Shown: piece by piece, positions 1 through 64,000 of the stretch
Numbering within the stretch: position 1 is the stretch's first letter
How the letters are laid out: the number at the start of each line of letters is the position of its first letter
Origin: Spirochaetia bacterium
GTDB taxonomy: Bacteria; Spirochaetota; Spirochaetia; SP-2023
DNA length: 64,000 nucleotides
Reading direction: 5' to 3'
NCBI GenBank assembly: GCA_965225855.1
Contig: CBDDCK010000005.1
Location: 384,001 to 448,000 of the forward strand
Program-made: the position numbers and the translations under genes
The notes under the pieces: model-generated
Seen by the model: only the letters and a program-made list of their open reading frames with translations
What the model was told of the DNA's origin: nothing
Databases searched by the model: none

Positions 1-622
1 GCCAATAAATTGCCACTTCTCCAAGTGGAACCAATCGCTCTTTATTTCGTTTGCCAATTACTCGCAATAGCCCTTCTTTAAAATAAACGCTGCTATTTCG
101 CAGGGCCAATAATTCAGAAACACGTAAGCCACAGCTATATATTAATTCTAAAATTGCGCGGTCTCGCAAGCGTGCTGCGGCTTGAAGTTGAGCCCGCTTC
201 CCTTGGCCTGAACCTCTTTCAGGCCGCTGCTCAACTACTTCCAATAAAATTTCAACTTCTTCGATACTTAAAACTTCTGGTAAAAAGTGTTGGCAATGGG
301 GCCGCTGGAACAATTTAAAAGGTTGATCTTCACGCAAGCCAGAAAATTGTAAGTAGCAAAACAATGAATTTAGGCAACTATTTACTTTCAGTAAGCTACG
401 TGGACATAAGTTTGCTGCTCGTATTTGTAAATATTGTTCTAGCTGCTGATAACCTACAGAGCAAAGTTCTTGTTGTTCTAAAAATATGGATAAACTTCTT
501 GCTTCAAAGTAATAAACTTCGATGCTTGCATTGCTCAAGCTTTTTTCAAGTGCCAAATAATTACAATAAAGCAATAAAATTTGGCGGTTTTTTGGAGACA
601 ATCCTACGGTAGATTCAATCAC
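1..622 (-). CDS. xerD: Tyrosine recombinase XerD/XerC family, 3' end runs off the window
   Basis: Manual minus-strand translation from GTG at 622 (in-frame TAA at 626-628 limits the start) gives LPEVLSIEEVEILL...RDRAILELIYSCGLRVSELLAL...GLLRVIGKRNKERLVPLGE, the Xer box-I signature. Absent from the ORF track because it is truncated. XerD versus XerC is not certain. Confidence 0.85.
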   Translation of the reverse strand, partial: MIESTVGLSPKNRQILLLYCNYLALEKSLSNASIEVYYFEARSLSIFLEQQELCSVGYQQLEQYLQIRAANLCPRSLLKVNSCLNSLFCYLQFSGLREDQPFKLFQRPHCQHFLPEVLSIEEVEILLEVVEQRPERGSGQGKRAQLQAAARLRDRAILELIYSCGLRVSELLALRNSSVYFKEGLLRVIGKRNKERLVPLGEVAIYW

Positions 623-680
623 ATTTTATTGCCATTTTGGGCAAATTACTATATAAGCCTGCCTTTCATTTTTTACAGGA

Positions 681-2366
681 CTAGCGTTGTTTGAGTGATT
701 TACGGCGCAGCAATGTAGGAATATAAAGGTCTTCACTTTGGCCTGGCGGCAACTGGGGTTCTGCTCGTTTCTGGCCAAAAGAATTTTGATTGGCGTGAGC
801 ATTTTTTTTTGCATGATTACTGGGGTTTGCTTCGGAAAACAGTAATTGCAGCTCTGTGTTGCTGACTTGCTGCTCTTCTACAAAACGGTTATCTTCTTGC
901 GTCATTTGGTAGACACGATCAGGAGCTTGCGCCAATTGAGTGCCTTTGCCCAAATCGAAATTGGGCTGCACTTCTGGTTGTAATGCTTGGCGCATTTGGG
1001 AGGCTTGGCCAGCTTCTCCATAATCATTTTCTCTTATCGGCATACGCTCGTGAGCATAGCTAGCATACGTTTCATCTATGTAAGCACCCCTATTGTGCTG
1101 TTGCCGAGCCATTGTCTGACTGGGATGACTGGGATTTACCGGCGAATGACCCGAATATCTTGAATGTGCTCGGGTCGGGTGCTGTGGTTGCATCGGAGTA
1201 GACAGAGGTTTTTGCAAAGGGCTTTCTAAAGGGCTCTGCATGGCCACTTGTAAATTTTTCGGCTCTTGTACTTTTTCTTGTGCTTTAAAATGGGGGCGAG
1301 GCGCGTATCCACGAGATTTATTTGCGGGAACATTGGTATGAAAATTTTGCGTTTTATACTTAATTTCCTTTTGTTCTTCTTCATGAAAACCGGTAGCAAT
1401 TACTGTAACTTTTATTTCATCTTTTTTCTGGCTATCTATGGCAATACCTGAAATAACATTAGCACTCATAGTATCTACATAATCATTGATCTTGTCCATA
1501 ATAACACTGTATTCATCTAAGCTAAATGATTCATCAGCAGTAATTTGCACTAACAACCCTGTTGCGCCTTGCATTGCGGCCCCGCTCAATAAAGGGTTTT
1601 CCAACGCTTGCCGAGTTGCTTGTTCGGCACGGTCTTCACCACTGCAAATACCGATACCCATCAAGGCTTTGCCACCGTTGCGCATTACAGTACAAACATC
1701 GTTAAAGTCTACATTTATATCACCGGGCTGGATAATTAAATCGGCAATCCCCTTTACTCCCATGCGTAGTACTTCATCGGCATTCATAAATGCTTCACGA
1801 ACGGAAGTCCCTGCATCGAGAACTTGCAGTAATAATTGGTTGGGTATGACAATTAGAGTATCCACTACTTTGCGTAGTTCTTCCAAACCTTGCAAAGCTA
1901 ATTGGTATTTGCGCTGACCTTCAAAATGAAATGGCGTAGTTACCACACCAACACAGAGCTTTCCCATTTCTTTAGCTGTTTGTGCGATAACGGGTGCACC
2001 ACCAGTACCGGTACCGCCACCCATACCCGCAGTAACAAAAACCATATTGGCACTATCTAATAAAGTACGGATTTTATCTAAATCTTCTTCGGCAGCTTCG
2101 CGTCCAATTTCGGGCTTGCCGCCGGCACCAAGCCCTCCGGTAACTTTTTCTCCCAATGGTAATGTCAAGGTTTTAGGAGACTGGAACCGTTCTAAGGCCT
2201 GTAAGTCTGTATTGGCCATGATGAATTCTACACCTTCTAGGCCATATTCAATCATTCGCTGAACGGCATTACTACCGCCCCCACCAACTCCAATCACTTG
2301 TATTACCGTGTGATGAGTAGCTGATTTTGGTTTTACTTCCTCTGGTTCTATTACTTCTAAATCCAT
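681..2366 (-). CDS. ftsZ: Cell division GTPase FtsZ with a very long C-terminal linker
   Basis: [21 protein letters not shown] tubulin signature, NVDFND and C-terminal peptide [12 protein letters not shown]. Start moved to the ATG at 2366 (or 2369) behind GGAGG. Confidence 0.97.
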
Positions 2367-2799
2367 CATTCCTCCAAAAAATGAGACGCACCATAAACGC
2401 CTATAAAAATTCCTTATGGCAATGAAACTCGTTCTTAGTTCCCCATCGAGCAGCAATCAAATTAAGGTTGTATAGGATAAATAATTAGGCCAATCTTGTA
2501 AAGCTTAATAGAAAATATCATTAATAAATTTTAAAAATTACTATAAAAAGCCTAGCTTTCCTGCTGCAGCTTCCCTACTTCTTCTTGGGTTCAGCCGGTA
2601 ACCCACATGATTTGAGTGATACCAAACCAATAACTGCCCACTCCAAAACAACAAACCCAAAACACTGTATGGCCAAAGTTATTTGCTAAAAGCGCTTTCG
2701 GTATATACCCAGAAGAGCCCCGACTAAATAGGGAGAAGCCAATATAGCCAAAACTATTGATCATTGCATTGAAACAACCAAAGGCCAAACCAAGCCCCT

Positions 2800-2980
2800 T
2801 AAGCCTTTTGATTGGCATTGATTTTTAACCACCTTACAACACAAAACAACACTAAGACACAAAAAAACTTACAAAAAGCTTGTATAGGCCTTGACGCAAC
2901 ACCCCCCCTAGCAAAATGGGGATTTACACACTAGCCCGTATGGGTTGGTTAATCTTTATCCCTTGTTGGAGGTATTGCTT
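2800..2980 (+). promoter_or_regulatory. Conserved ~180-bp upstream module of the lipoprotein family (copy 1)
   Basis: aagccttttgattggcat...ttgacgcaacacccccctagcaaaat...ggaggtattgcttATG recurs near-identically at about 19068-19278, 44168-44367 and, on the minus strand, 63868-64000. Confidence 0.85.
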
Positions 2981-4741
2981 ATGTATAAGCACAAACTATT
3001 TTTATTGCCATTAGCATTGCTACTGGCCTTTATGGCCTTGGCCTGCGCACCACCCGATGACGATGCGCCGTCTTCTGGGCCGTCTAAGCCGACTATCAAT
3101 AACGCCATCTACAATGTTGGCACGGCTATCTTAACCGTACAAGGCACTAACTTAAGTCCTACAGAAGCCCAAATCCAAACCATCGTAGTAGATGGCATAG
3201 CTTTAGATTCCTATACTGCAGATGACCCAGCCACTGGGCCAGATAGTAACGGTCTTGCAAAAGGTAAGTACCGTATTAAAAGCGATGGCACAGCGCTTTG
3301 GCTTAGACTTACCGATCGACATAAAGCTACTCTGAATGGCAAGAAAGGTATGGATAGCAATGGTCTAAAAAAAGGGTTGCTTACTAGCTCTGGTGCTTGG
3401 GCGGGTTTAAATACAGCCAAAGACTTAACCGTTAGTAATGTACCCGGTAAGCAGTCGCCTAAGCAAGCCAAACAAGCTGAACAAGCCGAACAAGTCGAAC
3501 AAGCCAAACAAGCCGAACAAGTCGAACAAGCCAAACAAGCCAAACAAGCCAAACAAGCCAAACAAGCCAAACAAGCCAAACAAACCGAAGAAGTCGAAGA
3601 TAAGCAGTCTAAGACCGAAACTGAAGATCAGTCGCCTAAGCAAACCGAAGCTGCAATTACCGGTGCAAGCTACCATGTTGGCACGGCGCTGTTAACCTTG
3701 CAAGGTACTGACTTAGCTAGTGCGACCCAAGCCCAAATCCAAACTATCAGGGTAGGAAGCCGAACAAATGGTGTAGCCTTAAGTTCCTATACTGCAGATG
3801 GCACAGCCACTGGGCCAGATAGTCGTGGTCTGGCAAAAGGTAAGTACCGCCTGCATAGCGATGGCACAGCGCTTTGGCTGAAACTTACCGATCAACATAA
3901 AGCTACTCTGAATGGCAAGACAGGTATGGATAGCAATGGTCTAAAAGATGGGTTGCTTAGCGTTGGCTCTGGTGCTTGGGCGGGTTTAAATACAGCCAAA
4001 GACTTAACCGTTAGTGGAAACCCCATAATTACCCGTGCAACCTATGATGTTACTTTAGGCTTGTTAGAGCTTACAGGTACTAATTTACCAAAAGCAGTTG
4101 CAGGCTGGGAATTGAGAAAATTGACGCTTGTATCCGGTGATGGTAGTAAGAAATACACATTACCCCAGCACTCAACTGTAGGCGCAAACAAAGCCACAGG
4201 TAGAATAGCAACTGCAACAAAATTATCTATTATTTTAGAGGGTAGTGTAAAAGCCAAAGCCGATGCTATATTGGTTAACGATGGTGTTCGTGATGCTAAT
4301 GGTGCATACAACCTGGAAGCAGCAGCAGGATTTGCAGGTGGTAGGGCAGCAGACACAACCAACCCTATTACCGTTAGTGGGTATACCATCGCCACAGCAA
4401 CCTACAATGCTAATACAGGCGAGTTAATTATTTATGGTAGCGGTTTACCGACAACAATTGCAGAGTGGGACTTTAGCAAATTGACGATTGTATCCAGTGA
4501 TGGTACTAAGAAATACACATTACCCCAGCACTCAACTGTAGGCGCAAACAAAGCCACAGGTACTATAGCAGCTATAAAAGGCTTAAAGATTATTTTAAGC
4601 GGTAGTGTAAAACAGAAAGCCGAAGCTATAATGCAGGAGAGTTTTATTTCATCATACAAACTTGAAGCAGCAGCAGGATTTATACCTAGTAGTCCAGAAG
4701 AAGTTATTCTTACTATTTTTATTAGTAGGGATTCTAAGTAA
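2981..4741 (+). CDS. Surface lipoprotein, repeat-domain family copy 1 (A-linker-A-B-B)
   Basis: GGAGGT RBS, signal peptide ending in lipobox FMALA-C22, two ~125-aa A domains, a Q/E/K-rich linker and two ~120-aa B domains. Paralogous to the ORFs at 19279, 44368 and 63867. Confidence 0.9.
   Translation: MYKHKLFLLPLALLLAFMALACAPPDDDAPSSGPSKPTINNAIYNVGTAILTVQGTNLSPTEAQIQTIVVDGIALDSYTADDPATGPDSNGLAKGKYRIKSDGTALWLRLTDRHKATLNGKKGMDSNGLKKGLLTSSGAWAGLNTAKDLTVSNVPGKQSPKQAKQAEQAEQVEQAKQAEQVEQAKQAKQAKQAKQAKQAKQTEEVEDKQSKTETEDQSPKQTEAAITGASYHVGTALLTLQGTDLASATQAQIQTIRVGSRTNGVALSSYTADGTATGPDSRGLAKGKYRLHSDGTALWLKLTDQHKATLNGKTGMDSNGLKDGLLSVGSGAWAGLNTAKDLTVSGNPIITRATYDVTLGLLELTGTNLPKAVAGWELRKLTLVSGDGSKKYTLPQHSTVGANKATGRIATATKLSIILEGSVKAKADAILVNDGVRDANGAYNLEAAAGFAGGRAADTTNPITVSGYTIATATYNANTGELIIYGSGLPTTIAEWDFSKLTIVSSDGTKKYTLPQHSTVGANKATGTIAAIKGLKIILSGSVKQKAEAIMQESFISSYKLEAAAGFIPSSPEEVILTIFISRDSK
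3464..3600 (+). repeat. 9-bp coding tandem repeat (CAAGCCAAA family) in the lipoprotein linker
   Basis: Six perfect CAAGCCAAA units at 3527-3580 (QAK x6), preceded by QAE/QVE variants. Confidence 0.95.
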
Positions 4742-4832
4742 GTAAGGTTTGGTTGTTGCAACGCTTGCATTGGCAATTGCAACCTTGGTAAGTTTTTTAT
4801 CAAGGCTGCTTTTGCCAATTATAGCCTTGGTA
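4742..4832 (+). repeat. Conserved downstream module with REP-like hairpin CAAGGCTG-N-TAGCCTTG
   Basis: The same block follows the stop codon of all four lipoprotein genes (also about 21400-21636, 46402-46607 and, on the minus strand, 61575-61689). Confidence 0.9.
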
Positions 4833-4857
4833 TAAAGTATTGTTCCGCATTGGTGCA

Positions 4858-4909
4858 ATACATCTTTCCGCCTTGGATCAAGGCCTTGATCCAAGGCGGA
4901 AAGATGTAT
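4858..4909. repeat. Perfect 52-bp loopless palindrome
   Basis: atacatctttccgccttggatcaagg|ccttgatccaaggcggaaagatgtat; the two halves are exact reverse complements. Confidence 0.97.
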
Positions 4910-5024
4910 CATAGCAAGGCACTAAAAAATTTATTAAGCCTACAAACTTTTTTTAGTAATAGCTTTGAACAAAAGCTTTGAACAAACCCCTTACAATAAT
5001 TATTACCAGAACGTTGCCATAACC

Positions 5025-5143
5025 ATTAAGAGAGTCTCTTAATGCCTAACAAGAGAATTTCTTAATAACTAACAACAGAGTTTCTTAATGCCCAACAACA
5101 GAGTTTCTTAATGCCCAACAACAGAATTTCTTAATGCCTAACA
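5025..5143 (+). repeat. ~23-bp tandem repeat array (about 5 units)
   Basis: Unit aacaacagagtttcttaatgccc with variants; a related array sits at 61445-61545 on the minus strand. Confidence 0.9.
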
Positions 5144-5150
5144 TGGGTAT

Positions 5151-5690
5151 TTATTCATTGGTTTTTTGCTGTTGCAATTGACTGTGCTTTAAGGGGCTAC
5201 CATCTAGTAATGTAACACGCTGCCCAATATCGACGTTGTGCCGCTCAAACCAACCTTGATTGAGCTCTAAAGCAAAGCGCATCGGCCAGCGCGAAGCTAT
5301 GGTAGTAGTGTCCAAAGGTTGCATATGGTAGATTTCACAGATTATGCCATCTTTATCTAAATAGGCTATGCTAAGGGGTATCAGCGTATTCTTCATATAA
5401 AAACGCAAGACTTTATCTTGTGGGAAGCTAAATAGCATGCCGTGCATTTCTGCCATAGATTGCCGGTGCATTAGGCCTTGGGCTTGTTGTTCGGGGCTAA
5501 GGGCTAGCTCGGCCTCTATGGTTTGCTTGCCCACTTTGAGCTCAATACTTACTAATGGCTCTTTTTTGCAGGCCCATAGAACCAACAGCAAACTAATGGC
5601 CCATAGGGCGTCTATTAGGGGCTTTATTGGCAGTGGCCTTTGGGCCAGTGTGCAGCTAGCAGAATAGCACAATAGATGGTTGTGATTCAT
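5151..5690 (-). CDS. DUF192 family protein, probable lipoprotein
   Basis: AELALSPEQQAQGLMHR...GMLF...FYMKNTLIPLSIAYLD...ALELNQGWF; LWAC lipobox-like motif. Start uncertain. Confidence 0.9.
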   Translation of the reverse strand: MNHNHLLCYSASCTLAQRPLPIKPLIDALWAISLLLVLWACKKEPLVSIELKVGKQTIEAELALSPEQQAQGLMHRQSMAEMHGMLFSFPQDKVLRFYMKNTLIPLSIAYLDKDGIICEIYHMQPLDTTTIASRWPMRFALELNQGWFERHNVDIGQRVTLLDGSPLKHSQLQQQKTNE

Positions 5691-5714
5691 AGGGATTCAA
5701 TACCTCAACAGGAT

Positions 5715-6980
5715 TTAATTCTTCTCTTGATAGAAGCTATGCGAAGAGCTACCATTGGCTAAGAAGTAGCTTAGGGTTTTAAGGCGCGGTGTATTCTCGC
5801 AAATGATCTTGATGATGGAGAGGATGGGAACCGAGAGTAACATACCGGTAATGCCCCAGATATAGCTCCAAATGTATAGCGATAGCAATATAAATACGGT
5901 GCTCAAGCGCAAATGGTCGCCTAGTATCTTGGGCTCTAAATAGTTGCCGATGCAAAACTGGACTAATAGCAAATATATGACGGTTATCATTGATAGGTAA
6001 AGGTTATGGCTAAATTGCAATACAGAAAATAAGCCAACCAATAATGTATGAATAATAGAGCCAATACTCGGTATGAAATTCAGACCGAAAGCCAAAATGC
6101 CCCAAACTATGGGGAAGTCTACCCCGATAGCCCATAAACCTATGCCAATCAATAAGCCCGTGAGCAAGCTAATAAAAGACTTTAATAACAAGTAGTAGCT
6201 AATTTGCTCTACCGAACGTCGATAGATTCGCTGAATCGCTTCGCTTTGTTTAGAGCTAAACCTGCGCTCTATGGTATTGAAAAAAGCCTTCCCCTCCAAC
6301 AACATAAATAGTAGCACTAAAAACATGGTAAATGAGGCTGAAATTGAAGCTGAAATATTATTGTAAAGATTAGCTAAAATGCTCCTAGCATAAGTAATGC
6401 TTTGGCTCATCAAATCCCAGCCGGACAATTGAGAAATATCCATGCCTAAGCGTGCTGCCATTTGTACCATATTTTGTATGAAACTTTGTAGTTTCGCTTG
6501 GTAAATGGTTGGCATGATATTGAGTAATGAGCTAAAGCTAGCCATAGAAGACAATAGCAACAGCAAAAAAACTAAGGCATAAAATACTACTAACACAATA
6601 AGGCAGCTCAAGGTATAGGGCAAGTGCCACTTTTGGTATATCCTTTCTACTTGTGGGAATAATATAGTAAACAGTAAGAGGCCGATAAAAATAGGGATAC
6701 TAAAATACGATGTTAGTTTCAGTACCCCCAAGGATATAATGATTACGATAAAGCCTAGCAGGGAGTTGTTCCATCTTACTTGTTTTATCAATTGGCTTCG
6801 GTGGAGTTGTTGTTTTTGCATTTGCGCCTGTACTTCTTGTATTTGGCTTTCCTGTGTTGGCTCGGCTATTAGAATTGGCCGTTTTACTTCTTTTTGCATG
6901 GCCTTTTTCAAGTGTTTAATAAACCCCCATTTAGGCAGTTTATCCATTTTTATGGTGGAAAAATTAAAGAGTAATTTCAA
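5715..6980 (-). CDS. AI-2E (PerM/TqsA) family transporter
   Basis: Multiple TM segments with WGILAFGLNFIPSIGS, GNYLEPKILG and WGITGMLLSVP. True start may be the ATG at 6899. Confidence 0.9.
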   Translation of the reverse strand: MKLLFNFSTIKMDKLPKWGFIKHLKKAMQKEVKRPILIAEPTQESQIQEVQAQMQKQQLHRSQLIKQVRWNNSLLGFIVIIISLGVLKLTSYFSIPIFIGLLLFTILFPQVERIYQKWHLPYTLSCLIVLVVFYALVFLLLLLSSMASFSSLLNIMPTIYQAKLQSFIQNMVQMAARLGMDISQLSGWDLMSQSITYARSILANLYNNISASISASFTMFLVLLFMLLEGKAFFNTIERRFSSKQSEAIQRIYRRSVEQISYYLLLKSFISLLTGLLIGIGLWAIGVDFPIVWGILAFGLNFIPSIGSIIHTLLVGLFSVLQFSHNLYLSMITVIYLLLVQFCIGNYLEPKILGDHLRLSTVFILLSLYIWSYIWGITGMLLSVPILSIIKIICENTPRLKTLSYFLANGSSSHSFYQEKN

Positions 6981-7006
6981 AGCTCTATCCTGTTGTTTTG
7001 ATTGTA

Positions 7007-8920
7007 CTAACGGTTTGGTGTTAGTGCTTGTTGCATAAATTTCCGACTAAACTGTTTTAGCAATCTTCGTTGCTGGCTAGCACTCAATTGTTGTGCTTGG
7101 CGCATGGTTATCAGCTCTTGTAGTTTGCTGCTGTCAATATTGCTTAGCACAATGCCTTTTTCAGAAAGTAGGTAGGCCCGAACTTGGTCTTTGCTCCATT
7201 GAATTTGCAAGCGTAATACCGGCATAGTGGTATCCGATACAATTTCTGCTCCAGCATGACTTAAATAGCGTTGCAATTGGCGTTTTATGTATTGTTGTTC
7301 GGGGCGGTAGACCACACTGCCACTCAATTGCAATTGTATGGGTAGGGCGATACCATGTAGCTTTAAGGCAGCGCGGTTTATGTGATAGGCCTGCAATAAT
7401 TCTTGATAACGTTGGCTCAATTGCTTGTATTTACGCAGCTGGCTCAATTCTATATAGGCTTTTTCACGAGCATCTGCATCCCATTTAGGGTCCAGCATTG
7501 TGAGGCTTTGCTCTATCTTTTCGCTATTGCGTTCTAAAATACCTTCTTCTAGTAGCAATGTATCTTTTGATTCGGGAATGAAAGATAAGTTTTCGCTTTT
7601 GAGTTGCTGAAAAAAACGCCGCTTCAATAGGGAATGCGAGTCGCTAGCATCATAGAGGTTTTTATTCGAGTCTAGTTCATTGCCTTGCTGGTAGTGTTCT
7701 TTGCCCACTTGGTAGGCGAGTAACTTTTGCTGGGTTAGGGAATACCAATAAAGCCAGCTATATTTGAGCAACGCTCCAAAGCGTTGCATACTTTCGCTAA
7801 ATGTGATGGGCAACAACCATTTTTGTTCTTGCAATAGACCTTTGTACAATGCTGTACGCAACTCCATCAGCTCTAGTTCAAATTTGATAGAGTCGATTCC
7901 ATAGGAAGTCATCCATTCGGTTTGCTTGCGGAAACGCAGGTCGAGCTCACGCATAAAGACCATGCCTTCTGTATTTTGGCCCTGATCGATAGAAAGTTGT
8001 ACTAAGTCTAATAAAGCTAGGGGGCTGGGATGTTTGCTTTGCTCTTCAAGGCGTTGCGATTTGATGAAAGCTTCTCTAGCTTGATGGAAATGGCGTTGTT
8101 GTAGGTATAGCTCCCCACGTAGCAGCTCGTTAGAAGGGAACGATATATTTTGAATGCTTTGGTCGTTTAACTCCATGGCCCTATCAAAGTGATGGAAATC
8201 CGTCTCCAACAGCGCATAGTTATAGTAAATCAAAGCCCGCTGGTTGATGCTAGTTTGCAAGTTATATAGTGTTTGGCTCTCATCATCATGGCTGCTATTG
8301 GTTGTTTCATCTAATTGGGGGTAAGTCAAGGCTATGCTTTGCTCGTAAGCGTTGCGTGATTTTTCATAATCATAAGCTGCCGAATGTATAATTGCCAAAG
8401 TCATCATAGTGGAGCTACTGCGTTGCTGGGGCGGTATAGCCAATATTTTGGCTTCCGCTTCGCTGTAGCGGTGTAGCTTGTAGAGCAGCCAGCCGTTATT
8501 GTGGCGGGCTTGATTGCGTTCATACGAATTGCCCCATTGCTCTAATAAACTAAAGCTTTTGACCGCATCGCTGTATTTGCCCAGCCTGTTTTGCGAGTTG
8601 GCAACTCGGTAAAGATAGCGCGTGTTCTGCGGTTCTAGCTTTAAGGCCTGTAGGTAAGATTCAAGCCCTAGGTGCAGTAGATTTTGCTGTTCATAGAGTT
8701 CTCCGTTGATAAATAATAGCAGACTATTCTTAGGATATTGCTTTTGTGCTTCTTGCAATAGCCTCAAAGCTAGATTGTAGTTGCGCATCTGCTGGGCTGT
8801 CTCGATACGCTCGAGATAACTATCCAGTAGGGCCGTATCTTGTCTCGCATAGGCACGTGCTTGCAAACTAAATAAAAGCGCAAGCCAGACTAAATACCGA
8901 AAGTATGGTATCTTAGTCAT
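7007..8920 (-). CDS. Exported tetratricopeptide-repeat protein
   Basis: Signal peptide and TPR-like helices (YLQALKLEPQN, ALIYYNYALL); overlaps the pheT stop. Confidence 0.75.
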   Translation of the reverse strand: MTKIPYFRYLVWLALLFSLQARAYARQDTALLDSYLERIETAQQMRNYNLALRLLQEAQKQYPKNSLLLFINGELYEQQNLLHLGLESYLQALKLEPQNTRYLYRVANSQNRLGKYSDAVKSFSLLEQWGNSYERNQARHNNGWLLYKLHRYSEAEAKILAIPPQQRSSSTMMTLAIIHSAAYDYEKSRNAYEQSIALTYPQLDETTNSSHDDESQTLYNLQTSINQRALIYYNYALLETDFHHFDRAMELNDQSIQNISFPSNELLRGELYLQQRHFHQAREAFIKSQRLEEQSKHPSPLALLDLVQLSIDQGQNTEGMVFMRELDLRFRKQTEWMTSYGIDSIKFELELMELRTALYKGLLQEQKWLLPITFSESMQRFGALLKYSWLYWYSLTQQKLLAYQVGKEHYQQGNELDSNKNLYDASDSHSLLKRRFFQQLKSENLSFIPESKDTLLLEEGILERNSEKIEQSLTMLDPKWDADAREKAYIELSQLRKYKQLSQRYQELLQAYHINRAALKLHGIALPIQLQLSGSVVYRPEQQYIKRQLQRYLSHAGAEIVSDTTMPVLRLQIQWSKDQVRAYLLSEKGIVLSNIDSSKLQELITMRQAQQLSASQQRRLLKQFSRKFMQQALTPNR

Positions 8921-11681
8921 TTGCCATTTTCAGTGGGAATCCAGCCTTTTGCAAAATACAAACAGTCTGATCTTCCAATAGTTTAATTTCTTCACCGTCT
9001 AAGGTGCCGTTGTTATTGGCAAATACAACTTGCAGTGTCAGCCAACGCTTTGCTTGGGGAGCTGGGTAAATAGAACGCACGAGGATTTGCTGTAATAAGG
9101 TTGCCATGCGAGGGTAATGTTCTGTCCCTTTTTCTAGGGCTTCAACCGCTTCTGCTGCAAAAACTTGGGGCGGTATAACTACCGTACAGTCGAATTCTAC
9201 ACTAGGGAAGCGCTGTAGCGGTCGGAATTGGGTAGCTGTGCGCTTGGGTGCTGCTCCCTTATCATCTTTGGGTGATAGTACTGTCCCAAGTGGAATACAA
9301 GCCATAGCCAATTTGCCGTTGAGCTTTAATTGGTGGAGCAAGGTGGGGTGAATGCTGAAAAGCCAAGCTTCTGTTAAGGCCGTGTAGCGTTCATTGTGGG
9401 TAACAGACCAATACAAGCGTTCGTAAGGGTGCAAGCCCTTCCAGTCTGGTGGGATAAACTGCGGCCAGACTGCTTGTTGCAATTTATTTGTCCAAGTATT
9501 ACTCCAGCTACTGTGTTGCCTCTGGCTCGCTTCTGGTCCTGCTATCGTTTGGGGTACACCTAGATAGCGTAGCAAGCGGCCGCACAAGTTTCGCAGCTCT
9601 AAGATTGAGTTAGTATTGTTGCTGTAGCTACTGATAAGTAAGTGCTGCTGTTCAGATACGCCTTGTTTAGATGAATGATAGCTGCGTCCTAGTTCAAAAA
9701 TACAAAACTGCCGCATGCGTTGATTGCGTGCGTTGCGTTCAACTATTTCTAAGTGATTGGGAATCAAGCTAGAACGCAGGAATTGTTGTTCAGGGTTTAG
9801 GGCGTTGGCCAATAGTAAGGGCTGTGTGCTTGGTTGCCACTGTACTTGTTCTAGTAATTTGGGTCCAACAAGAGGATAGCTTAGGACTTCTTGAGCCCTG
9901 CCGTTGAGCACCAAAAAGTTGCGAATCTCACGAGCTAGTTGCTGGCTACTGTTCAGTGCTACAGGCCGGATAGCTGCCATGGGTGCTTGGGGTACAATGT
10001 TATCATAACCAATGATACGCCCAATTTCTTCAATTAGGTCTTCTTCAATCGATATGTCTTTACTGGTACGGTAGCTAGGCAAATGAACTTTGATATGGCC
10101 TTCTTGGCTTTGCTGTTCTGTTTGGAAGCCAAGGTTTTGGAAAATCTGGCAGACAAGCTTGTTGCCTTCTTCCGAGGGAGTCATAGCAGTTGTTTTCCCT
10201 GTATTATTATTTGAGCCGTCTAATAATGAGGGGTAACCTAGCACTTGAGCTATTCGGCTGACTGAAGTTTCAATGGCAAGAGGCGTGGCTGGCTTTTTGT
10301 AATAGCTTTCTAAGTGACCACAAATCTGGGCTTTTGGGTGGATTTGCTGAATAAGCTGAGCTAGGCGCCACAAGCTGTATTCAATAGAGTAGGGGTCTAG
10401 CGATTTTTCATAGCGCAGCGAAGAATCGGTGCGCAGGCCCAAGCGCACTGAGCTTTTGTGTATATCGTGTGCATTCCAAACGGCGACTTCCAGCAAAATA
10501 CGTTGGGTATTGTTACTGACACTACTGTCTTGGCCTCCCATAATTCCAGCAATGACTTGGGGCTTGTCGGTATCGGCCACAACGGTATCGCCTGCTTGGA
10601 GTTGGCGTTGCTGCCCATCTAGTGTTTGAAATTCCCTTTGGTTTTGTTTTAGGCGGTAGACGCAAATTTTATTGCCACTCAATTGGTCTCGATCAAAAAT
10701 ATGGTTGGGGATACCTAGCTCCAGCATCACGTAATTGGAAATATCAACCACGCTATTGATGATATTAAATCCTGCTAGTAGCAATCGTTGCTGGAGCCAT
10801 GGGGGGCTTTCCGTAATTTGGATGTTATCCATGGAGAGGGCACAGTAGGCTTGGCAACTGCTATCTGCTGCAATATCGAGAGTAATGGGTGAAGTAGAGC
10901 AGGATAGCCCGTTGTGTTTTTTCACTTGTTGTTGGGTTTGTTCTAGCCAAGTATGGTTATATGGTGAGAGAAAATTACTTAGGCCATGTTCCTTGCTTTC
11001 CATAGATGAGAAAACTGCACCAAATTCCCTAGCGATACCGTAAATCCCCCACATATCCGGCCGATGGGTTAAAGATTTATTGTCTATGTCAAAAATAAAT
11101 TCAATCGCCTCAATGGTTTTACCATTGAGCAACAAAGGCTGATTGGGTTTTAAACAACGGGATAGAATTTGCGCAAAACTGATTCCCAATATGTTGCTTT
11201 GCTTATTCGCTGATTTAGCAATAAACTCGCTCAAGTCAATGATGCCATCATGCTCATCGCTAATACTTAATTCGCGTTCACTACAGAGCATACCATAAGA
11301 TAGCACGCCCATAATTTCTTTGTTTTTGAGAATAAAATTTTCGCCTGTAGTGTGCTGATGCATTTGTGTCCCTTCGGGAGCCCATAGCGTTTTTAAACCG
11401 GGGTAGAGATTATTGGCACTACAAACCAATTGGATTTGGTGGTTTGTGGTCGGACCAGTCGCAATGGTAGGTAGCCAAAGCTTTTCGGCATTTGGGTGCT
11501 TTTTTAGATGGAGTACTTCTACCAGCTGCACTTGACTCCAAAGCTCTATTGTTTTGGGCTCAATACAAGCTAGGATTGCTTCTACTTCACATGAGCTTCG
11601 GGTAAAAAAGAGAGCGATGTCTTCGATGTTGAGGTTTGGCAGTGGGCTAAACTGATTAACCCAGCTCAATGGTATGCGCAT
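8913..11681 (-). CDS. pheT: Phenylalanyl-tRNA synthetase beta subunit
   Basis: KHPNAEKL, GMLCSERELSI, IDNKSLTHRPD, VVDISNYVMLELG, LRTDSSLRYEK, DISIEEDLIEEIGRIIGY and C-terminal FDX-ACB domain. Confidence 0.95.
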   Translation of the reverse strand: MRIPLSWVNQFSPLPNLNIEDIALFFTRSSCEVEAILACIEPKTIELWSQVQLVEVLHLKKHPNAEKLWLPTIATGPTTNHQIQLVCSANNLYPGLKTLWAPEGTQMHQHTTGENFILKNKEIMGVLSYGMLCSERELSISDEHDGIIDLSEFIAKSANKQSNILGISFAQILSRCLKPNQPLLLNGKTIEAIEFIFDIDNKSLTHRPDMWGIYGIAREFGAVFSSMESKEHGLSNFLSPYNHTWLEQTQQQVKKHNGLSCSTSPITLDIAADSSCQAYCALSMDNIQITESPPWLQQRLLLAGFNIINSVVDISNYVMLELGIPNHIFDRDQLSGNKICVYRLKQNQREFQTLDGQQRQLQAGDTVVADTDKPQVIAGIMGGQDSSVSNNTQRILLEVAVWNAHDIHKSSVRLGLRTDSSLRYEKSLDPYSIEYSLWRLAQLIQQIHPKAQICGHLESYYKKPATPLAIETSVSRIAQVLGYPSLLDGSNNNTGKTTAMTPSEEGNKLVCQIFQNLGFQTEQQSQEGHIKVHLPSYRTSKDISIEEDLIEEIGRIIGYDNIVPQAPMAAIRPVALNSSQQLAREIRNFLVLNGRAQEVLSYPLVGPKLLEQVQWQPSTQPLLLANALNPEQQFLRSSLIPNHLEIVERNARNQRMRQFCIFELGRSYHSSKQGVSEQQHLLISSYSNNTNSILELRNLCGRLLRYLGVPQTIAGPEASQRQHSSWSNTWTNKLQQAVWPQFIPPDWKGLHPYERLYWSVTHNERYTALTEAWLFSIHPTLLHQLKLNGKLAMACIPLGTVLSPKDDKGAAPKRTATQFRPLQRFPSVEFDCTVVIPPQVFAAEAVEALEKGTEHYPRMATLLQQILVRSIYPAPQAKRWLTLQVVFANNNGTLDGEEIKLLEDQTVCILQKAGFPLKMAND

Positions 11682-11775
11682 GGGATAACTCCTGATCTTT
11701 AAATTGACAATGGCTCACAAACTATAAGTAAACAAAAATCGAGAAAGCAAAGTTTACTTTTTTGATTTTGTGGAC

Positions 11776-13017
11776 TTAACTTTGTTGCTGCTGTTTTGCT
11801 ATACGCATTTTTCGTGCGCGGATTTCAATTTTATGGGCTAATTCTACTGTTTTCTTAAGCTCTTCTAAGTCGTTACAAACAAGCTTTCCCTCATCATTAA
11901 GTGACATGTAGCGGTTGGTCATAAGGCTTTTAAAAGCTTTCTCGCCAACTTCAGAAGAAAAGCTACACATATTCAATAATTCTGTTTTACCAAAAGAAAA
12001 TTCATATTTGGCTTTGCGTTCGCATTGGACATGTTGCTTTAGAAGTTGGGTCAAAAGTGTGTCCCATAGCCGATTGAGGGGGTCTTCGATCAATAGATTG
12101 GCCAATTGCTTATAAATTGTCCACAGTCTGTCTGCAAGAACGATCAATAATTTAGTAGCTAGATTTTTATTCTGTAGTATAATTCTATCAAAATTATCTT
12201 TACTTACGGCCATAATTTTTGTTTCGCCGTAGGCGATAATATTGGCCGTGCGCTCTTTATGGTTGAGCAAACTCATCTCCCCAACAATTTCACCAGCATC
12301 GAGAATCGCTAAAAGCCTTTCCTGATTGTTGAGAATTTTTGTGATTTTCACTTTGCCATTTTGGATAATGTAAAGCTCTGAACCAGGCATATGTTCGGCG
12401 CAAATCATTTCACCATCTTGATAAGTGCGGTTAAAATTGTTATGGCTTGGAACGGTAATACCCATTTCATCAATGTAATTTTGCGCTTCTGATTTTTGCG
12501 CACCATTGGGATAATGCTCAAGATATGATGTAAAAATCATATTGGCATGATTTAATTCTTTCGCTTTGTAGTAAAATTCTCCCATGAGGAATAAATTTTT
12601 TGAATTGTCCTTGGTATGGTTTGCATCGACTATGCGAGCAGCCAATTCATTGTCGTAATGACGCAGACTATTGGAAAGTGAGCGGATAATTTTTAAAGCA
12701 ATAGAGGGAGCCTCTACCACCAGATCGCTAAACTTGGTAGATTTTACCATGATCATAGAGCAGTCTGTAAGCGTTACCACTGTCTGGTTTGACTCTTGTC
12801 CACTCATGGCACTGACAACGCCAAAAAATCCCCCGGGGCCCAGAATTTGGTCTTTTTGTCCTAGCATTTGATCTACTAAATTCTCTACCTGGACTTTCCC
12901 CGAGCGAATAATAAAAAATGTGTCTTGTTTTTTTTTATCGTTAGACCGGTCCTCCACCATTACATAAGAACCGGCTTGATAATTGGTAATAGATAGCGTA
13001 CCTTTGTCAGGTCTCAT
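11776..13017 (-). CDS. Crp/Fnr-family protein with two cyclic-nucleotide-binding domains
   Basis: FFIIRSGKV...FFGVVSAM and ELYIIQNGKVKI...GEIVGEMSLL...RTANI, separated by a TPR-like segment. Start set at the ATG at 13017. Confidence 0.85.
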   Translation of the reverse strand: MRPDKGTLSITNYQAGSYVMVEDRSNDKKKQDTFFIIRSGKVQVENLVDQMLGQKDQILGPGGFFGVVSAMSGQESNQTVVTLTDCSMIMVKSTKFSDLVVEAPSIALKIIRSLSNSLRHYDNELAARIVDANHTKDNSKNLFLMGEFYYKAKELNHANMIFTSYLEHYPNGAQKSEAQNYIDEMGITVPSHNNFNRTYQDGEMICAEHMPGSELYIIQNGKVKITKILNNQERLLAILDAGEIVGEMSLLNHKERTANIIAYGETKIMAVSKDNFDRIILQNKNLATKLLIVLADRLWTIYKQLANLLIEDPLNRLWDTLLTQLLKQHVQCERKAKYEFSFGKTELLNMCSFSSEVGEKAFKSLMTNRYMSLNDEGKLVCNDLEELKKTVELAHKIEIRARKMRIAKQQQQS

Positions 13018-13323
13018 AAGTACAGCCTCATTGATGATTGTGATAAGTGAAGTGCAAAATATATTCCACTTTAGTTCACATCCCAGAATATTAGAAATTT
13101 GAAAAGGCCATAATACATTTAGCATAAAGATATACTTTGCATTATGTCATATGATAGGCAAGGCTTGAAGGCCTCAACTATTGTGAAGGTATTATAGCTA
13201 TAAAAAAGATTGGGTTGCAAGTATACTATTGATATTTGTTATATTTACCTTTCATTACTATTTTTGTATTTTTACCAGCCTTTATTGATTTGAACTTACT
13301 TTTTATTTTTTGAGAGGAGCTTG

Positions 13324-14298
13324 ATGACTCAAATAAAAGTGCCGGAATTTTTACTTCGGTTGGGGGATATGAACAAAGCTCCCATGCTGATGGGTATCCT
13401 CAATCTTAGTCCAGATTCGTTTAGTCATGACGGGAAATCGGGGGCAATAGCAATTGAGCATGCCAAGCAGATGGTGGAGCAAGGTGCCAGTATTATTGAT
13501 ATTGGCGCAGAAAGTACGCGCCCTGGTGCGGCTTTTGTTGATCTAGAAACAGAATGGCAGCGGCTCTACCCTGTATTAGAGCCGCTTGGTTTGTGGTTGA
13601 AAACAGAAAATGCGAAACGGCTGGCAAAGGGCCTGCACAAAGTTTGGCTTTCGGTGGATACCTATAAGGCCGAAATAGCCTGCCGTAGTTTAAAATTAGG
13701 GGCGGATATCATCAATGATGTTAGCGGTGGCCAAAATGAAACAGAAATTTGGGCTGTAATGGCTGAAGCTAGAGATTCGATTTATATTTTGATGCATAAC
13801 CCTTTTGCTCTAAAAGGAATGATGCCACATAGCCACAAAGAAAGCATCACATATACCAATCCTGTGCAAGATATTGCCTTTGAATTAGGCTTACTGTATA
13901 ACGAGGCTGTGGCTGTTGGTTGTCGCAATATTATTATCGATCCCGGTTTGGGTTTTGGTAAAGATGTAGTTTGTAATTGGCAGGTCTTAGCAAATCTGGA
14001 AAATTTTTGCCGCGCTGTTGCTTATCATATTGGGCAAGATTTTAAGAATTTCTGCCCGCCCATTTTAGTGGGCGCTTCTAATAAAAGGTTTGTGAGGCAT
14101 TGGCAGGAACAAGAAGAATCAATGGAAATTCAATCCAGTCGTTCTGGTTATGCTCGTTTTCTCAGTGCCAATCTTGCGGTTTGTGCTTTAGCTATCCAAG
14201 GTGGGGCTCGGATTATTCGTAGTCATGAGGTACTTGAACATTACCGTTGTATACGCAGTGTATGGGAATTTTTAAAGTACAGAGCGAAATTTGCTTGA
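13324..14298 (+). CDS. folP: Dihydropteroate synthase
   Basis: MGILNLSPDSFS, IIDIGAESTRPG, SVDT, INDVSG, IDPGLGFGK, IRSHEV. Confidence 0.96.
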   Translation: MTQIKVPEFLLRLGDMNKAPMLMGILNLSPDSFSHDGKSGAIAIEHAKQMVEQGASIIDIGAESTRPGAAFVDLETEWQRLYPVLEPLGLWLKTENAKRLAKGLHKVWLSVDTYKAEIACRSLKLGADIINDVSGGQNETEIWAVMAEARDSIYILMHNPFALKGMMPHSHKESITYTNPVQDIAFELGLLYNEAVAVGCRNIIIDPGLGFGKDVVCNWQVLANLENFCRAVAYHIGQDFKNFCPPILVGASNKRFVRHWQEQEESMEIQSSRSGYARFLSANLAVCALAIQGGARIIRSHEVLEHYRCIRSVWEFLKYRAKFA

Positions 14299-14300
14299 AG

Positions 14301-14744
14301 ATGGACAAAATATTTTTTCAGAATTTGCGTTTTTATGGCTATCACGGTGTTTTTCAACATGAAAAGTTGCGTGGACAATATTTTGAATTGGATATAGAAT
14401 TAAGCTGCGAGTTAGAATCTGCAGGCCGTAGTGGCCAAATTGAGAGTAGTATTGATTACTGTGCTCTTTATCAATTCGTTAAGATGATTGTTACCGAGCG
14501 GAATTTTAATTTACTAGAAGAATTGGGTAACTATATTTGTGAGAAAATTTTAGAGCGGTTTACCAAAGTGGAAAATATCATATTGCGCTTGCGCAAGCCA
14601 GAAGCACCACTGGAGAACGGTATTATTTCCGATCAAATTTTGGCAGAAACAATGTTTTGTTGTTTACCTCCTTGGAAATTGGGCTATTTTGGGTCAGGGG
14701 GGAGCGTTGGTATTGAACTACATCGCAGCCGGCAGGCTCAATAA
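14301..14744 (+). CDS. folB: Dihydroneopterin aldolase
   Basis: MDKIFFQNLRFYGYHGVFQHEKLRGQYF...SIDY...FNLLE...KPEAP. Confidence 0.93.
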   Translation: MDKIFFQNLRFYGYHGVFQHEKLRGQYFELDIELSCELESAGRSGQIESSIDYCALYQFVKMIVTERNFNLLEELGNYICEKILERFTKVENIILRLRKPEAPLENGIISDQILAETMFCCLPPWKLGYFGSGGSVGIELHRSRQAQ

Positions 14745-14747
14745 GCT

Positions 14748-15347
14748 GTGAAAAATATGGTAAAATCTAGTACTACACTACTACCGTTTCAACCTACCGC
14801 TTATCTTTCTTTGGGAAGTAATTTAGGCCAGCGCAAAGAGCAATTGCAGCAAGCGGTTGAATTGTTGCGCTGCCACCCAGCGATCGAAATTATGCAGTGT
14901 TCTTCGGTATATGAAACAAAACCTTGGGGCCCAGTCGAGCAAGCTCCTTTTTGGAATCTTTGCCTTAAATTGAATATCGATGAGCATAAGTTGTTTATGG
15001 CAGAAAATATTGCTGACTGCGCTATACAAGGTTATGCGCAGCTTTTATTGGAATATTGTCTGTACTGTGAACAGCAATTGGGGCGGGAGCGAGGCGTGGA
15101 TAGTTTGCGCTGGGGGCCCCGTAGTATTGATATTGATATTATTGATTACGAGCGTTTACAATTTTGTAGCGAAACCTTAGTGTTACCGCATCCACAATTT
15201 TCCCAACGACTTTTTGTTTTGGTGCCTCTGGCTGAAATTGCCGATCGAGAATTTATTGGGATTTACTCTTTGCAGCAATCTATCCAACGGCTAAAAATGA
15301 ACAACCCGAACTGGGGCCATAAAATTGGCGAATTGATTGTTTTATAA
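14748..15347 (+). CDS. folK: 2-amino-4-hydroxy-6-hydroxymethyldihydropteridine diphosphokinase
   Basis: AYLSLGSNLG, SSVYETKPWG, RWGPRSIDIDII, LPHP, FVLVPLAEI. Confidence 0.95.
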   Translation: MKNMVKSSTTLLPFQPTAYLSLGSNLGQRKEQLQQAVELLRCHPAIEIMQCSSVYETKPWGPVEQAPFWNLCLKLNIDEHKLFMAENIADCAIQGYAQLLLEYCLYCEQQLGRERGVDSLRWGPRSIDIDIIDYERLQFCSETLVLPHPQFSQRLFVLVPLAEIADREFIGIYSLQQSIQRLKMNNPNWGHKIGELIVL

Positions 15348-15352
15348 AAAAA

Positions 15353-16987
15353 TTAATAGGCACCGCCAATATTATTCTTACCACTAATATCTTTATTTTT
15401 TACTAGATTGATTGGGGCATTAATATTTTGCAATTCGGGAAGTAGTGTCTTAAAACGGGATTGCAAGGCATGAATATTATTTTCAAATAACTGTTTATCA
15501 AGCCCCGTTAAATCTCTACTAGACTGCAAATGCAGAGACTTTAGCCCTACCGGTTTATTGTAACGCCGCACTTCATAATGCACATGAGGTCCTGTTGATT
15601 TTCCCGTGCTACCGACATAGCCAATAATGTCTCCTTGGCGCACTTTTGAGCCAATTTTATAACCAGAACGGAAGCGACTCATATGCCCGTATAAAGTATC
15701 ATAACCGTTGATGTGGCGTATAATAATATGATAACCGTAGCCAATACGGCTCCAGCCACGGCGGATAATTCTGCCATTGCCACCTGCTTTGATGGGGGTT
15801 CCCGTAGGAGCTGCATAGTCTGTACCACGATGCAAACGCCAAGTTCCAAAGATTGGGTCGCGACGATAACCAAAATTGGAGGAAACGTATGCGCCATTGA
15901 CTGGCATCAATAATAAAAGTTTGTTAACGCTATGACCTTCCGGATTAAAAAATTCAGATTTGCCAGAAAGGTCTGTATATCGAAAAATGGGGAGAGCTTT
16001 GCCATTGGTTAGAATAATATTCGCATAGAGGATTTCACCAGAGCCAACGCGCACATCTTTCTCATTGTAAATCATCGTATAGATAATTTCGTAGCGAGTT
16101 CCGCGCTGAATATCACTTTGGAAGTTGATATCAAAACTATAGCGGTTAAACATTTCCAGCAATATGCCACCGGGAATCCCTTGATCAATACCATCTTGGT
16201 ACAATGAACGTTTTACGGTTACAATTGAATGGAAACTTTTTGACCTCAATTCGTGATATTCAATTTCATTTTTTGCTTCACCATTATACAAATACGCATG
16301 GACCGTTTTATCTTTATTGCCGATTTGAAAACCCACTAATTCTTTGCGATTGCTATCGTTAAAAAATAATTGGATAGGGTCTTCGGCGCGTAGTCTTGTA
16401 AGGTCTAGATCATCTTCTACGCTTAAAACTAAATTCGAACTATGCTTTTGGCTTAAACCATAGCGTTTGAGCAATAATACCAGTGCTTCATTGTGTTCTA
16501 AATAACCCACTTCGGTTGTCAATCCGTTCTTCCAATTTTGCCAAAGCTCTTCAGGACTAAGCTTTTTTTGGGAGCGTAAATACTCATCGAGTGTTGGAGT
16601 ATCCTTCAAATGTTTTTTAGAAAAAAATGACGAATACGGATTCAATTTTGAAAACCAAGCAATAGAAAATAATGCGAATAAAATAGCCATTATTCCTAAC
16701 AGCGTGCGATTCAATGGGTGAGAGATTTTCTCATTGTCAGAATTTTTAGGTTCCAGCTTTTTACTGGTAAAAATATTTGCATTTGGGGAAGGCTCATTTG
16801 ATATAATCTGAGGAATACTCCCCATCACATTTTGGGCTTGCCTTTGTGAGCAGTAAGTGCGCCATGGCAATACTTTATTTACATTATTCTGCGAGATAAG
16901 AACCTCGTCATCGTCCTTCCAAATATTTTTTGAGTAATTCATTTTGTCCATTACAACATATTCCTTTTTTGAAGTACCAGCCTTCAA
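15353..16987 (-). CDS. Membrane-anchored M23 family peptidoglycan endopeptidase (MepM-like)
   Basis: One TM helix, Csd3/OapA-like middle domain, HRGTD (HxxxD) and STGPHVHYE (HxH) zinc motifs. Confidence 0.92.
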   Translation of the reverse strand: MKAGTSKKEYVVMDKMNYSKNIWKDDDEVLISQNNVNKVLPWRTYCSQRQAQNVMGSIPQIISNEPSPNANIFTSKKLEPKNSDNEKISHPLNRTLLGIMAILFALFSIAWFSKLNPYSSFFSKKHLKDTPTLDEYLRSQKKLSPEELWQNWKNGLTTEVGYLEHNEALVLLLKRYGLSQKHSSNLVLSVEDDLDLTRLRAEDPIQLFFNDSNRKELVGFQIGNKDKTVHAYLYNGEAKNEIEYHELRSKSFHSIVTVKRSLYQDGIDQGIPGGILLEMFNRYSFDINFQSDIQRGTRYEIIYTMIYNEKDVRVGSGEILYANIILTNGKALPIFRYTDLSGKSEFFNPEGHSVNKLLLLMPVNGAYVSSNFGYRRDPIFGTWRLHRGTDYAAPTGTPIKAGGNGRIIRRGWSRIGYGYHIIIRHINGYDTLYGHMSRFRSGYKIGSKVRQGDIIGYVGSTGKSTGPHVHYEVRRYNKPVGLKSLHLQSSRDLTGLDKQLFENNIHALQSRFKTLLPELQNINAPINLVKNKDISGKNNIGGAY

Positions 16988-17239
16988 AAAGCCTCCCTAA
17001 ATATAGCTGCTTTAGCCATCAAGCTAAAAATCCCGCTAGTCTACTTATTTTCAAACATAAATCAAGACTTTTTAAAAATATTTAGGGGGGTGCTCGGTTT
17101 ATAAATTTCTAACAAAAGCAAAATTTTGCTTGTTGGTCAAATTGCTGATTGCTGAATGTATTGCTCTTTTTTGTTATATGTTTACAATTCAGCAGAGTTT
17201 TGTACTAAAATTTTATTTTTCATATTAGAAGCAATTTCA

Positions 17240-17800
17240 ATGACTATGATATTTACAATACTGAACCGAATGTTGCCTGATCGCAATTGGTTATTGGCCA
17301 TATTATTTTTATTTGTGTTTTTCGGCATTATTTTACCCCCAAAAATTTATCCTGAGAGTTTCGGCTACACAATGAATCGCATTGTTGAAGTCGATGTCTA
17401 TATCGATCCTACAGATTATTTTTATTACTATTATAGTTTTAACTATTTAAATAGAGCTTTAAAGTTAGATGGCCTTGAACGCAAGATACAGTCTCTTAGT
17501 ATGTTAGAAGTAGAACCTAACATCGATAATTACTATCATGATCAAAAGCCAAAAATATATCTGGTCATTATTTACCAGCACAATTTGGATAAATATCAGG
17601 AAATGTTGGAATTAATCAACTTTCGAGAGCATTTAGTTTTGTGGATTATTTCCCCTGAAGGGGAAAAATTGGTTAATCCTACGGATTTTAATTTAGATGG
17701 AATGAGTTCGGCATCGATTGTCGATAGCTTCCATCAAGAGTTTCGTTCCTATATTTTGCCTAGGATTTTTACTTTGTATACAAATAGAGATAGGGTCTAA
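17240..17800 (+). CDS. Hypothetical membrane or exported protein
   Basis: Open frame with a hydrophobic N-terminal segment; no recognisable family; start uncertain. Confidence 0.55.
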   Translation: MTMIFTILNRMLPDRNWLLAILFLFVFFGIILPPKIYPESFGYTMNRIVEVDVYIDPTDYFYYYYSFNYLNRALKLDGLERKIQSLSMLEVEPNIDNYYHDQKPKIYLVIIYQHNLDKYQEMLELINFREHLVLWIISPEGEKLVNPTDFNLDGMSSASIVDSFHQEFRSYILPRIFTLYTNRDRV

Positions 17801-18009
17801 CTTTTTGAGTCTGCTTCCTAGCTTTTTCGAAATTTTTTATGGCAATAATATCTTGAAATTTTATGCTTACTTTTTTATATCGCAGCCGCCATATTTCTGG
17901 CCTAGCCGATGGAAATGGTTATTTGGAAAGTAGTCATTTGTTTTCCCATTTATTGGAGCATTGGCTGCGAGGTACAGCACAAAAATTCGGTTGTAGCATC
18001 AAAAGTTGC

Positions 18010-18241
18010 AGATATTGATGGTTTTGGCCTTATGCCGTACAGAAATGAGTTATATAGGTCTGGCTTTTGTTCCAGCGTGATTCCCCAATTGCCGTTGTGT
18101 GAATATGCTTTGGCTGAATTACAGTGGCTAATGACGCAGGCCAATAATAAAGCCAGTGCGGAGGATGATTTCTACGGTCAGCCACATCAAAGTTGGCAGG
18201 AAATTTATTCTGCTTGAATAAAGAAGATATTTACCGTAAGG
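18010..18241 (+). repeat. 232-bp direct repeat, left copy (putative long target-site duplication)
   Basis: Matches 21703-21934 (offset 3693) with two substitutions seen; ends immediately before the element's TGA. Confidence 0.95.
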
Positions 18242-18418
18242 TGAAAGAGGACATGATAACTTAACGGGATAAGACGTGATAACTCGGGATTTTTTGGAAC
18301 AAATGGGAAGGTAAAAATTGGCTTACTTTCCAAAATAAAAAGGTAAAAAAATTTTTGTTTTTCGGCATATGGGTTGTCGGCAACAATATGCTTTATATCA
18401 TGGTAACGGGCCACGGTC

Positions 18419-18465
18419 TCAAAAAGCTAGTAAGGTTTTGACTGAAAACCTTACTAGCTTTTTGA
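18419..18465. terminator. 21-bp perfect stem-loop with A/T tails, possible bidirectional terminator
   Basis: tcaaaaagctagtaaggtttt-gactg-aaaaccttactagctttttga; second copy at 43879-43923. Confidence 0.7.
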
Positions 18466-18701
18466 TTGGCAACCTAGGGATTTTCCAACAAACCCGATCG
18501 ACACTGTATGGCCAAAGTTGTTTGCAACGAGCGCTTTCGCTATATACCCACAAGAGCCGCAAGGTAAAGGCCAAAGGGCTTCAGATAAAAAAAGACTAAA
18601 ACATAGCCAAACGATTATTAATGATAGGCTGGTAAAAGAAATTTTAGCTAAGGCTAAAGCAGAACAATACCGATAAATAAATACCCCAGCCCCCTCTAAC
18701 T

Positions 18702-18820
18702 ATAGAATTACCTCCCACCTATTTAATAGAATCGACCTAAATCTATCAATAGAATTACCTCCCACCTATTGATAGAATTGACCCAAATCTATCAATAGAT
18801 TTACCTCCCACCTATTAATA
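18702..18820. repeat. Alternating ~23-bp tandem array (A-B-A-B-A)
   Basis: A = atagaattacctcccacctatt, B = atagaatygaccyaaatctatc; each monomer has ATAG...CTAT ends. Confidence 0.9.
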
Positions 18821-18822
18821 CC

Positions 18823-19030
18823 CTAGTCTTTAATGAAATTTTCTACATCGGCACATAATCCAGGACCTATACAACAATCATCGGAAATCGTTGGCCAAAT
18901 TCTGAACGCCCCTGAAAGAATAATATCCCGTTTTCATTTTCATTAAATGTTTCACCTTTTGGAGATTGCCCCATAGTGTAATTGAGGTGTAATCAAGTAT
19001 TTTATTCAATTCTACACTTTGCCACCCCCC
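18823..19030 (-). pseudogene. hsdS: Fragment of a type I R-M specificity subunit (HsdS target-recognition domain)
   Basis: Manual translation in three pieces: GWQSVELNKILDYTSIT / MGQSPKGETFNENENGILFFQGRSEFGQRFP / DDCCIGPGLCA. These match the MGQSP...FQG..EFG..FP...CCIGRGL type of HsdS TRD, with frameshifts and an internal deletion. Confidence 0.75.
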
Positions 19031-19278
19031 AAAGGCCAAACAAAGGCCAAACAAAGGCCAACACCCTTAAGCCTTTTGATTGGCATGGATTTTGAACCAC
19101 CTTACAACACTAAACAACACTAACACACAAAAAAAGTGCCCAAAACATAAAAAAGCACAAAAAAACTTACAAAAAGCTTATATAGGCCTTGACGCAACAC
19201 CCCCCTAGCAAAATGGGGCGCTGTACACTAGCCCGTATGGGTTGGCTAATCTTTATCCATTTGTTGGAGGTATTGCTT

Positions 19279-21399
19279 ATGTATAAGCACAAACTATTTT
19301 TATTGCCTGTAGCCTGGCTACTGGCCTTTATGGCCTTGGCCTGCGCCCCACCCGATGACGATGATGCGCCATCTTCTGGGCCGTCTGGGCCTGCAATCAC
19401 CAGTGCAAGCTACGATGTTGGCACGGCTCTGTTAACCGTACAAGGTACTGACTTAAGTCCTACAGAAGCCCAAATCCAAACTATCACGGTAGCTGGCGTA
19501 GCCTTAAGTTCCTATACTGCAGATGACGATGCCACTGGGGTAAATAGTAACGGTCTTGAACAAGGTAAGTACCGTATTAAAAGCGATGGCACAGCGCTTT
19601 GGCTTAGACTTACCGATCGACATAAAGCTACTCTGAATGGCAAGGTGGATAGCAATGGTCTAAAAAAAGGCTTGCTTACTAGCTCTGGTGCTTGGGCGGG
19701 TTTAGATACAGCCAAAGACTTAACCGTTAGGAATATACCCGCAGCCGAACAAGTCGATGATCAATCGCCTAAGCAAACTGAAGATAAGCAGTCGCCTAAG
19801 TTACCCGAAGCCGAACAAACCGAAGAAGTCGATGATGAATCGCCTAAGCAACCTAAAGACAAACAAGTCGAACAAGCTGAAGAAGAGTCGCCTAAGCAAC
19901 CTAAAGCTGAAGATCAGTCGCCTGAAGCTGCAATTACCGGTGCAACCTACAATGTTGGCACGGCGCTGTTAACCGTACAAGGTTCTAACTTAAGTGCTAC
20001 AACTGCGACCCAAGCCCAAATCCAAACCATCACGGTAGATGGGGTAGACTTAAATTCCTATATTGCAGATGGCACAGCCACTGGACCAGATAGTCGCGGT
20101 CTTGCAAAAGGTAAGTACCGCATTAAAAACGATGGCACAGCGCTTTGGCTTTACCTTACCGATACCGATAAAGCTACTCTGAATGGCAAGGACGGTATGA
20201 ATACCAATGGTCTAAAAGATGGGTTGCTTAGCGTTGGCACTGGTACTTGGGCGGGTTTAGATACAGCCAAAGCCTTGGCCGTTAGTGGTAACCCCGCACC
20301 CGCAATTACCAGTGCAACCTATGATGTTGGTACAGGCGAGTTATATATTAGAGGTGTCAAGTTACCGAAATTATTTGCAAGATGGGACTTTAGCAAATTG
20401 ACGCTTGTATCCGGTGATGGTAGTAATAGATACACATTACCAAGGCACGCAACTGCAGGTGAAAACACAGCCTCAGGTTCTCGTGTAGGTACAACCTACT
20501 TAAGTATTACTTTAAGCGGTAGTGTAAAAGCGGAAGCCGAGAAGATACTGGTTAACGATGGTGTTCGTGATAATAATGGTGCATACAACCTGGAAGCAGC
20601 AGCAGGATTTGCAGGTGGTAGCGCAGAAGACACAAGTAACCCTATTACCGTTAGTGGGTATAATATCATCAGCAAAGCAACCTACGATGCTAATACAGGC
20701 GAGTTAATTATTTTCGGTATCGGTAAACGTTTACCGGAAACAGTTGCAGAATGGGACTTTAGCAAATTGACGCTTGTATCCGGTGATGGTAGTAAGAGAT
20801 ACACATTACCAAGGCACGCAACTGCAGGTGAAAACACAGCCTCAGGTTCTCGTGTAAGTGCAACATTCTTAGCGATTACTTTAAGCGGTAGTGTAAAAGC
20901 GGAAGCCGAGAAGATACTGGTTAACGATGGTGTTCGTGATGCTAATGGTGCATACAACCTGGAAGCAGCAGCAGAATTTGTATCTGGTAGGGTAGCAGAA
21001 ACCAGCAACCCTATTACCGTTAGTGGCTACGTAAGCCAGATCGAATACGTATTATACACAACTATTAATGGCCAGTTAACTATTAGAGGTACGAGGTTAC
21101 CGACAGCAGTTGCAGATTGGGACTTTAGCAAATTGACGCTTGTATCCGGTGATGGTAGTAATAGATACACATTACCCCGGCACTCAACTGTAGGTGAAAA
21201 CAAAGCCACAGGTTCTAGTGCAAGTGGAACAAACTTAGTGATTACTTTAAGCGGTAGTGTAAAAGCGGAAGTCGAGAAGATACTGGTTAAGGCTGGTTTT
21301 CGTGATAATGCTGGTGCATACAACCTGGAAGCAGCAGCAGAATTTATATCTGGTAGTCGAGAAGACCTAAAAAATGCTATTAAAGTTATAGATTGGTAA
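19279..21399 (+). CDS. Surface lipoprotein family copy 2 (A-linker-A-B-B-B)
   Basis: Same RBS, signal peptide and lipobox as copy 1; two A and three B domains. Confidence 0.9.
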   Translation: MYKHKLFLLPVAWLLAFMALACAPPDDDDAPSSGPSGPAITSASYDVGTALLTVQGTDLSPTEAQIQTITVAGVALSSYTADDDATGVNSNGLEQGKYRIKSDGTALWLRLTDRHKATLNGKVDSNGLKKGLLTSSGAWAGLDTAKDLTVRNIPAAEQVDDQSPKQTEDKQSPKLPEAEQTEEVDDESPKQPKDKQVEQAEEESPKQPKAEDQSPEAAITGATYNVGTALLTVQGSNLSATTATQAQIQTITVDGVDLNSYIADGTATGPDSRGLAKGKYRIKNDGTALWLYLTDTDKATLNGKDGMNTNGLKDGLLSVGTGTWAGLDTAKALAVSGNPAPAITSATYDVGTGELYIRGVKLPKLFARWDFSKLTLVSGDGSNRYTLPRHATAGENTASGSRVGTTYLSITLSGSVKAEAEKILVNDGVRDNNGAYNLEAAAGFAGGSAEDTSNPITVSGYNIISKATYDANTGELIIFGIGKRLPETVAEWDFSKLTLVSGDGSKRYTLPRHATAGENTASGSRVSATFLAITLSGSVKAEAEKILVNDGVRDANGAYNLEAAAEFVSGRVAETSNPITVSGYVSQIEYVLYTTINGQLTIRGTRLPTAVADWDFSKLTLVSGDGSNRYTLPRHSTVGENKATGSSASGTNLVITLSGSVKAEVEKILVKAGFRDNAGAYNLEAAAEFISGSREDLKNAIKVIDW

Positions 21400-21702
21400 G
21401 TAGGGTTTGGTTGTTGCAACGTTTGCATTTGAAAATTGCAACCTTGGTAAGTTTTTTAGCAAGGTTGCTTTTGCCAATTATAGCCTTGGTATGGAGAAAA
21501 TACCAAGGCTGTAAAAAAATTTATTAAGGCTACAAATTTTTTTGTCAAGGCTGTAAATTTTTTTATTAAGGCTGCTTTTGCCAATTCCAGCCTTGGTAAA
21601 TTTTTTTATCAAGGTTGCTTTTGCCAATTATAGCCATTCTGGAAAGTAGAAAAAAATCGAGTTATCACGTCCGATGGCACAAAGTTATCACGTCCTGCAT
21701 CA

Positions 21703-21934
21703 AGATATTGATGGTTTTGGCCTTATGCCGTACAGAAATGAGTTATATGGGTCTGGCTTTTGTTCCAGCGTGATTCCCCAATTGCCGTTGTGTGAATATG
21801 CTTTGGCTGAATTACAGTGGCTAATGACGCAGGCCAATAATAAAGCCAGTGCGGAGGATGATTTCTACGGTCAGCCACATCAAAGTTGGCAGGAAATTCA
21901 TTCTGCTTGAATAAAGAAGATATTTACCGTAAGG
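21703..21934 (+). repeat. 232-bp direct repeat, right copy
   Basis: Starts immediately after the terminal CA at 21701-21702; near-identical to 18010-18241. Confidence 0.95.
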
Positions 21935-22037
21935 ATTGGCAGCAGGCTCAACGCTATTTGCGCAAACATCCTATCTTCGGTATTAAACTTTTATTACAGC
22001 CCAAGAAGAGGGAGTCTAAGCCCATTCCCTTTTAAAC

Positions 22038-22724
22038 TTACCGACCCAAATATTGTAAAATTTTTGATTGGATTGTATCTCGGTTTTGGTCAGCATTTAA
22101 GCAGTGGATTTGCATATCTGGGGCAATTTGGCGAAAGTGTTGGATAACATCTAAGTAGGCTTGATGTACACGAGTGAGAAAACCGATAGTTTCAAAAATC
22201 TCTGTTGGGCAATGCTCTTTGGCTTCGCGCTGGGCAATGCGTTGGGCTGCTTTCTCGGCGGGTATATCCATATAAATAAAATACTGCGGTATAGGAAAAT
22301 GGCGATTTAATTGCCAAATTTGGGCCAGCGGTGTGCTTTGGCCTTGATAGACTAAAGAAGAAAATAAATAGCGTTCTGAAATACAAATATAGCCGTTTTG
22401 AATTTGTTTGGAAATCACCTGTATATGTTGGGCACGATCATCTGCAAAATACTGGGGGAGATTATGCCTTTCTGTCATAAGTTCGGGACTATCTGCTTGC
22501 TTTTGCAACAAAAAACGAATCTGCTGGCCAATTGGCCCTGAACTGGGCTCTGTGCTACGCTCACAAGCAATATTTTGCTTTACGAAATATTGTTCGAGCA
22601 AACGAGCTTGGGTTGAGCTGCCCGAGCCATCAATTCCTTCTATTACGATAAAATTTTTTATTATGGTAGGGTGCTCATAGCCATAGTTTAGCTGGGAAAG
22701 TTGTTGAGTAAAACTTTGAATCAT
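22038..22724 (-). CDS. tmk: Thymidylate kinase
   Basis: FIVIEGIDGSGSSTQ, EPS, FADDRAQH, SERYLFSSLVYQ, EIFE. Confidence 0.92.
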   Translation of the reverse strand: MIQSFTQQLSQLNYGYEHPTIIKNFIVIEGIDGSGSSTQARLLEQYFVKQNIACERSTEPSSGPIGQQIRFLLQKQADSPELMTERHNLPQYFADDRAQHIQVISKQIQNGYICISERYLFSSLVYQGQSTPLAQIWQLNRHFPIPQYFIYMDIPAEKAAQRIAQREAKEHCPTEIFETIGFLTRVHQAYLDVIQHFRQIAPDMQIHCLNADQNRDTIQSKILQYLGR

Positions 22725-22729
22725 CTGCG

Positions 22730-23623
22730 TTATTTATGTTTTTGCAACAGGCTGCGAAAACCGTTATAAGGTTTATCTGCCTGCGAAAATAGTTGGAGTA
22801 AAACATCATGAAGCTCTGGCGCGCTAGCTAATACCGAGTAGGGAAAATCTTTTTGTGTGCCGTATAAATCCGTATATTTGCCGCCAGCCTCTTCTAAAAT
22901 TAAGCAAGCTGCAGCTACGTCATAAAGGTTTAAGCCAATTTCCCAAAAACCATCATAAACTCCGGCTGCCACCAAACAAATATCCAAAGCGGCTGAACCC
23001 AAACGCCGAATATCGCTGACATGCGGCAGTATATAACCTAAATATAAATAGTTATTTGGCTGGATTCCCGCGCGCAAACAACCAAAACCGGTAATTAGTA
23101 CAGAACTAGCCAGTTGATTTTGCGGGCTTTCTTTGGGCTTTTCTTCCTGCAAACGCTTGGGCTCTATCAATTGGTAGCTTGAATCATTGCTAGTTTGCAC
23201 CCCATAATGCCAAGCTCCGCAACCGCGTTCGGCCATGTATAATTCAGCTAAAGCTGGCCCATAAACGGCTGCCAAAATAGTTTGGCCATTATGTTGCAGA
23301 GTAATGCTCACGCTGTAGTAAGTAAAGCCTTTGACAAAGTTTACAGTACCATCAATGGGGTCTATCAACCAACAATACTCTTCTTGTAACTGCGTTTTGT
23401 CCAGCTTCTCACCAAACTCCTCGCCTATGATTTTGTGCTGGGGAAATTGCGTTTGAATTTGCTGCCGAATAAAATGCTCTACATTTTCATCGGCTTCCGA
23501 AACCAAATCCCGCACGGTATGGTTTTTAGAGCGGACAGCTAGCCCAGCTAAATCCTTGCGGAATTGCAGGCTAAGCTGTCCAGCAGAAATAATCAATTGT
23601 TCTAAGAAAATGCGAAATTCCAT
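22730..23623 (-). CDS. suhB: Inositol monophosphatase family protein
   Basis: DLVSEAD, IGEE, WLIDPIDGTVNF, RRLGSAALD, YDVAAACLILEEAGG. Confidence 0.9.
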   Translation of the reverse strand: MEFRIFLEQLIISAGQLSLQFRKDLAGLAVRSKNHTVRDLVSEADENVEHFIRQQIQTQFPQHKIIGEEFGEKLDKTQLQEEYCWLIDPIDGTVNFVKGFTYYSVSITLQHNGQTILAAVYGPALAELYMAERGCGAWHYGVQTSNDSSYQLIEPKRLQEEKPKESPQNQLASSVLITGFGCLRAGIQPNNYLYLGYILPHVSDIRRLGSAALDICLVAAGVYDGFWEIGLNLYDVAAACLILEEAGGKYTDLYGTQKDFPYSVLASAPELHDVLLQLFSQADKPYNGFRSLLQKHK

Positions 23624-23664
23624 TGCTTATTCGTGCGCAACTGTCAATGAGCAATCGTCAATAA

Positions 23665-25254
23665 TCAATTTGCTTCACCAGCTGGCGCATTATCATCTTC
23701 GGTCGCCCCCCGTTCTTGAGCCAATTGGTCATATGTTTTATAAGGCGTGCGCTTGTTAAAACCATTGTGCGGCGAACGGAATCGCAGAGCCAATTCTGCT
23801 CCCCAAAAATCTTTAGCCACTGTATTTAAATGGATAGCAGCCTGGAATTGAAACGACCCTAAATTGAGCATAAGCCCAGGCGAGAAATTGCTGTTGTAAT
23901 ACTGCAAAGTAACACGCAAAGCGTTGTTAAATAGCCCTACACCGGCGAGCAAGCGCAGGTGGTCGATAGGGTCAAACAAGGCCGAGTAGGGGCTTTGGCC
24001 ACCTTTGAATAAGCCACGCAGTTGGATAATTTCCAAACCGCCAAACACTTGCAAAATTTTGGGGAATTGATGTTCGGCATAAACGCCCCAGTCAAAATCT
24101 ATAGCGTAGCGCACTTTATCGCCCTTGCTGCTAAAAGGTATGTTAAAACCGAGCAAGTCGGAAATTTTTAAGCCTGCGTGGAGAAATTTCAACTGGGGCA
24201 TGATTGCGCCAAAATGGTATTGCACGCCAAAGTCTAAGCCTAAGTTCACACCCACTAGTGAAGTTAGGGCATCGCTAAGTACCTTATTGGCATCAACCCC
24301 GCTGTCATTAGCCGAGTTAGAGATTAAATTCCCCAGCGAGTTTTGATTCATACCGATGTAAGGGGCAAATTTAAGGCCCAAACCAAAGGTAAAGCCGGGC
24401 AGCGCTTCATTAAAATCGTGGGCAAACGCTAAACGCAGCGGCGTTGTAAAATACACTTGTAGCCCTAGCGGAACGTTTGCTTTTAGCTTAATTCCTTTGA
24501 TTGTCATGGATAAGGGCATGGAAACCGATTTTACGTTGTTGCGGAAAACGGCTTTTTCTTCAATGCCAAAGTAAAAACCCCAGGCTAATGGCTTGTAGTC
24601 ATTGACATGGCTTAGTGAAAGAGTACGGGCATACAACTCAAGACCCAAGTCCCCCACGCTTTTACTGATTTTATCTATCATTACATCGGTAAGTTCGCTT
24701 ACAACGTCTGCTGCGTCTTTTAGGTTATCTACCAATTTCTCCTTATCATCACGTGATAAATCCTTGATTTTTTGAATAGTTAAATTGTCTTTACCCTGTA
24801 GAGAGTCAATATCATTTACCAGTCGATCATAAGCCTTATCGGTTAGCGATTTTATTAGCTCTACGGTTTTATCATCACCTGTAGGGTCTTCACTGAGTAA
24901 CTTGGTTAAATTCGTTACAAATTTAAATTCATCGATAATTCTGTCGCTAATTTTGCTGGGGTCTTGCAATAGCTCCCAAGTATCGGCCGTTAAAAATGCA
25001 TCTGCAGATACGACTTCGGTGATCCATTCATGTTTTTTGCCTGCTTTATTTTTATCTTGCAAAAGGCTATGCCGTTCTTCTTTGTTTTTAATACCCGCAG
25101 GGTTGGACAAAATTGAGCTAGCTTGGCCGGGTTCGGCCACCATGGCGTCCATGCCCCCACGCCGCCATTCATCGGTAGGGGCTTGGGCAAACAAATGGCC
25201 TCCAGTAAACCAAACTGAAAACAGTATTGCTAATAGTTTATTTTTGTTGTTCAT
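23665..25254 (-). CDS. Exported, probable outer-membrane protein
   Basis: Signal peptide, GGM...NPAG N-terminal motif typical of FadL/TraF-like barrels, and amphipathic beta-strand-rich C-terminal half. Confidence 0.6.
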   Translation of the reverse strand: MNNKNKLLAILFSVWFTGGHLFAQAPTDEWRRGGMDAMVAEPGQASSILSNPAGIKNKEERHSLLQDKNKAGKKHEWITEVVSADAFLTADTWELLQDPSKISDRIIDEFKFVTNLTKLLSEDPTGDDKTVELIKSLTDKAYDRLVNDIDSLQGKDNLTIQKIKDLSRDDKEKLVDNLKDAADVVSELTDVMIDKISKSVGDLGLELYARTLSLSHVNDYKPLAWGFYFGIEEKAVFRNNVKSVSMPLSMTIKGIKLKANVPLGLQVYFTTPLRLAFAHDFNEALPGFTFGLGLKFAPYIGMNQNSLGNLISNSANDSGVDANKVLSDALTSLVGVNLGLDFGVQYHFGAIMPQLKFLHAGLKISDLLGFNIPFSSKGDKVRYAIDFDWGVYAEHQFPKILQVFGGLEIIQLRGLFKGGQSPYSALFDPIDHLRLLAGVGLFNNALRVTLQYYNSNFSPGLMLNLGSFQFQAAIHLNTVAKDFWGAELALRFRSPHNGFNKRTPYKTYDQLAQERGATEDDNAPAGEAN

Positions 25255-25536
25255 TATATCTCCTAGAAAATTCAACGAGCCAATTTACGGTGGGAATAAA
25301 GTAAAAATACTTTACCATTATTGCAAGAGAAATCGTTGAGAATTTTAAAAAACCCAATAACTATTTTTGTTCAAGTTTCATTCAAAGAATAGCTCACTTG
25401 GTAAAAAATTAGTAAAAAAATTTGGTAGTGAGTTTATGGAGCTCTACTATCATAGGAAAAATGCTGTTGGAAAAATTTCGTTCCAGTACTGGAAAAATCC
25501 TTTGTTTGCGTTACAGTATGCTGTGAAAATTTCTTT

Positions 25537-28500
25537 GTGATAGTGGAAAACAGAACAATGCACAATTACAATATCGTTTTAATTTTGTATTTACTTGCTG
25601 GGGGGATTGCTACTCCTTTTCATCTCTTGGCTCAAGACCTGAATCATGAGCTGCAAGACCCAGTATCCGCCCCAGATAATAACCGTGCGGTCTACTCGCT
25701 GCCTTCAGAAGGTTTGCAAAGTGCGGCTGCTTTGCTGGAGCTAACGGTAGAGCGTTTGCAGCAAGGGCAATATCAAGCGGCGTTTCAAGCTGCCGGCAAT
25801 TACTTGTTGCTCTATCCACAACACTATCGTATTGCTGAAGGCAATTTTTACCGTGCGGTTGCCCACTACCATTTAGGCCAACTAGAGCAAGCGCGCGTTG
25901 GTTTTAATGCTTTACTGACAGCCAGCTCACAGAAAGCGCGCCGTTTTGGGGTTTTCTACTGGTTGGGGTTATGCTCTTATCGCTTGGGTGAGCTAGACAC
26001 GGCTTATGATATTTGGTTACGGCAACTGCTCGTGCGCGAAGCGGGTGCAGCCGATTATTTGCAGCAAACGTATTTGGGCTTGGCCCAAGTATTGGCCCAG
26101 CGTGGGCAAGATGACCAAGCATTACAGTATTACCGCATGTTAGAAGGCAAGGCCAAACGCAAAGCTGGTTTTGTCTATGGTGGCTTGGCTTTGCGTTTGG
26201 GTTTGTATCATGAAGCCTACAATGCCTTTGGTTCTTATTTAATTCAAAAAAATATTGGGGCGGGCCCTTTGCGCTCTCAAGCCCTGTTCTACCAAGGGCA
26301 AGCAGCATTTTTTGCGGGTTTGCTTGTGCCGGCTAAGCAAAGTTTGGATACAGTTTTGCGCTTGTATAATAGCCGCGAGCGCTTGTTTTTAGCCGCTTTA
26401 CTGATGCGTTTGTGTATCGCACTGGGAGAACAAGATAACCAAACCGCCCAGCGTTTTTATGATCAAGCGGTGTTGTTAGAGCAACGCTACCGCCACGGCA
26501 TGAAGGATTGGTTGAATGCGGTGGAACTGCCGTTATTTATGTTGCAAGGCTATTACCCTTTGGCTTTAAAGCACATGAAGGCAAAACTGGCACGTAGCCA
26601 AGGCAGCACTGAAAAGGAAATAGCCCGCTTTAATGTCGCTTTAGTGCAAGCCTTTGTCGATGTGCGCTATGCCACACGGCAACTACAAAAGCTAAAGCAG
26701 TCCTTTGTTTTGGATATTCGCGAACGAGCTTGGTTTCATTCAGCGCGTTTGCAAATTTCTTTCCCTTTGACGCGCTCTGTTGGCCTAGCCGAAATGGAGT
26801 CTTATTTGGCTGAATATCCCGAAGGGGTTTATGCCAAAGATGCTGTGCGCATTTTGTTGAGGATTTACCGCAGTGATCCCCAGCGTTTTTGGCTGCAAAC
26901 TTCGGTTTTGCTTGCTGGATTGGTGGAAGGCCATACCGGCCTTTGGAGTGTGGGCGAACGAGCCCGCTTGCATTTGTATTGGGCAGAAATGGCGCGCCAG
27001 TTAAACAACACGCGCGCAGCCCTAAAATATTTGCACCAAAGTTGGCAGTTGACCCCGCAACAGTTGGTGGGTTTGCAAGCTTATTACCGCACTGGTGCTA
27101 TTTATTTTGACCAAAGGCAATATAGCCGGGCTTTAGGGTATTTTCGAGAGGTACAGTTAAAATTGGCTACTTTGCCATCGGATTCTGCTAGTGTACAGGA
27201 AAACTTGCAGGGAGAGGCCCAAGAATTGTCTTTTTATACTGAATTGGCCATGGCCCAATCCTATGCTGGTGCGGGGGATTCCCACAAAGCATTGGCCCAG
27301 TTTCAACAGCTTATCCAAAAAAGCCGTGATGCTCGGCACAATGTGCAGCAAACCCAGTTGCAATTGGGCTTGGTCTATTTTTACCAAAAAGCCTACGGCC
27401 AAGCTGTAGATACTTTTGACGTAATTATTTCTCAAGGTACTTATCCCAGTAACCAGCCTGATATCTCCCCCGATCAATATCCGCCTGCGTTGATGGCTTT
27501 GTATTGGAAGGGTGAGGCTTTATTTCGCCAAGGTTTGTTTACTGCAGCAAGGCAAAGTTTCCGTCAGGCCAACGAAATTTATCCAGAAGCATTGGGGGCC
27601 AACGCCTATTTGCGTGCGGCCTTAGCGGCGAAAGCCGCCGAGGACTACCTTAGTGTCATTGAGGATTTACAGCAGGCTCAAAGATTTGTGGCAAAGGATA
27701 ACCTGTTGCAATTGCTCGATATTGATTTTAACTTGGTCAAATATAATTTATTGCTGCGCCGAGACGATGCGGCTATTGAGGCTGCAGAGCATTTATTGGA
27801 AAACATACCGCCAGCGTATGATTTTTTGGGGGAAGCTTTCTTAGAAATTGCAGAGCTACATTTTAACCAAGGGGACTTAAACCGCAGCAAAGCGGTTTTA
27901 AAGCTGTTAGAACAAAAATTTATCCGCAAGCTGCCCCCGCGCGAGAATCACAAACAAAAACGGTTAGAGGCCTACTTACAAGAGCAAAGTAGCTCTAGTA
28001 CTCCCCATTTTGGCAATATTTTGCTCGATAGTGATTTGAGTGCAAACCTCAAAGATGGTTTGTTTGATTTTGATACCAAAGATTTTATCCGCTTTTATAG
28101 TATGCACCCCATATCTTCAGAGAAAAGTATGGGGAGTAATAATGCGACTGTGCTGGAGGATAATATAAACTTTTATGTGCAGAGTAATGCCAATCAAGAT
28201 GGTGAGGTGATGCGTTCTTCCATATTTTCGGGCCTGTATTTATTGGGCATTATCCATGCGGAAGAACAAGATATTTTTGAGGCTACACAATATTTTTTGC
28301 AATATCTAAAAAAGGAACCTTTAGGCCCTTATGCCTTTTCTGCTATAAATAGCGTACTGCGTTTGCTGCCAGAATTAAATACCCGATATACTCGCAAGCT
28401 ATATACGCAGCTAAGAAATGCCCGCTTGGGCGATGCTTTGAGTTCTCTGTTGTTTGTGCGTTATTGGTCTTTGCAAGATGAGACGCCAAAGAAAAAACGC

Positions 28501-28923
28501 GCCTTGGAAAAAATAATCAAGCAAACACTTTCTATCAATGCACGCAAAGAAGCCATGTATCATCTAGCTGTGTATTACCGCAAGCAAGGGAATTTAGAAC
28601 GCTCTGGTCAGCTTTTGTTAAATTTGCGCAATATTCGTGGCGGCAATTTGGCTTTGGACCCAGAGAATCATTGGGCTGGGCTTGCCAATTTGGAGCTGGG
28701 CCGCAGTGCTTACCGTGAAGGCAATATCAATGATGCTAAACTATTTTTTAAAGCTATAACCCAGCAAGCCCAAGGCATTGAGGCCCAGCCAGAAACTTTA
28801 GCCGAGGCCTTGTATTGGTTAGCCAGTATTGCCCATTTTGAGGGCAATCCAAATGAAGTGCAACACTACCGCCAAAGTTTGCAAGAGCTTGCCCCCGGAA
28901 GTGAGTGGCTACGCAAACTTTAG
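25537..28923 (+). CDS. Large exported tetratricopeptide-repeat protein
   Basis: Signal peptide and many TPR motifs (FYWLGLCSYRLG, ALFYQGQA, ALYWKGEALFRQG, EALYWLA). Confidence 0.85.
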   Translation: MIVENRTMHNYNIVLILYLLAGGIATPFHLLAQDLNHELQDPVSAPDNNRAVYSLPSEGLQSAAALLELTVERLQQGQYQAAFQAAGNYLLLYPQHYRIAEGNFYRAVAHYHLGQLEQARVGFNALLTASSQKARRFGVFYWLGLCSYRLGELDTAYDIWLRQLLVREAGAADYLQQTYLGLAQVLAQRGQDDQALQYYRMLEGKAKRKAGFVYGGLALRLGLYHEAYNAFGSYLIQKNIGAGPLRSQALFYQGQAAFFAGLLVPAKQSLDTVLRLYNSRERLFLAALLMRLCIALGEQDNQTAQRFYDQAVLLEQRYRHGMKDWLNAVELPLFMLQGYYPLALKHMKAKLARSQGSTEKEIARFNVALVQAFVDVRYATRQLQKLKQSFVLDIRERAWFHSARLQISFPLTRSVGLAEMESYLAEYPEGVYAKDAVRILLRIYRSDPQRFWLQTSVLLAGLVEGHTGLWSVGERARLHLYWAEMARQLNNTRAALKYLHQSWQLTPQQLVGLQAYYRTGAIYFDQRQYSRALGYFREVQLKLATLPSDSASVQENLQGEAQELSFYTELAMAQSYAGAGDSHKALAQFQQLIQKSRDARHNVQQTQLQLGLVYFYQKAYGQAVDTFDVIISQGTYPSNQPDISPDQYPPALMALYWKGEALFRQGLFTAARQSFRQANEIYPEALGANAYLRAALAAKAAEDYLSVIEDLQQAQRFVAKDNLLQLLDIDFNLVKYNLLLRRDDAAIEAAEHLLENIPPAYDFLGEAFLEIAELHFNQGDLNRSKAVLKLLEQKFIRKLPPRENHKQKRLEAYLQEQSSSSTPHFGNILLDSDLSANLKDGLFDFDTKDFIRFYSMHPISSEKSMGSNNATVLEDNINFYVQSNANQDGEVMRSSIFSGLYLLGIIHAEEQDIFEATQYFLQYLKKEPLGPYAFSAINSVLRLLPELNTRYTRKLYTQLRNARLGDALSSLLFVRYWSLQDETPKKKRALEKIIKQTLSINARKEAMYHLAVYYRKQGNLERSGQLLLNLRNIRGGNLALDPENHWAGLANLELGRSAYREGNINDAKLFFKAITQQAQGIEAQPETLAEALYWLASIAHFEGNPNEVQHYRQSLQELAPGSEWLRKL

Positions 28924-28966
28924 GGAATCCTTAATATTCTGTTTTCATTGTAAAATTTAGGAAAAT

Positions 28967-29790
28967 ATGTCAATAAAAGAACAGTTTGAACAACATTTCA
29001 AGGGCTTTGTTCTTGGATTGCAAGAGCACATTAGTACAGAAGACGGTCAATGGGCTGTAAAAGGATTTATTGATGTATTAAAAAATGTCTATACGATTTC
29101 TTCTGACACCAAAATTGTATCAAAAATTCTTGAAATCCATCTGTTTCCCAAAATTATGGAGTTTGCCAAATTATATGGATACAAAATAGTTTTAGCAGAA
29201 CATCAAAATTACTACCCAGATATTTCTTTTGTCAAAATTGAAGATGAGACAATAAAATTTGCTGTTGATTTCAAGACCACATACAGATGCCCTCAAAAGC
29301 CATTTTTATGCAATGGTTTTACGCTGGGCTCTCATGGAAAATATTTTGAAGACAGAACTAGCACACAAAAAACATCCAGTTTCCATATGCTACATATGCG
29401 GGGCATTTTTGTTTAGGAATTATCTACAACCGTGTTGAGGGAGCTTCAATTGATGAAACAAGAAGCTATGAAATTGGGCAGCTTCAGTCTATAACATCAG
29501 TGGTAAGAGATTTTCAGTTCTTTGTCGCTGAAAAATGGAAAATTGCTAGTGATAAAAGTGGGAGTGGCAATACTGCAAACATTGGCAGTATCAACAATAT
29601 TAAAGATATTATCAATGGAAATGGCATGTTCTCTAAGTTAGGTGAGACATGGTTTGATGATTATTGGATGAATTACAAAAAAATCACAGTTTCCGATAGC
29701 AAAGGTGGTACGAAAAAGATCGCCTCACTAAAAGATTTTGTAACATACCGCCAAGGCGATGTATCGTTAATCGTAACCAAGTACAATTGA
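28967..29790 (+). pseudogene. EcoRV-like type II restriction endonuclease, frameshifted
   Basis: SDTKIVS, QNYYPD, AVDFKTTY and GSGNTANIGSI match EcoRV catalytic and recognition motifs. The frame breaks at ACAC-A6 (29363-29372) and resumes as NIQFPYATYAGHFCLGIIYNR, running into ORF 29500-29790. Confidence 0.88.
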
Positions 29791-29808
29791 GCACCGAAAG
29801 AGTAAGAA

Positions 29809-30711
29809 ATGAAAGTACATGTTCCCCCCATTAAATCGCAAGGAATAAAAACCAAGCTCGTCCCTTGGATCAACAGCATTATTCCTCATGACTTTGATGG
29901 CCGTTGGATTGAGCCATTTATGGGGACTGGAGTTGTTGCCTTTAATCTGGCTCTTGAACATGCCTTTTTATGTGATACAAACCCACATTTGGTCCATTTT
30001 TATCAGTCCATTGCCGATGGTAAAATAACACCAGAAATAGTAAAAATATTTTTAGAAAAGGAAGGGGCAATATTATTAGAAAAAGGTGAATCTTACTATT
30101 ACGAAATAAGGGATAGATTCAATAATAATCACGCTTCATTGGATTTTCTATTTCTTAATAGAGCCGGCTTTAATGGTATGATTCGCTTTAATCGCAAAGG
30201 CGGTTTAAATATTCCATTTTGTAAAAAACCACAACGCTTTGTCCAAGCCTATATCACAAAAATTGTCAATCAAGTTGCCTATGTAAGCCGATTATTCAAG
30301 GCTAAAGATTTTGTTTTCCAATGCCAGTCATTTGAAGAAACAATTGCCTCTAGCGATTCCGAAGATATTATTTATTGTGATCCACCTTACATTGGCCGAC
30401 ATGTTGATTATTACAATGGCTGGAATGGAGAGCATGAAAAAGCACTTTATACAGCATTGTCAAAAACACCGAGCAAGTTCATTTTATCAACATGGCACCA
30501 CAATGATTTTAGAGAAAATGAATATATAGAATTATTTTGGAAAGATTTCTATATATTGACAAGGCAACATTTTTATCATGTCGGAGGCAGGGAAAAGTTT
30601 CGCAATTCTATGATGGAGGCAATTGTTGCCAATTATGAAACTGCTACATATTGTTGCCAAGAACTCAAACAACCAGAGCAAATGATGCTGTTTTTAAAAG
30701 CGCAGGTATAA
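29809..30711 (+). CDS. M.EcoRV-like (Dam/D12 class) N6-adenine DNA methyltransferase
   Basis: VPPIKSQGIKTKLV, EPFMGTGVV, FLNRAGFNGMIRFN, YCDPPY. Confidence 0.93.
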   Translation: MKVHVPPIKSQGIKTKLVPWINSIIPHDFDGRWIEPFMGTGVVAFNLALEHAFLCDTNPHLVHFYQSIADGKITPEIVKIFLEKEGAILLEKGESYYYEIRDRFNNNHASLDFLFLNRAGFNGMIRFNRKGGLNIPFCKKPQRFVQAYITKIVNQVAYVSRLFKAKDFVFQCQSFEETIASSDSEDIIYCDPPYIGRHVDYYNGWNGEHEKALYTALSKTPSKFILSTWHHNDFRENEYIELFWKDFYILTRQHFYHVGGREKFRNSMMEAIVANYETATYCCQELKQPEQMMLFLKAQV

Positions 30712-30897
30712 ACACATATCATAAACAATATTCCCCAAGTTATTCGCGTATATTTCTCGAGCTTTGTGCCTATATATTTTCATTGTTAAAAAATCATCAG
30801 CTATAGACGAAACATAACAAAATCATTATAAATACTTTCTAATTTTGGCCAGACTCTCAAGCTATGGACAAAAATATCAATAACGAAAAAGATTCCT

Positions 30898-31851
30898 ATG
30901 AAAATTTTTGTTAAACTATATAATCCCCTGCTGCTTATATTTATGGTACTGTTTTCGTGCCAAAAATCCCCAGTATCGCAAAATTTCCAAAAAGATTCCC
31001 AAGAAAGTTTGAAAAAGCCGATTGTTGTTACGACTATTGCCCCATATGAATTTTTGCTACAACAGTTAGCAGGAGATTTCATTGAAATCCTGAACACCAG
31101 CGAACAATCGAATAACCCCCATGTACTAGACTTGCGACCCCAACAAGCAATTCAATTGCAAGCAGCCTATTTATTTTTAAGTTTGAATCCGCTGGAAGAA
31201 GAATCCATTTTAAAAAATCTGGGCCAACAAACCAAAGTGCTGGAAATGTGGTATGGCTTTCCGCTGCTAGATACAAAAGGAGCGCATGAACATCAAGAAG
31301 AAGAACATGGGGAAACACATGCAGAGCATGACGAAGAAGGCACAGACTCCCGTGCCCAAAATGCTTGGGACCCACATTTTTGGCTTAGCCCAAAATTCCT
31401 GCCCATACAAATTAACGCTATGGCCAATGAATTAGAATCGCTACTTACTCCATCCCAAAAGGAAATTTTGCAACGCAATAAAGAAGCACTTTTGCAGCGC
31501 AATCGCGATTTAGTAGTTTATTTGCGCAGTAAATTATCCCAATTGCAAAACGGCAAAATTATTAGTTTCCATTCGTCCCTAGCCTACTTTGCTGATTTTT
31601 TTGGTGCGCAACAAATTTTTGTTGAATCCCAAAATACCAAACTTGGGCCTGAAGAAATGCTCCACCTATTTACAGAAGCTCAAGAATTGACTTTCCCCGT
31701 TTTGTTGAGTGCGCCCCAGTTTGAACAAGAAAGTGCCAAGATTTTAGCTAAGCAATTAAAACTAACCCTGTTAGAATTTAACCCTCTGCAGCCAGATATT
31801 TTTGCATCGCTTTCTAATCTCGCCGATCAGCTAACACAGTTTGCCAAATAA
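30898..31851 (+). CDS. znuA: Zn/Mn ABC transporter substrate-binding lipoprotein
   Basis: LFSC lipobox, NPH, His/Glu-rich loop, DPHFWLSP, FHSSLAYF. Confidence 0.88.
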   Translation: MKIFVKLYNPLLLIFMVLFSCQKSPVSQNFQKDSQESLKKPIVVTTIAPYEFLLQQLAGDFIEILNTSEQSNNPHVLDLRPQQAIQLQAAYLFLSLNPLEEESILKNLGQQTKVLEMWYGFPLLDTKGAHEHQEEEHGETHAEHDEEGTDSRAQNAWDPHFWLSPKFLPIQINAMANELESLLTPSQKEILQRNKEALLQRNRDLVVYLRSKLSQLQNGKIISFHSSLAYFADFFGAQQIFVESQNTKLGPEEMLHLFTEAQELTFPVLLSAPQFEQESAKILAKQLKLTLLEFNPLQPDIFASLSNLADQLTQFAK

Positions 31852-31937
31852 AAACTAGCATTCTGGAATTCTTGATTGTAGTATAACCTTTTATATATCC
31901 AGACCGTTTTGTATATTCAGTTTGTCAAGGTAAAAGC

Positions 31938-32780
31938 ATGCCCCATGCCATTGAAATTGAAAATCTATCCTTTCAGTATCCCAGCCATCGACGTATTATT
32001 TTTTCTAATTTTAGCTGGAAAGTCGGAATCGGTGATTTTTGGGTAATTATCGGTGCCAACGGCAGCGGCAAAACCAGTTTAATCCGTTTGCTCTTAGGGT
32101 TAGAATCTCCGACCAACGGCTTAATACGCATACTAGGTAACAAGCTAGGCCAGCATTTGCGCAGCCTCAATGGACTGGAGCAACACACAGCAAAAGTGCA
32201 AATTGGCTATGTGCCACAACATTTACAGTTTGACCACCGTCTGCCAATTCCAGTGTGGGAAGTTGTAGAAGGTGGGGTTTTGTGTTCCTCCTTTTGGAAA
32301 AGTTTGTACAACGGCAAATTGGCCAAAGAGCGTGCGGATATTTGCCAGAGTGCTTTGGGTCAAGTAGGCATGGCCTCTTATGCCAAAGAGCGTTTTTCTT
32401 CTCTTTCTGGAGGGCAGAAGCAACGTGTATTAATTGCGCGTGCCTTGGCCAGTGAATCACCTATTTTAATTCTCGATGAGCCAACGGCTTCTGTCGATCC
32501 AACTGCGGCCCGCGAAATTGTGCAAATTTGCCAACAACTCCGCAAAAAGCACACCATTTTGTTTGTATCCCACGATATTGGCATGATACCAGATGTCTGT
32601 GAGTATATATTGTGTCTAAACCCAGCAACAGCAAACAAAAAAAGTAACAAGAATGGGGGGCCAAATAAAGTATTGAGCCAAAGTCAAGGTGCCGTAGCGC
32701 ATTCCCATGATGTGCGGGGGCTTTCGCGAGAGGATATTCTATTATTACTATATGGCCACTGGGGTTTTACTGGGGTCTGA
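31938..32780 (+). CDS. znuC: Metal ABC transporter ATPase
   Basis: GANGSGKT, IGYVPQ, LSGGQKQR, ILDEPT, SHD. Confidence 0.88.
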   Translation: MPHAIEIENLSFQYPSHRRIIFSNFSWKVGIGDFWVIIGANGSGKTSLIRLLLGLESPTNGLIRILGNKLGQHLRSLNGLEQHTAKVQIGYVPQHLQFDHRLPIPVWEVVEGGVLCSSFWKSLYNGKLAKERADICQSALGQVGMASYAKERFSSLSGGQKQRVLIARALASESPILILDEPTASVDPTAAREIVQICQQLRKKHTILFVSHDIGMIPDVCEYILCLNPATANKKSNKNGGPNKVLSQSQGAVAHSHDVRGLSREDILLLLYGHWGFTGV

Positions 32781-32828
32781 ACCCAATATAAAATAACTAT
32801 TACAAATCAAATAAACAATGGTGGAAAT

Positions 32829-33704
32829 ATGAGTGATATTTGGCAATATCTATTTAAAGAAGCGGGCCGACCACTACTCTACGCCTTTTTGTTTTTATTG
32901 TTGGCAGCACCCGGGTTTGGCACAATTGGAGTCTATGTCAGTTTAAAAAACTATAATGCCAGTATTGGGACTATTGCTCATGCCTCTTTACTGGGTTTGG
33001 GGCTGGCCAAATATGCCATGTATTATTGGGGTTGGTTGTATCTTACCCCATTTTGGGGCATGGTATTAGTTGCGGGAATTACGGCAATTATTTTGTTTTT
33101 AGTTGAATCGTATCAGAGCGTCCGCATTGGAACTTTATTAAATGTTATTTGGAGTACGGCAATGGCAGTGGGTATTTTGCTACTCCAAAAAGTTCCAGGC
33201 GGGGCCAATATGGAAAGTTATTTGTGGGGCAATATTTTGATTTTACAAAGCTCACAATTGTGGAGTTTATTCGGCCTCAATCTAGCGATATTTTTTATCT
33301 TGATCCTCCCTTGGCGCTACCATCAATTATTGATATTTGACACGGAATTTGCTAAAAGCCGAGGCATGTCAACCCAAACATATTCTTTCCTTTTTTACTT
33401 ATTAGTTTCGTACTCCATTATCATCGTAATTTCTGCAGTTGGTATTTTGCTTTGCCTAGGGCTTTTTAGCATTCCCAGTGCCATTGCCAATTTATTTGCG
33501 CGCAATTTTAAGCAAATGATGATTTATTCATGTAGTGCGCTGTTGCTAAGTTCATGGCTGGGCCTAGCTATCAGTATTGAAACCAATACAGCACCCAGCA
33601 GTTTTATTATCGTGCTACTCACTGCAATTTATGTAGTCCTTGCCACCATCAAATATTTCTGGAGGAAAAGCAAGGGAAAAGGTAAGTGGTTTAAATTTAT
33701 TTAG
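32829..33704 (+). CDS. znuB: Metal ABC transporter permease
   Basis: IAHASLLG, SYLWGNIL, FDTEFAKSRG; multiple TM segments. Confidence 0.88.
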   Translation: MSDIWQYLFKEAGRPLLYAFLFLLLAAPGFGTIGVYVSLKNYNASIGTIAHASLLGLGLAKYAMYYWGWLYLTPFWGMVLVAGITAIILFLVESYQSVRIGTLLNVIWSTAMAVGILLLQKVPGGANMESYLWGNILILQSSQLWSLFGLNLAIFFILILPWRYHQLLIFDTEFAKSRGMSTQTYSFLFYLLVSYSIIIVISAVGILLCLGLFSIPSAIANLFARNFKQMMIYSCSALLLSSWLGLAISIETNTAPSSFIIVLLTAIYVVLATIKYFWRKSKGKGKWFKFI

Positions 33705-33758
33705 AAAAATATGTTATTGTCTAATTATTTATAATCAAAATATTTTAAAGTCGTACTA

Positions 33759-33786
33759 TTGACAGAAAGCTCTTAGACCATATAAT
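33759..33786 (+). promoter_or_regulatory. Sigma70-type promoter upstream of fprA
   Basis: TTGACA-16 bp-TATAAT, perfect consensus hexamers. Confidence 0.7.
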
Positions 33787-33882
33787 AGCGTAAAAAATTA
33801 GACTCAAGTTTTGTTCAATAATCGGTTTTTATTTTATAAATATCTACCAAGCAAATATTAACCAAACTTAAGTGAGGTTTCA

Positions 33883-35121
33883 ATGAAGTATTCCCAAGTC
33901 TGCGATGGAATTTTTAAGCTTTCGGCTAATGCTTATGATTTATTATTTGAGAGCTTGTGGCCTGTGCCTTATGGTGTTGCTATGAATTCTTATATTGTGA
34001 AGGGTGAAAAAATTGCGATTATTGATGGTGTTTGTGGTTGGGATGGCGTTCCCGAAGTATTAGAAGAGCAATTTGAGCAGATGGGTCTTTGTGTTCAAGA
34101 TGTGGATTATATGATTATCAATCACATGGAGCCTGACCATTCTGGCTGGCTTGAGAGCTTTAAAAATAAAGTAAAGAGCGATGTTACTTTGGTTACCCAT
34201 AAAAAAGCTGTTCCACTGTTAGAAAGCTTTTTTGATATTACAGATTTAAAGATTCAATCTGTGAAAGATGGCGATACCTTGGATTTAGGCCATGGTAGGG
34301 TTTTGGCTTTTGCCGAAATACCCAATGTGCATTGGCCCGAAACGATTGCCACTTTCGATACGCTTTCTGGTACTTTGCTCCCTTGTGATGCCTTTGGGGC
34401 TTTTGGGGCCAGAATTGAAGGTAAGATGTATGATGATGAATTGACGGAAGCAGAAATTCTTGAGCTAGAGTCAGAAACTAGGCGTTACTACGCTAATATT
34501 GTGGGAGCGTTTTCATTGCCAGCGAATAAGGCCATTAAAAAGGCGGGTACACTTCCCATTAAAATTATTGCGCCCGGCCATGGTTTAGTTTGGCGTAAAA
34601 ATCCTAAATATATTGTTGATCAATACATAGAATATACCAATTATTCACAAGGCCCTGCCAAAAAGAAAATTACGCTATTGTGGTCTTCTATGTATGGCAA
34701 CACAGAAAAAGCGGTGCAGCCTGTACTCGATATATTAGAGCAATCGGGCATCGAATACGCAGTGTACCAATTACCAGATACCGATAACTATTCTTTTATC
34801 ATTAGTGATGTTTGGAATTCTAGTGGTGTGATTATGGGTGCGCCCACTTATGAATATAAAATTTTTCCGCCAATGGCGATGGCTTTGGAAGAATTGGGTA
34901 ATAAAAAAGCGTTGAATCGGCGTGCATTTTTATTTGGTTCCTATGGTTGGTCTGGTGGGGCCGATAAAGAAATGAATGAAATCATTGAACGGAAGAAGAT
35001 GAAATGGCAATTGCTTCCCTACATTGGCTTTAAAGGTAGGCCCAGTGCGGACGATATCGCAAACATTCAAAATCAAACAAAGCAGTTGATCAAAGAAATA
35101 GAGCAGTGGTGTGATAAATAG
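33883..35121 (+). CDS. fprA: Flavodiiron protein (A-type flavoprotein)
   Basis: NHMEPDHSG, VHWPE, CDAFG, APGHG and a flavodoxin domain (SMYGNTE, FGSYGWSGG). Confidence 0.94.
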   Translation: MKYSQVCDGIFKLSANAYDLLFESLWPVPYGVAMNSYIVKGEKIAIIDGVCGWDGVPEVLEEQFEQMGLCVQDVDYMIINHMEPDHSGWLESFKNKVKSDVTLVTHKKAVPLLESFFDITDLKIQSVKDGDTLDLGHGRVLAFAEIPNVHWPETIATFDTLSGTLLPCDAFGAFGARIEGKMYDDELTEAEILELESETRRYYANIVGAFSLPANKAIKKAGTLPIKIIAPGHGLVWRKNPKYIVDQYIEYTNYSQGPAKKKITLLWSSMYGNTEKAVQPVLDILEQSGIEYAVYQLPDTDNYSFIISDVWNSSGVIMGAPTYEYKIFPPMAMALEELGNKKALNRRAFLFGSYGWSGGADKEMNEIIERKKMKWQLLPYIGFKGRPSADDIANIQNQTKQLIKEIEQWCDK

Positions 35122-35236
35122 GCGCAGATAAGTCTTCATTTTTGGTTCTATTTTGATCTTAGATTTGAAAGTTTGTTGTCTTTTGGACTGTGTTTGCCTT
35201 TGTTAGTTGCTTTTGCTAGCAACTTTGGAACAAATT

Positions 35237-36105
35237 ATGGTTCGTAATATTCTTGAAGAAATTGTTGCAGACAAACGCAAAGATTTAGTGCAGCTGAAAC
35301 AAAATTACCCTATAGACAAAGAGCAAGGGCGCAAGCGCCGTAGAATTAGGCCTCAAACAGTATTAGATTGTTTGGCAAAGCAGCGTATTATTGCTGAAGT
35401 CAAATGCGCCTCACCTTCGATGGAGGCCATTGATTTAGATGTAGATTATGTACAGAAAGCAATGGACTATCAGTCTGGCGGGGCTGCCATGATCAGTGTG
35501 CTTACCGATGAGAGGCATTTTTCTGGCAGTTTTGTCTTTCTCGAAGAAATAGGCCATCATGTTGATTGCCCTTTGCTTTGCAAGGATTTTATTATTGATG
35601 AATGGCAATTAGAGGCTGCCGATTTTGTCGGTGCGGACGCAGTATTATTAATTGTGAGTTGTTTTGCTCAAGAAATCGAAAGATTGCAATATTTGTATCA
35701 GTATGCTTTAGCAAAAAGGTCTTGTCCCCTTGGTTGAGTTGTATTCTGCTGAAGAGCGCTATGATGCTTACCAATTAAAGCCATATTTACTTGGGGTCAA
35801 TAGCCGCAATTTTAAAAAGTATGGAAATTGACTTGGCACAGGGTGCGCAAATTTTAAGTTTGTTGCGCTGCGAACTTTCCATGCCTCAAGCAATTGCTGT
35901 GCGTGTTCAATCTGGGCTACCGGATTTACCTTTGTTTGTGGGTGAATCGGGAATTGATACAATAGAAGATGCACAAATTTGGTTTGAAGGTGGGGCCGAT
36001 TGCTTATTGATTAGTACCAGTTTAATGTTAGCCGATAAAAGTACAGGTAAAAATGACATGGCAAAGCAACGGATTGTTTCATTTCGTCAAGTGTTTGAAA
36101 ATTGA
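35237..36105 (+). pseudogene. trpC: Indole-3-glycerol phosphate synthase with two +1 frameshifts
   Basis: ILEEIVADK, IIAEVKCASPS, ISVLTDERHFSG, LCKDFI. Removing one A from each A5 run (35713-35717 and 35814-35818) restores KGLVPLVE...GVNSRNFKSMEID...VGESGI. Confidence 0.85.
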
Positions 36106-36141
36106 CAATTTCGTTTGTAATTTCAAATTTACAATTTTAGC

Positions 36142-37563
36142 TCAATATTTTTTACCAAATATTTGTTGTAATATTTCTGAAACTGAAGCTACGAGCAAGC
36201 TTTCGCGGCTTGCTAATTTGCGCAATTGCCAACGATAATCAGGTTGGAGCAAAAGCAAGTAGTAGCTGTTTTTGGTTTCGGCTCTTTGGAACAATGTGTG
36301 CATTTTTTTTGTGTGGGGCACAACATCGCAAGGTAACCCTGCTTGTTGTAAGCTTTGGCTAAAATGTAAGCAGGTTAAATAGGCACTAGCATCTGCGTTT
36401 TTCCAGTTTGGGTCGAGGCTAATAATGAGGCAGCTTGGGCCTTCTGGGCAGCCTGAAATTTTTGCGCTTTCTTGTGTTTTACTGGTTTCTAATAGTTCGA
36501 GGCCACAAAGCAAACGGTCTAAACCAATGGAACCGCCAACACCGGGCAGCGATTTTGTACTGTAAAGACTGGTCAATTGATCATAACGACCACCGGAACA
36601 AATAGAACCTAAAGAAGGTAATTCTTCCAAGAACGTTTCAAAAACCATTCCTGTGTAGTAGTCTAAGCCACGGGCTATACTCGGGTCGAAGCGCAATTGA
36701 ACACCATTTTGTATGGCAAAATCAGAAATCTGTTGCAGGTCGGTTAGGGTTTGAATCGCCTCGGCAGGCAATGTTGTTTGTTTTTCGTTTTGTTCATAAG
36801 CTACTTGCAATAGCAATAATCTCAATCGCTCTAGTTCATTGGTGAAGCTAGTTTGTTTTGAGTTTTTTCCCAGATAATCAACCAAAGTTTGGGTAACTTT
36901 TGGGCCCAATAAGTTACCCAAACTTTGGTAAACCGTCTCTTCACCTACTTTGTGCAGCTTATCCATAATGCGCATGGCTTGGGTTTGCAATTCTACGGTT
37001 ACTCCGCAAAGTTGCCAAAAAGTTGCTAATAGGCTTCGGTGATTAATGTGGATAATAATATTTTCCAGAGCGGGATAATCAGATTGCAAGCGGTTTAAGG
37101 CATTGTGGGCCATTTGTAGGACGCAAAGATCGGCTAGCAAGCTATTATCGCCGACAATGTCAAAATCACATTGGTAAAATTCGCGGTAACGGCCTTTTTG
37201 GGCATTTTCTCCGCGCCAGACTTTGGCAATGTGATAACGCTTAAATGGTAAGTTCAGTTGTTGTTCGTGCTGCACCATAAAACGGGCAAACGGTACGGTT
37301 AGGTCAAAACGCAAGGCTACATCGCGGCCACCGCTATCTTGAAAGCGATAAATCTGTTTTTCCGTTTCTCCCCCAGCTTTGCCGAGTAGAATTTCTGAGA
37401 ATTCTAATGCAGGGGTATCAATTGGGTCAAAGCCAGAGATTTCAAACAATTGACTTAAATTTTGCATGATTCGTCTGCGGCGTTTTTCTCCTTGTGGCCC
37501 ATAGGGTAGAGCATCGCGGAAACCTTTTAAAATTCGCGCTTCAATTAATTGAGTTTTTGCCAT
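36142..37563 (-). CDS. hisS: Histidyl-tRNA synthetase
   Basis: KGFRD, LRFDLTVPFAR, VWRGE, GRYREFYQCDFD, ARGLDYYTG, GGRYD. Confidence 0.97.
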   Translation of the reverse strand: MAKTQLIEARILKGFRDALPYGPQGEKRRRRIMQNLSQLFEISGFDPIDTPALEFSEILLGKAGGETEKQIYRFQDSGGRDVALRFDLTVPFARFMVQHEQQLNLPFKRYHIAKVWRGENAQKGRYREFYQCDFDIVGDNSLLADLCVLQMAHNALNRLQSDYPALENIIIHINHRSLLATFWQLCGVTVELQTQAMRIMDKLHKVGEETVYQSLGNLLGPKVTQTLVDYLGKNSKQTSFTNELERLRLLLLQVAYEQNEKQTTLPAEAIQTLTDLQQISDFAIQNGVQLRFDPSIARGLDYYTGMVFETFLEELPSLGSICSGGRYDQLTSLYSTKSLPGVGGSIGLDRLLCGLELLETSKTQESAKISGCPEGPSCLIISLDPNWKNADASAYLTCLHFSQSLQQAGLPCDVVPHTKKMHTLFQRAETKNSYYLLLLQPDYRWQLRKLASRESLLVASVSEILQQIFGKKY

Positions 37564-37803
37564 CTATTTTTACCTTTGTTATCATTAGAATTTTATTTTT
37601 TAAGCCAGTCATAACCTTTTAGCAAACTGTGATAAAAAATGAATTTGTAATAAAATACGTTTTTTATTTTATCAAGTTTTCTATACATACAGCGCAATAT
37701 TAAAAGCAGGTAAAAATAACTATTATCGAATTAATGTCTAGACAAAATTAATTAAAATCAATATTCTTTCTCATCAATATAAACTAAAAGGAAGCTCATT
37801 TTT

Positions 37804-38796
37804 ATGAAAAAATGCATTGTACTGGTATTCCTATTTGTTGTCAGCGTTTTTCTGTTTCATGCCTGTAGCCGCAAGACAAAAACGATGATTTTAGAAGAAG
37901 AACCCCAGAAGGTGGTCCATATAGGGGTTTCAAAAATTATTGCTCATCCAGCTTTGGATGCTATTGAAAAAGGGCTGGTTGAGGTAATTACAGATAGTGG
38001 TATTGAAGTAGAGTTTGATTTTCAAAATGCCAACGGTGATAATACGGCTGCAAACTCGATTGCTCAACTGTTTCGGGATCAGAAAGTGGATATTGCAGTG
38101 AGTATTGCAACCCCTACGACCCAAACATTGGTACAACAGCTTACTGGCATTCCGATTTTTTATAGTGGCATTACTGACCCTGAAGGGGCAGGAATCTTGA
38201 GCAAAATTAACGATGGTATGCAAATTGCTGGCTATTCGGATTTGTCTCCCGTAAGCGATCATATTACTTTGATTAAGCGCATTCAGCCGGAAGTAAAAGT
38301 AATTGGCCAAATTTTTAGTGCTGATGAAGATAATTCTCGCTTTCTCAACCAGATGAGCACTAAAGCTACCAAGGATAATGGTATCGAGTTAATTTCGGCG
38401 GCTATAACCAGTACAACTGAAGTTAAAGATGCTGCATTGAGTATCATTGATCGAGTAGAGGCCCTGTATATCACAACAGATAATAAAGTTATTTCGGCTA
38501 TGACTGCTGTCAGTGAGGTTGCAGACCAATACGATATACCTCTTTATTCGGCTGCTCCCATTAGTATGGAAGGCAACAATAAAATAGTGGTAGCTATGGG
38601 CATTGACTATGACAATATGGGTAAATTGACAGGTGAGTTAATTGTGCGCTATTTAAAAGGCGATAACAGTGTTTTTGACAATCCGATCGTCTATCCACCG
38701 TTGAAAGACCAGATTATTTTGATCAACCAAGAGCAAGTTGGTAAATTAGGTTTGAATATTCCTGAAGATATACGGGAAATAGCTAGGGAAAATTAG
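37804..38796 (+). CDS. ABC transporter substrate-binding lipoprotein (TrpX-like, putative aromatic amino acid)
   Basis: FHAC lipobox, HPALD, QNANGD, ATP, EDNS, TDN. Confidence 0.85.
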   Translation: MKKCIVLVFLFVVSVFLFHACSRKTKTMILEEEPQKVVHIGVSKIIAHPALDAIEKGLVEVITDSGIEVEFDFQNANGDNTAANSIAQLFRDQKVDIAVSIATPTTQTLVQQLTGIPIFYSGITDPEGAGILSKINDGMQIAGYSDLSPVSDHITLIKRIQPEVKVIGQIFSADEDNSRFLNQMSTKATKDNGIELISAAITSTTEVKDAALSIIDRVEALYITTDNKVISAMTAVSEVADQYDIPLYSAAPISMEGNNKIVVAMGIDYDNMGKLTGELIVRYLKGDNSVFDNPIVYPPLKDQIILINQEQVGKLGLNIPEDIREIAREN

Positions 38797-38806
38797 ATTA
38801 TATCTG

Positions 38807-39865
38807 ATGTTAGGTATATTTGAGGCTCTCTTTGTTGGAGGGGCGATTTATAGTATTACTGCTTTAGGCGTCTTCATTACTTTCCGTATTTTGGACTTCC
38901 CTGACTTGACGGTTGAAGGTAGCTTTCCTCTGGGTGCTGTGGTTATGGGAATCTGTTTGAGTAATGGGTTGCCGTTGTGGTTGGGGTTTATCCTCGTCAT
39001 TATCGGTGGTGTTTTAGCTGGTATTTGTAGTTCGTTAATTCACAATTATTTAAAAGTGCCGGGATTACTTTCTGGTATACTGACGATGATGATGCTGTAT
39101 TCGCTTAATATCCGCATTTTAGGGCGGCCGAACTTGCCATTATTGAACGTTCCCACTCTCCCTATCTTTGCCAGTTTACAAGAATGGAGTAAGAATTGGC
39201 TTAGCTATCTCGATCGTTTGCTAATGCAGTCGGGTATTTTGATTGCTTTTGCCATAGCTTTAATTGCTGTTTTGCTGTGGCTAATCAATTTGTTTTTTCT
39301 TACTGATTTGGGCATTGCTTTGGGGGCTATGGGCGGCAATCAGCAAATGGCGATAAGTTATGGCTTAAACCCCCGTTTGCTAAAAACTATTGGTCTAGGA
39401 CTTTCCAATGGATTGGTCGCTCTTTCTGGTGCATTATTGGCGCAATACCAAGGTTTTGCCGATGTAGGACTAGGGGCTGGAATCATTATCACTGGCTTGG
39501 CTATTGTGATGATGGGAGAATTTTGTATCCATTCTAACCGCATTAGTTGGGTTACTTTTCGTATTCTTTTGGGTGCCATTATTTACCAAACTTTGATTTA
39601 TTTCTCCAGACGCTATGGTGCGGGTATTGGGTTTCTTTCAACAGATATTAAATTGATGACTGGTTTGTTGATCATTTTGTTTTTAGGCTTGAGTCAAGTG
39701 CAACAATATCGTCATCAAATCCATGCATTAAAACAAGCTTTATCTCGTTTCAAAATAAATGAACTGAAGGAAGCTTCTTTTGTGGTCCAAAAAGAAAAAG
39801 CCGTGGTGCAAAATAGCGGGGTTGAAGAACCCGAAGAGCCTGAAATAAAGGGAGAGTGGTTGTGA
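38807..39865 (+). CDS. ABC transporter permease (TrpX-associated family)
   Basis: FRILDFPDLTVEGSFPLG, LLSGIL, GLGLSNGLVALSGALLAQYQGFAD. Confidence 0.88.
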   Translation: MLGIFEALFVGGAIYSITALGVFITFRILDFPDLTVEGSFPLGAVVMGICLSNGLPLWLGFILVIIGGVLAGICSSLIHNYLKVPGLLSGILTMMMLYSLNIRILGRPNLPLLNVPTLPIFASLQEWSKNWLSYLDRLLMQSGILIAFAIALIAVLLWLINLFFLTDLGIALGAMGGNQQMAISYGLNPRLLKTIGLGLSNGLVALSGALLAQYQGFADVGLGAGIIITGLAIVMMGEFCIHSNRISWVTFRILLGAIIYQTLIYFSRRYGAGIGFLSTDIKLMTGLLIILFLGLSQVQQYRHQIHALKQALSRFKINELKEASFVVQKEKAVVQNSGVEEPEEPEIKGEWL

Positions 39866-40659
39866 TTGCTTTACAAGATGCCTGCATGATTTTTCACCCA
39901 GGTAGTGTTGATGAGATGATGGCCCTAAAACCATGTAATCTGCAGATTGACGCTGGTGATTTTATTACGATTATTGGTACTAATGGGGCGGGTAAGTCTA
40001 CTTTATTTAATGCTATTTCCGGCCACTTTCCGCTGAGTAGTGGTAAAATTTTTTTAAATGAAATCAATATTTCCAAAATGCCAGAACATCGTAGGGCCAA
40101 GCTAATAGGGCGCATTTTTCAAAATCCGGCAATGGGTACAGCAGCGAATATGAGTTTAGAGCATAATTTATGTATTGCCAGTAATAAAGAGATGAAGTCT
40201 TTAAAAATTAGTTTGAATGCTGCTAAGCGCAAAGAATTTTGCGAATACTTGAAGCATCTGGATATGAATTTAGAAGAACGATTGAGTGATAATGTTGGTC
40301 AATTCTCTGGCGGTCAACGTCAAGCGATTACTTTATTGATGATGATTCTTTCGCCCCCTAAGTTGGTTTTGTTGGACGAACATACAGCTGCTCTTGACCC
40401 AGCCAATATGGCCAAGATAATGGAATTAACTCGTTATTTTATTGATAAATATCAATTGACAGCGATGATGATCACCCATGATATGAAGCAGGCAATTGAT
40501 TATGGCAACCGCCTATTGATGATGGATCAAGGTGAGATTATTTTTGATATTCGCGGTAAAGAAAAAGAAAACCTTTTTCCTAAAGATTTAATTGATAAAT
40601 TCCATGAGTTGCGAGGTGCTTCATGCGATCTAGGCGACCAAACCATGCTTAGTATATAG
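39856..40659 (+). CDS. ABC transporter ATPase
   Basis: GTNGAGKST, FSGGQRQA, LLDEHTAALDP. Confidence 0.9.
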   Translation: MVVIALQDACMIFHPGSVDEMMALKPCNLQIDAGDFITIIGTNGAGKSTLFNAISGHFPLSSGKIFLNEINISKMPEHRRAKLIGRIFQNPAMGTAANMSLEHNLCIASNKEMKSLKISLNAAKRKEFCEYLKHLDMNLEERLSDNVGQFSGGQRQAITLLMMILSPPKLVLLDEHTAALDPANMAKIMELTRYFIDKYQLTAMMITHDMKQAIDYGNRLLMMDQGEIIFDIRGKEKENLFPKDLIDKFHELRGASCDLGDQTMLSI

Positions 40660-40748
40660 CTTAGTTTGAATAAAAGAACCAAGGAGGTATTTCTTGGAAT
40701 TCTAGCTTGCCAATTGCCTGTAACAACATTAGAATCTGGCACCTCTTT

Positions 40749-40822
40749 GGACGATTAGCTCAGCTGGATAGAGTGCTTCCCTCCGGAGGAAGAGGTCGTG
40801 GGTTCGAATCCCTCATCGTTCG
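40749..40822 (+). tRNA. tRNA-Arg(CCG)
   Basis: Acceptor stem GGACGAT/ATCGTTC, D arm GCTC..GAGT, anticodon arm CTTCC-CT-CCG-GA-GGAAG, T loop TTCGAAT. CCA not encoded; one T-T mismatch in the T stem. Confidence 0.93.
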
Positions 40823-40825
40823 TTT

Positions 40826-42637
40826 TCAAGACTCCTTGATAAGGCCTACAGCTATCGCTCTTTTTCCAGAATGCATTCCCACTATCGGAGAAGTCTCGGT
40901 TATGTAATCGGCAGTTTTTTGGGTGATGCCTTGCAAAATGTTTGCAAGCAATGAAGCATCTTTTTGCGCTGCTGCATGGGTAATGCCGTATGATTGCACT
41001 TTGTTGGTTTTGTGGATTGTTTTGATTATATGGGCTGCTTTTTTTAAAAGCCCTTGGTATGAAAATGCTTTGCTGTAGACAATACCATTACCATTTGGGC
41101 CGAGTGTAATAATCGGTTTTAAATTGAGTAAAGAAGCTAGCCAACCTTTTGTGCGGCTAATTCGTCCACCGCGGATAAAATGTTTCAGCGTGGGCACAAA
41201 CACAAAGGTTTTAATTCTCTTTTTTAGGTTTTCTGCTAGAATTATTAAAGATTCCAAAGATTTTTCTGTGGCAGCGGCCTGGGCAATTTGAATGACTAAT
41301 AAACCCAGAGCAATAGAATTCAGGCAAGTATCCACCACGGCAATCTTTTGAGCTTTGTCATTATATTGTTTGGCGCATTGCTGCAATTGGCCCCAAAACC
41401 CACTTTGCACTTTGGCTATGGGCAAGACAATAATGCCTTCATAATATTCTAGTAAATATTGAAATAAACTGTGGATATTGGCAGGTGCGGGTAGTGAGCT
41501 GCTCGGGAAACAAGAGCTTTGCGCTTGTTTTTGATAAAACTGCTCTGCTGTGATGGTTAAGCGGTCGAGATATTCATTCTGACCCCATATAAGTTTAAAG
41601 CTGATGATATGTATTTGGTAGTTATCTAGTATATCTTGCGGTATATCGGCAACCGAGTCTGTTACAATGGCAATTTCCCCAATTTTTTGTTGTTGTACTT
41701 GTTGTTGGCGAAACATATCATCGACTTTTTGGTCATAAATGATACCCGATTTTTGCAGTATGGCATAGGCTAGCTCTGGTTGGTTGGTATGGATATGCAC
41801 TCTATTTTTTCTAGCACCTTGGCTAAGCACCAATGAATCGCCAATGGTTTGCAATTCTTGCTTTAATTGTTTTTGCGGTATGGAGTCTTCAGCATGCCCG
41901 ACTAAAAATTCAGCACAATAGCGGTATTTCAATTCTGTTTCTAAATTATGTGGGCCATGGGCAAAGGCTTCACTGTTGTATTCAGAGTCTATATGAAAAG
42001 ATTTCCTAAAGGATAAACTGGCAAAATCACTGCGGTTTAATTGTGCTATGCCTTCGAGAAAATAGATAAAGCCCTGCGCACCGGCATCGAATACATTATT
42101 TTTTTGCAAGACGGGAAGTTGTTCTTTGGTTTTATCCAAGCTGTTACGTGCTTGCACCAATGCTTGCGCCAAAGTTTGCAGCAATGGGGTTTGGGAAAGG
42201 CTACTTTGGTAAATAGATTCTGCCCAAGTTTTTAACACGGTTAGAATGGTACCCTCAACAGGGTTGGTTATTGCTTCATAAACTAAGGAAACAGCATTTT
42301 TGGCAGATTGTGCCAACTCGGCTAAAGATAAAAGCATTTTATCTGGGGTATGGGCTGCCAAGCCGTTGAGGTATTGCGAACATATTAAGCCGGAACTGCC
42401 TCTAGCGCTTTCTAAAGATAGGTTGGCAATATTGTTTAATGTTGTTTTTGCCGAGCGAACGGGGCACAGCCTATTGGTAATGGTAGCCATAGTCATACAG
42501 AGGTTGGTGCCCGTATCGCCATCTGCTACGGGGAATACGTTAATCTTATTTAAGTATTTCCTTTGCTTTTGGATGTTGTTTAAGCCAAAGAGAAAACCAT
42601 AGTAAATATGGTAGCCGCTAATATTTTCTCTATTCAT
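40826..42637 (-). CDS. DAK2 (FakA-like) domain fused to DegV (FakB-like) fatty-acid-binding domain
   Basis: LNKINVFPVADGDTGTN, ARGSSG, PVEGTILTV, HIHTN, then IAIVTDS...RGGRI...LNLKPII. Confidence 0.9.
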   Translation of the reverse strand: MNRENISGYHIYYGFLFGLNNIQKQRKYLNKINVFPVADGDTGTNLCMTMATITNRLCPVRSAKTTLNNIANLSLESARGSSGLICSQYLNGLAAHTPDKMLLSLAELAQSAKNAVSLVYEAITNPVEGTILTVLKTWAESIYQSSLSQTPLLQTLAQALVQARNSLDKTKEQLPVLQKNNVFDAGAQGFIYFLEGIAQLNRSDFASLSFRKSFHIDSEYNSEAFAHGPHNLETELKYRYCAEFLVGHAEDSIPQKQLKQELQTIGDSLVLSQGARKNRVHIHTNQPELAYAILQKSGIIYDQKVDDMFRQQQVQQQKIGEIAIVTDSVADIPQDILDNYQIHIISFKLIWGQNEYLDRLTITAEQFYQKQAQSSCFPSSSLPAPANIHSLFQYLLEYYEGIIVLPIAKVQSGFWGQLQQCAKQYNDKAQKIAVVDTCLNSIALGLLVIQIAQAAATEKSLESLIILAENLKKRIKTFVFVPTLKHFIRGGRISRTKGWLASLLNLKPIITLGPNGNGIVYSKAFSYQGLLKKAAHIIKTIHKTNKVQSYGITHAAAQKDASLLANILQGITQKTADYITETSPIVGMHSGKRAIAVGLIKES

Positions 42638-42818
42638 ATAGTTTACTCCTCTGGCTATTTAGTTCAATACAGATAGGCTAGCCTTAGCTTTATTGGGAAG
42701 ATCAATTTAGTGAAAAAAATTGTTTTTGCATAGCTATACAAACTACCTTAATTCAAAATTTTCAATTACGATAGGCCCCTAAGATAATTTGTCAAATTAA
42801 TGTGTATAAAGGTTTTTT

Positions 42819-43460
42819 ATGCTAGTAGCCGCTTTATTGTTGACCTATTTGATAGGCTCTATACCTTTTGCCGTGATAACTGGCTATATTGTTGACTCTA
42901 CAGATATTAGAACAAAAGGCAGTGGCAATGCTGGTGCAACTAATGTTTGGCGTGTTTTGGGTTGGAAGCCGGCTGTTATTGTGTTGTTGTTGGATTTTAC
43001 CAAAGCCTTTGTCCCGGTTTTTTGGCTGCCCCAATGGCCTTATTTTTGGCCTTATTTTTGGCCTTATTTTGATAGTTATTTGTATGGACACAAGGAATTT
43101 TTGCAAATGGCCTTGCTGTTTTGCGCAGTTATTGGGCACGCCTTCCCCATTTGGTGTAAATTCCGCGGAGGTAAAGGGGTTGCCACGTGGGCAGGAGGTG
43201 TTGCCGCTATTTTTTGGCCGGCGATTCCGTTTGGTTTGGCGGTGTTTGCGCTAACGGTTGCGTGGACTCGCTTTGTTTCTTTGGCATCGTTAGTTACGGT
43301 ATGGCTGCTGCCGGCTTTTTATGGGGCTTTTGTTGCTATAAGCCAAAAGCAATTTTCTTGGTATTTGTTGGCTTTCTTTTTGCTAATGGCTGTTTTCATT
43401 ACATTTTTACACCGCAACAATATCCGCCGTTTATTGCATAAAGAAGAACCGAAGATTTAA
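42819..43460 (+). CDS. plsY: Glycerol-3-phosphate acyltransferase
   Basis: YLIGSIP, GSGNAGATNV, GHAFP, FRGGKGVAT, HRNNIRRL. Confidence 0.96.
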   Translation: MLVAALLLTYLIGSIPFAVITGYIVDSTDIRTKGSGNAGATNVWRVLGWKPAVIVLLLDFTKAFVPVFWLPQWPYFWPYFWPYFDSYLYGHKEFLQMALLFCAVIGHAFPIWCKFRGGKGVATWAGGVAAIFWPAIPFGLAVFALTVAWTRFVSLASLVTVWLLPAFYGAFVAISQKQFSWYLLAFFLLMAVFITFLHRNNIRRLLHKEEPKI

Positions 43461-43677
43461 TGGAAAACTGTAATTGTTTGGTAGAAAACTCACTGCTAAA
43501 TTTTAAGTGAGTCTTTTTTGAATGAAATATGAACAAATGTTGCCTTTGGCAAAAATAAGCCCCCACCCCAACACCAAACCAATAGCTGCCCCACCCCCAA
43601 CCAACACCCCAAAGCAACAAACCCGATCAACATTGTATTGCCAAAATTGTTTGCGTGAAGAGCCCCGACTAAATAGT

Positions 43678-43949
43678 TGATCCGGAACATGATAACTGAA
43701 CGGGATAAGACGCGATAACTCGGGATTTTTTTGGGGACAAATGGAAGGTAAAAATTGGCTTACTTTCCAAAATAAAAAGGTAAAAAAATTTTTGTTTTTC
43801 GGCCTATGGGTTGTCGGCAACAATACGCTTTATATCATGGTAACGGGCCACGGTCTCAAAAAGCTAATAAGGTTTCTGAAAAAAGCTAGTAAGGTTTTGA
43901 CTGAAAACCTTACTAGCTTTTTTGATTGGCAACCTGGGGATTTTCCAAC
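43678..43949 (+). mobile_element. Second copy of the element's left-end block, upstream of lipoprotein copy 3
   Basis: TGATCCGGAACATGATAACT...GACGCGATAACT followed by about 230 bp nearly identical to 18242-18490. No matching right end seen after copy 3. Confidence 0.8.
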
Positions 43950-44367
43950 GAGGCTGTGGCAGTCTCTAAAAAAATCGCAAAAAATTGTATTGTATTATTT
44001 TGCTAAAAACTGGGCTGTACTGCGATACAAAAAACTCAAATTCTTATTCTTATACTTTGTGCCATGATGTTTCGTACGATCATACGCAACGCCCGGACTG
44101 CGTCTAGCGTATTACAAATTTTTACCCAAGGTATCTCAAGCAATCTCAAGGTATCTCAAATAATCTCAAGCCTTTTGATTGGCATGGATTTTGAACCACC
44201 TTACAACACTAAACAACACTAAACAACACTAAACATAAAAAAACTTACAAAAAGCTTACAAAAAGCTTGTATGGGCCTTGACGCAACACCCCCCCTAGCA
44301 AAATGGGGATTTACAGACTAGCCCGTATGGGTTGGCCAATCTTTATCCATTGTTGGAGGTATTGCTT

Positions 44368-46401
44368 ATGTATAAGCTCAAACTACTTTTATTGCCATTA
44401 GCCTGGCTACTGGCCTTTATGGCCTTTGCCTGCGCCCCACCCGATGACGATGATCGATCTTCTGGGCCGTCTGGGCCTGCAATCACCAGTGCAAGCTACG
44501 ATGTTGGCACGGCTCTGTTAACCGTACAAGGTACTGACTTAAGTCCTACAGAAGCGCAAATCCAAACCATCGTAGTAGATGGCGTAGCTTTAGATTCCTA
44601 TACTGCAGATGACCCAGCCACTGGGCCAGATAGTAGCGATCTTGCAAAAGGTAAGTACCGTATTAAAAGCGATGGCACAGCGATTTGGCTGAAACTTAAA
44701 GATCAACATAAAGCTACTCTGAATGGCAAGGTGGGTAGCAATGGTCTAAAAAAAGGCTTGCTTAGCGTTGGCACTGGTGCTTGGGCGGGTTTAAATACAG
44801 CCAAAGACTTGGAAGTTAGTAATGTACCCGAAAATAAGCAGTCTAAAGTATCCGATGACAATCAGCCATCTAAGCAAACTGAAGAAGCTGAACAAGACGA
44901 ACAAGCTGAAGAAGTCGAACAAGCTGAAGATAAGCAGTCTAAGACCGAAACTGAAGAAGAGTCGCCTAAGCAACCTAAAGCCGAAGATCAGTCGCCTGAA
45001 GCCGCAATTACCGGTGCAAGCTACCATGTTGGCACGGCGCTGTTAACCTTGCAAGGTAATGACTTAGGTAGTGCAACCCAAGCCCAAATCCAAACTATCA
45101 CGGTAGATGGCTTAGCCTTCAGTTCCTATATTGCAGATGCCACAGCCACTGGGGCAGATAGTCGCAGTCTTGCAAAAGGTAAGTACCGCATTAAAAACGA
45201 TGGCACAGCGATTTGGCTGAAACTTACCGATACCGATAAAGCTGCTCTGAATGGCAAGACAGGTATGGATAGCAATGGTCTAAAAGATGGGTTGCTTACT
45301 AGCACTGGTGCTTGGGCGGGTTTAGATACAGCCAAAGGCTTGGCCGTTAGTGGACACCCACCCACAATTACCCGTGCAAGCTATGATGTTGGCACGGCGC
45401 TGTTAACTGTACAAGGCACGAACTTAAGTCCTACAGAAGCCCAAATCCAAACCATCGTGGTAGATGGCTTAGCCTTAATTTCCTATACTGCAGATACCAC
45501 AGCCACTGGGGTAAATAGTAACGGTCTTGAAAAAGGTAAGTACCGCATTAAAAACGATGGTACAGCGCTTTGGCTTTACCTTACCGATCGACATAAAGAT
45601 GCTCTGAATGGCAAGACAGGTATGGATAGCAATGGTCTAAAAGATGGGTTGCTTACTAGCACTGGTACTTGGGCGGGTTTAGATACAGCCAAAGGCTTGG
45701 CCGTTAGTGGAAACCCCGCACCCGCAATTACCCGTGCAACCTACAATGTAAATACAGGCTCATTAAAGATTACAGGTACTAATTTACCAAAAGCAGTTAC
45801 AGGCTGGGACTTTAGGGAATTGACGATTGTATCCGGTGATGGTAAGAAGAGATTGACATTATCCCGGTATACAATAGGTTCTGCAGCAAGTGCAACAAGC
45901 TTAAAGATTAGTTTAAATAGAGCCAAAGCCAATGCTATATTGGTTAAGGATGGTGATAGTGATGATGCTGGTGCATACAACCTGGAAGCAGCAGCAGGCT
46001 TTGTACCTGGTAGTAGCGCTGAAGACACAAGCAACCCTATTACCGTTAGTGGGAATACCATCGCCAGCGCAGAATACAATCCTAATACAGGCAAGTTAAC
46101 TATTGTCGGTAAAGGTTTACCGACAACAATTGCAGAGTGGGACTTTAGCAAATTGACGATTGTATCCCGTGATGGTACTAAGAGATTGACATTACCACGG
46201 CACTCAACTGTAGGTGAAAACAGAGCCACAGGTACTGTAGCAGTTACAAAAGGCGTAATTATTATTTTAAGCGGTAGTGTAAAAACCAATGCCGATGCTA
46301 TAATGCAGGATCGTTTTGGTCATTACAAACTTGAAGCAGCAGCAGGATTTGTACCTGGTGGTCCAGCAGACCCAACAGTTGTTCTTACTAGGAGTTCCTA
46401 A
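44368..46401 (+). CDS. Surface lipoprotein family copy 3 (A-linker-A-A-B-B)
   Basis: Same RBS and signal peptide (lipobox FMAFA-C); three A and two B domains. Confidence 0.9.
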   Translation: MYKLKLLLLPLAWLLAFMAFACAPPDDDDRSSGPSGPAITSASYDVGTALLTVQGTDLSPTEAQIQTIVVDGVALDSYTADDPATGPDSSDLAKGKYRIKSDGTAIWLKLKDQHKATLNGKVGSNGLKKGLLSVGTGAWAGLNTAKDLEVSNVPENKQSKVSDDNQPSKQTEEAEQDEQAEEVEQAEDKQSKTETEEESPKQPKAEDQSPEAAITGASYHVGTALLTLQGNDLGSATQAQIQTITVDGLAFSSYIADATATGADSRSLAKGKYRIKNDGTAIWLKLTDTDKAALNGKTGMDSNGLKDGLLTSTGAWAGLDTAKGLAVSGHPPTITRASYDVGTALLTVQGTNLSPTEAQIQTIVVDGLALISYTADTTATGVNSNGLEKGKYRIKNDGTALWLYLTDRHKDALNGKTGMDSNGLKDGLLTSTGTWAGLDTAKGLAVSGNPAPAITRATYNVNTGSLKITGTNLPKAVTGWDFRELTIVSGDGKKRLTLSRYTIGSAASATSLKISLNRAKANAILVKDGDSDDAGAYNLEAAAGFVPGSSAEDTSNPITVSGNTIASAEYNPNTGKLTIVGKGLPTTIAEWDFSKLTIVSRDGTKRLTLPRHSTVGENRATGTVAVTKGVIIILSGSVKTNADAIMQDRFGHYKLEAAAGFVPGGPADPTVVLTRSS

Positions 46402-46869
46402 GTAAGTAAGGGTTTGGTTTAACTGCGCTTGCATTTGAAAATTGCAACCTTGGTAAGTTTTCTTATCAAGGCTGCTTTTATCAATTACAGCCTTGGTATG
46501 GATAAAATAGCAAGGCTGGAAAAAAATTTATTAAGGCTACAAATTTTTTTGTCAAGGCTGGAAATTTTTTTATTAAGGCTGCTTTTGCCAATTATAGCCT
46601 TGGTAAATACGGGAAGCCAATATAGCCAAAGGCTGGTACAACCAAGCTAAAAAGAACAAAAAAACTTGGAAGCCCAATTTACAGGCTTTAGACGGCTAAG
46701 TGTTTATGAGCGCAGTACAGCCTAAAAAGTAAGTAAATTTGCACGCAAGTCGTTTCATTTTGTGTGCGCCGTTACAAAAATCCAATTTTAGTTTCTAATG
46801 AGTTGACCTAAGTCTATACTGTCCATACTATAAAGCATATCAAAAATATGCGGGTTGACCGCAATATAA

Positions 46870-48186
<1,317 letters not shown>

Positions 48187-48190
48187 AAAC

Positions 48191-48230
48191 TTAAAAAGCC
48201 GACTTGTGCCCTCCCAAGTCGGCTTTTTAA
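48191..48230. terminator. Bidirectional intrinsic terminator between convergent eno and glnA
   Basis: ttaaaaagccgacttg-N8-caagtcggctttttaa. Confidence 0.85.
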
Positions 48231-48231
48231 A

Positions 48232-50352
48232 TTACAAGGTAAACAACAATTCTTCGTAAGAAGGATATGGCCAAGCTTTCCGATCACATAAATGTTCTAA
48301 TCGGTCAATCTTTTCACGTAAATTATTCATCAACGGAATCATTTTACTGTAAACAAAGTCGGCTTGTTGTTGATCCGCACTGATTATTTCCGACTCTTGA
48401 CGAACAATACGTAAATTTTCAACCGATTCAACAATAGCTTCTAATAATTCATTAATTTCTGTAATCCGAGTTAATTGTCGCTCTACCTTCAGACTCAATT
48501 TCTGCTGCTTACGAACAACATTAATACTGTTTTCCAACTGTTTTTCTCCAGCAGGAATAACGCCAGTATTAGCCATTTCTTCCAATACTAAAGCCTCTAT
48601 GTTCAACAATTTATTGTAAACTTCTAAACGAATTTCATAACGAGAATGCAATTCTTCTTTATTTAGAATACCGTGTTTTTCAAACAGAGCTATAGTTTCA
48701 TCACTAATCAATGTCGGAAGAACATCAGGACTACTCTTCAAATTGGGCAATCCCCGTTTACGAGCTTCTTCTTGCCATTCTTCTGCATAACCATTGCCAT
48801 TAAAAATAATCCGCTTATGTTGCTCATAAGTTTGAGAAACCAATTCTTGGATCGTCTTGTTAACATCAGAACTGCTTTCCAACACATCAGCAAAATCAGA
48901 GAGAACATCGGCAACCGCTGTATTTAGGACAATATTGGAATCCGCAATGGACATAGCCGATCCAACCATACGAAATTCAAACTTATTCCCAGTGAAGGCA
49001 AAAGGAGAAGTTCTATTGCGATCACTATTATCTTTAGGTAACTCTGGCACAAGTGCAGAGCCAATGCCAATCATATCTTTATTTTTTGCTTTTTGAAATG
49101 TACCATTAGCAAATCCAGCCAAACTATTTTCCATTTCCTTTCCCAGAAATATAGAAATAATTGCCGGTGGGGCTTCATTTGCACCCAAGCGATGATCATT
49201 GCCTGCAGAACTCGCTGTCAAACGCAGCAATGCTGCATTTTGATCGACAGCTTTTAGTACCGCCGCGACAAACAACAAAAAGCGACAATTATCTTCTTCG
49301 GTTTTTCCCGGGTCAAATAAATTGAGACCGGTATCAGTACTTAAAGCCCAATTGTTGTGTTTCCCCGAGCCATTGACTCCAGCATAAGGTCTTTCATGCA
49401 ACAAACAAACTAAACCATTGCGCTGAGCGATTCGTTTCAAAGTTTCCATTATAATTTGGTTTTGGTCGGTTGCCAAATTAGTCGTGCTAAAAATAGGAGC
49501 TAATTCAAATTGATTGGGAGCAACTTCATTATGCTGAGTGCGAACAGTAACACCTAAATCCCATAGTTCTTCATTCAATTCAGCCATAAATTTAGAAACT
49601 TTTTCTGGAACACTGCCAAAATAATGATCTTCCATTTCTTGGCCTTTTGCTGGCATTGAGCCCATCATAGTTCGACCTGTCAAGCGCAAATCAGGACGTT
49701 TGTCAAATAATTCTTGATTTACCAAGAAATATTCTTGTTCAGCACCAACAGTACTGTCTACATAGGAAATATTTTTCATACCAATAGAGTATAAAACACG
49801 CACAGCTTGCTGGGATACAGCTGCCATGGAACGCAGCAATGGAGCTTTTTTATCCAGAGCTTCACCTGTATAGGAAACAAATACAGTTGGAATACATAGA
49901 ACCAAAGAATTTTCAGCATTTTTCTTTAAAAAAGCGGGAGAGGAGGTATCCCAAGCTGTATAACCACGTGCTTCAAATGTGGCACGCAAGCCACCATTAG
50001 GAAAAGATGAAGCATCAGGTTCACCCATAATCAGTTCTTTACCGGAAAACTCTGAAATTACTAAACCGTCTTCTTTTAACACAATGAAAGCTTCATGTTT
50101 TTCTGCTGTTAAACCAGTCAATGGATGAAACCAATGGCTAAAATGTGTTGCACCATTTTCCAATGCCCAATCTTTCATTGCGGTCGCAATAATATCAGCT
50201 GTATGCAAATCTAAGACATTTTTACCGTTCCGAACAGCCTGAAGAAATTTGTAGCATGATTTAGGCAAACGATTTTGTAATTGCCTTTCCGTAAAACAAT
50301 GTCTACCAAATGATTTTTCAAAATCATAGTTTTTTGTCACTTTCTCGGACAC
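48232..50352 (-). CDS. glnA: Glutamine synthetase type III
   Basis: ATHFSHWFHPLTG, GEPDASSFPNGGLRATFEARGY, HNEVAPNQFE, NGSGKHNNW, DRNRTSPFAFTGNKFEFR; about 700 aa. Confidence 0.95.
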   Translation of the reverse strand: MSEKVTKNYDFEKSFGRHCFTERQLQNRLPKSCYKFLQAVRNGKNVLDLHTADIIATAMKDWALENGATHFSHWFHPLTGLTAEKHEAFIVLKEDGLVISEFSGKELIMGEPDASSFPNGGLRATFEARGYTAWDTSSPAFLKKNAENSLVLCIPTVFVSYTGEALDKKAPLLRSMAAVSQQAVRVLYSIGMKNISYVDSTVGAEQEYFLVNQELFDKRPDLRLTGRTMMGSMPAKGQEMEDHYFGSVPEKVSKFMAELNEELWDLGVTVRTQHNEVAPNQFELAPIFSTTNLATDQNQIIMETLKRIAQRNGLVCLLHERPYAGVNGSGKHNNWALSTDTGLNLFDPGKTEEDNCRFLLFVAAVLKAVDQNAALLRLTASSAGNDHRLGANEAPPAIISIFLGKEMENSLAGFANGTFQKAKNKDMIGIGSALVPELPKDNSDRNRTSPFAFTGNKFEFRMVGSAMSIADSNIVLNTAVADVLSDFADVLESSSDVNKTIQELVSQTYEQHKRIIFNGNGYAEEWQEEARKRGLPNLKSSPDVLPTLISDETIALFEKHGILNKEELHSRYEIRLEVYNKLLNIEALVLEEMANTGVIPAGEKQLENSINVVRKQQKLSLKVERQLTRITEINELLEAIVESVENLRIVRQESEIISADQQQADFVYSKMIPLMNNLREKIDRLEHLCDRKAWPYPSYEELLFTL

Positions 50353-50489
50353 AATGATTCTCCTTTATGAGTTTATTTGCATAAACTATATTCTACAAAG
50401 CAAATATTATGTCAACCTAAATATATATAAAATAACTTTTAATAATGATATATAAATAAACAAATAGAAGTGAGTTTCATGACTATATA

Positions 50490-50532
50490 CAAACAAAGAC
50501 GCTCTGAACAAATCAAATGCTCAGAGCGTCTT
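50490..50532 (-). terminator. Probable terminator of the flaA pair
   Basis: Inverted repeat aagacgctctga...tcagagcgtctt followed by TTTGTTTG on the minus strand, downstream of the flaA stop. Confidence 0.7.
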
Positions 50533-50577
50533 AAAGAATAGATTATCCTATACTAGCAGACATAATTTCTAAATCTC

Positions 50578-51345
50578 TCACCAATTATCAGCCGGATCAT
50601 CGGGATCTTTGGCATTAATACCAAAAAGGTCTGTAGTAGCTCGTAAATCATCAAAATAAACATAAAAATTACCAATAGAATCTTCTAAACTAGTCTCAAT
50701 TTTAAAGGATTCTATTAAAAGACCTGTTCCTAAATCACTTTGCTGAAAGTCACGCTGTTTCAAACTAGGAGGTATAGTAGCTGTCAATTTCTTCCAACCC
50801 AAAAAGTTAAGATTACCCATATACAATTCGTATCGCTTACCTTTTCCAACGAGCTCTTTGACAACCAATTTTAAAACATGATTTGCATTGCGCCCAGCAA
50901 CCCACACAGACACAGTTTTAACTGTACCTTCAATTGGGACAGGACGTCTAGGTACAATGAAAGCTTCACCGATAGAACGCCTCTTAAAATTTATACGAAC
51001 ACCCAAAATATTAAAATCTTGGTTAGCAGAAGCATCATTGCCCTCTTTTAATTGAGGAATCTTTGGCTTTGCTTGGGGACCAGAAGATATACGAGTGCGA
51101 GTTAAAATCGTACCATTATCCCTAGAAAAATGACCAGACCAGAATCCTTCATCCTCAAAACTACGTATAGGAATCTCTTTAATGTTCTGCTGAGCTTTTA
51201 TTTGATACATCATAGTTGGATCTGTATCGGGAGCACCAGCATCAACGACAACATCCGTGTTTTCTTGAGCAAACAGTGTTAAAGTGGTAAAGACCATAAA
51301 AACTAGATTTAGTAAGCTCAACAATGTCATGCGATATTTATTCAT
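50578..51345 (-). CDS. flaA: Flagellar filament outer-layer (sheath) protein FlaA, second paralogue
   Basis: Signal peptide, ILGVRINFKRR, PIEGTVKTVSVWVAGRN, LNFLGWKKL, YVYFDDLRATTD. Confidence 0.9.
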   Translation of the reverse strand: MNKYRMTLLSLLNLVFMVFTTLTLFAQENTDVVVDAGAPDTDPTMMYQIKAQQNIKEIPIRSFEDEGFWSGHFSRDNGTILTRTRISSGPQAKPKIPQLKEGNDASANQDFNILGVRINFKRRSIGEAFIVPRRPVPIEGTVKTVSVWVAGRNANHVLKLVVKELVGKGKRYELYMGNLNFLGWKKLTATIPPSLKQRDFQQSDLGTGLLIESFKIETSLEDSIGNFYVYFDDLRATTDLFGINAKDPDDPADNW

Positions 51346-51372
51346 CTCTTTTCAATTCTCCTTTTCCTAAGT

Positions 51373-52305
51373 TTATTGCTCTTCTGCAGTTGCATCAGGT
51401 GCATCTTGAGTCTCAGTTTCTTGCGCAGAACCACCAGACACACTAGTATCCCAGATTTCTTGTATACGTCTAGGTATTGCCAAACTTTTACCATCATAAA
51501 AATTAGAATAAGTATCCAAGGTTACTTGCATCTGGTCAAAGTAAATATAGAAATTATCCACACGTTCATAAGGGTTTGTACGCACTACAAATTTCACAAA
51601 TTTCAAACGATAGTCTTGTAAGCTGTAACGACTATTTTGAGAAATATTATTGGGAACATTTGAAGCCATTTTGTGCCAACCATTAAACAACAGACTACCC
51701 GCACCATATTGCTGACGATTAATTCCTGAAACAACTCGCATCGGCAATACATGTGTTACACCTTTGAAATCTTGTACATGCATTTCAATTGTATAATCAT
51801 AGTTCGCACCCCAAACCCAAATATTGATGTTTTTAATACGGCCTGGCAAGTCTTCTTCTGATAGAGGCAATGGTTGAGGTTTCCATTTACCATCGATATC
51901 AACACCTACATAAACAGAAAAATAATTATAACCTTGACGATCAAACTTAACACGCACACCATAAACATTTTTCTTATTAGCTTCTGGTGGATCCTGACCA
52001 AAGAGATCGATTGGCCAATTATTGATATATTGTCCGATAGGAAAGCCTTCTGTTGCATAACGACTAGCTAAAGAATTACCAACACGCCAAACAACAGGCT
52101 CACCGGAAATATTTTTATTTTGAATACTCCCATCTTTTTGCAATATTCTTGCAGTTGTCCCTTTGGGAAATTTACTTATACCTCTACCATCAAACGTCTC
52201 TACTACAACATTTTCATAAAGAGGGTCCTGCTCAGCCCAAATAAACGCCCCCCCACTCAATAAGAAAACTGTAGTCGCAAACAGAATAGATACAGCTTGC
52301 TTCAT
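51373..52305 (-). CDS. flaA: Flagellar filament outer-layer (sheath) protein FlaA
   Basis: Signal peptide, FDRQGYN, IWVWGANYDY, LLFNGW, RTNPYERVDNFYIYFD. Confidence 0.9.
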   Translation of the reverse strand: MKQAVSILFATTVFLLSGGAFIWAEQDPLYENVVVETFDGRGISKFPKGTTARILQKDGSIQNKNISGEPVVWRVGNSLASRYATEGFPIGQYINNWPIDLFGQDPPEANKKNVYGVRVKFDRQGYNYFSVYVGVDIDGKWKPQPLPLSEEDLPGRIKNINIWVWGANYDYTIEMHVQDFKGVTHVLPMRVVSGINRQQYGAGSLLFNGWHKMASNVPNNISQNSRYSLQDYRLKFVKFVVRTNPYERVDNFYIYFDQMQVTLDTYSNFYDGKSLAIPRRIQEIWDTSVSGGSAQETETQDAPDATAEEQ

Positions 52306-52440
52306 ATAAACTCCTTTTCAGCTTTGTCTAACTATTTTGACAAAAAATGCCATTAGCTAAGGTATCGTATCGAACGATAAAAAACTTTACAAAGTATTTT
52401 CACGAAAGCAAAATATTTTTCATATTTTGCTTTTACTATA

Positions 52441-55400
52441 TCAATAGGCGGAAACAGGCAACAAATCTTGTAAAGCCACAATCTGGATTTTATTTTTATA
52501 GTACCAACTGATAGCTTTAACTAAAGCTTTTGCTCCGTTCAAAGTAGTTGTATAGGGAATATTATGAGCTACAGCAATTTGGCGAATTTTGCGGTATTCA
52601 CTGCTATGCGCTTCATTGTTTGCAGTCTGATTCAAAATTAAAGAAACTTGGCCATCAATAATCATATCCAATACATCAGGCCTCTCTGCACCTACAAAAG
52701 GCACAGAATAAAATTCTATGCTTTCAAACATTTTTTCGATTTCTTGCGTAGCTAGTAGGCCAACACACAACCCTAATTCGTACAACGATTGAGCCAATTC
52801 CTGCCACAATTGCAGATGTTCTCGATCTTGAAGAACAAACAAAATTAAGCCATTTTTTTCTTTTTTCGGCAAATGCTGATCACCGGCCAAATAAGCTTTA
52901 CAAAAAGCTTCAGCAAAAGTCTTACTGAGCCCCATCACCTCTCCTGTCGATTTCATTTCCGGCCCTAAAATAGTCGTAGATTCAGGAAAGCGGCGGAAAG
53001 GCAAAACAACCTCTTTTATCGCATAGTGTGGCACATTGAACTTCGTCAAAACATCAGGCGACAATAATTCGTCTAACGTCTTCCCCACCATAACCTGAGC
53101 TCCAATTTTAGCAACAGGCAAACCAGTCGCTTTAGCAACAAACGGGGTAGTACGGCTAGCCCGTGGATTCACTTCTAACAAAAAAATCTCGCTAACAGAC
53201 TCTTCACAAGTCAAAGCAAACTGTATATTGATTAGACCTTCCACTTTTAATTTCAAAGCCAATTTTTCAACAATCGTTCGTACTTGGGCTAAAGTTTCTT
53301 CCGCAATAGAAAATGGAGGCAGTGAACACGCCGAATCACCCGAATGAATACCCGCTTCTTCAATATGTTCCATAATTCCAGCAATATAAACTTTTCTCCC
53401 ATCGCAAATAGCATCAACATCTAATTCTGTAGCCATTTCTAAATAAGAGTCTATTAATAAAGGGCCTACATTATAATCAATTTGTGCTGTAGCTAAATAA
53501 TCCACCAATTCCTTCTCAGAATGCAAAATACGCATCTTCGTGCCACCCAAAACAAAACTGGGCCTTACCAAAACCGGATAACCTAAAGCACGGGCCACTT
53601 CACAAGCTTTTTCTTTGTTTATAGCTGTACCGTGCGGAGCTTGCTTTATTCCCAAACTTGAAAGCAATTTACTAAATTCTTCACGATCTTCTGTCAAATT
53701 TATAATCTGTGGCGATGGCCCCAATAGCCGAACCCCAGCGGCTTCAAGCCCCTTAGCTAATTTCAACGGTGTCTGACCACCATATTGCACAATAACCCCT
53801 TTTAGTTTCCCACGTTTTTGTTCAGTCGCCACAATATCTAACACATATTCCAGTTCAATTGGCTCAAAATACAATCGATCCGCAATATCATAATCAGTCG
53901 AAACCGTTTCTGGATTACAATTGATGATAATAACTTCATAGCCCAAACGTTGTAGGCCAAAAATCCCTTGCACACAGACATAATCAAATTCAATCCCCTG
54001 ACCAATGCGATTGGGACCACTACCCAAAATAATAACTTTTTCGCGCTCACTGGGGTTGGCCTCACAATACAACAAGACTGGTTTCACTCCTGCTATTTGT
54101 TGAACGTGTTGAAAACGCTGTTCCCAACTGCTATAAAAATATGGCGTACTGCTAGCAAATTCAGCAGCACAAGTATCAATGCATTTATAAATACGCTCTA
54201 AACCTAACTTGCAATACAGCTGACGCAATTCACCAAGGTCAATGCCCCAAAGTTGGGCAATATAATTCTGGCTAAAGCCTTGTTGCGCACAGCGTAATAG
54301 TAAAGCAGTATCGAAAGGCTTTTTCTGTAGTTCCCGTTCCATAACGACAAAGCTAGCCAATTGTTCCAAATACCATCGATCAAAATGCGTTACTCGATGA
54401 ATATGCTCCAAACTAATACCTTCACGAATGGCTTGCACAATATTTAACAAACGCTCTGGCAAAAGTTTAGCTAAAGTATTGAGAATCTCTTCTTCCGGCT
54501 GACCTTTCAAAGAAACTTGCTCACTAAGAGTAATATGGCCTTCTTCCAAAGATTGATAAGCCTTCTGCAAACTTTCGAGGAAATTGCGGCCAATAGCCAT
54601 TACCTCACCCACAGCCTTCATCGAAGAACCTAAATTGCGGGGGCTTTCGGGGAATTTTTCAAAATTAAAACGCGGAATTTTGGTTACAACATAATCGAAA
54701 GTCGGCTCAAAAGAAATTGGGGTTACTCCTGTACAAGAATTGGGAATTTGTTCCAAGGTGTAACCAACTGCCAACAAAGCCGCAACCTTAGCTATGGGGA
54801 AGCCTGTTGCTTTACTAGCCAACGCCGATGAACGAGAAACACGGGGGTTCATTTCAATTACCATCAATTCACCATTTGCTGGGTTCAAAGCAAATTGGAC
54901 ATTTGAACCACCCGTCTCAACCCCTACAGCACGTAAAATGGCAAAAGCGGCATCTCTCATTTGCTGAAATTCTTTATCCGTAAGCGTTAATGCCGGTGCT
55001 ACCGTAATACTATCCCCAGTATGAACACCCATCGGATCAACATTTTCAATGGAACACACAATAATACAATTGTCATTTTTATCACGCACGACTTCCAGCT
55101 CATACTCTTTCCAACCCAACAATGATTGATCAATTTGCACTTGATGAGCAGGTGAGGTAGCTAAACCATTGCGTACAATCTGTTCAAACTCTTCATGATT
55201 ATAAGCCACTCCGCCACCATTACCACCTAAAGTAAAAGAAGGGCGAATAATCGCTGGCAAACCAACAAATTCCAAGGCATTACAAGCTTCATCAAAACTT
55301 TGAACAACTGTATTTTTGGGAGTTCTCAAACCTATTTTACGAATTAAATTATCAAATAATTGCCGATCTTCTGCTTTGCGAATCGCTTCAATCGAGATCC

Positions 55401-55794
55401 CAATGAGCTTACAATTATATCGCTGTAAAATACCCAATTGATCCAATTCTATCGCACAATTGAGCGCAGTCTGGCCACCCAAAGTTGCCAAGACCGCCTC
55501 TATTTTTTCTATTACAATAATTTGCTCGACAATTTCTGGGGTAATCGGCTCTACATAAGTGCGATGCGCCAAATCCGGGTCGGTCATAATTGTTGCCGGA
55601 TTAGAATTAATAAGAACAACACGAAAACCAACTTCCTTTAACGTTCGACAAGCTTGAGAACCAGAGTAGTCAAATTCACAAGCTTGGCCAATAACAATCG
55701 GACCTGCCCCAATTACCAAAATATTTTGGAAATCCACGGGCGCAAGAGGAAGCTCTGCTAAAGAATTAGCGAAATTCAATTGCTCAAAAGCCAT
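52441..55794 (-). CDS. carB: Carbamoyl-phosphate synthase large subunit
   Basis: [62 protein letters not shown] domain. Confidence 0.97.
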
Positions 55795-57068
55795 TCACAT
55801 TTTTCCATCAAACGAATAAAATCATCAAACAAATACACACTATCATGAGGCCCCGGCGAAGATTCAGGATGATATTGCACAGAAAATGCCGGATATTTTC
55901 GGCTGCGAATACCTTCAATACAAAAATCGAATAATGAACGATGAGTTATTTCTACATCTTCCGGTAAAGAACTTTCTTCAATACAAAATCCGTGGTTCTG
56001 CGAAGTGATTTCTACTTCATTGCGTAAAATATTCAAAACAGGATGATTAGAGCCCCTATGCCCATGATGCATATGTATCGTTTTGGCTCCCAAACTCAAA
56101 GCCAATATTTGATGTCCCAAACAAATACCAAAAATCGGCAATCGAGCAGCAAATGCTTGCTCTAAAATAACGGCAATTTTATGGTAAACAGGCTCTGGGT
56201 CTCCTGGCCCATTAGACAAAAATAAACCGTCTGGTTGAAGAGCTACTATTTTTTCCCAACTGCTTTCATAAGACAATACTGTAACAGTCGTAACAAAATG
56301 TTTTAACGAACGAAGGATATTTTCTTTAATACCAAAATCTAACACCACAACATGGAGATTTGCAATTCTAGCACACTCTTTGTCTATGTCTGGCGTTTGT
56401 AAAAGATTTTTCTGCTCCAGCGGTAACCATTCTAAAAATAACGAACCGTGATATTTTCCTACTGGATAACGAGATATTTGAGAAACAACATTTTGACCGC
56501 TCATCACCGGGCTATCTTGCAGATGCCGCAACAACATAGTAATAGCCTTGGATTTTAATTCATTATCATCAAATAGGTTTTGCTCCAACGTCCCCAATAA
56601 AGCCCGCTTTGAACCATGCTGACGCAAATAAATAATCAACGCACGCGTATCGATACCACTAATACCACTAATATGGTGTTTTTCTAACCATTGTTGCAAA
56701 GTCTTTCCACTGCGCCAATTAGATGGATTCGTTGGATATTCACGGCTAATCATAGCCAATGCTTTTGGCACAACACATTCATTATCTTCAGCATTACAGC
56801 CTACATTACCAATGTGTGGAAAACTAAAGCAAATCATCTGCCCAGCATATGAAGGGTCGCTGAGAACTTCTTGATAACCTGCCATACTGGTATTAAAACA
56901 CAATTCACCGCAAAGCCGGCTAACATCGGCTGCTAAAAAACCATTTACATCAATACAAATCTGATTGGAAAACCCAAAACTATGGCCTAGAAAAAAATGC
57001 CCATCCTCAAGCAATAATAGGCCCAGTAAATCCGACTCACAAGAATCTGATTTCTGCTTATTTTGCAT
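55776..57068 (-). CDS. carA: Carbamoyl-phosphate synthase small subunit
   Basis: [40 protein letters not shown]. Start uncertain (57068 or 57092). Confidence 0.96.
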
Positions 57069-57389
57069 ATAATATATAAGAGTCCTTTTCAAAAGAGCCC
57101 ACTATAAAAAAACAGCACCAGCCCTTAAATTGGCCGCATTATATGAAATAATAACAATTCTTGCAACAAAACAAACTATAGCCTTATATTATATAAAAGC
57201 CAATAAATCAAACCTAAAGAAAAACTAGCTGCTATAATCAAAAGCACAAATGCTATACTGAAAAAACTATGTTGCAAGTTTTGTGAAAAACTTTTGGTAT
57301 TTTTGCCCTTAAAATCTTTACGTTTAGTCATAAATTTTCCAATTTCCCATAATTAAAATATTCAATATTTTTGCAATTCTCAAGTAAAA

Positions 57390-58406
57390 TTAACGGATTT
57401 TTAAATTGTAATCATTGAGGTTATAACTACCATCAACATATTTCTCAGCCACAGAAACCCGCACCGAATTTTTTACTTTATCTTGTAAATTGATTGTCCC
57501 CAGAAAAAAACGGCCTTCTTTCTCTCCCAAAATATAAAGGTCCTGCAAATCTCGATCATTGATACTTAACCGAGAATCAATATTATGAACTTGGTCGAAC
57601 AATTCACTGTATATTTTTTTGTTATCAATACTGATATTCAGCCTCAAAGGCGGGCCTTGTTTTAGCGGGAAACGAAAATTCAAATTATAAATACCACGCA
57701 GGACTTGGTCCGATTTTTTCATTGGCTGATTCTTTACAGTTTTATCCTCTAATTCAGTCAAAGTTACGGATTCAAGATAGAGCTCACTTGACTCCAAACT
57801 TTTATCAATACTAGGCATAATCAATTTAGGATTGATCACGGTTTGAAATTGAGTATCAAAAATTTCCATATATAAACGCGATACTGCTTTTTCCTGTTTA
57901 CCTGCTGCTTTTGTTTTTATTGGTTGTTTTTCATTTACAAACAAAAAATCATCGCTAGTAACTTGATAACTATCCTGTAATCGCAACGCTAAATTATCGC
58001 CCGAGTAACGAAACAAAAGTTTGTTGTGCTGCACGATAATAGTATTGTCAATATTTTGAGGAATGGGTCCCAGCATATTCCTAGCAGAACTAGTTTCAAA
58101 ATAAATAATTTCTCCAACATGATAAGGCTGAACAATTCCTTCTGCACCTTCTCCATTTTCAATATCAAACCAAATGCCTAAGCTAGGCAAAAATTTTTTT
58201 GCTATCGTCTGGTCATTTGAGGGGGGGCGAATTGTCAAAAAACCTTGGGTGATCTGCTTACTCGGTAGAGGCCATTGGTACGCAAATAATGGCCACATTA
58301 CAGATAATCCAGCTAATAATAAAAACAAGTATTTAGCCATTGTCCGACCGAACCATACAGACACTCTTTTTTTACAGTTTTTACTCTTAAAATATGGATT
58401 CATCAC
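57390..58406 (-). CDS. Hypothetical exported protein, possibly degenerate M23-like fold
   Basis: Signal peptide followed by YQWP...ITQGF and INP; lacks clear zinc motifs. Confidence 0.55.
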   Translation of the reverse strand: MMNPYFKSKNCKKRVSVWFGRTMAKYLFLLLAGLSVMWPLFAYQWPLPSKQITQGFLTIRPPSNDQTIAKKFLPSLGIWFDIENGEGAEGIVQPYHVGEIIYFETSSARNMLGPIPQNIDNTIIVQHNKLLFRYSGDNLALRLQDSYQVTSDDFLFVNEKQPIKTKAAGKQEKAVSRLYMEIFDTQFQTVINPKLIMPSIDKSLESSELYLESVTLTELEDKTVKNQPMKKSDQVLRGIYNLNFRFPLKQGPPLRLNISIDNKKIYSELFDQVHNIDSRLSINDRDLQDLYILGEKEGRFFLGTINLQDKVKNSVRVSVAEKYVDGSYNLNDYNLKIR

Positions 58407-59530
58407 AAATATTCTGTCCGATATGATGCAATTAAATTGTCTTGACCAAAATATATAATATCCTTTTTAACTTGCAACGAATAATTTTGGCCACGCAATT
58501 TTAATCGCAGTAATTCTCCTTGAGTGCCATGAACTGCAATTAAGTTACCACCTTCAGGCGAACCAAAAACAAAAAACTGAATGTTTAATTGTTCTCCTTG
58601 TTCGCCAAATTGATTTAAGAAACCGTCTTCACGGTAAAGCCGATGTTCTTTATAACCATAATCATACACAGCAAAACCTTGCGAACTATTATAAAACACG
58701 TAAAGGGAGTAATCGGAAAAACGCAGCCATTGTGAATTACGTAGCTGGTTGGGTAATTCTTTGGCATACTCAAATAAATAGGTCTCTTGCTGTTTCTTTA
58801 AAAACACAAAACGCTGTTGATCCAAACCCGCAATCAACGCTATATTTTGTGAATCTGGCGACAGTGCCCCACCATAAATGCTATTGATTCGGCTGCCAGA
58901 ACTAATATATTCATTATCCATTTTGCCATTTTTGTCGAGCAAAACAACACGTCCATTGACATACGAAACCAGAGTATCACCCATAACATTGTTGTCTAAA
59001 CTACTAATATATGGCAACAAATCGCTGCGCCACTCTTGGCTACCATTTCGGCTATAGCGGTATAGACTGTGGCTTTCATTGCTAAATTGATAAATATTAT
59101 CCTTAATAATAAAAGCATTGCCAACATCGAGGAAGCGGCCTATTTCTCTTCGGGCTATATCCCGAACCACGACATAATTGGGGATACTGCTAAAGTCTAA
59201 ATAAAAATCATTGCCCAAAATTTGGTAACTCAACGGCAAAGGTTGATTCAGTATATCATAGCTAAGCAAATTTAATTCCCAGTCATGGAAACCATAATAT
59301 CCACCCAAACGAAATGGTACAGCTAAACTAGAAATATCTTTTAAACCCAAAGTACCCGCTTGGGCATTCAGCTTACCAAACACATCAGGATAACTAGAGC
59401 CCACTTGATACTTGGATAAAAATAGCACCTTTTTAGGCTGGAAACTAATTTCTAACTCACCACTGCGGGGCAAAACAATTTCTAGCAAAAATACAACGAA
59501 AAGTAATAAAATAAATACATATTGGTTCAT
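58403..59530 (-). CDS. Hypothetical membrane-anchored beta-propeller-like protein
   Basis: N-terminal TM; GSQEWRSD and GSRINSIYGGALSPDSQNIALIAG resemble PQQ/WD40-like blades. Confidence 0.6.
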   Translation of the reverse strand: MNQYVFILLLFVVFLLEIVLPRSGELEISFQPKKVLFLSKYQVGSSYPDVFGKLNAQAGTLGLKDISSLAVPFRLGGYYGFHDWELNLLSYDILNQPLPLSYQILGNDFYLDFSSIPNYVVVRDIARREIGRFLDVGNAFIIKDNIYQFSNESHSLYRYSRNGSQEWRSDLLPYISSLDNNVMGDTLVSYVNGRVVLLDKNGKMDNEYISSGSRINSIYGGALSPDSQNIALIAGLDQQRFVFLKKQQETYLFEYAKELPNQLRNSQWLRFSDYSLYVFYNSSQGFAVYDYGYKEHRLYREDGFLNQFGEQGEQLNIQFFVFGSPEGGNLIAVHGTQGELLRLKLRGQNYSLQVKKDIIYFGQDNLIASYRTEYL

Positions 59531-59598
59531 AGATAACCTACATTAATGGTTTGCCCAGCGAAAGTCTAGCCCAATTGTTGCAACCACTCTTTCATTTA

Positions 59599-60342
59599 TT
59601 AAGGGAACTTAGCAGAAGTATTGAGTAAGCGTTCTTCTGCATCACTTTGGCGTAGATACAACGGCCCGTCTGACGCTTTCATAAAATTCTGTTTCTGATA
59701 TTGCTGGCTAGCTAGCTCCAACATACTCGCAGCTAGAGCAGCTTCATCAATTACAGCACAATGCTCTATGGATTCAATTTGACAACCCTGGGAAGCTAAT
59801 TCTTCCAAAAACATAGAGCTTCCGGGCCCAATAATACAAAGTTTGGCCAAGAAATCTGCATCGTAGTTTTCTTGCAATTCCCGATAAAGCTGCTGGCTAC
59901 TTAAATCTAACGATCTGTTTTTACGCCCTTCTATAAATAAACGTGCATAAAACCGGCGTTTGCGTCCATCAATCAATACGCATAAAGGCCGCTCTCCCAG
60001 ATAATCCTGGCCATAACACAACAAAAAGCTATGCCGCCAAATGACAAAAGTATCAAAACCTATCAAAGGCTTGTTCAACGCAAAACTTAGACCTTTGGCA
60101 AAAGACAACGAAATCCGTTGGCCGGTAAATGAACCAGGACCCAAATCCACAGCTAGGGCTTGTAAATCGCATAGCTCTAAGCCAGCTTTTTCCAAAAGTT
60201 GCTGGCACAAAGCCACCATTTGTTCATTGTGTTGAAAGCCTTGATTATAGGCTTGGGTAAATATTTTGCCATTTTGAACGGCGGCTAACAACAATTCATG
60301 GGCCCCGCTAAGTGCTAAAATTTTCTCTCTAAATTCTGTCAT
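59599..60342 (-). CDS. tsaB: tRNA threonylcarbamoyladenosine biosynthesis protein TsaB
   Basis: AVDLGPGSFTGQRI, IDGRK, PLYLRQSDAE; adjacent to tsaE. Confidence 0.9.
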   Translation of the reverse strand: MTEFREKILALSGAHELLLAAVQNGKIFTQAYNQGFQHNEQMVALCQQLLEKAGLELCDLQALAVDLGPGSFTGQRISLSFAKGLSFALNKPLIGFDTFVIWRHSFLLCYGQDYLGERPLCVLIDGRKRRFYARLFIEGRKNRSLDLSSQQLYRELQENYDADFLAKLCIIGPGSSMFLEELASQGCQIESIEHCAVIDEAALAASMLELASQQYQKQNFMKASDGPLYLRQSDAEERLLNTSAKFP

Positions 60343-60372
60343 TTTGCTACATAAACTACTATATTACAATTA

Positions 60373-61017
60373 TTAAGATAAGGTAATAATACGAATTTTG
60401 CGTAGAGTATCACCATCTTCAAGCATGGGCTCACCCAGCTCACCCATAGCCATAGATAGGATAACTTGGAAACACGGTAATGGCAGCCTTTCAGCTCCTT
60501 GAGTTTCTTGGGCTGCTTTAGTAGAAAACTTGGCAGCCCACTCTAAACGTTCTGGCCACTCTAACAGTGATACCCCCGGGCCATAAGTTCCTCCATTAAA
60601 CAAAATATCTTCACCACCGATTAAGTTAAACTCTTCACTATCGGCTAAACGATATAAATCAAAATGATAGAGCGGCACTGACTTTATTGGAGTGCTAGGG
60701 CTACTCTGACTATTTGGCACTTTTTGGGCTTGGTCTTGATATTCGAGCAATATAGGGAACGTTGGGCTTGGCAATGGCTCTGCGATACCCAGCCCCTGTG
60801 CAAAACCTTGGGCAAACACCGTTTTGCCCAATCCCACCTCTCCTTTGAGGAAAACAAGAACAGGAAAACAAGCTATGCTAAGCAATTTACTTGCCAAGCG
60901 GTAGCCTAGTGCTTTAGTAGCTTCTGGGCTATTACAAGCATGTAAAGCACTAAACAAATCATCGGTACTTGAACCTTCACAAAAGCCTTGCTCAATAGAA
61001 TTTTGCCTATAATCCAT
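60373..61017 (-). CDS. tsaE: tRNA threonylcarbamoyladenosine biosynthesis ATPase TsaE
   Basis: LKGEVGLGKT, SPTF, YHFDLYRL, LEWPE. Start set at the ATG at 61017. Confidence 0.92.
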   Translation of the reverse strand: MDYRQNSIEQGFCEGSSTDDLFSALHACNSPEATKALGYRLASKLLSIACFPVLVFLKGEVGLGKTVFAQGFAQGLGIAEPLPSPTFPILLEYQDQAQKVPNSQSSPSTPIKSVPLYHFDLYRLADSEEFNLIGGEDILFNGGTYGPGVSLLEWPERLEWAAKFSTKAAQETQGAERLPLPCFQVILSMAMGELGEPMLEDGDTLRKIRIITLS

Positions 61018-61444
61018 ATTCCACACCCATTTCCAAGAAAAGTTAATGAAAAACTGACTAAACCACAATAGGAATTGATAAACTCTTTTGTGCAAAAAAT
61101 CGCTTTGCTTTATTTAAGTCATTACTTGAGTTTTCTACAATAAATGGCGCTTAAATTGTTTGCTTCTCTGCGTCAATCCTCTAATCTTGCTCAAACTCAT
61201 AATCCAAACTATACCTAATCAAGGTAATACCATAAACTTAGGTAGAGTAAATATAGCAGACTTTTAGGTGAGATATTTTAGCCCTACTGAATTGGTTCTT
61301 ACAATACAAGGCGCAAACTACATAATAGCCGATTGAAGGAGAATAATTGTAACGGCGCACGCAAAATGAAACGACTATTGCTAGCCATAGTACCCACCCA
61401 AAAGGCCAGCAAGGCTTGGCCAAAGTTTATCTTGTTACAAAAAA

Positions 61445-61545
61445 TTCTTGTTAGTTATTAAGAGACTCTCTTGTTGGGCATTAAGAAATTCTGTTGTTGG
61501 GTATTAAGAGACTCTCTTATTGGGCATTAAGAAACTCTCTTAATT
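61445..61545 (-). repeat. ~23-bp tandem array downstream of lipoprotein copy 4
   Basis: Reverse-complement units aacaagagagtctcttaatgccc and variants; same family and same gene-relative orientation as 5025-5143. Confidence 0.88.
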
Positions 61546-61689
61546 TTTATGCCAACGTTTTAGCTTGGTTGTTTTGGCCTTGGTATTTTCTCCATACCAA
61601 GGCTATAATTGGCAAAAGCAGCCTTGATAAAAAACTTACCAAGGCTGCAATTGGCCAATGCAAGCGTTGCAACAACCAAACCCTACTTA

Positions 61690-63867
61690 CTAAGAATTAC
61701 TAAGAATATTTTTTAGGTCTGCTGTACTACCAGGTACAAATCCTGCTGCTGCTTCAAGGTTGTATAGACTAAAACGATCCTGCATTATAGCTTCGGCTTT
61801 CTGTTTTACACTACCGCTTAAAATAATCTTTAAGCCTTTTATAGCTGCTACAGTACCTGTGGCTCTGTTTTCACCTAAAGTTGAGTGCCGTGGTAATGTG
61901 TATCTCTTCTTACCATCACTGGATACAATCGTCAATTTGCTAAAGTCCCACTCTGCAATTGTTGTCGGTAAACCGCCACCATAAATAGTTAACTCGCCTG
62001 TATTAGCATTGTATGATGCGTTATTGATAAAACCTGCATAACCTCTAACGGTAATCGGGTTATTGCTTGTGTCTGCTATGTTACCACCTGCAAATCCTGC
62101 TGCTGCTTCCAGGTTGTATGCACCATTATTATCACGAACACCATCGTTAACCAGTATCTTCTCGGCTTCCGCTTTTACACTACCCGTTAAAAAAATCGCT
62201 AAGCCTCTTGCATTTGCTCCAGAACCTGTGGCTGTGTTTTCACCTGCAGTTGAGGAGCGCCGGGGTAATGTGAATCTCTTATTACCATCACCGGATACAA
62301 TCGTCAATTTGCTAAAGTCCCAGCCTGTAACTGCTGCTGGTAACCTGCTACCAAAAATAGATAACTCGCCTGTACTTACATTATAGGTTGCACTGGTAAT
62401 TGTGGGTTCAGGATTACCACTAACGGTAATAGGGTTGCTTGTGTCTGCTGCGCTACCACCTGCAAATCCTGCTGCTGCTTCCAGGTTGTATGCACCATTA
62501 TCATCACTATCACCATTCTTAACCAGTATCTTATTGGCTTCCGCTTTTACACTACCGCTTAAAATAATATTTAAGCCTGTTGCACTTGCTTTAAAACCTG
62601 AGGCTAGGTTTATACCTGCAGTTGAGTGCCGTGGTAATGTGTAGCTCTTACTACCATCACCGGATACAAGCGTCAATTTGCTAAAGTCCCAGCCTGTAAC
62701 TGCTGCTGGTAAATTAGTACCTGTAATCACTAACACGCCTGTATTAACATGGTAGGTTGCACGGGTAATTGTGGGTGGGTTTCCACTAACGGCTAAGGCT
62801 TTGGCTGTATCTAAACCCGCCCAAGTACCAGTGCTAGTAAGCAACCCATCTTTTAGACCATTGGTATTCATACCTGTCTTGCCATTCAGAGCATCTTTAT
62901 CGTCATCGGTAAGGTAAAGCCAAAGCGCTGTGCCATCGCCTTTAATACGGTACTTACCTTTTGCAAGACTGCGACTATCTGGCCCAGTGGCTGGATCATC
63001 TGCAATATAGGAACTTAAGGCTAGGCCATATACCGTGATGGTTTGGATTTGCGCTTGGGTCGCACTACCTAAGTGAGTACCTTGTACGGTTAACAGCGCC
63101 GTGCCAACATTGTAGCTTGCACCGGTAATTGCGGCTTTAGGCGACTCCTCTTCGACTTGTTCGTCTTTAGGTTGCTTAGGCGACTGCTCTTCGGTTTCAG
63201 TCTTAGACTGCTTATCTTCGACTTCTTCAGCTTGTTCGACTTGTTTGTCTTTAGGTTGCTTAGGCGATTGATCATCGACTTCTTCGGTTTGTTCGGCTTC
63301 GGGTAACTTAGGCGACTCTTGTTCAGCTTGTTCGACTTGTTCAGCTTGTTCAGTTTGCTTAGATGGCTGATTGTCATCGGATACTTTAGACTGCTTATTT
63401 TCGGGTACATTACTAACGTCCAAGTCTTTAGGTGTATTTAAACCTGCCCAAGCACCAGAGCTAGTAAGCAAGCCTTTTTTTAGACCATCGCTATCCATAC
63501 CGGGCTTGGCCTCAAGAACAGCTTTATCGTCATCGGTAAGTCTAAGCCAAAGCTCTGTGCCATCGCTTTTAATACGGTACTTACCTTGTTCAAGACCGTT
63601 ACTATTTACCCCAGTGGCTGGGTCATCTGCAGTATAGGAACTTAAGGCTACGCCATCTACTACGATGGTTTGGATTTGCGCTTCTGTAGGACTTAAGTCA
63701 GTACCTTGTACGGTTAACAGAGCCTTGCCAACATCGTAGATGGCGTTATTGATAGTCGGCTTAGACGGCCCAGAAGACGGCGCATCGTCATCGGGTGGTG
63801 CACAGGCCAAGGCCATAAAGGCCAGTAGCAGTGCTACAGGCCATAAAAATAGTTTGAGCTTATACAT
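61690..63867 (-). CDS. Surface lipoprotein family copy 4 (A-linker-A-B-B-B)
   Basis: Same RBS, signal peptide and lipobox; two A and three B domains; opposite orientation to copies 1-3. Confidence 0.9.
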   Translation of the reverse strand: MYKLKLFLWPVALLLAFMALACAPPDDDAPSSGPSKPTINNAIYDVGKALLTVQGTDLSPTEAQIQTIVVDGVALSSYTADDPATGVNSNGLEQGKYRIKSDGTELWLRLTDDDKAVLEAKPGMDSDGLKKGLLTSSGAWAGLNTPKDLDVSNVPENKQSKVSDDNQPSKQTEQAEQVEQAEQESPKLPEAEQTEEVDDQSPKQPKDKQVEQAEEVEDKQSKTETEEQSPKQPKDEQVEEESPKAAITGASYNVGTALLTVQGTHLGSATQAQIQTITVYGLALSSYIADDPATGPDSRSLAKGKYRIKGDGTALWLYLTDDDKDALNGKTGMNTNGLKDGLLTSTGTWAGLDTAKALAVSGNPPTITRATYHVNTGVLVITGTNLPAAVTGWDFSKLTLVSGDGSKSYTLPRHSTAGINLASGFKASATGLNIILSGSVKAEANKILVKNGDSDDNGAYNLEAAAGFAGGSAADTSNPITVSGNPEPTITSATYNVSTGELSIFGSRLPAAVTGWDFSKLTIVSGDGNKRFTLPRRSSTAGENTATGSGANARGLAIFLTGSVKAEAEKILVNDGVRDNNGAYNLEAAAGFAGGNIADTSNNPITVRGYAGFINNASYNANTGELTIYGGGLPTTIAEWDFSKLTIVSSDGKKRYTLPRHSTLGENRATGTVAAIKGLKIILSGSVKQKAEAIMQDRFSLYNLEAAAGFVPGSTADLKNILSNS

Positions 63868-64000
63868 AAGCAATACCTCCAACAAGGGATAAAGATTGGC
63901 CAACCCATACGGGCTAGTCTGTAAATCCCTATTTTGCTAGGGGGGGTGTTGCGTCAAGGTCTATATAAGCTTTTTGTAAGTTTTTTTGTGTTTTTTGTGT

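Follow-up and report, generated by a model that had tools for sequence, protein, structure and literature searches.

The lipoprotein unit and its flanking repeat

How does a lipoprotein gene without a transposase come to lie between TG...CA termini that are adjoined on both sides by a long direct repeat? In the window, i.e., the whole stretch of 64,000 nucleotides analyzed here, the unit covers positions 18242-21702 (3461 bp). It begins with TGAAAGAG-GACATGATAACT and its terminus on the other strand reads TGATGCAG-GACGTGATAACT, with a further site located 23 bp inward at both termini. A direct repeat of 232 bp (18010-18241 and 21703-21934) meets the TG and the CA without a gap, and its copies differ by two substitutions (18056 A/G and 18206 T/C), with identity ending at both outer edges. 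The sole cargo is an open reading frame for a lipoprotein of 706 amino acids (19279-21399, forward strand; lipobox LAC, Cys22), and a transposase is absent. These features, described in an earlier note on this DNA, were confirmed in the sequence.

The left end (18242-18348, forward strand) starts with the TG terminus and is derived from a phage, with 94.8% identity over positions 12-107 to the left end of a prophage. It contains two putative transposase-binding sites (18250-18261 and 18273-18284, forward strand), and its architecture is the same as that of the prophage left end in the congener G002. The right end (21630-21702, reverse strand), which has a TG terminus when read inward, matches the right end of the prophage with 97.3% identity over 73 bp, and has putative transposase sites at 21694-21683 and 21671-21660 on the reverse strand. 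Located between the ends and the gene, on the forward strand, are a mosaic upstream region (18349-19278) with repeat modules common to other loci of the lipoprotein family, and downstream repeat modules (21400-21629) that sequence comparison identified as common across the family. The upstream region likely holds the promoter; a sigma-70 scan gave 6 matches as compared to 6.9 in shuffled sequences, with no promoter or terminator signal above that of the shuffles.

The unit interrupts a pseudogene (17979-21975, forward strand), which is what is left, with frameshifts, of the 3' part of a large host gene. The pseudogene showed tblastx similarity to locus L051 of G002 (E 2e-26) and matches the 3' end of a gene of 1637 codons in that genome. 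The decayed reading frame that had been noted previously is real. Homology extends from 17979 to 21975 by way of only one repeat copy, and a single repeat copy is therefore the ancestral state. Genetic code 4 was also tried and rejected, as the gene set was no better than with table 11.

A transposable prophage with matching ends

Both ends of the unit match those of a 36-kb prophage in the same genome (G000:C5:1257688-1293766; 36.1 kb), left to left and right to right, an origin that the earlier note had missed. As judged from its genes, this resident prophage is a transposable phage of the B3/BcepMu type. It encodes a DDE transposase related to those of Tn552 and B3, TnpA (phrog_310, E 1.8e-70; 31% to B3 TnpA), in which D144, D238 and E274 are invariant in all four aligned sequences, and an ATPase, TnpB (36% to B3 TnpB), as well as Mor, GemA, Mu gp27, terminase, portal, gpF, gpI and gpT. 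Its size and its Mu-like head and tail genes agree with those of B3/BcepMu-type phages (about 36-39 kb). No other protein in the genome matched rve, and a TnpA profile likewise gave this protein as its sole match. No solved structure matched the B3-type TnpA by sequence, and a single-sequence structure model (pLDDT 37) was unusable.

In the only assembled prophage that bears the transposase, the left end is short of its outermost 11 bp and no target duplication is present, i.e., TG...CA termini with a 6-bp scar were not seen at the prophage itself. The reading frames for the portal and the tape measure are split in this copy. A left end of the phage type that is intact lies at C5:2030137, and partial further phage copies were identified on C3 and C4 and at the end of C5. 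In G002 (3.3 Mb), the end motif occurs exactly twice, at both ends of the homologous prophage, and the congener G001 has two left ends, both on prophages; no mini-derivatives were found in these two genomes, each 89% complete. The end motif gave no match in viral_contigs, and the nine matches in metagenome_contigs were rejected as unrelated tandem repeats without phage similarity.

Ends and target duplications across the genome

A genome-wide search identified 32 left ends and 30 right ends. Among the 113 loci of the lipoprotein family, 17 have both ends, 13 have only a left end, 9 have only a right end, and 74 have no phage end. The gene direction is left-to-right at each of the 56 ends linked to a gene, and one end in the opposite orientation lies nearby. 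The cassettes are 2.4-3.7 kb in size with a fixed gene orientation, and consist of outward-facing left and right phage ends around a cargo that is not of phage origin. About 60-270 bp of phage sequence was kept at the left ends, the right homology arm covers approximately 50-73 bp at most cassette ends, and at most two sites were found per end.

Exact target duplications of 6 bp were identified at 5 of the 17 two-ended cassettes, as compared to 0.03 expected by chance, and two of these five have a single right site. An exact duplication is missing from 11 cassettes, and a long repeat is found solely at the present locus, with no intermediate lengths. All five cassettes with target duplications have cassette-type tips (TGAAAGAG; GACGTG), unlike the phage copies, the tips of which are TGATACGA and GACGCG, and this pattern fits movement as cassettes. 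One flank is common to five left ends, and the ends therefore seem also to have been spread by recombination. Cross-matching of distant 6-bp flanks gave three exact non-local matches, which is not significant relative to the approximately 1.3 expected. For the AATAGT flanks, an IS605-type hairpin was considered and rejected, since a search for the full palindrome gave no hits and the flank is a tandem module of 22 bp.

Polymorphism and history of the site

In one contig (depth 11.7) of X4, a run from another study, AGATAT is followed immediately by the left end (18015 to 18242); the short side of the joint is 28 letters in this single contig, and the right junction was not among the matches listed. 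The same six bases lie 3' of the right end in the present assembly, where they start the right repeat copy (21703-21934, forward strand; alleles G and C), as expected for the right half of a 6-bp duplication. An ordinary 6-bp insertion is therefore likely to be ancestral here, with AGATAT at 18010-18015 (forward strand) as the likely original target site. The left repeat copy (18010-18241, forward strand; alleles A18056 and T18206) has GTAAGG at the present left junction.

An empty site, such as the loop-out between the 232-bp repeats proposed in the earlier note would leave, was found in X3, a run of the near-identical strain from the same sample as X1, in which a contig of 6459 bp spans the site without the cassette. 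Loop-out is possible, but at both variable positions this empty allele has the letter of the right copy, in one case the same as in the congener homolog, and it is therefore more likely to represent a site that was never filled. The X1 contig breaks exactly at 18241, neither the X1 nor the X3 contig is broken at 18010 or 21703, and the left-copy alleles were absent among the contigs listed.

Proposed natural mini-Mu cassettes and alternative explanations

The best explanation, to which we assign a probability of roughly 0.78, is that the lipoprotein cassettes with prophage ends are natural mini-Mu elements, likely moved in trans by TnpA and TnpB with a 6-bp scar. The 17 two-ended cassettes bear out the earlier idea of a non-autonomous element that disperses lipoprotein genes, likely in trans, and the exact duplications at five of them, like the X4 joint, have the length expected of the helper (the B3 scar is 6 bp; PMC8705779). 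Dozens of lipoprotein genes are bracketed by prophage ends, and are thus likely to be copied to new chromosomal positions by the phage transposase. Following Mu and B3 biology, TnpA would bind two GACRYGATAACT sites per end and nick at the terminal CA, and the ends would be joined with a 6-bp stagger to a target selected by TnpB. With each insertion the family would gain a further locus, followed by diversification that probably occurs by recombination between copies. Since 74 of the loci lack ends and 11 two-ended cassettes lack an exact duplication, no more than a part of the family can be accounted for by the phage route.

At the present locus, the cassette would probably first have been inserted at AGATAT, and the present left junction, which lies 226 bp downstream at GTAAGG, would likely reflect a later joining of filled and empty alleles, either through a cointegrate or through an adjacent-deletion circle that re-integrated, to give [x..y]-cassette-[x..y]. 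The 232-bp repeat thus likely represents two junctions 226 bp apart that were united either in a later event or during assembly, and because the usual scar is six bases, a later one-off rearrangement is likely. An assembly chimera of a mixed population, in which left junction y was combined with right junction x, should yield the identical sequence and would be compatible with mini-Mu movement. We consider such a chimera possible but rather unlikely: the empty-site contig and the contig that breaks at 18241 come from the same sample, both are unbroken at 18010 and 21703, and the left-copy alleles were not seen among the contigs listed, whereas the 3.5-kb unit sits in a 2-Mb contig that resolves about 85 paralogs, the X1 break implies a second path leaving at 18241, and rare variants are dropped from contigs, so that a missing junction shows nothing.

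The earlier note had taken the repeat for a giant target duplication of the IS1549/IS1634 kind, repeats of which are 8-514 bp long (PMC2266710), and the repeat does adjoin both ends exactly. This reading is largely refuted and we regard it as very improbable, given that one long repeat stands against five duplications of exactly 6 bp with no intermediates, that the left end in X4 is placed at this same site as a 6-bp duplication would require, that the repeat copies differ at two positions, and that no candidates for an IS1634 (NF033559) or DDE_Tnp_1 transposase were found in the assembly (G000, 94% complete). Giant duplications as a rule were rejected, and a lone long flanking repeat is no evidence of a long-duplication transposase. 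It is also improbable, if less so, that whole prophages transposed with a 6-bp scar and had their interior swapped for a cassette by recombination within the 60-270-bp ends, the cassettes never transposing themselves. The loci evidently recombine with one another often (mosaic cargo, common flanks, unclustered tree labels) and the partial further phage copies described above are in line with such swaps, but the outermost 8-20 bp are of the cassette type in all five cassettes with target duplications, and the right arm offers merely about 50-73 bp of homology at most cassette ends.

Beyond movement as mini-Mu cassettes, we tentatively suggest that the host may have domesticated the transposable phage, with TnpA and TnpB seeding loci of a hypervariable surface-protein family and recombination reshuffling the cargo. 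End pairs would then also move larger host blocks, e.g., a unit of 14 kb that includes an ABC operon of the nickel type. Should the packaging signal be retained at the left ends, phage particles would ferry cassettes between strains, which could also account for a duplication with differing copies. Surface variation would in that case be driven by a phage, unlike the cassette switching known in spirochetes.

Comparison with known systems

Mini-Mu elements are known as laboratory tools; a natural family appears to be new in the literature searched, in which no precedent was found. Tn3-derived TIMEs and IMUs are non-autonomous derivatives with ends but no transposase, and are mobilized in trans. 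Like MITEs, the cassettes have transposase-less ends and are likely mobilized in trans, and such end pairs can bracket host genes, but the cassette ends are phage-derived, the units are 2.4-3.7 kb and the gene orientation is fixed; the main text of a MITE review nowhere mentions "phage" (PMC10969869). Laboratory mini-Mu(LR) units are amplified in trans by MuA/MuB (PMC3145075). Like these and mini-D3112 (PMC8705779), the cassettes have phage left and right ends alone around unrelated cargo, the transposase and ATPase would come in trans, and several rearranging chromosomal copies are present. They differ in being natural, in the B3-type rather than Mu-type transposase, in the 6-bp scar, in the putative nature of the trans-mobilization and in the cargo, which is here a host surface-lipoprotein family.

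The helper shares TnpA, TnpB, Mor, GemA and a size of about 36 kb with B3/BcepMu-type phages (Beetrevirus B3; Leptospira prophages), and its TG...CA ends and the 6-bp scar of the cassettes are also alike (PMC8705779), whereas the cassettes contain no phage protein genes and the assembled helper has no left tip. The likeness to IS1549/IS1634 (PMC2266710) is restricted to the long direct repeat adjoining both ends of the present locus; no such transposase was found here, duplications elsewhere are 6 bp, and the long repeat is likely secondary. Other spirochete surface-lipoprotein families are similarly tied to mobile elements, but their genes are on whole plasmid prophages (Erp on Borrelia cp32) or beside IS605 stem-loops, as compared to single genes dispersed over the chromosome between transposable-phage ends. 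If confirmed, the present case would show that a host multigene family can be built by a transposable phage, and the dozens of natural end variants would define what a B3-type transposase requires in cis. Other genomes can be screened by counting prophage-end motifs outside prophages.

The lipoprotein family

The 113 paralogs account for 8% of the genome, and the family was found in 1 of the 41 genomes searched. The cargo contains two N-type and three C-type beta-sandwich repeats and an acidic linker, and is predicted from its lipobox to be located at the surface. It had no Pfam match above the cut-off and its Atlas matches were all unnamed. Fold matches were merely generic Ig/IPT-like sandwiches (best Z 6.5), and no function was therefore assigned. 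The cargo of the family is mosaic and flanks are common to several loci; recombination between loci is evidently frequent, as far as such patterns indicate. In a quick tree of 105 of the 113 loci, end-bearing cargo was no more clustered than shuffled labels. The window contains three more members, of which one has only a left end, of the TGATCCGG type (43678-46401, forward strand), and two have no phage ends (2945-4741, forward strand; 61690-63903, reverse strand).

Origin of the cassette ends

The cassette at window positions 18242-21702 was recovered as the earlier note had described it, with TG...CA ends and two GACRYGATAACT sites per end, and abutted on both sides by a 232-bp direct repeat (18010-18241 and 21703-21934) with two substitutions between the copies. 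The main finding is the phage origin of these ends; the 232-bp repeat is secondary. The source genome (G000; 2.71 Mb, five contigs) contains a 36.1-kb prophage (G000:C5:1257688-1293766) bounded by the same ends, with 94.8% identity to the cassette at the left end (positions 12-107) and 97.3% at the right end (73 bp). Partial further copies were located on contigs C3 and C4 and at the end of C5. The prophage transposase, TnpA (586 aa, phrog_310, rve), is related to the B3 and BcepMu transposases, its triad D144-D238-E274 is invariant in the alignment, and it is the sole rve match in the assembly, which is 94% complete. No matches to the IS1634 or DDE_Tnp_1 profiles were obtained in the same 94% complete assembly, and the cassette is not an IS1549/IS1634 element as described in PMC2266710. 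Besides TnpA, genes for a TnpB ATPase, Mor, GemA and Mu-type head proteins were found on the prophage, which thus contains the four proteins (transposase, TnpB, Mor and GemA) that serve as markers of transposable prophages in PMC8705779. The closest transposase in the species-level genome collection is in a record titled Candidatus Haliotispira prima, a spirochaete, and the host is therefore probably a spirochaete as well.

The assembled prophage lacks its left tip, and its portal and tape-measure frames are split; active TnpA may therefore be supplied by another copy that falls within an assembly gap. Host sequence to the left of the prophage (L001:1-1188) continues directly into the truncated left end and, judged by translation, may represent a frameshifted FGGY-type kinase gene.

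The cassette likely operates in the same way as the laboratory mini-Mu(LR) unit described in PMC3145075. The cassettes would be transposed in trans by TnpA, which would bind their ends. No description of a natural mini-Mu family was found in the literature searched, from which most subscription papers are missing. According to PMC5977238, transposable phages have insertion hotspots close to palindromic repeats, and phage is not mentioned in the main text of PMC10969869.

The lipoprotein family and its distribution

The single cargo protein of the cassette has 706 aa, including a signal peptide and a lipobox, and is predicted to fold into five beta-sandwich domains (mean pLDDT 74); fold matches to the model were generic Ig/IPT-like only (best Z 6.5). 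In total, 113 loci of this family were identified by tblastn in the source genome (8.1% of its length). Of these, 104 span at least 1.3 kb and are open in one frame for 95% or more of that length, and the median nearest-neighbour identity was 77% (107 proteins). The family was present in 1 of the 41 genomes searched, and all of the 92 protein matches came from this assembly except for five from ENA contigs and a single weak, distant one.

The genome contains 32 left-type and 30 right-type ends, six of which are not beside a family gene. Both ends were found at 17 of the 113 loci, only the left at 13, only the right at 9 and neither at 74. The two-ended cassettes are 2.35-3.70 kb long, and the gene is oriented from the left to the right end in all of them. 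Two thirds of the family have ragged boundaries and no phage end, which suggests that the family may predate its capture by phage ends. In a quick tree built from the N-terminal region for 105 of the 113 loci, the cargo of end-bearing loci was not clustered (35 changes, as compared to a shuffled mean of 35.1).

One flank is common to five left ends. A left end of the TGATCCGG type (window 43658-43720) lies within a repeated upstream module, GAGCCCCGACTAAATAGT, with the same junction at five loci. Tandem repeats of 23 bp were observed 3' of two family members (window 4995-5158 and 61450-61544) within mosaic downstream modules, and a 22-bp upstream module forms a fifteen-copy array 5' of one family gene (G000:C5:1231274-1231600). 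The number of upstream modules differs among loci and could tune expression.

As a control, the congener genome G002 contains a homologous prophage with the same end architecture (TnpA 55%), and the end motif occurs exactly twice in that genome, at the two prophage ends. No free ends were found in G002 or in the second congener, G001, though both carry related prophages, so the amplification appears to be lineage-specific among the genomes searched. The prophage left end in G001 apparently starts with TA rather than TG (L033:15420-15520); such ends are reported for some Leptospira prophages in PMC8705779. In G002, unrelated lipoprotein-like genes of 240-295 aa, with CCAATAT 7-mer repeats upstream, form a tandem array that directly adjoins the prophage left end (L028:2600-20000; G002:C1:257600-275000).

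Target duplications

The earlier note had proposed giant target duplications, which are not supported: 5 of the 17 two-ended cassettes are flanked by exact 6-bp duplications (CTTTAA, GTTATG, GTTAGG, TATAGC, TATAAT) as compared to 0.03 expected from flank composition, 11 have none, and a long repeat was seen only at cassette 18242-21702 (232 bp). Duplications of 6 bp are also given for B3 in PMC8705779. A central TA is favoured (24 of 56 distinct flanks; genome background 7.9%). Among the 11 cassettes without duplication, four have a left end that sits on a repeated module shared with others. Two further ends belong together in a paralogous repeat whose empty copy reveals the target, although they are now 30 kb apart and inverted; recombination between cassettes has thus likely erased many scars. 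Distant flank matches were not above chance (3 observed, 1.3 expected). All five cassettes with duplications have cassette-type tips (the outermost end bases), unlike the phage copies; this is more in line with cassettes that moved as such than with an inserted phage that was later replaced.

Two left junctions whose target can be read from an empty paralogue (G000:C1:5963 and C5:1592757) read TTAAT-TGAAAGAG, with the final bases of the expected duplication replaced. AAT precedes TGAAAGAG ends in 6 of 18 cases and was found among right-flank 6-mers in 3 of 30. These junctions may represent donor-flank carry-over or junction conversion.

Origin of the 232-bp repeat

The frame interrupted by the cassette corresponds, as a frameshifted remnant, to the 3' end of a G002 gene of 1637 codons, and because homology to this gene is collinear through one repeat copy, a single copy is ancestral. 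Four public runs (from at most three samples and two studies) provided contigs that were aligned to window positions 16000-24000. The empty site was seen in run X3, where it is crossed by a 6459-bp contig with right-copy alleles, of which the G allele also matches the G002 homolog. In run X1, from the same sample, a contig with right-copy alleles ends exactly at 18241, which indicates a branch at that point. In run X4, which belongs to the second study, 18015 is joined to 18242 in a single contig (depth 11.7; its short side has 28 letters), so that the left end comes directly after AGATAT (18010-18015), the six bases also found next to the right end in the window. The X4 contig thus corresponds to the left half of a normal 6-bp insertion at AGATAT, the right half being absent among the matches listed.

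The simplest history would be that the cassette inserted at AGATAT and that a secondary event then joined the empty allele, up to GTAAGG at 18241, to the left end. Intermolecular cointegrate formation and the re-integration of an adjacent-deletion circle would be candidates for that event, as both are expected of Mu-type replicative transposition. Inversions and deletions are noted in PMC3145075. Less probably, but still plausibly, the repeat is a chimera that arose in assembly from a mixed population. As for the proposed loop-out of the cassette via the repeats, it is possible in principle, but to yield the observed allele pair it would need a crossover within the first 46 of the 232 bp.

Composite units

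A 14.1-kb unit (L004:1523-15648; G000:C5:1027022-1041147) is bounded by a left end on one side and a phage-type right end on the other, with the flanks CTTTGC and GTTTGC (one mismatch). It contains two lipoprotein genes, a NikA-type ABC transporter operon (TIGR02294 above cut-off) and a MATE transporter, and is possibly a composite mini-Mu. Left and right ends in matching orientation were also found 26.5 kb apart at G000:C5:1590138-1616622, with the 6-mer ATTAGG at both, which possibly represents a larger composite or else a chance arrangement.

Follow-up and report, generated by a model that had tools for sequence, protein, structure and literature searches.

A segment of 232 bp occurs twice in direct orientation in the genome of this Spirochaetia bacterium, and between the two copies lies a unit whose ends carry paired 12-bp boxes at a fixed distance from the terminus. 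The locus raises the question of which enzyme acts on these ends, and of whether the long repeat is the target duplication that this enzyme makes. The locus is part of the window, by which we mean the whole stretch of 64,000 nucleotides that was analysed (C5:384001–448000), and positions without a contig name refer to it. The whole genome (G000, 2.71 Mb in five contigs) was searched.

The unit at 18242–21702 is a non-autonomous element of 3461 bp, it consists on the plus strand of a left (L) end, a cargo gene and a facing right (R) end. The cargo gene is its only long open reading frame (ORF), and it contains no transposase. The positions of the boxes and of the 8-bp termini, read directly in the sequence, are those given in the preliminary description. 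The L end begins with the octamer TGAAAGAG (18242–18249, plus strand), exactly where conservation of the flank stops. This is followed by box 1, GACATGATAACT (18250–18261, plus strand), and 23 bp after it by box 2, GACGTGATAACT (18273–18284, plus strand). The R end is inverted, on the minus strand it reads as the terminal octamer TGATGCAG (21695–21702), the outer box 1 (21683–21694) and the inner box 2 (21660–21671), both boxes being GACGTGATAACT. The spacer between the boxes is 11 nt long at the L end (taacgggataa) and reads ttgtgccatcg at the R end, in keeping with the earlier remark that the sequence between the boxes differs from one end to the other. A third end motif, ACTTTCC, is found at +84 from the L terminus (18325–18331, plus strand) and at +56 from the R terminus (21641–21647, minus strand), and it is conserved across L ends and across R ends.

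With up to two mismatches the box has 11 matches in the window, compared with a mean of 2.43 and a maximum of seven in shuffled sequences, so that 11 is reached in none of 100 shuffles. The boxes reported previously account for six of these 11 matches, including those at 43686 and 43709. The latter two lie in a solo L end at 43678–43720 (plus strand), which represents a sub-family with the arrangement TGATCCGG, AACATGATAACT, 11 nt and GACGCGATAACT and is located upstream of the cargo gene at 44332–46401. The layout had been said to recur here, this is correct for the L end and incorrect for the two-ended arrangement, as there is no R end and there are no inverted boxes after this cargo gene.

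In the L-proximal part of the element a perfect hairpin with a 21-bp stem is predicted by RNA folding at 18419–18465, with runs of A and T on its flanks that make it terminator-like in either direction (ΔG −34.5 kcal/mol, z = −7.07, none of 200 shuffles as stable). The hairpin may insulate the cargo gene from transcription coming from outside. A comparable hairpin is present at 43880–43925, and both sit in the L-proximal part of their elements. A search of 17000–23000 against Rfam gave only a weak chance match over the hairpin (mir-553, 26.3 bits against a gathering score of 82 bits), and a scan for promoters and terminators found sites no commoner than in shuffled sequence.

The genome contains 55 box doublets, 31 of the L type and 24 of the R type, one of the latter being the R end of a resident prophage that is described below. 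All 24 R ends start with TGATGCAG. The L ends start with TGAAAGAG (18 ends), TGATCCGG (six), TGATACGG (four) or single variants (three), and GACATGATAACT is box 1 in 24 of the 31. The spacing of the boxes is 23 bp in 24 of the 31 L ends and in every R end. In alignments of the 31 L and 24 R ends the frequency of the majority base is about 0.3–0.4 outside the terminus and at least 0.9 from the TGA inward, and the high conservation runs to about +110 in L ends and to about +60 to +100 in R ends. Of the 31 L ends, 27 have the ACTTTCC motif between +82 and +88; of the 24 R ends, 15 have it between +54 and +56. L and R ends form 13 facing pairs, 2620–3917 bp in length, each of which includes an open frame of 622–976 amino acids and none of which includes a transposase.

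The two most similar elements are 92% identical over 2578 bp, so there is no sign of recent movement. The ends are conserved far better than the cargo genes, which hints at continued constraint on the ends and does not prove it. One flank is common to five L ends of the 43678 type, which makes them copies of a longer repeat rather than separate insertion events.

Five L ends and a single R end adjoin one and the same paralogous sequence, ...GAGCCCCGACTAAA(TAGT), at 43580–43677 of the window, C1:227251 and C5:1325, 172403, 847753 and 1477305. This flank is homologous to an element-internal region (18490–18570) and to the region upstream of a box-less cargo copy (2650–2735), it could reflect nested insertion, a hot spot or the copying of a composite repeat. 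Eight ends, including an R–R pair, are clustered within 36 kb at C5:1590138–1626052 of the same genome. In this cluster the 6-bp flank CCTAAT is found at both an R end and an L end, which are separated by 26.5 kb, and the cluster could be a composite unit or the product of rearrangement between elements.

The doublet pattern has no match in our set of viral contigs and, in its G000 form, none in three congeners. A single match among metagenome contigs is an unrelated tandem array with a period of 23 nt (L015:4150–4330), this array contains the box-like GCGGACATGATAAC and probably represents iterons or a chance likeness.

The target duplication of the family is 6 bp. Perfect 6-bp repeats (CATAAC, GCTATA and ATTATA) flank three of the 13 adjacent pairs and directly abut the TGA...TCA termini. 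Among all 1485 pairs of ends there are five matches of the 6-bp flanks, compared with 0.36 expected, and all five are R–L pairs in the proper orientation, three of them adjacent and two lying 26 kb and 1.2 Mb apart; it is on these properly oriented matches that the value of 6 bp is based. As only three of 13 adjacent pairs keep the repeat, and partners are found 26 kb and 1.2 Mb away, either most copies have been rearranged or the adjacent pairs are not single insertions.

The preliminary description proposed an integrase-fold transposase as the cognate enzyme, and suggested a search of the proteome for the integrase core domain (rve) followed by inspection of the flanks of any match. The Pfam search of the genome for rve gives a single match, a 586-amino-acid ORF at C5:1273165–1274925 (39.3 bits against a cut-off of 32.6 bits), in which no further Pfam domain is found. 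Nine aligned sequences, that of the phage BcepMu among them, all have D144, D238 and E274, and the second aspartate and the glutamate are 36 residues apart; the protein is of the D,D(35)E class. This ORF lies inside a Mu-like prophage of the BcepMu type, about 36 kb in length (C5:~1257677–1293766). It matches the transposase family phrog_310 (E = 1.8e-70), and the prophage also includes a DNA transposition protein, phrog_296, identified by Pfam as AAA_22. Further PHROG matches in the prophage are to a repressor, an anti-repressor, the small and large terminase, portal, head protease, major head protein, tail sheath, tape measure and baseplate.

Between C5:1255 and 1297 kb box doublets occur only at 1257685/1257708 (plus strand) and 1293724/1293747 (minus strand), where they bracket the phage genes. 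The only candidate enzyme found, an integrase-fold transposase, agrees with the proposed enzyme class, and it is encoded within an element bounded by the same boxes. The prophage and the mini-element are alike over about 110 bp at the L end (18242–18348, about 107–110 bp, in the window) and over 69 bp at the R end (21634–21702, minus strand), and they have nothing in common further in. The prophage ends have ACTTTCC at +83 (L) and +56 (R). The left terminus of the prophage is degenerate and has no TGA, it reads TTGACGTT followed by an outer box, AAAATGATAACT, with three mismatches (C5:1257677–1257720). The transposase ORF and the right end are intact, and the prophage may be immobile in cis and yet still supply transposase. 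Searches of the genome with DDE_Tnp_1 and Y1_Tnp gave no match; with an assembly that is 94% complete, a further transposase gene could lie in the missing part.

The same layout is found in related genomes. The closest named homologue of the transposase is 54% identical and comes from a record of Candidatus Haliotispira prima. In the congener G002 a prophage-like element of 27,765 bp contains homologues of the transposition and tail genes, with a transposase that is 54% identical. Its ends are TGACACAA, GACGTGACAACT, 11 nt and GACGTGACAACC on one side and TGACGCAA, GACGCGAAAACC, 11 nt and GACGTGATAACC on the other, ACTTTCC occurs at +84 of the L end and +56 of the R end, and its flanks (GGAATT and ATAATC) show no readable target duplication. 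A second congener, G001, has two prophage copies with a transposase that is 40% identical. The terminus, taken at one end as the point where the two copies cease to match, is TAAAGAGA, GAAGCGATAAAA, 11 nt and GATGCGATAATT. It had been allowed in the preliminary description that the boxes might never flank a transposase gene; they do so in G000 and also in two congeners, where the layout is kept and the boxes have diverged.

The transposase also matches proteins of transposable phages of Pseudomonas and Burkholderia, among them BcepMu (28.9% identity over 96% of the query). In the BcepMu record both ends start with TGAAG and have GATA at positions 14–17 and 37–40. Boxes are thus located at 9–20 and 32–43 in G000, G001, G002 and BcepMu, a register of 8+12+11+12, and this layout is a property of the transposase lineage. 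The BcepMu record names the enzyme a 'Tn552/IS1604 rve transposase', and passages of PMC2628397 describe BcepMu-type transposases as related to Tn552 and prophages with TG...CA termini.

The resident prophage resembles BcepMu in the order of its genes, an rve transposase followed by an AAA+ transposition protein and the structural genes of a myovirus, and the ends resemble those of BcepMu in the TGA terminus and in two direct repeats at 9–20 and 32–43 at both ends. The element in the window differs from BcepMu in that it is 3.5 kb long, lacks both phage genes and a transposase, bears a lipoprotein-like gene of host type and has ends that are present 55 times, and the box is GACGTGATAACT here and GCGCGATATTT in BcepMu. 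This end architecture, being shared with BcepMu-type transposable phages, is already known; the new feature is the host-gene cargo on a BcepMu-type derivative. In the literature searched, including PMC10969869, PMC5977238, PMC2628397, PMC6776037 and PMC3145075, no description of a natural, amplified, transposase-less phage derivative with a non-phage gene was found.

Phage Mu makes a target duplication of 5 bp. The elements described here are like Mu and its laboratory mini-Mu derivatives in having several candidate transposase sites per end, TG...CA termini and a unit without a transposase, and in the predicted supply of the A and B proteins in trans. They are unlike Mu in that the family duplication is 6 bp and the Mu-specific transposase domains are absent, with only rve found by Pfam. 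According to passages of PMC3145075, Mu has several MuA sites per end, three at each with unequal spacing, whereas here there are two boxes and one different motif, and mini-Mu needs only its ends in cis, with MuA and MuB provided in trans. Mini-Mu elements are constructs, the elements here are natural and amplified. Phage Mu proper, with MuA as the enzyme, was rejected as the source of the ends on the 6-bp duplication, the two boxes per end and the Pfam result of rve only.

Tn552 of Staphylococcus is an autonomous resistance transposon and not a phage derivative. Each of its ends has two adjacent 23-bp repeats to which the transposase binds, and 6–7 bp are duplicated on insertion. A 7-bp target site is mentioned in the abstract of PMC12486829. 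The kinship with Tn552 proposed here comes by way of the BcepMu record and the passages of PMC2628397. A plasmid search matched 127 records, and neither Staphylococcus nor Tn552 is among the matches listed (12 records and the ten commonest genera).

MITEs (miniature inverted-repeat transposable elements) and mobile insertion cassettes likewise have no transposase of their own, use the ends of an autonomous partner in the same genome, make a short duplication, reach many copies and can have a passenger gene. According to PMC10969869, resistance genes can be mobilised in trans by MITEs, E622 and IR148 being examples. The elements of the present family differ from these in that the partner is a transposable phage and not an insertion sequence or transposon, and in that the passenger belongs to a paralogous family of 116 copies.

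The Tn7/Tn5053 (TnsB), IS21 (IstA/IstB) and IS1202 families, to which the ends had been likened, are similar in having a DDE transposase of the rve fold, several subterminal sites and an ATPase partner. As the cognate families they do not hold, as the A and B proteins match phrog_310 and phrog_296 within a prophage with head and tail genes, and the duplication is 6 bp. Tn7 and Tn5053 have TnsA/TnsC-type partners, a 5-bp duplication and at least three TnsB sites per end. They were set aside on the 6-bp duplication and the phage context. IS21 and IS1202 were rejected on the location of the only rve gene in a 36-kb prophage and on the mini-elements being without transposase.

We therefore consider it probable that 18242–21702 is a transposase-less mobile element with BcepMu-type ends, predicted to be moved in trans by the rve transposase of the resident prophage, and the elements of this kind are predicted to be natural hitch-hikers of the mini-Mu type that carry a host cargo gene. 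By analogy with the adjacent sites of Mu or Tn552 type, one transposase protomer would bind each box, two at each end. The ends would then be paired, the 3' ends after ...TCA cut and joined to the target with a 6-bp stagger, and the AAA+ partner would assist in the choice of target.

The preliminary description had paired this type of end with a duplication of more than 200 bp. The left copy of the duplicated segment (18010–18241) is the 3' part of a fragmented host ORF, the right copy (21703–21934) begins with AGATAT, and the two copies are 99% identical over 232 nt with two mismatches. A long duplication is found in one of the 13 facing pairs, that is in this element only, and the family value is 6 bp, so the association with the end type has to be given up and the 232-bp flanking repeat is likely to be a later rearrangement. 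In the congener G002 the segment is present once, within an ORF of at least 626 amino acids; the equivalent of 18009 runs straight into it, and the sequence from 21934 onward is continuous. The single copy in G002 means that the duplication is derived. At both positions where the copies differ, the right copy has the base found in G002.

The host gene is fragmented in G000, where ORFs of 214, 102 and 49 amino acids (17156–18217 and 21886–22035) stand against the single ORF of at least 626 amino acids in G002. The alignment of the host gene with the G002 ORF has a 1-nt gap where two reading frames part.

Contigs from public sequencing runs were compared with 17700–22200 of the window. In runs X1 and X2 the contig of the flank stops precisely at 18241 and the next one downstream starts 30 nt upstream of 21934; a k = 31 graph would break at these points if the segment continued in two ways. 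In run X3 one contig joins 18009 to 21703, which may come from a variant that lacks the element or from the k-mer graph collapsing the 232-bp repeat. In run X4, from another sample and with another organism label, a contig joins 18015 (...AGATAT) to the L terminus at 18242. The short side of this joint has 28 letters, three of them ambiguous, and is below our 31-letter rule; the X4 contigs do not cover 21777–21927 even at 85% likeness, and the right junction is absent from them. The same hexamer, AGATAT, stands directly after the R terminus in the present genome and appears to be the original target duplication. Run X5 has no contig matching 17700–22200. As signs of insertion polymorphism the X3 and X4 contigs are no more than suggestive.

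Together these observations suggest that the 232-bp duplication is secondary, a standard insertion having been rearranged afterwards. The first step would be an ordinary insertion at AGATAT, with a 6-bp duplication, in a common ancestor, and the second step, in this lineage, would put, between the L end and the AGATAT to its left, a further copy of the 226 bp from the right flank. One possible route is an unequal homologous exchange inside the element, between chromosome copies whose insertions stood 226 bp apart, and the other is replicative transposition to the sister chromatid followed by loss of one copy of the element.

The repeat could instead be a target-site duplication made in one step, with the ends joined to target strands 232 bp apart and the interval duplicated by repair. 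This would account for the arrangement, which is exactly target repeat, element and target repeat with no extra 6-bp repeat, and it is consistent with the single copy in the ancestral sequence. However, a long repeat is found in none of the other 12 facing pairs, the family value is 6 bp, and the L terminus in X4 stands straight after AGATAT, where the R terminus sits here, an arrangement (across the 28-letter joint) that a one-step duplication does not predict. We regard the one-step origin as unlikely.

It is very unlikely that the duplication, or the placement of the element, is an artefact of assembling a repeat-rich genome. The family does have dozens of copies, contigs of X1 and X2 do stop exactly at 18241, and one X3 contig does skip from 18009 to 21703. 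Against this, the two copies of the segment differ at two positions, and contigs that stop at 18241 and start again 30 nt before 21934 fit the k = 31 graph of a real repeat with two continuations. That the boxes serve a site-specific recombinase or a transcription factor, so that the units would be recombination cassettes or regulated genes instead of transposons, is scarcely credible: the genome has two genes of the tyrosine recombinase family Phage_integrase (PF00589) and every unit contains a gene of one kind, much as cassette systems do, but the doublets are inverted, their TGA...TCA boundaries are sharp and the 6-bp repeats flanking them vary, they bound prophages with a DDE transposase in G000 and congeners, their layout matches the ends of BcepMu, and all 55 sit in an end-like context, with none standing apart.

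A secondary rearrangement of an ordinary insertion thus remains our preferred reading of the repeat. The cargo gene (19279–21399, plus strand) encodes a repetitive lipoprotein-like protein of 706 amino acids; the ORF was listed from a TTG at 19189, and the consensus start of the family is the ATG at 19279. Pfam searches of the cargo and the neighbouring ORFs gave nothing above the cut-off, and the ESM Atlas scores are 0.75, an uninformative level. In 40 aligned paralogues the N-terminus has MYKLKLFLLPVALLLAFMALAC in common, with an invariant cysteine, and in the cargo protein it reads MYK..LLAFMALAC; by its sequence MYKLKLFLLPVALLLAFMALAC is a putative lipoprotein signal peptide. Four cargo-family copies, all repetitive lipoprotein-like genes, are present in the window, at 2945–4741, 19189–21399 and 44332–46401 on the plus strand and at 61690–63903 on the minus strand.

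The 5' region of the cargo gene matches 116 places in the 2.7-Mb genome. A cargo gene in the same orientation is located 232–1110 nt downstream of 30 of the 31 L ends, and the cargo 3' region lies just inside 20 of the 24 R ends. The four R ends without it include the R end of the prophage, the odd R–R pair and an R end that lies 774 bases into its contig. The family is specific to this lineage and almost confined to this genome, of 93 database matches 87 are to the genome itself, five are to metagenome contigs in ENA and one is to a distant 'beta strand repeat-containing protein'. With the cargo protein as the query, no match was found in three congeners.

Phage-type ends are kept by only about a quarter of the cargo copies. 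In a tree of 111 cargo 5' regions the end-bearing copies do not form a clade (24 changes compared with 27.0 ± 1.8, with 48 of 500 shuffles as low), and as they are not clustered, transposition is not demonstrated to be the driver of the expansion of the family. Just downstream of two box-less cargo copies, and in matching orientation, there are tandem arrays of a 23-nt unit (~...AACAACAGAGTTTCTTAATGCCC..., at 4995–5155 and 61450–61518); that the period of the arrays equals the spacing of the boxes may be a coincidence.

A more far-reaching reading, which we hold to be doubtful, is that phage ends were captured around a surface-lipoprotein gene, and that a prophage crippled at its left end and with an intact transposase scatters, duplicates and rearranges a repertoire of 116 members, the 232-bp duplication being the footprint of replicative transposition to the sister chromatid. 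If true, this would be a transposition-based system that diversifies surface proteins.

On the reading that we consider probable, that of a transposase-less element predicted to be moved by the prophage enzyme, the puzzling 232-bp 'target duplication' need not demand a new chemistry of transposition. Transposable phages are known as autonomous viruses and mini-Mu elements as laboratory tools, here there is a natural derivative with a non-phage gene. One transposase is associated with an end module of 43 bp whose layout is conserved from spirochaete-type prophages to BcepMu. The 2.7-Mb genome of this organism, otherwise almost without insertion sequences, contains the ends 55 times, and the finding explains its many rearranged repeat junctions. 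A resident prophage is thereby linked to the spread and rearrangement of the largest gene family of the genome, with its 116 copies.
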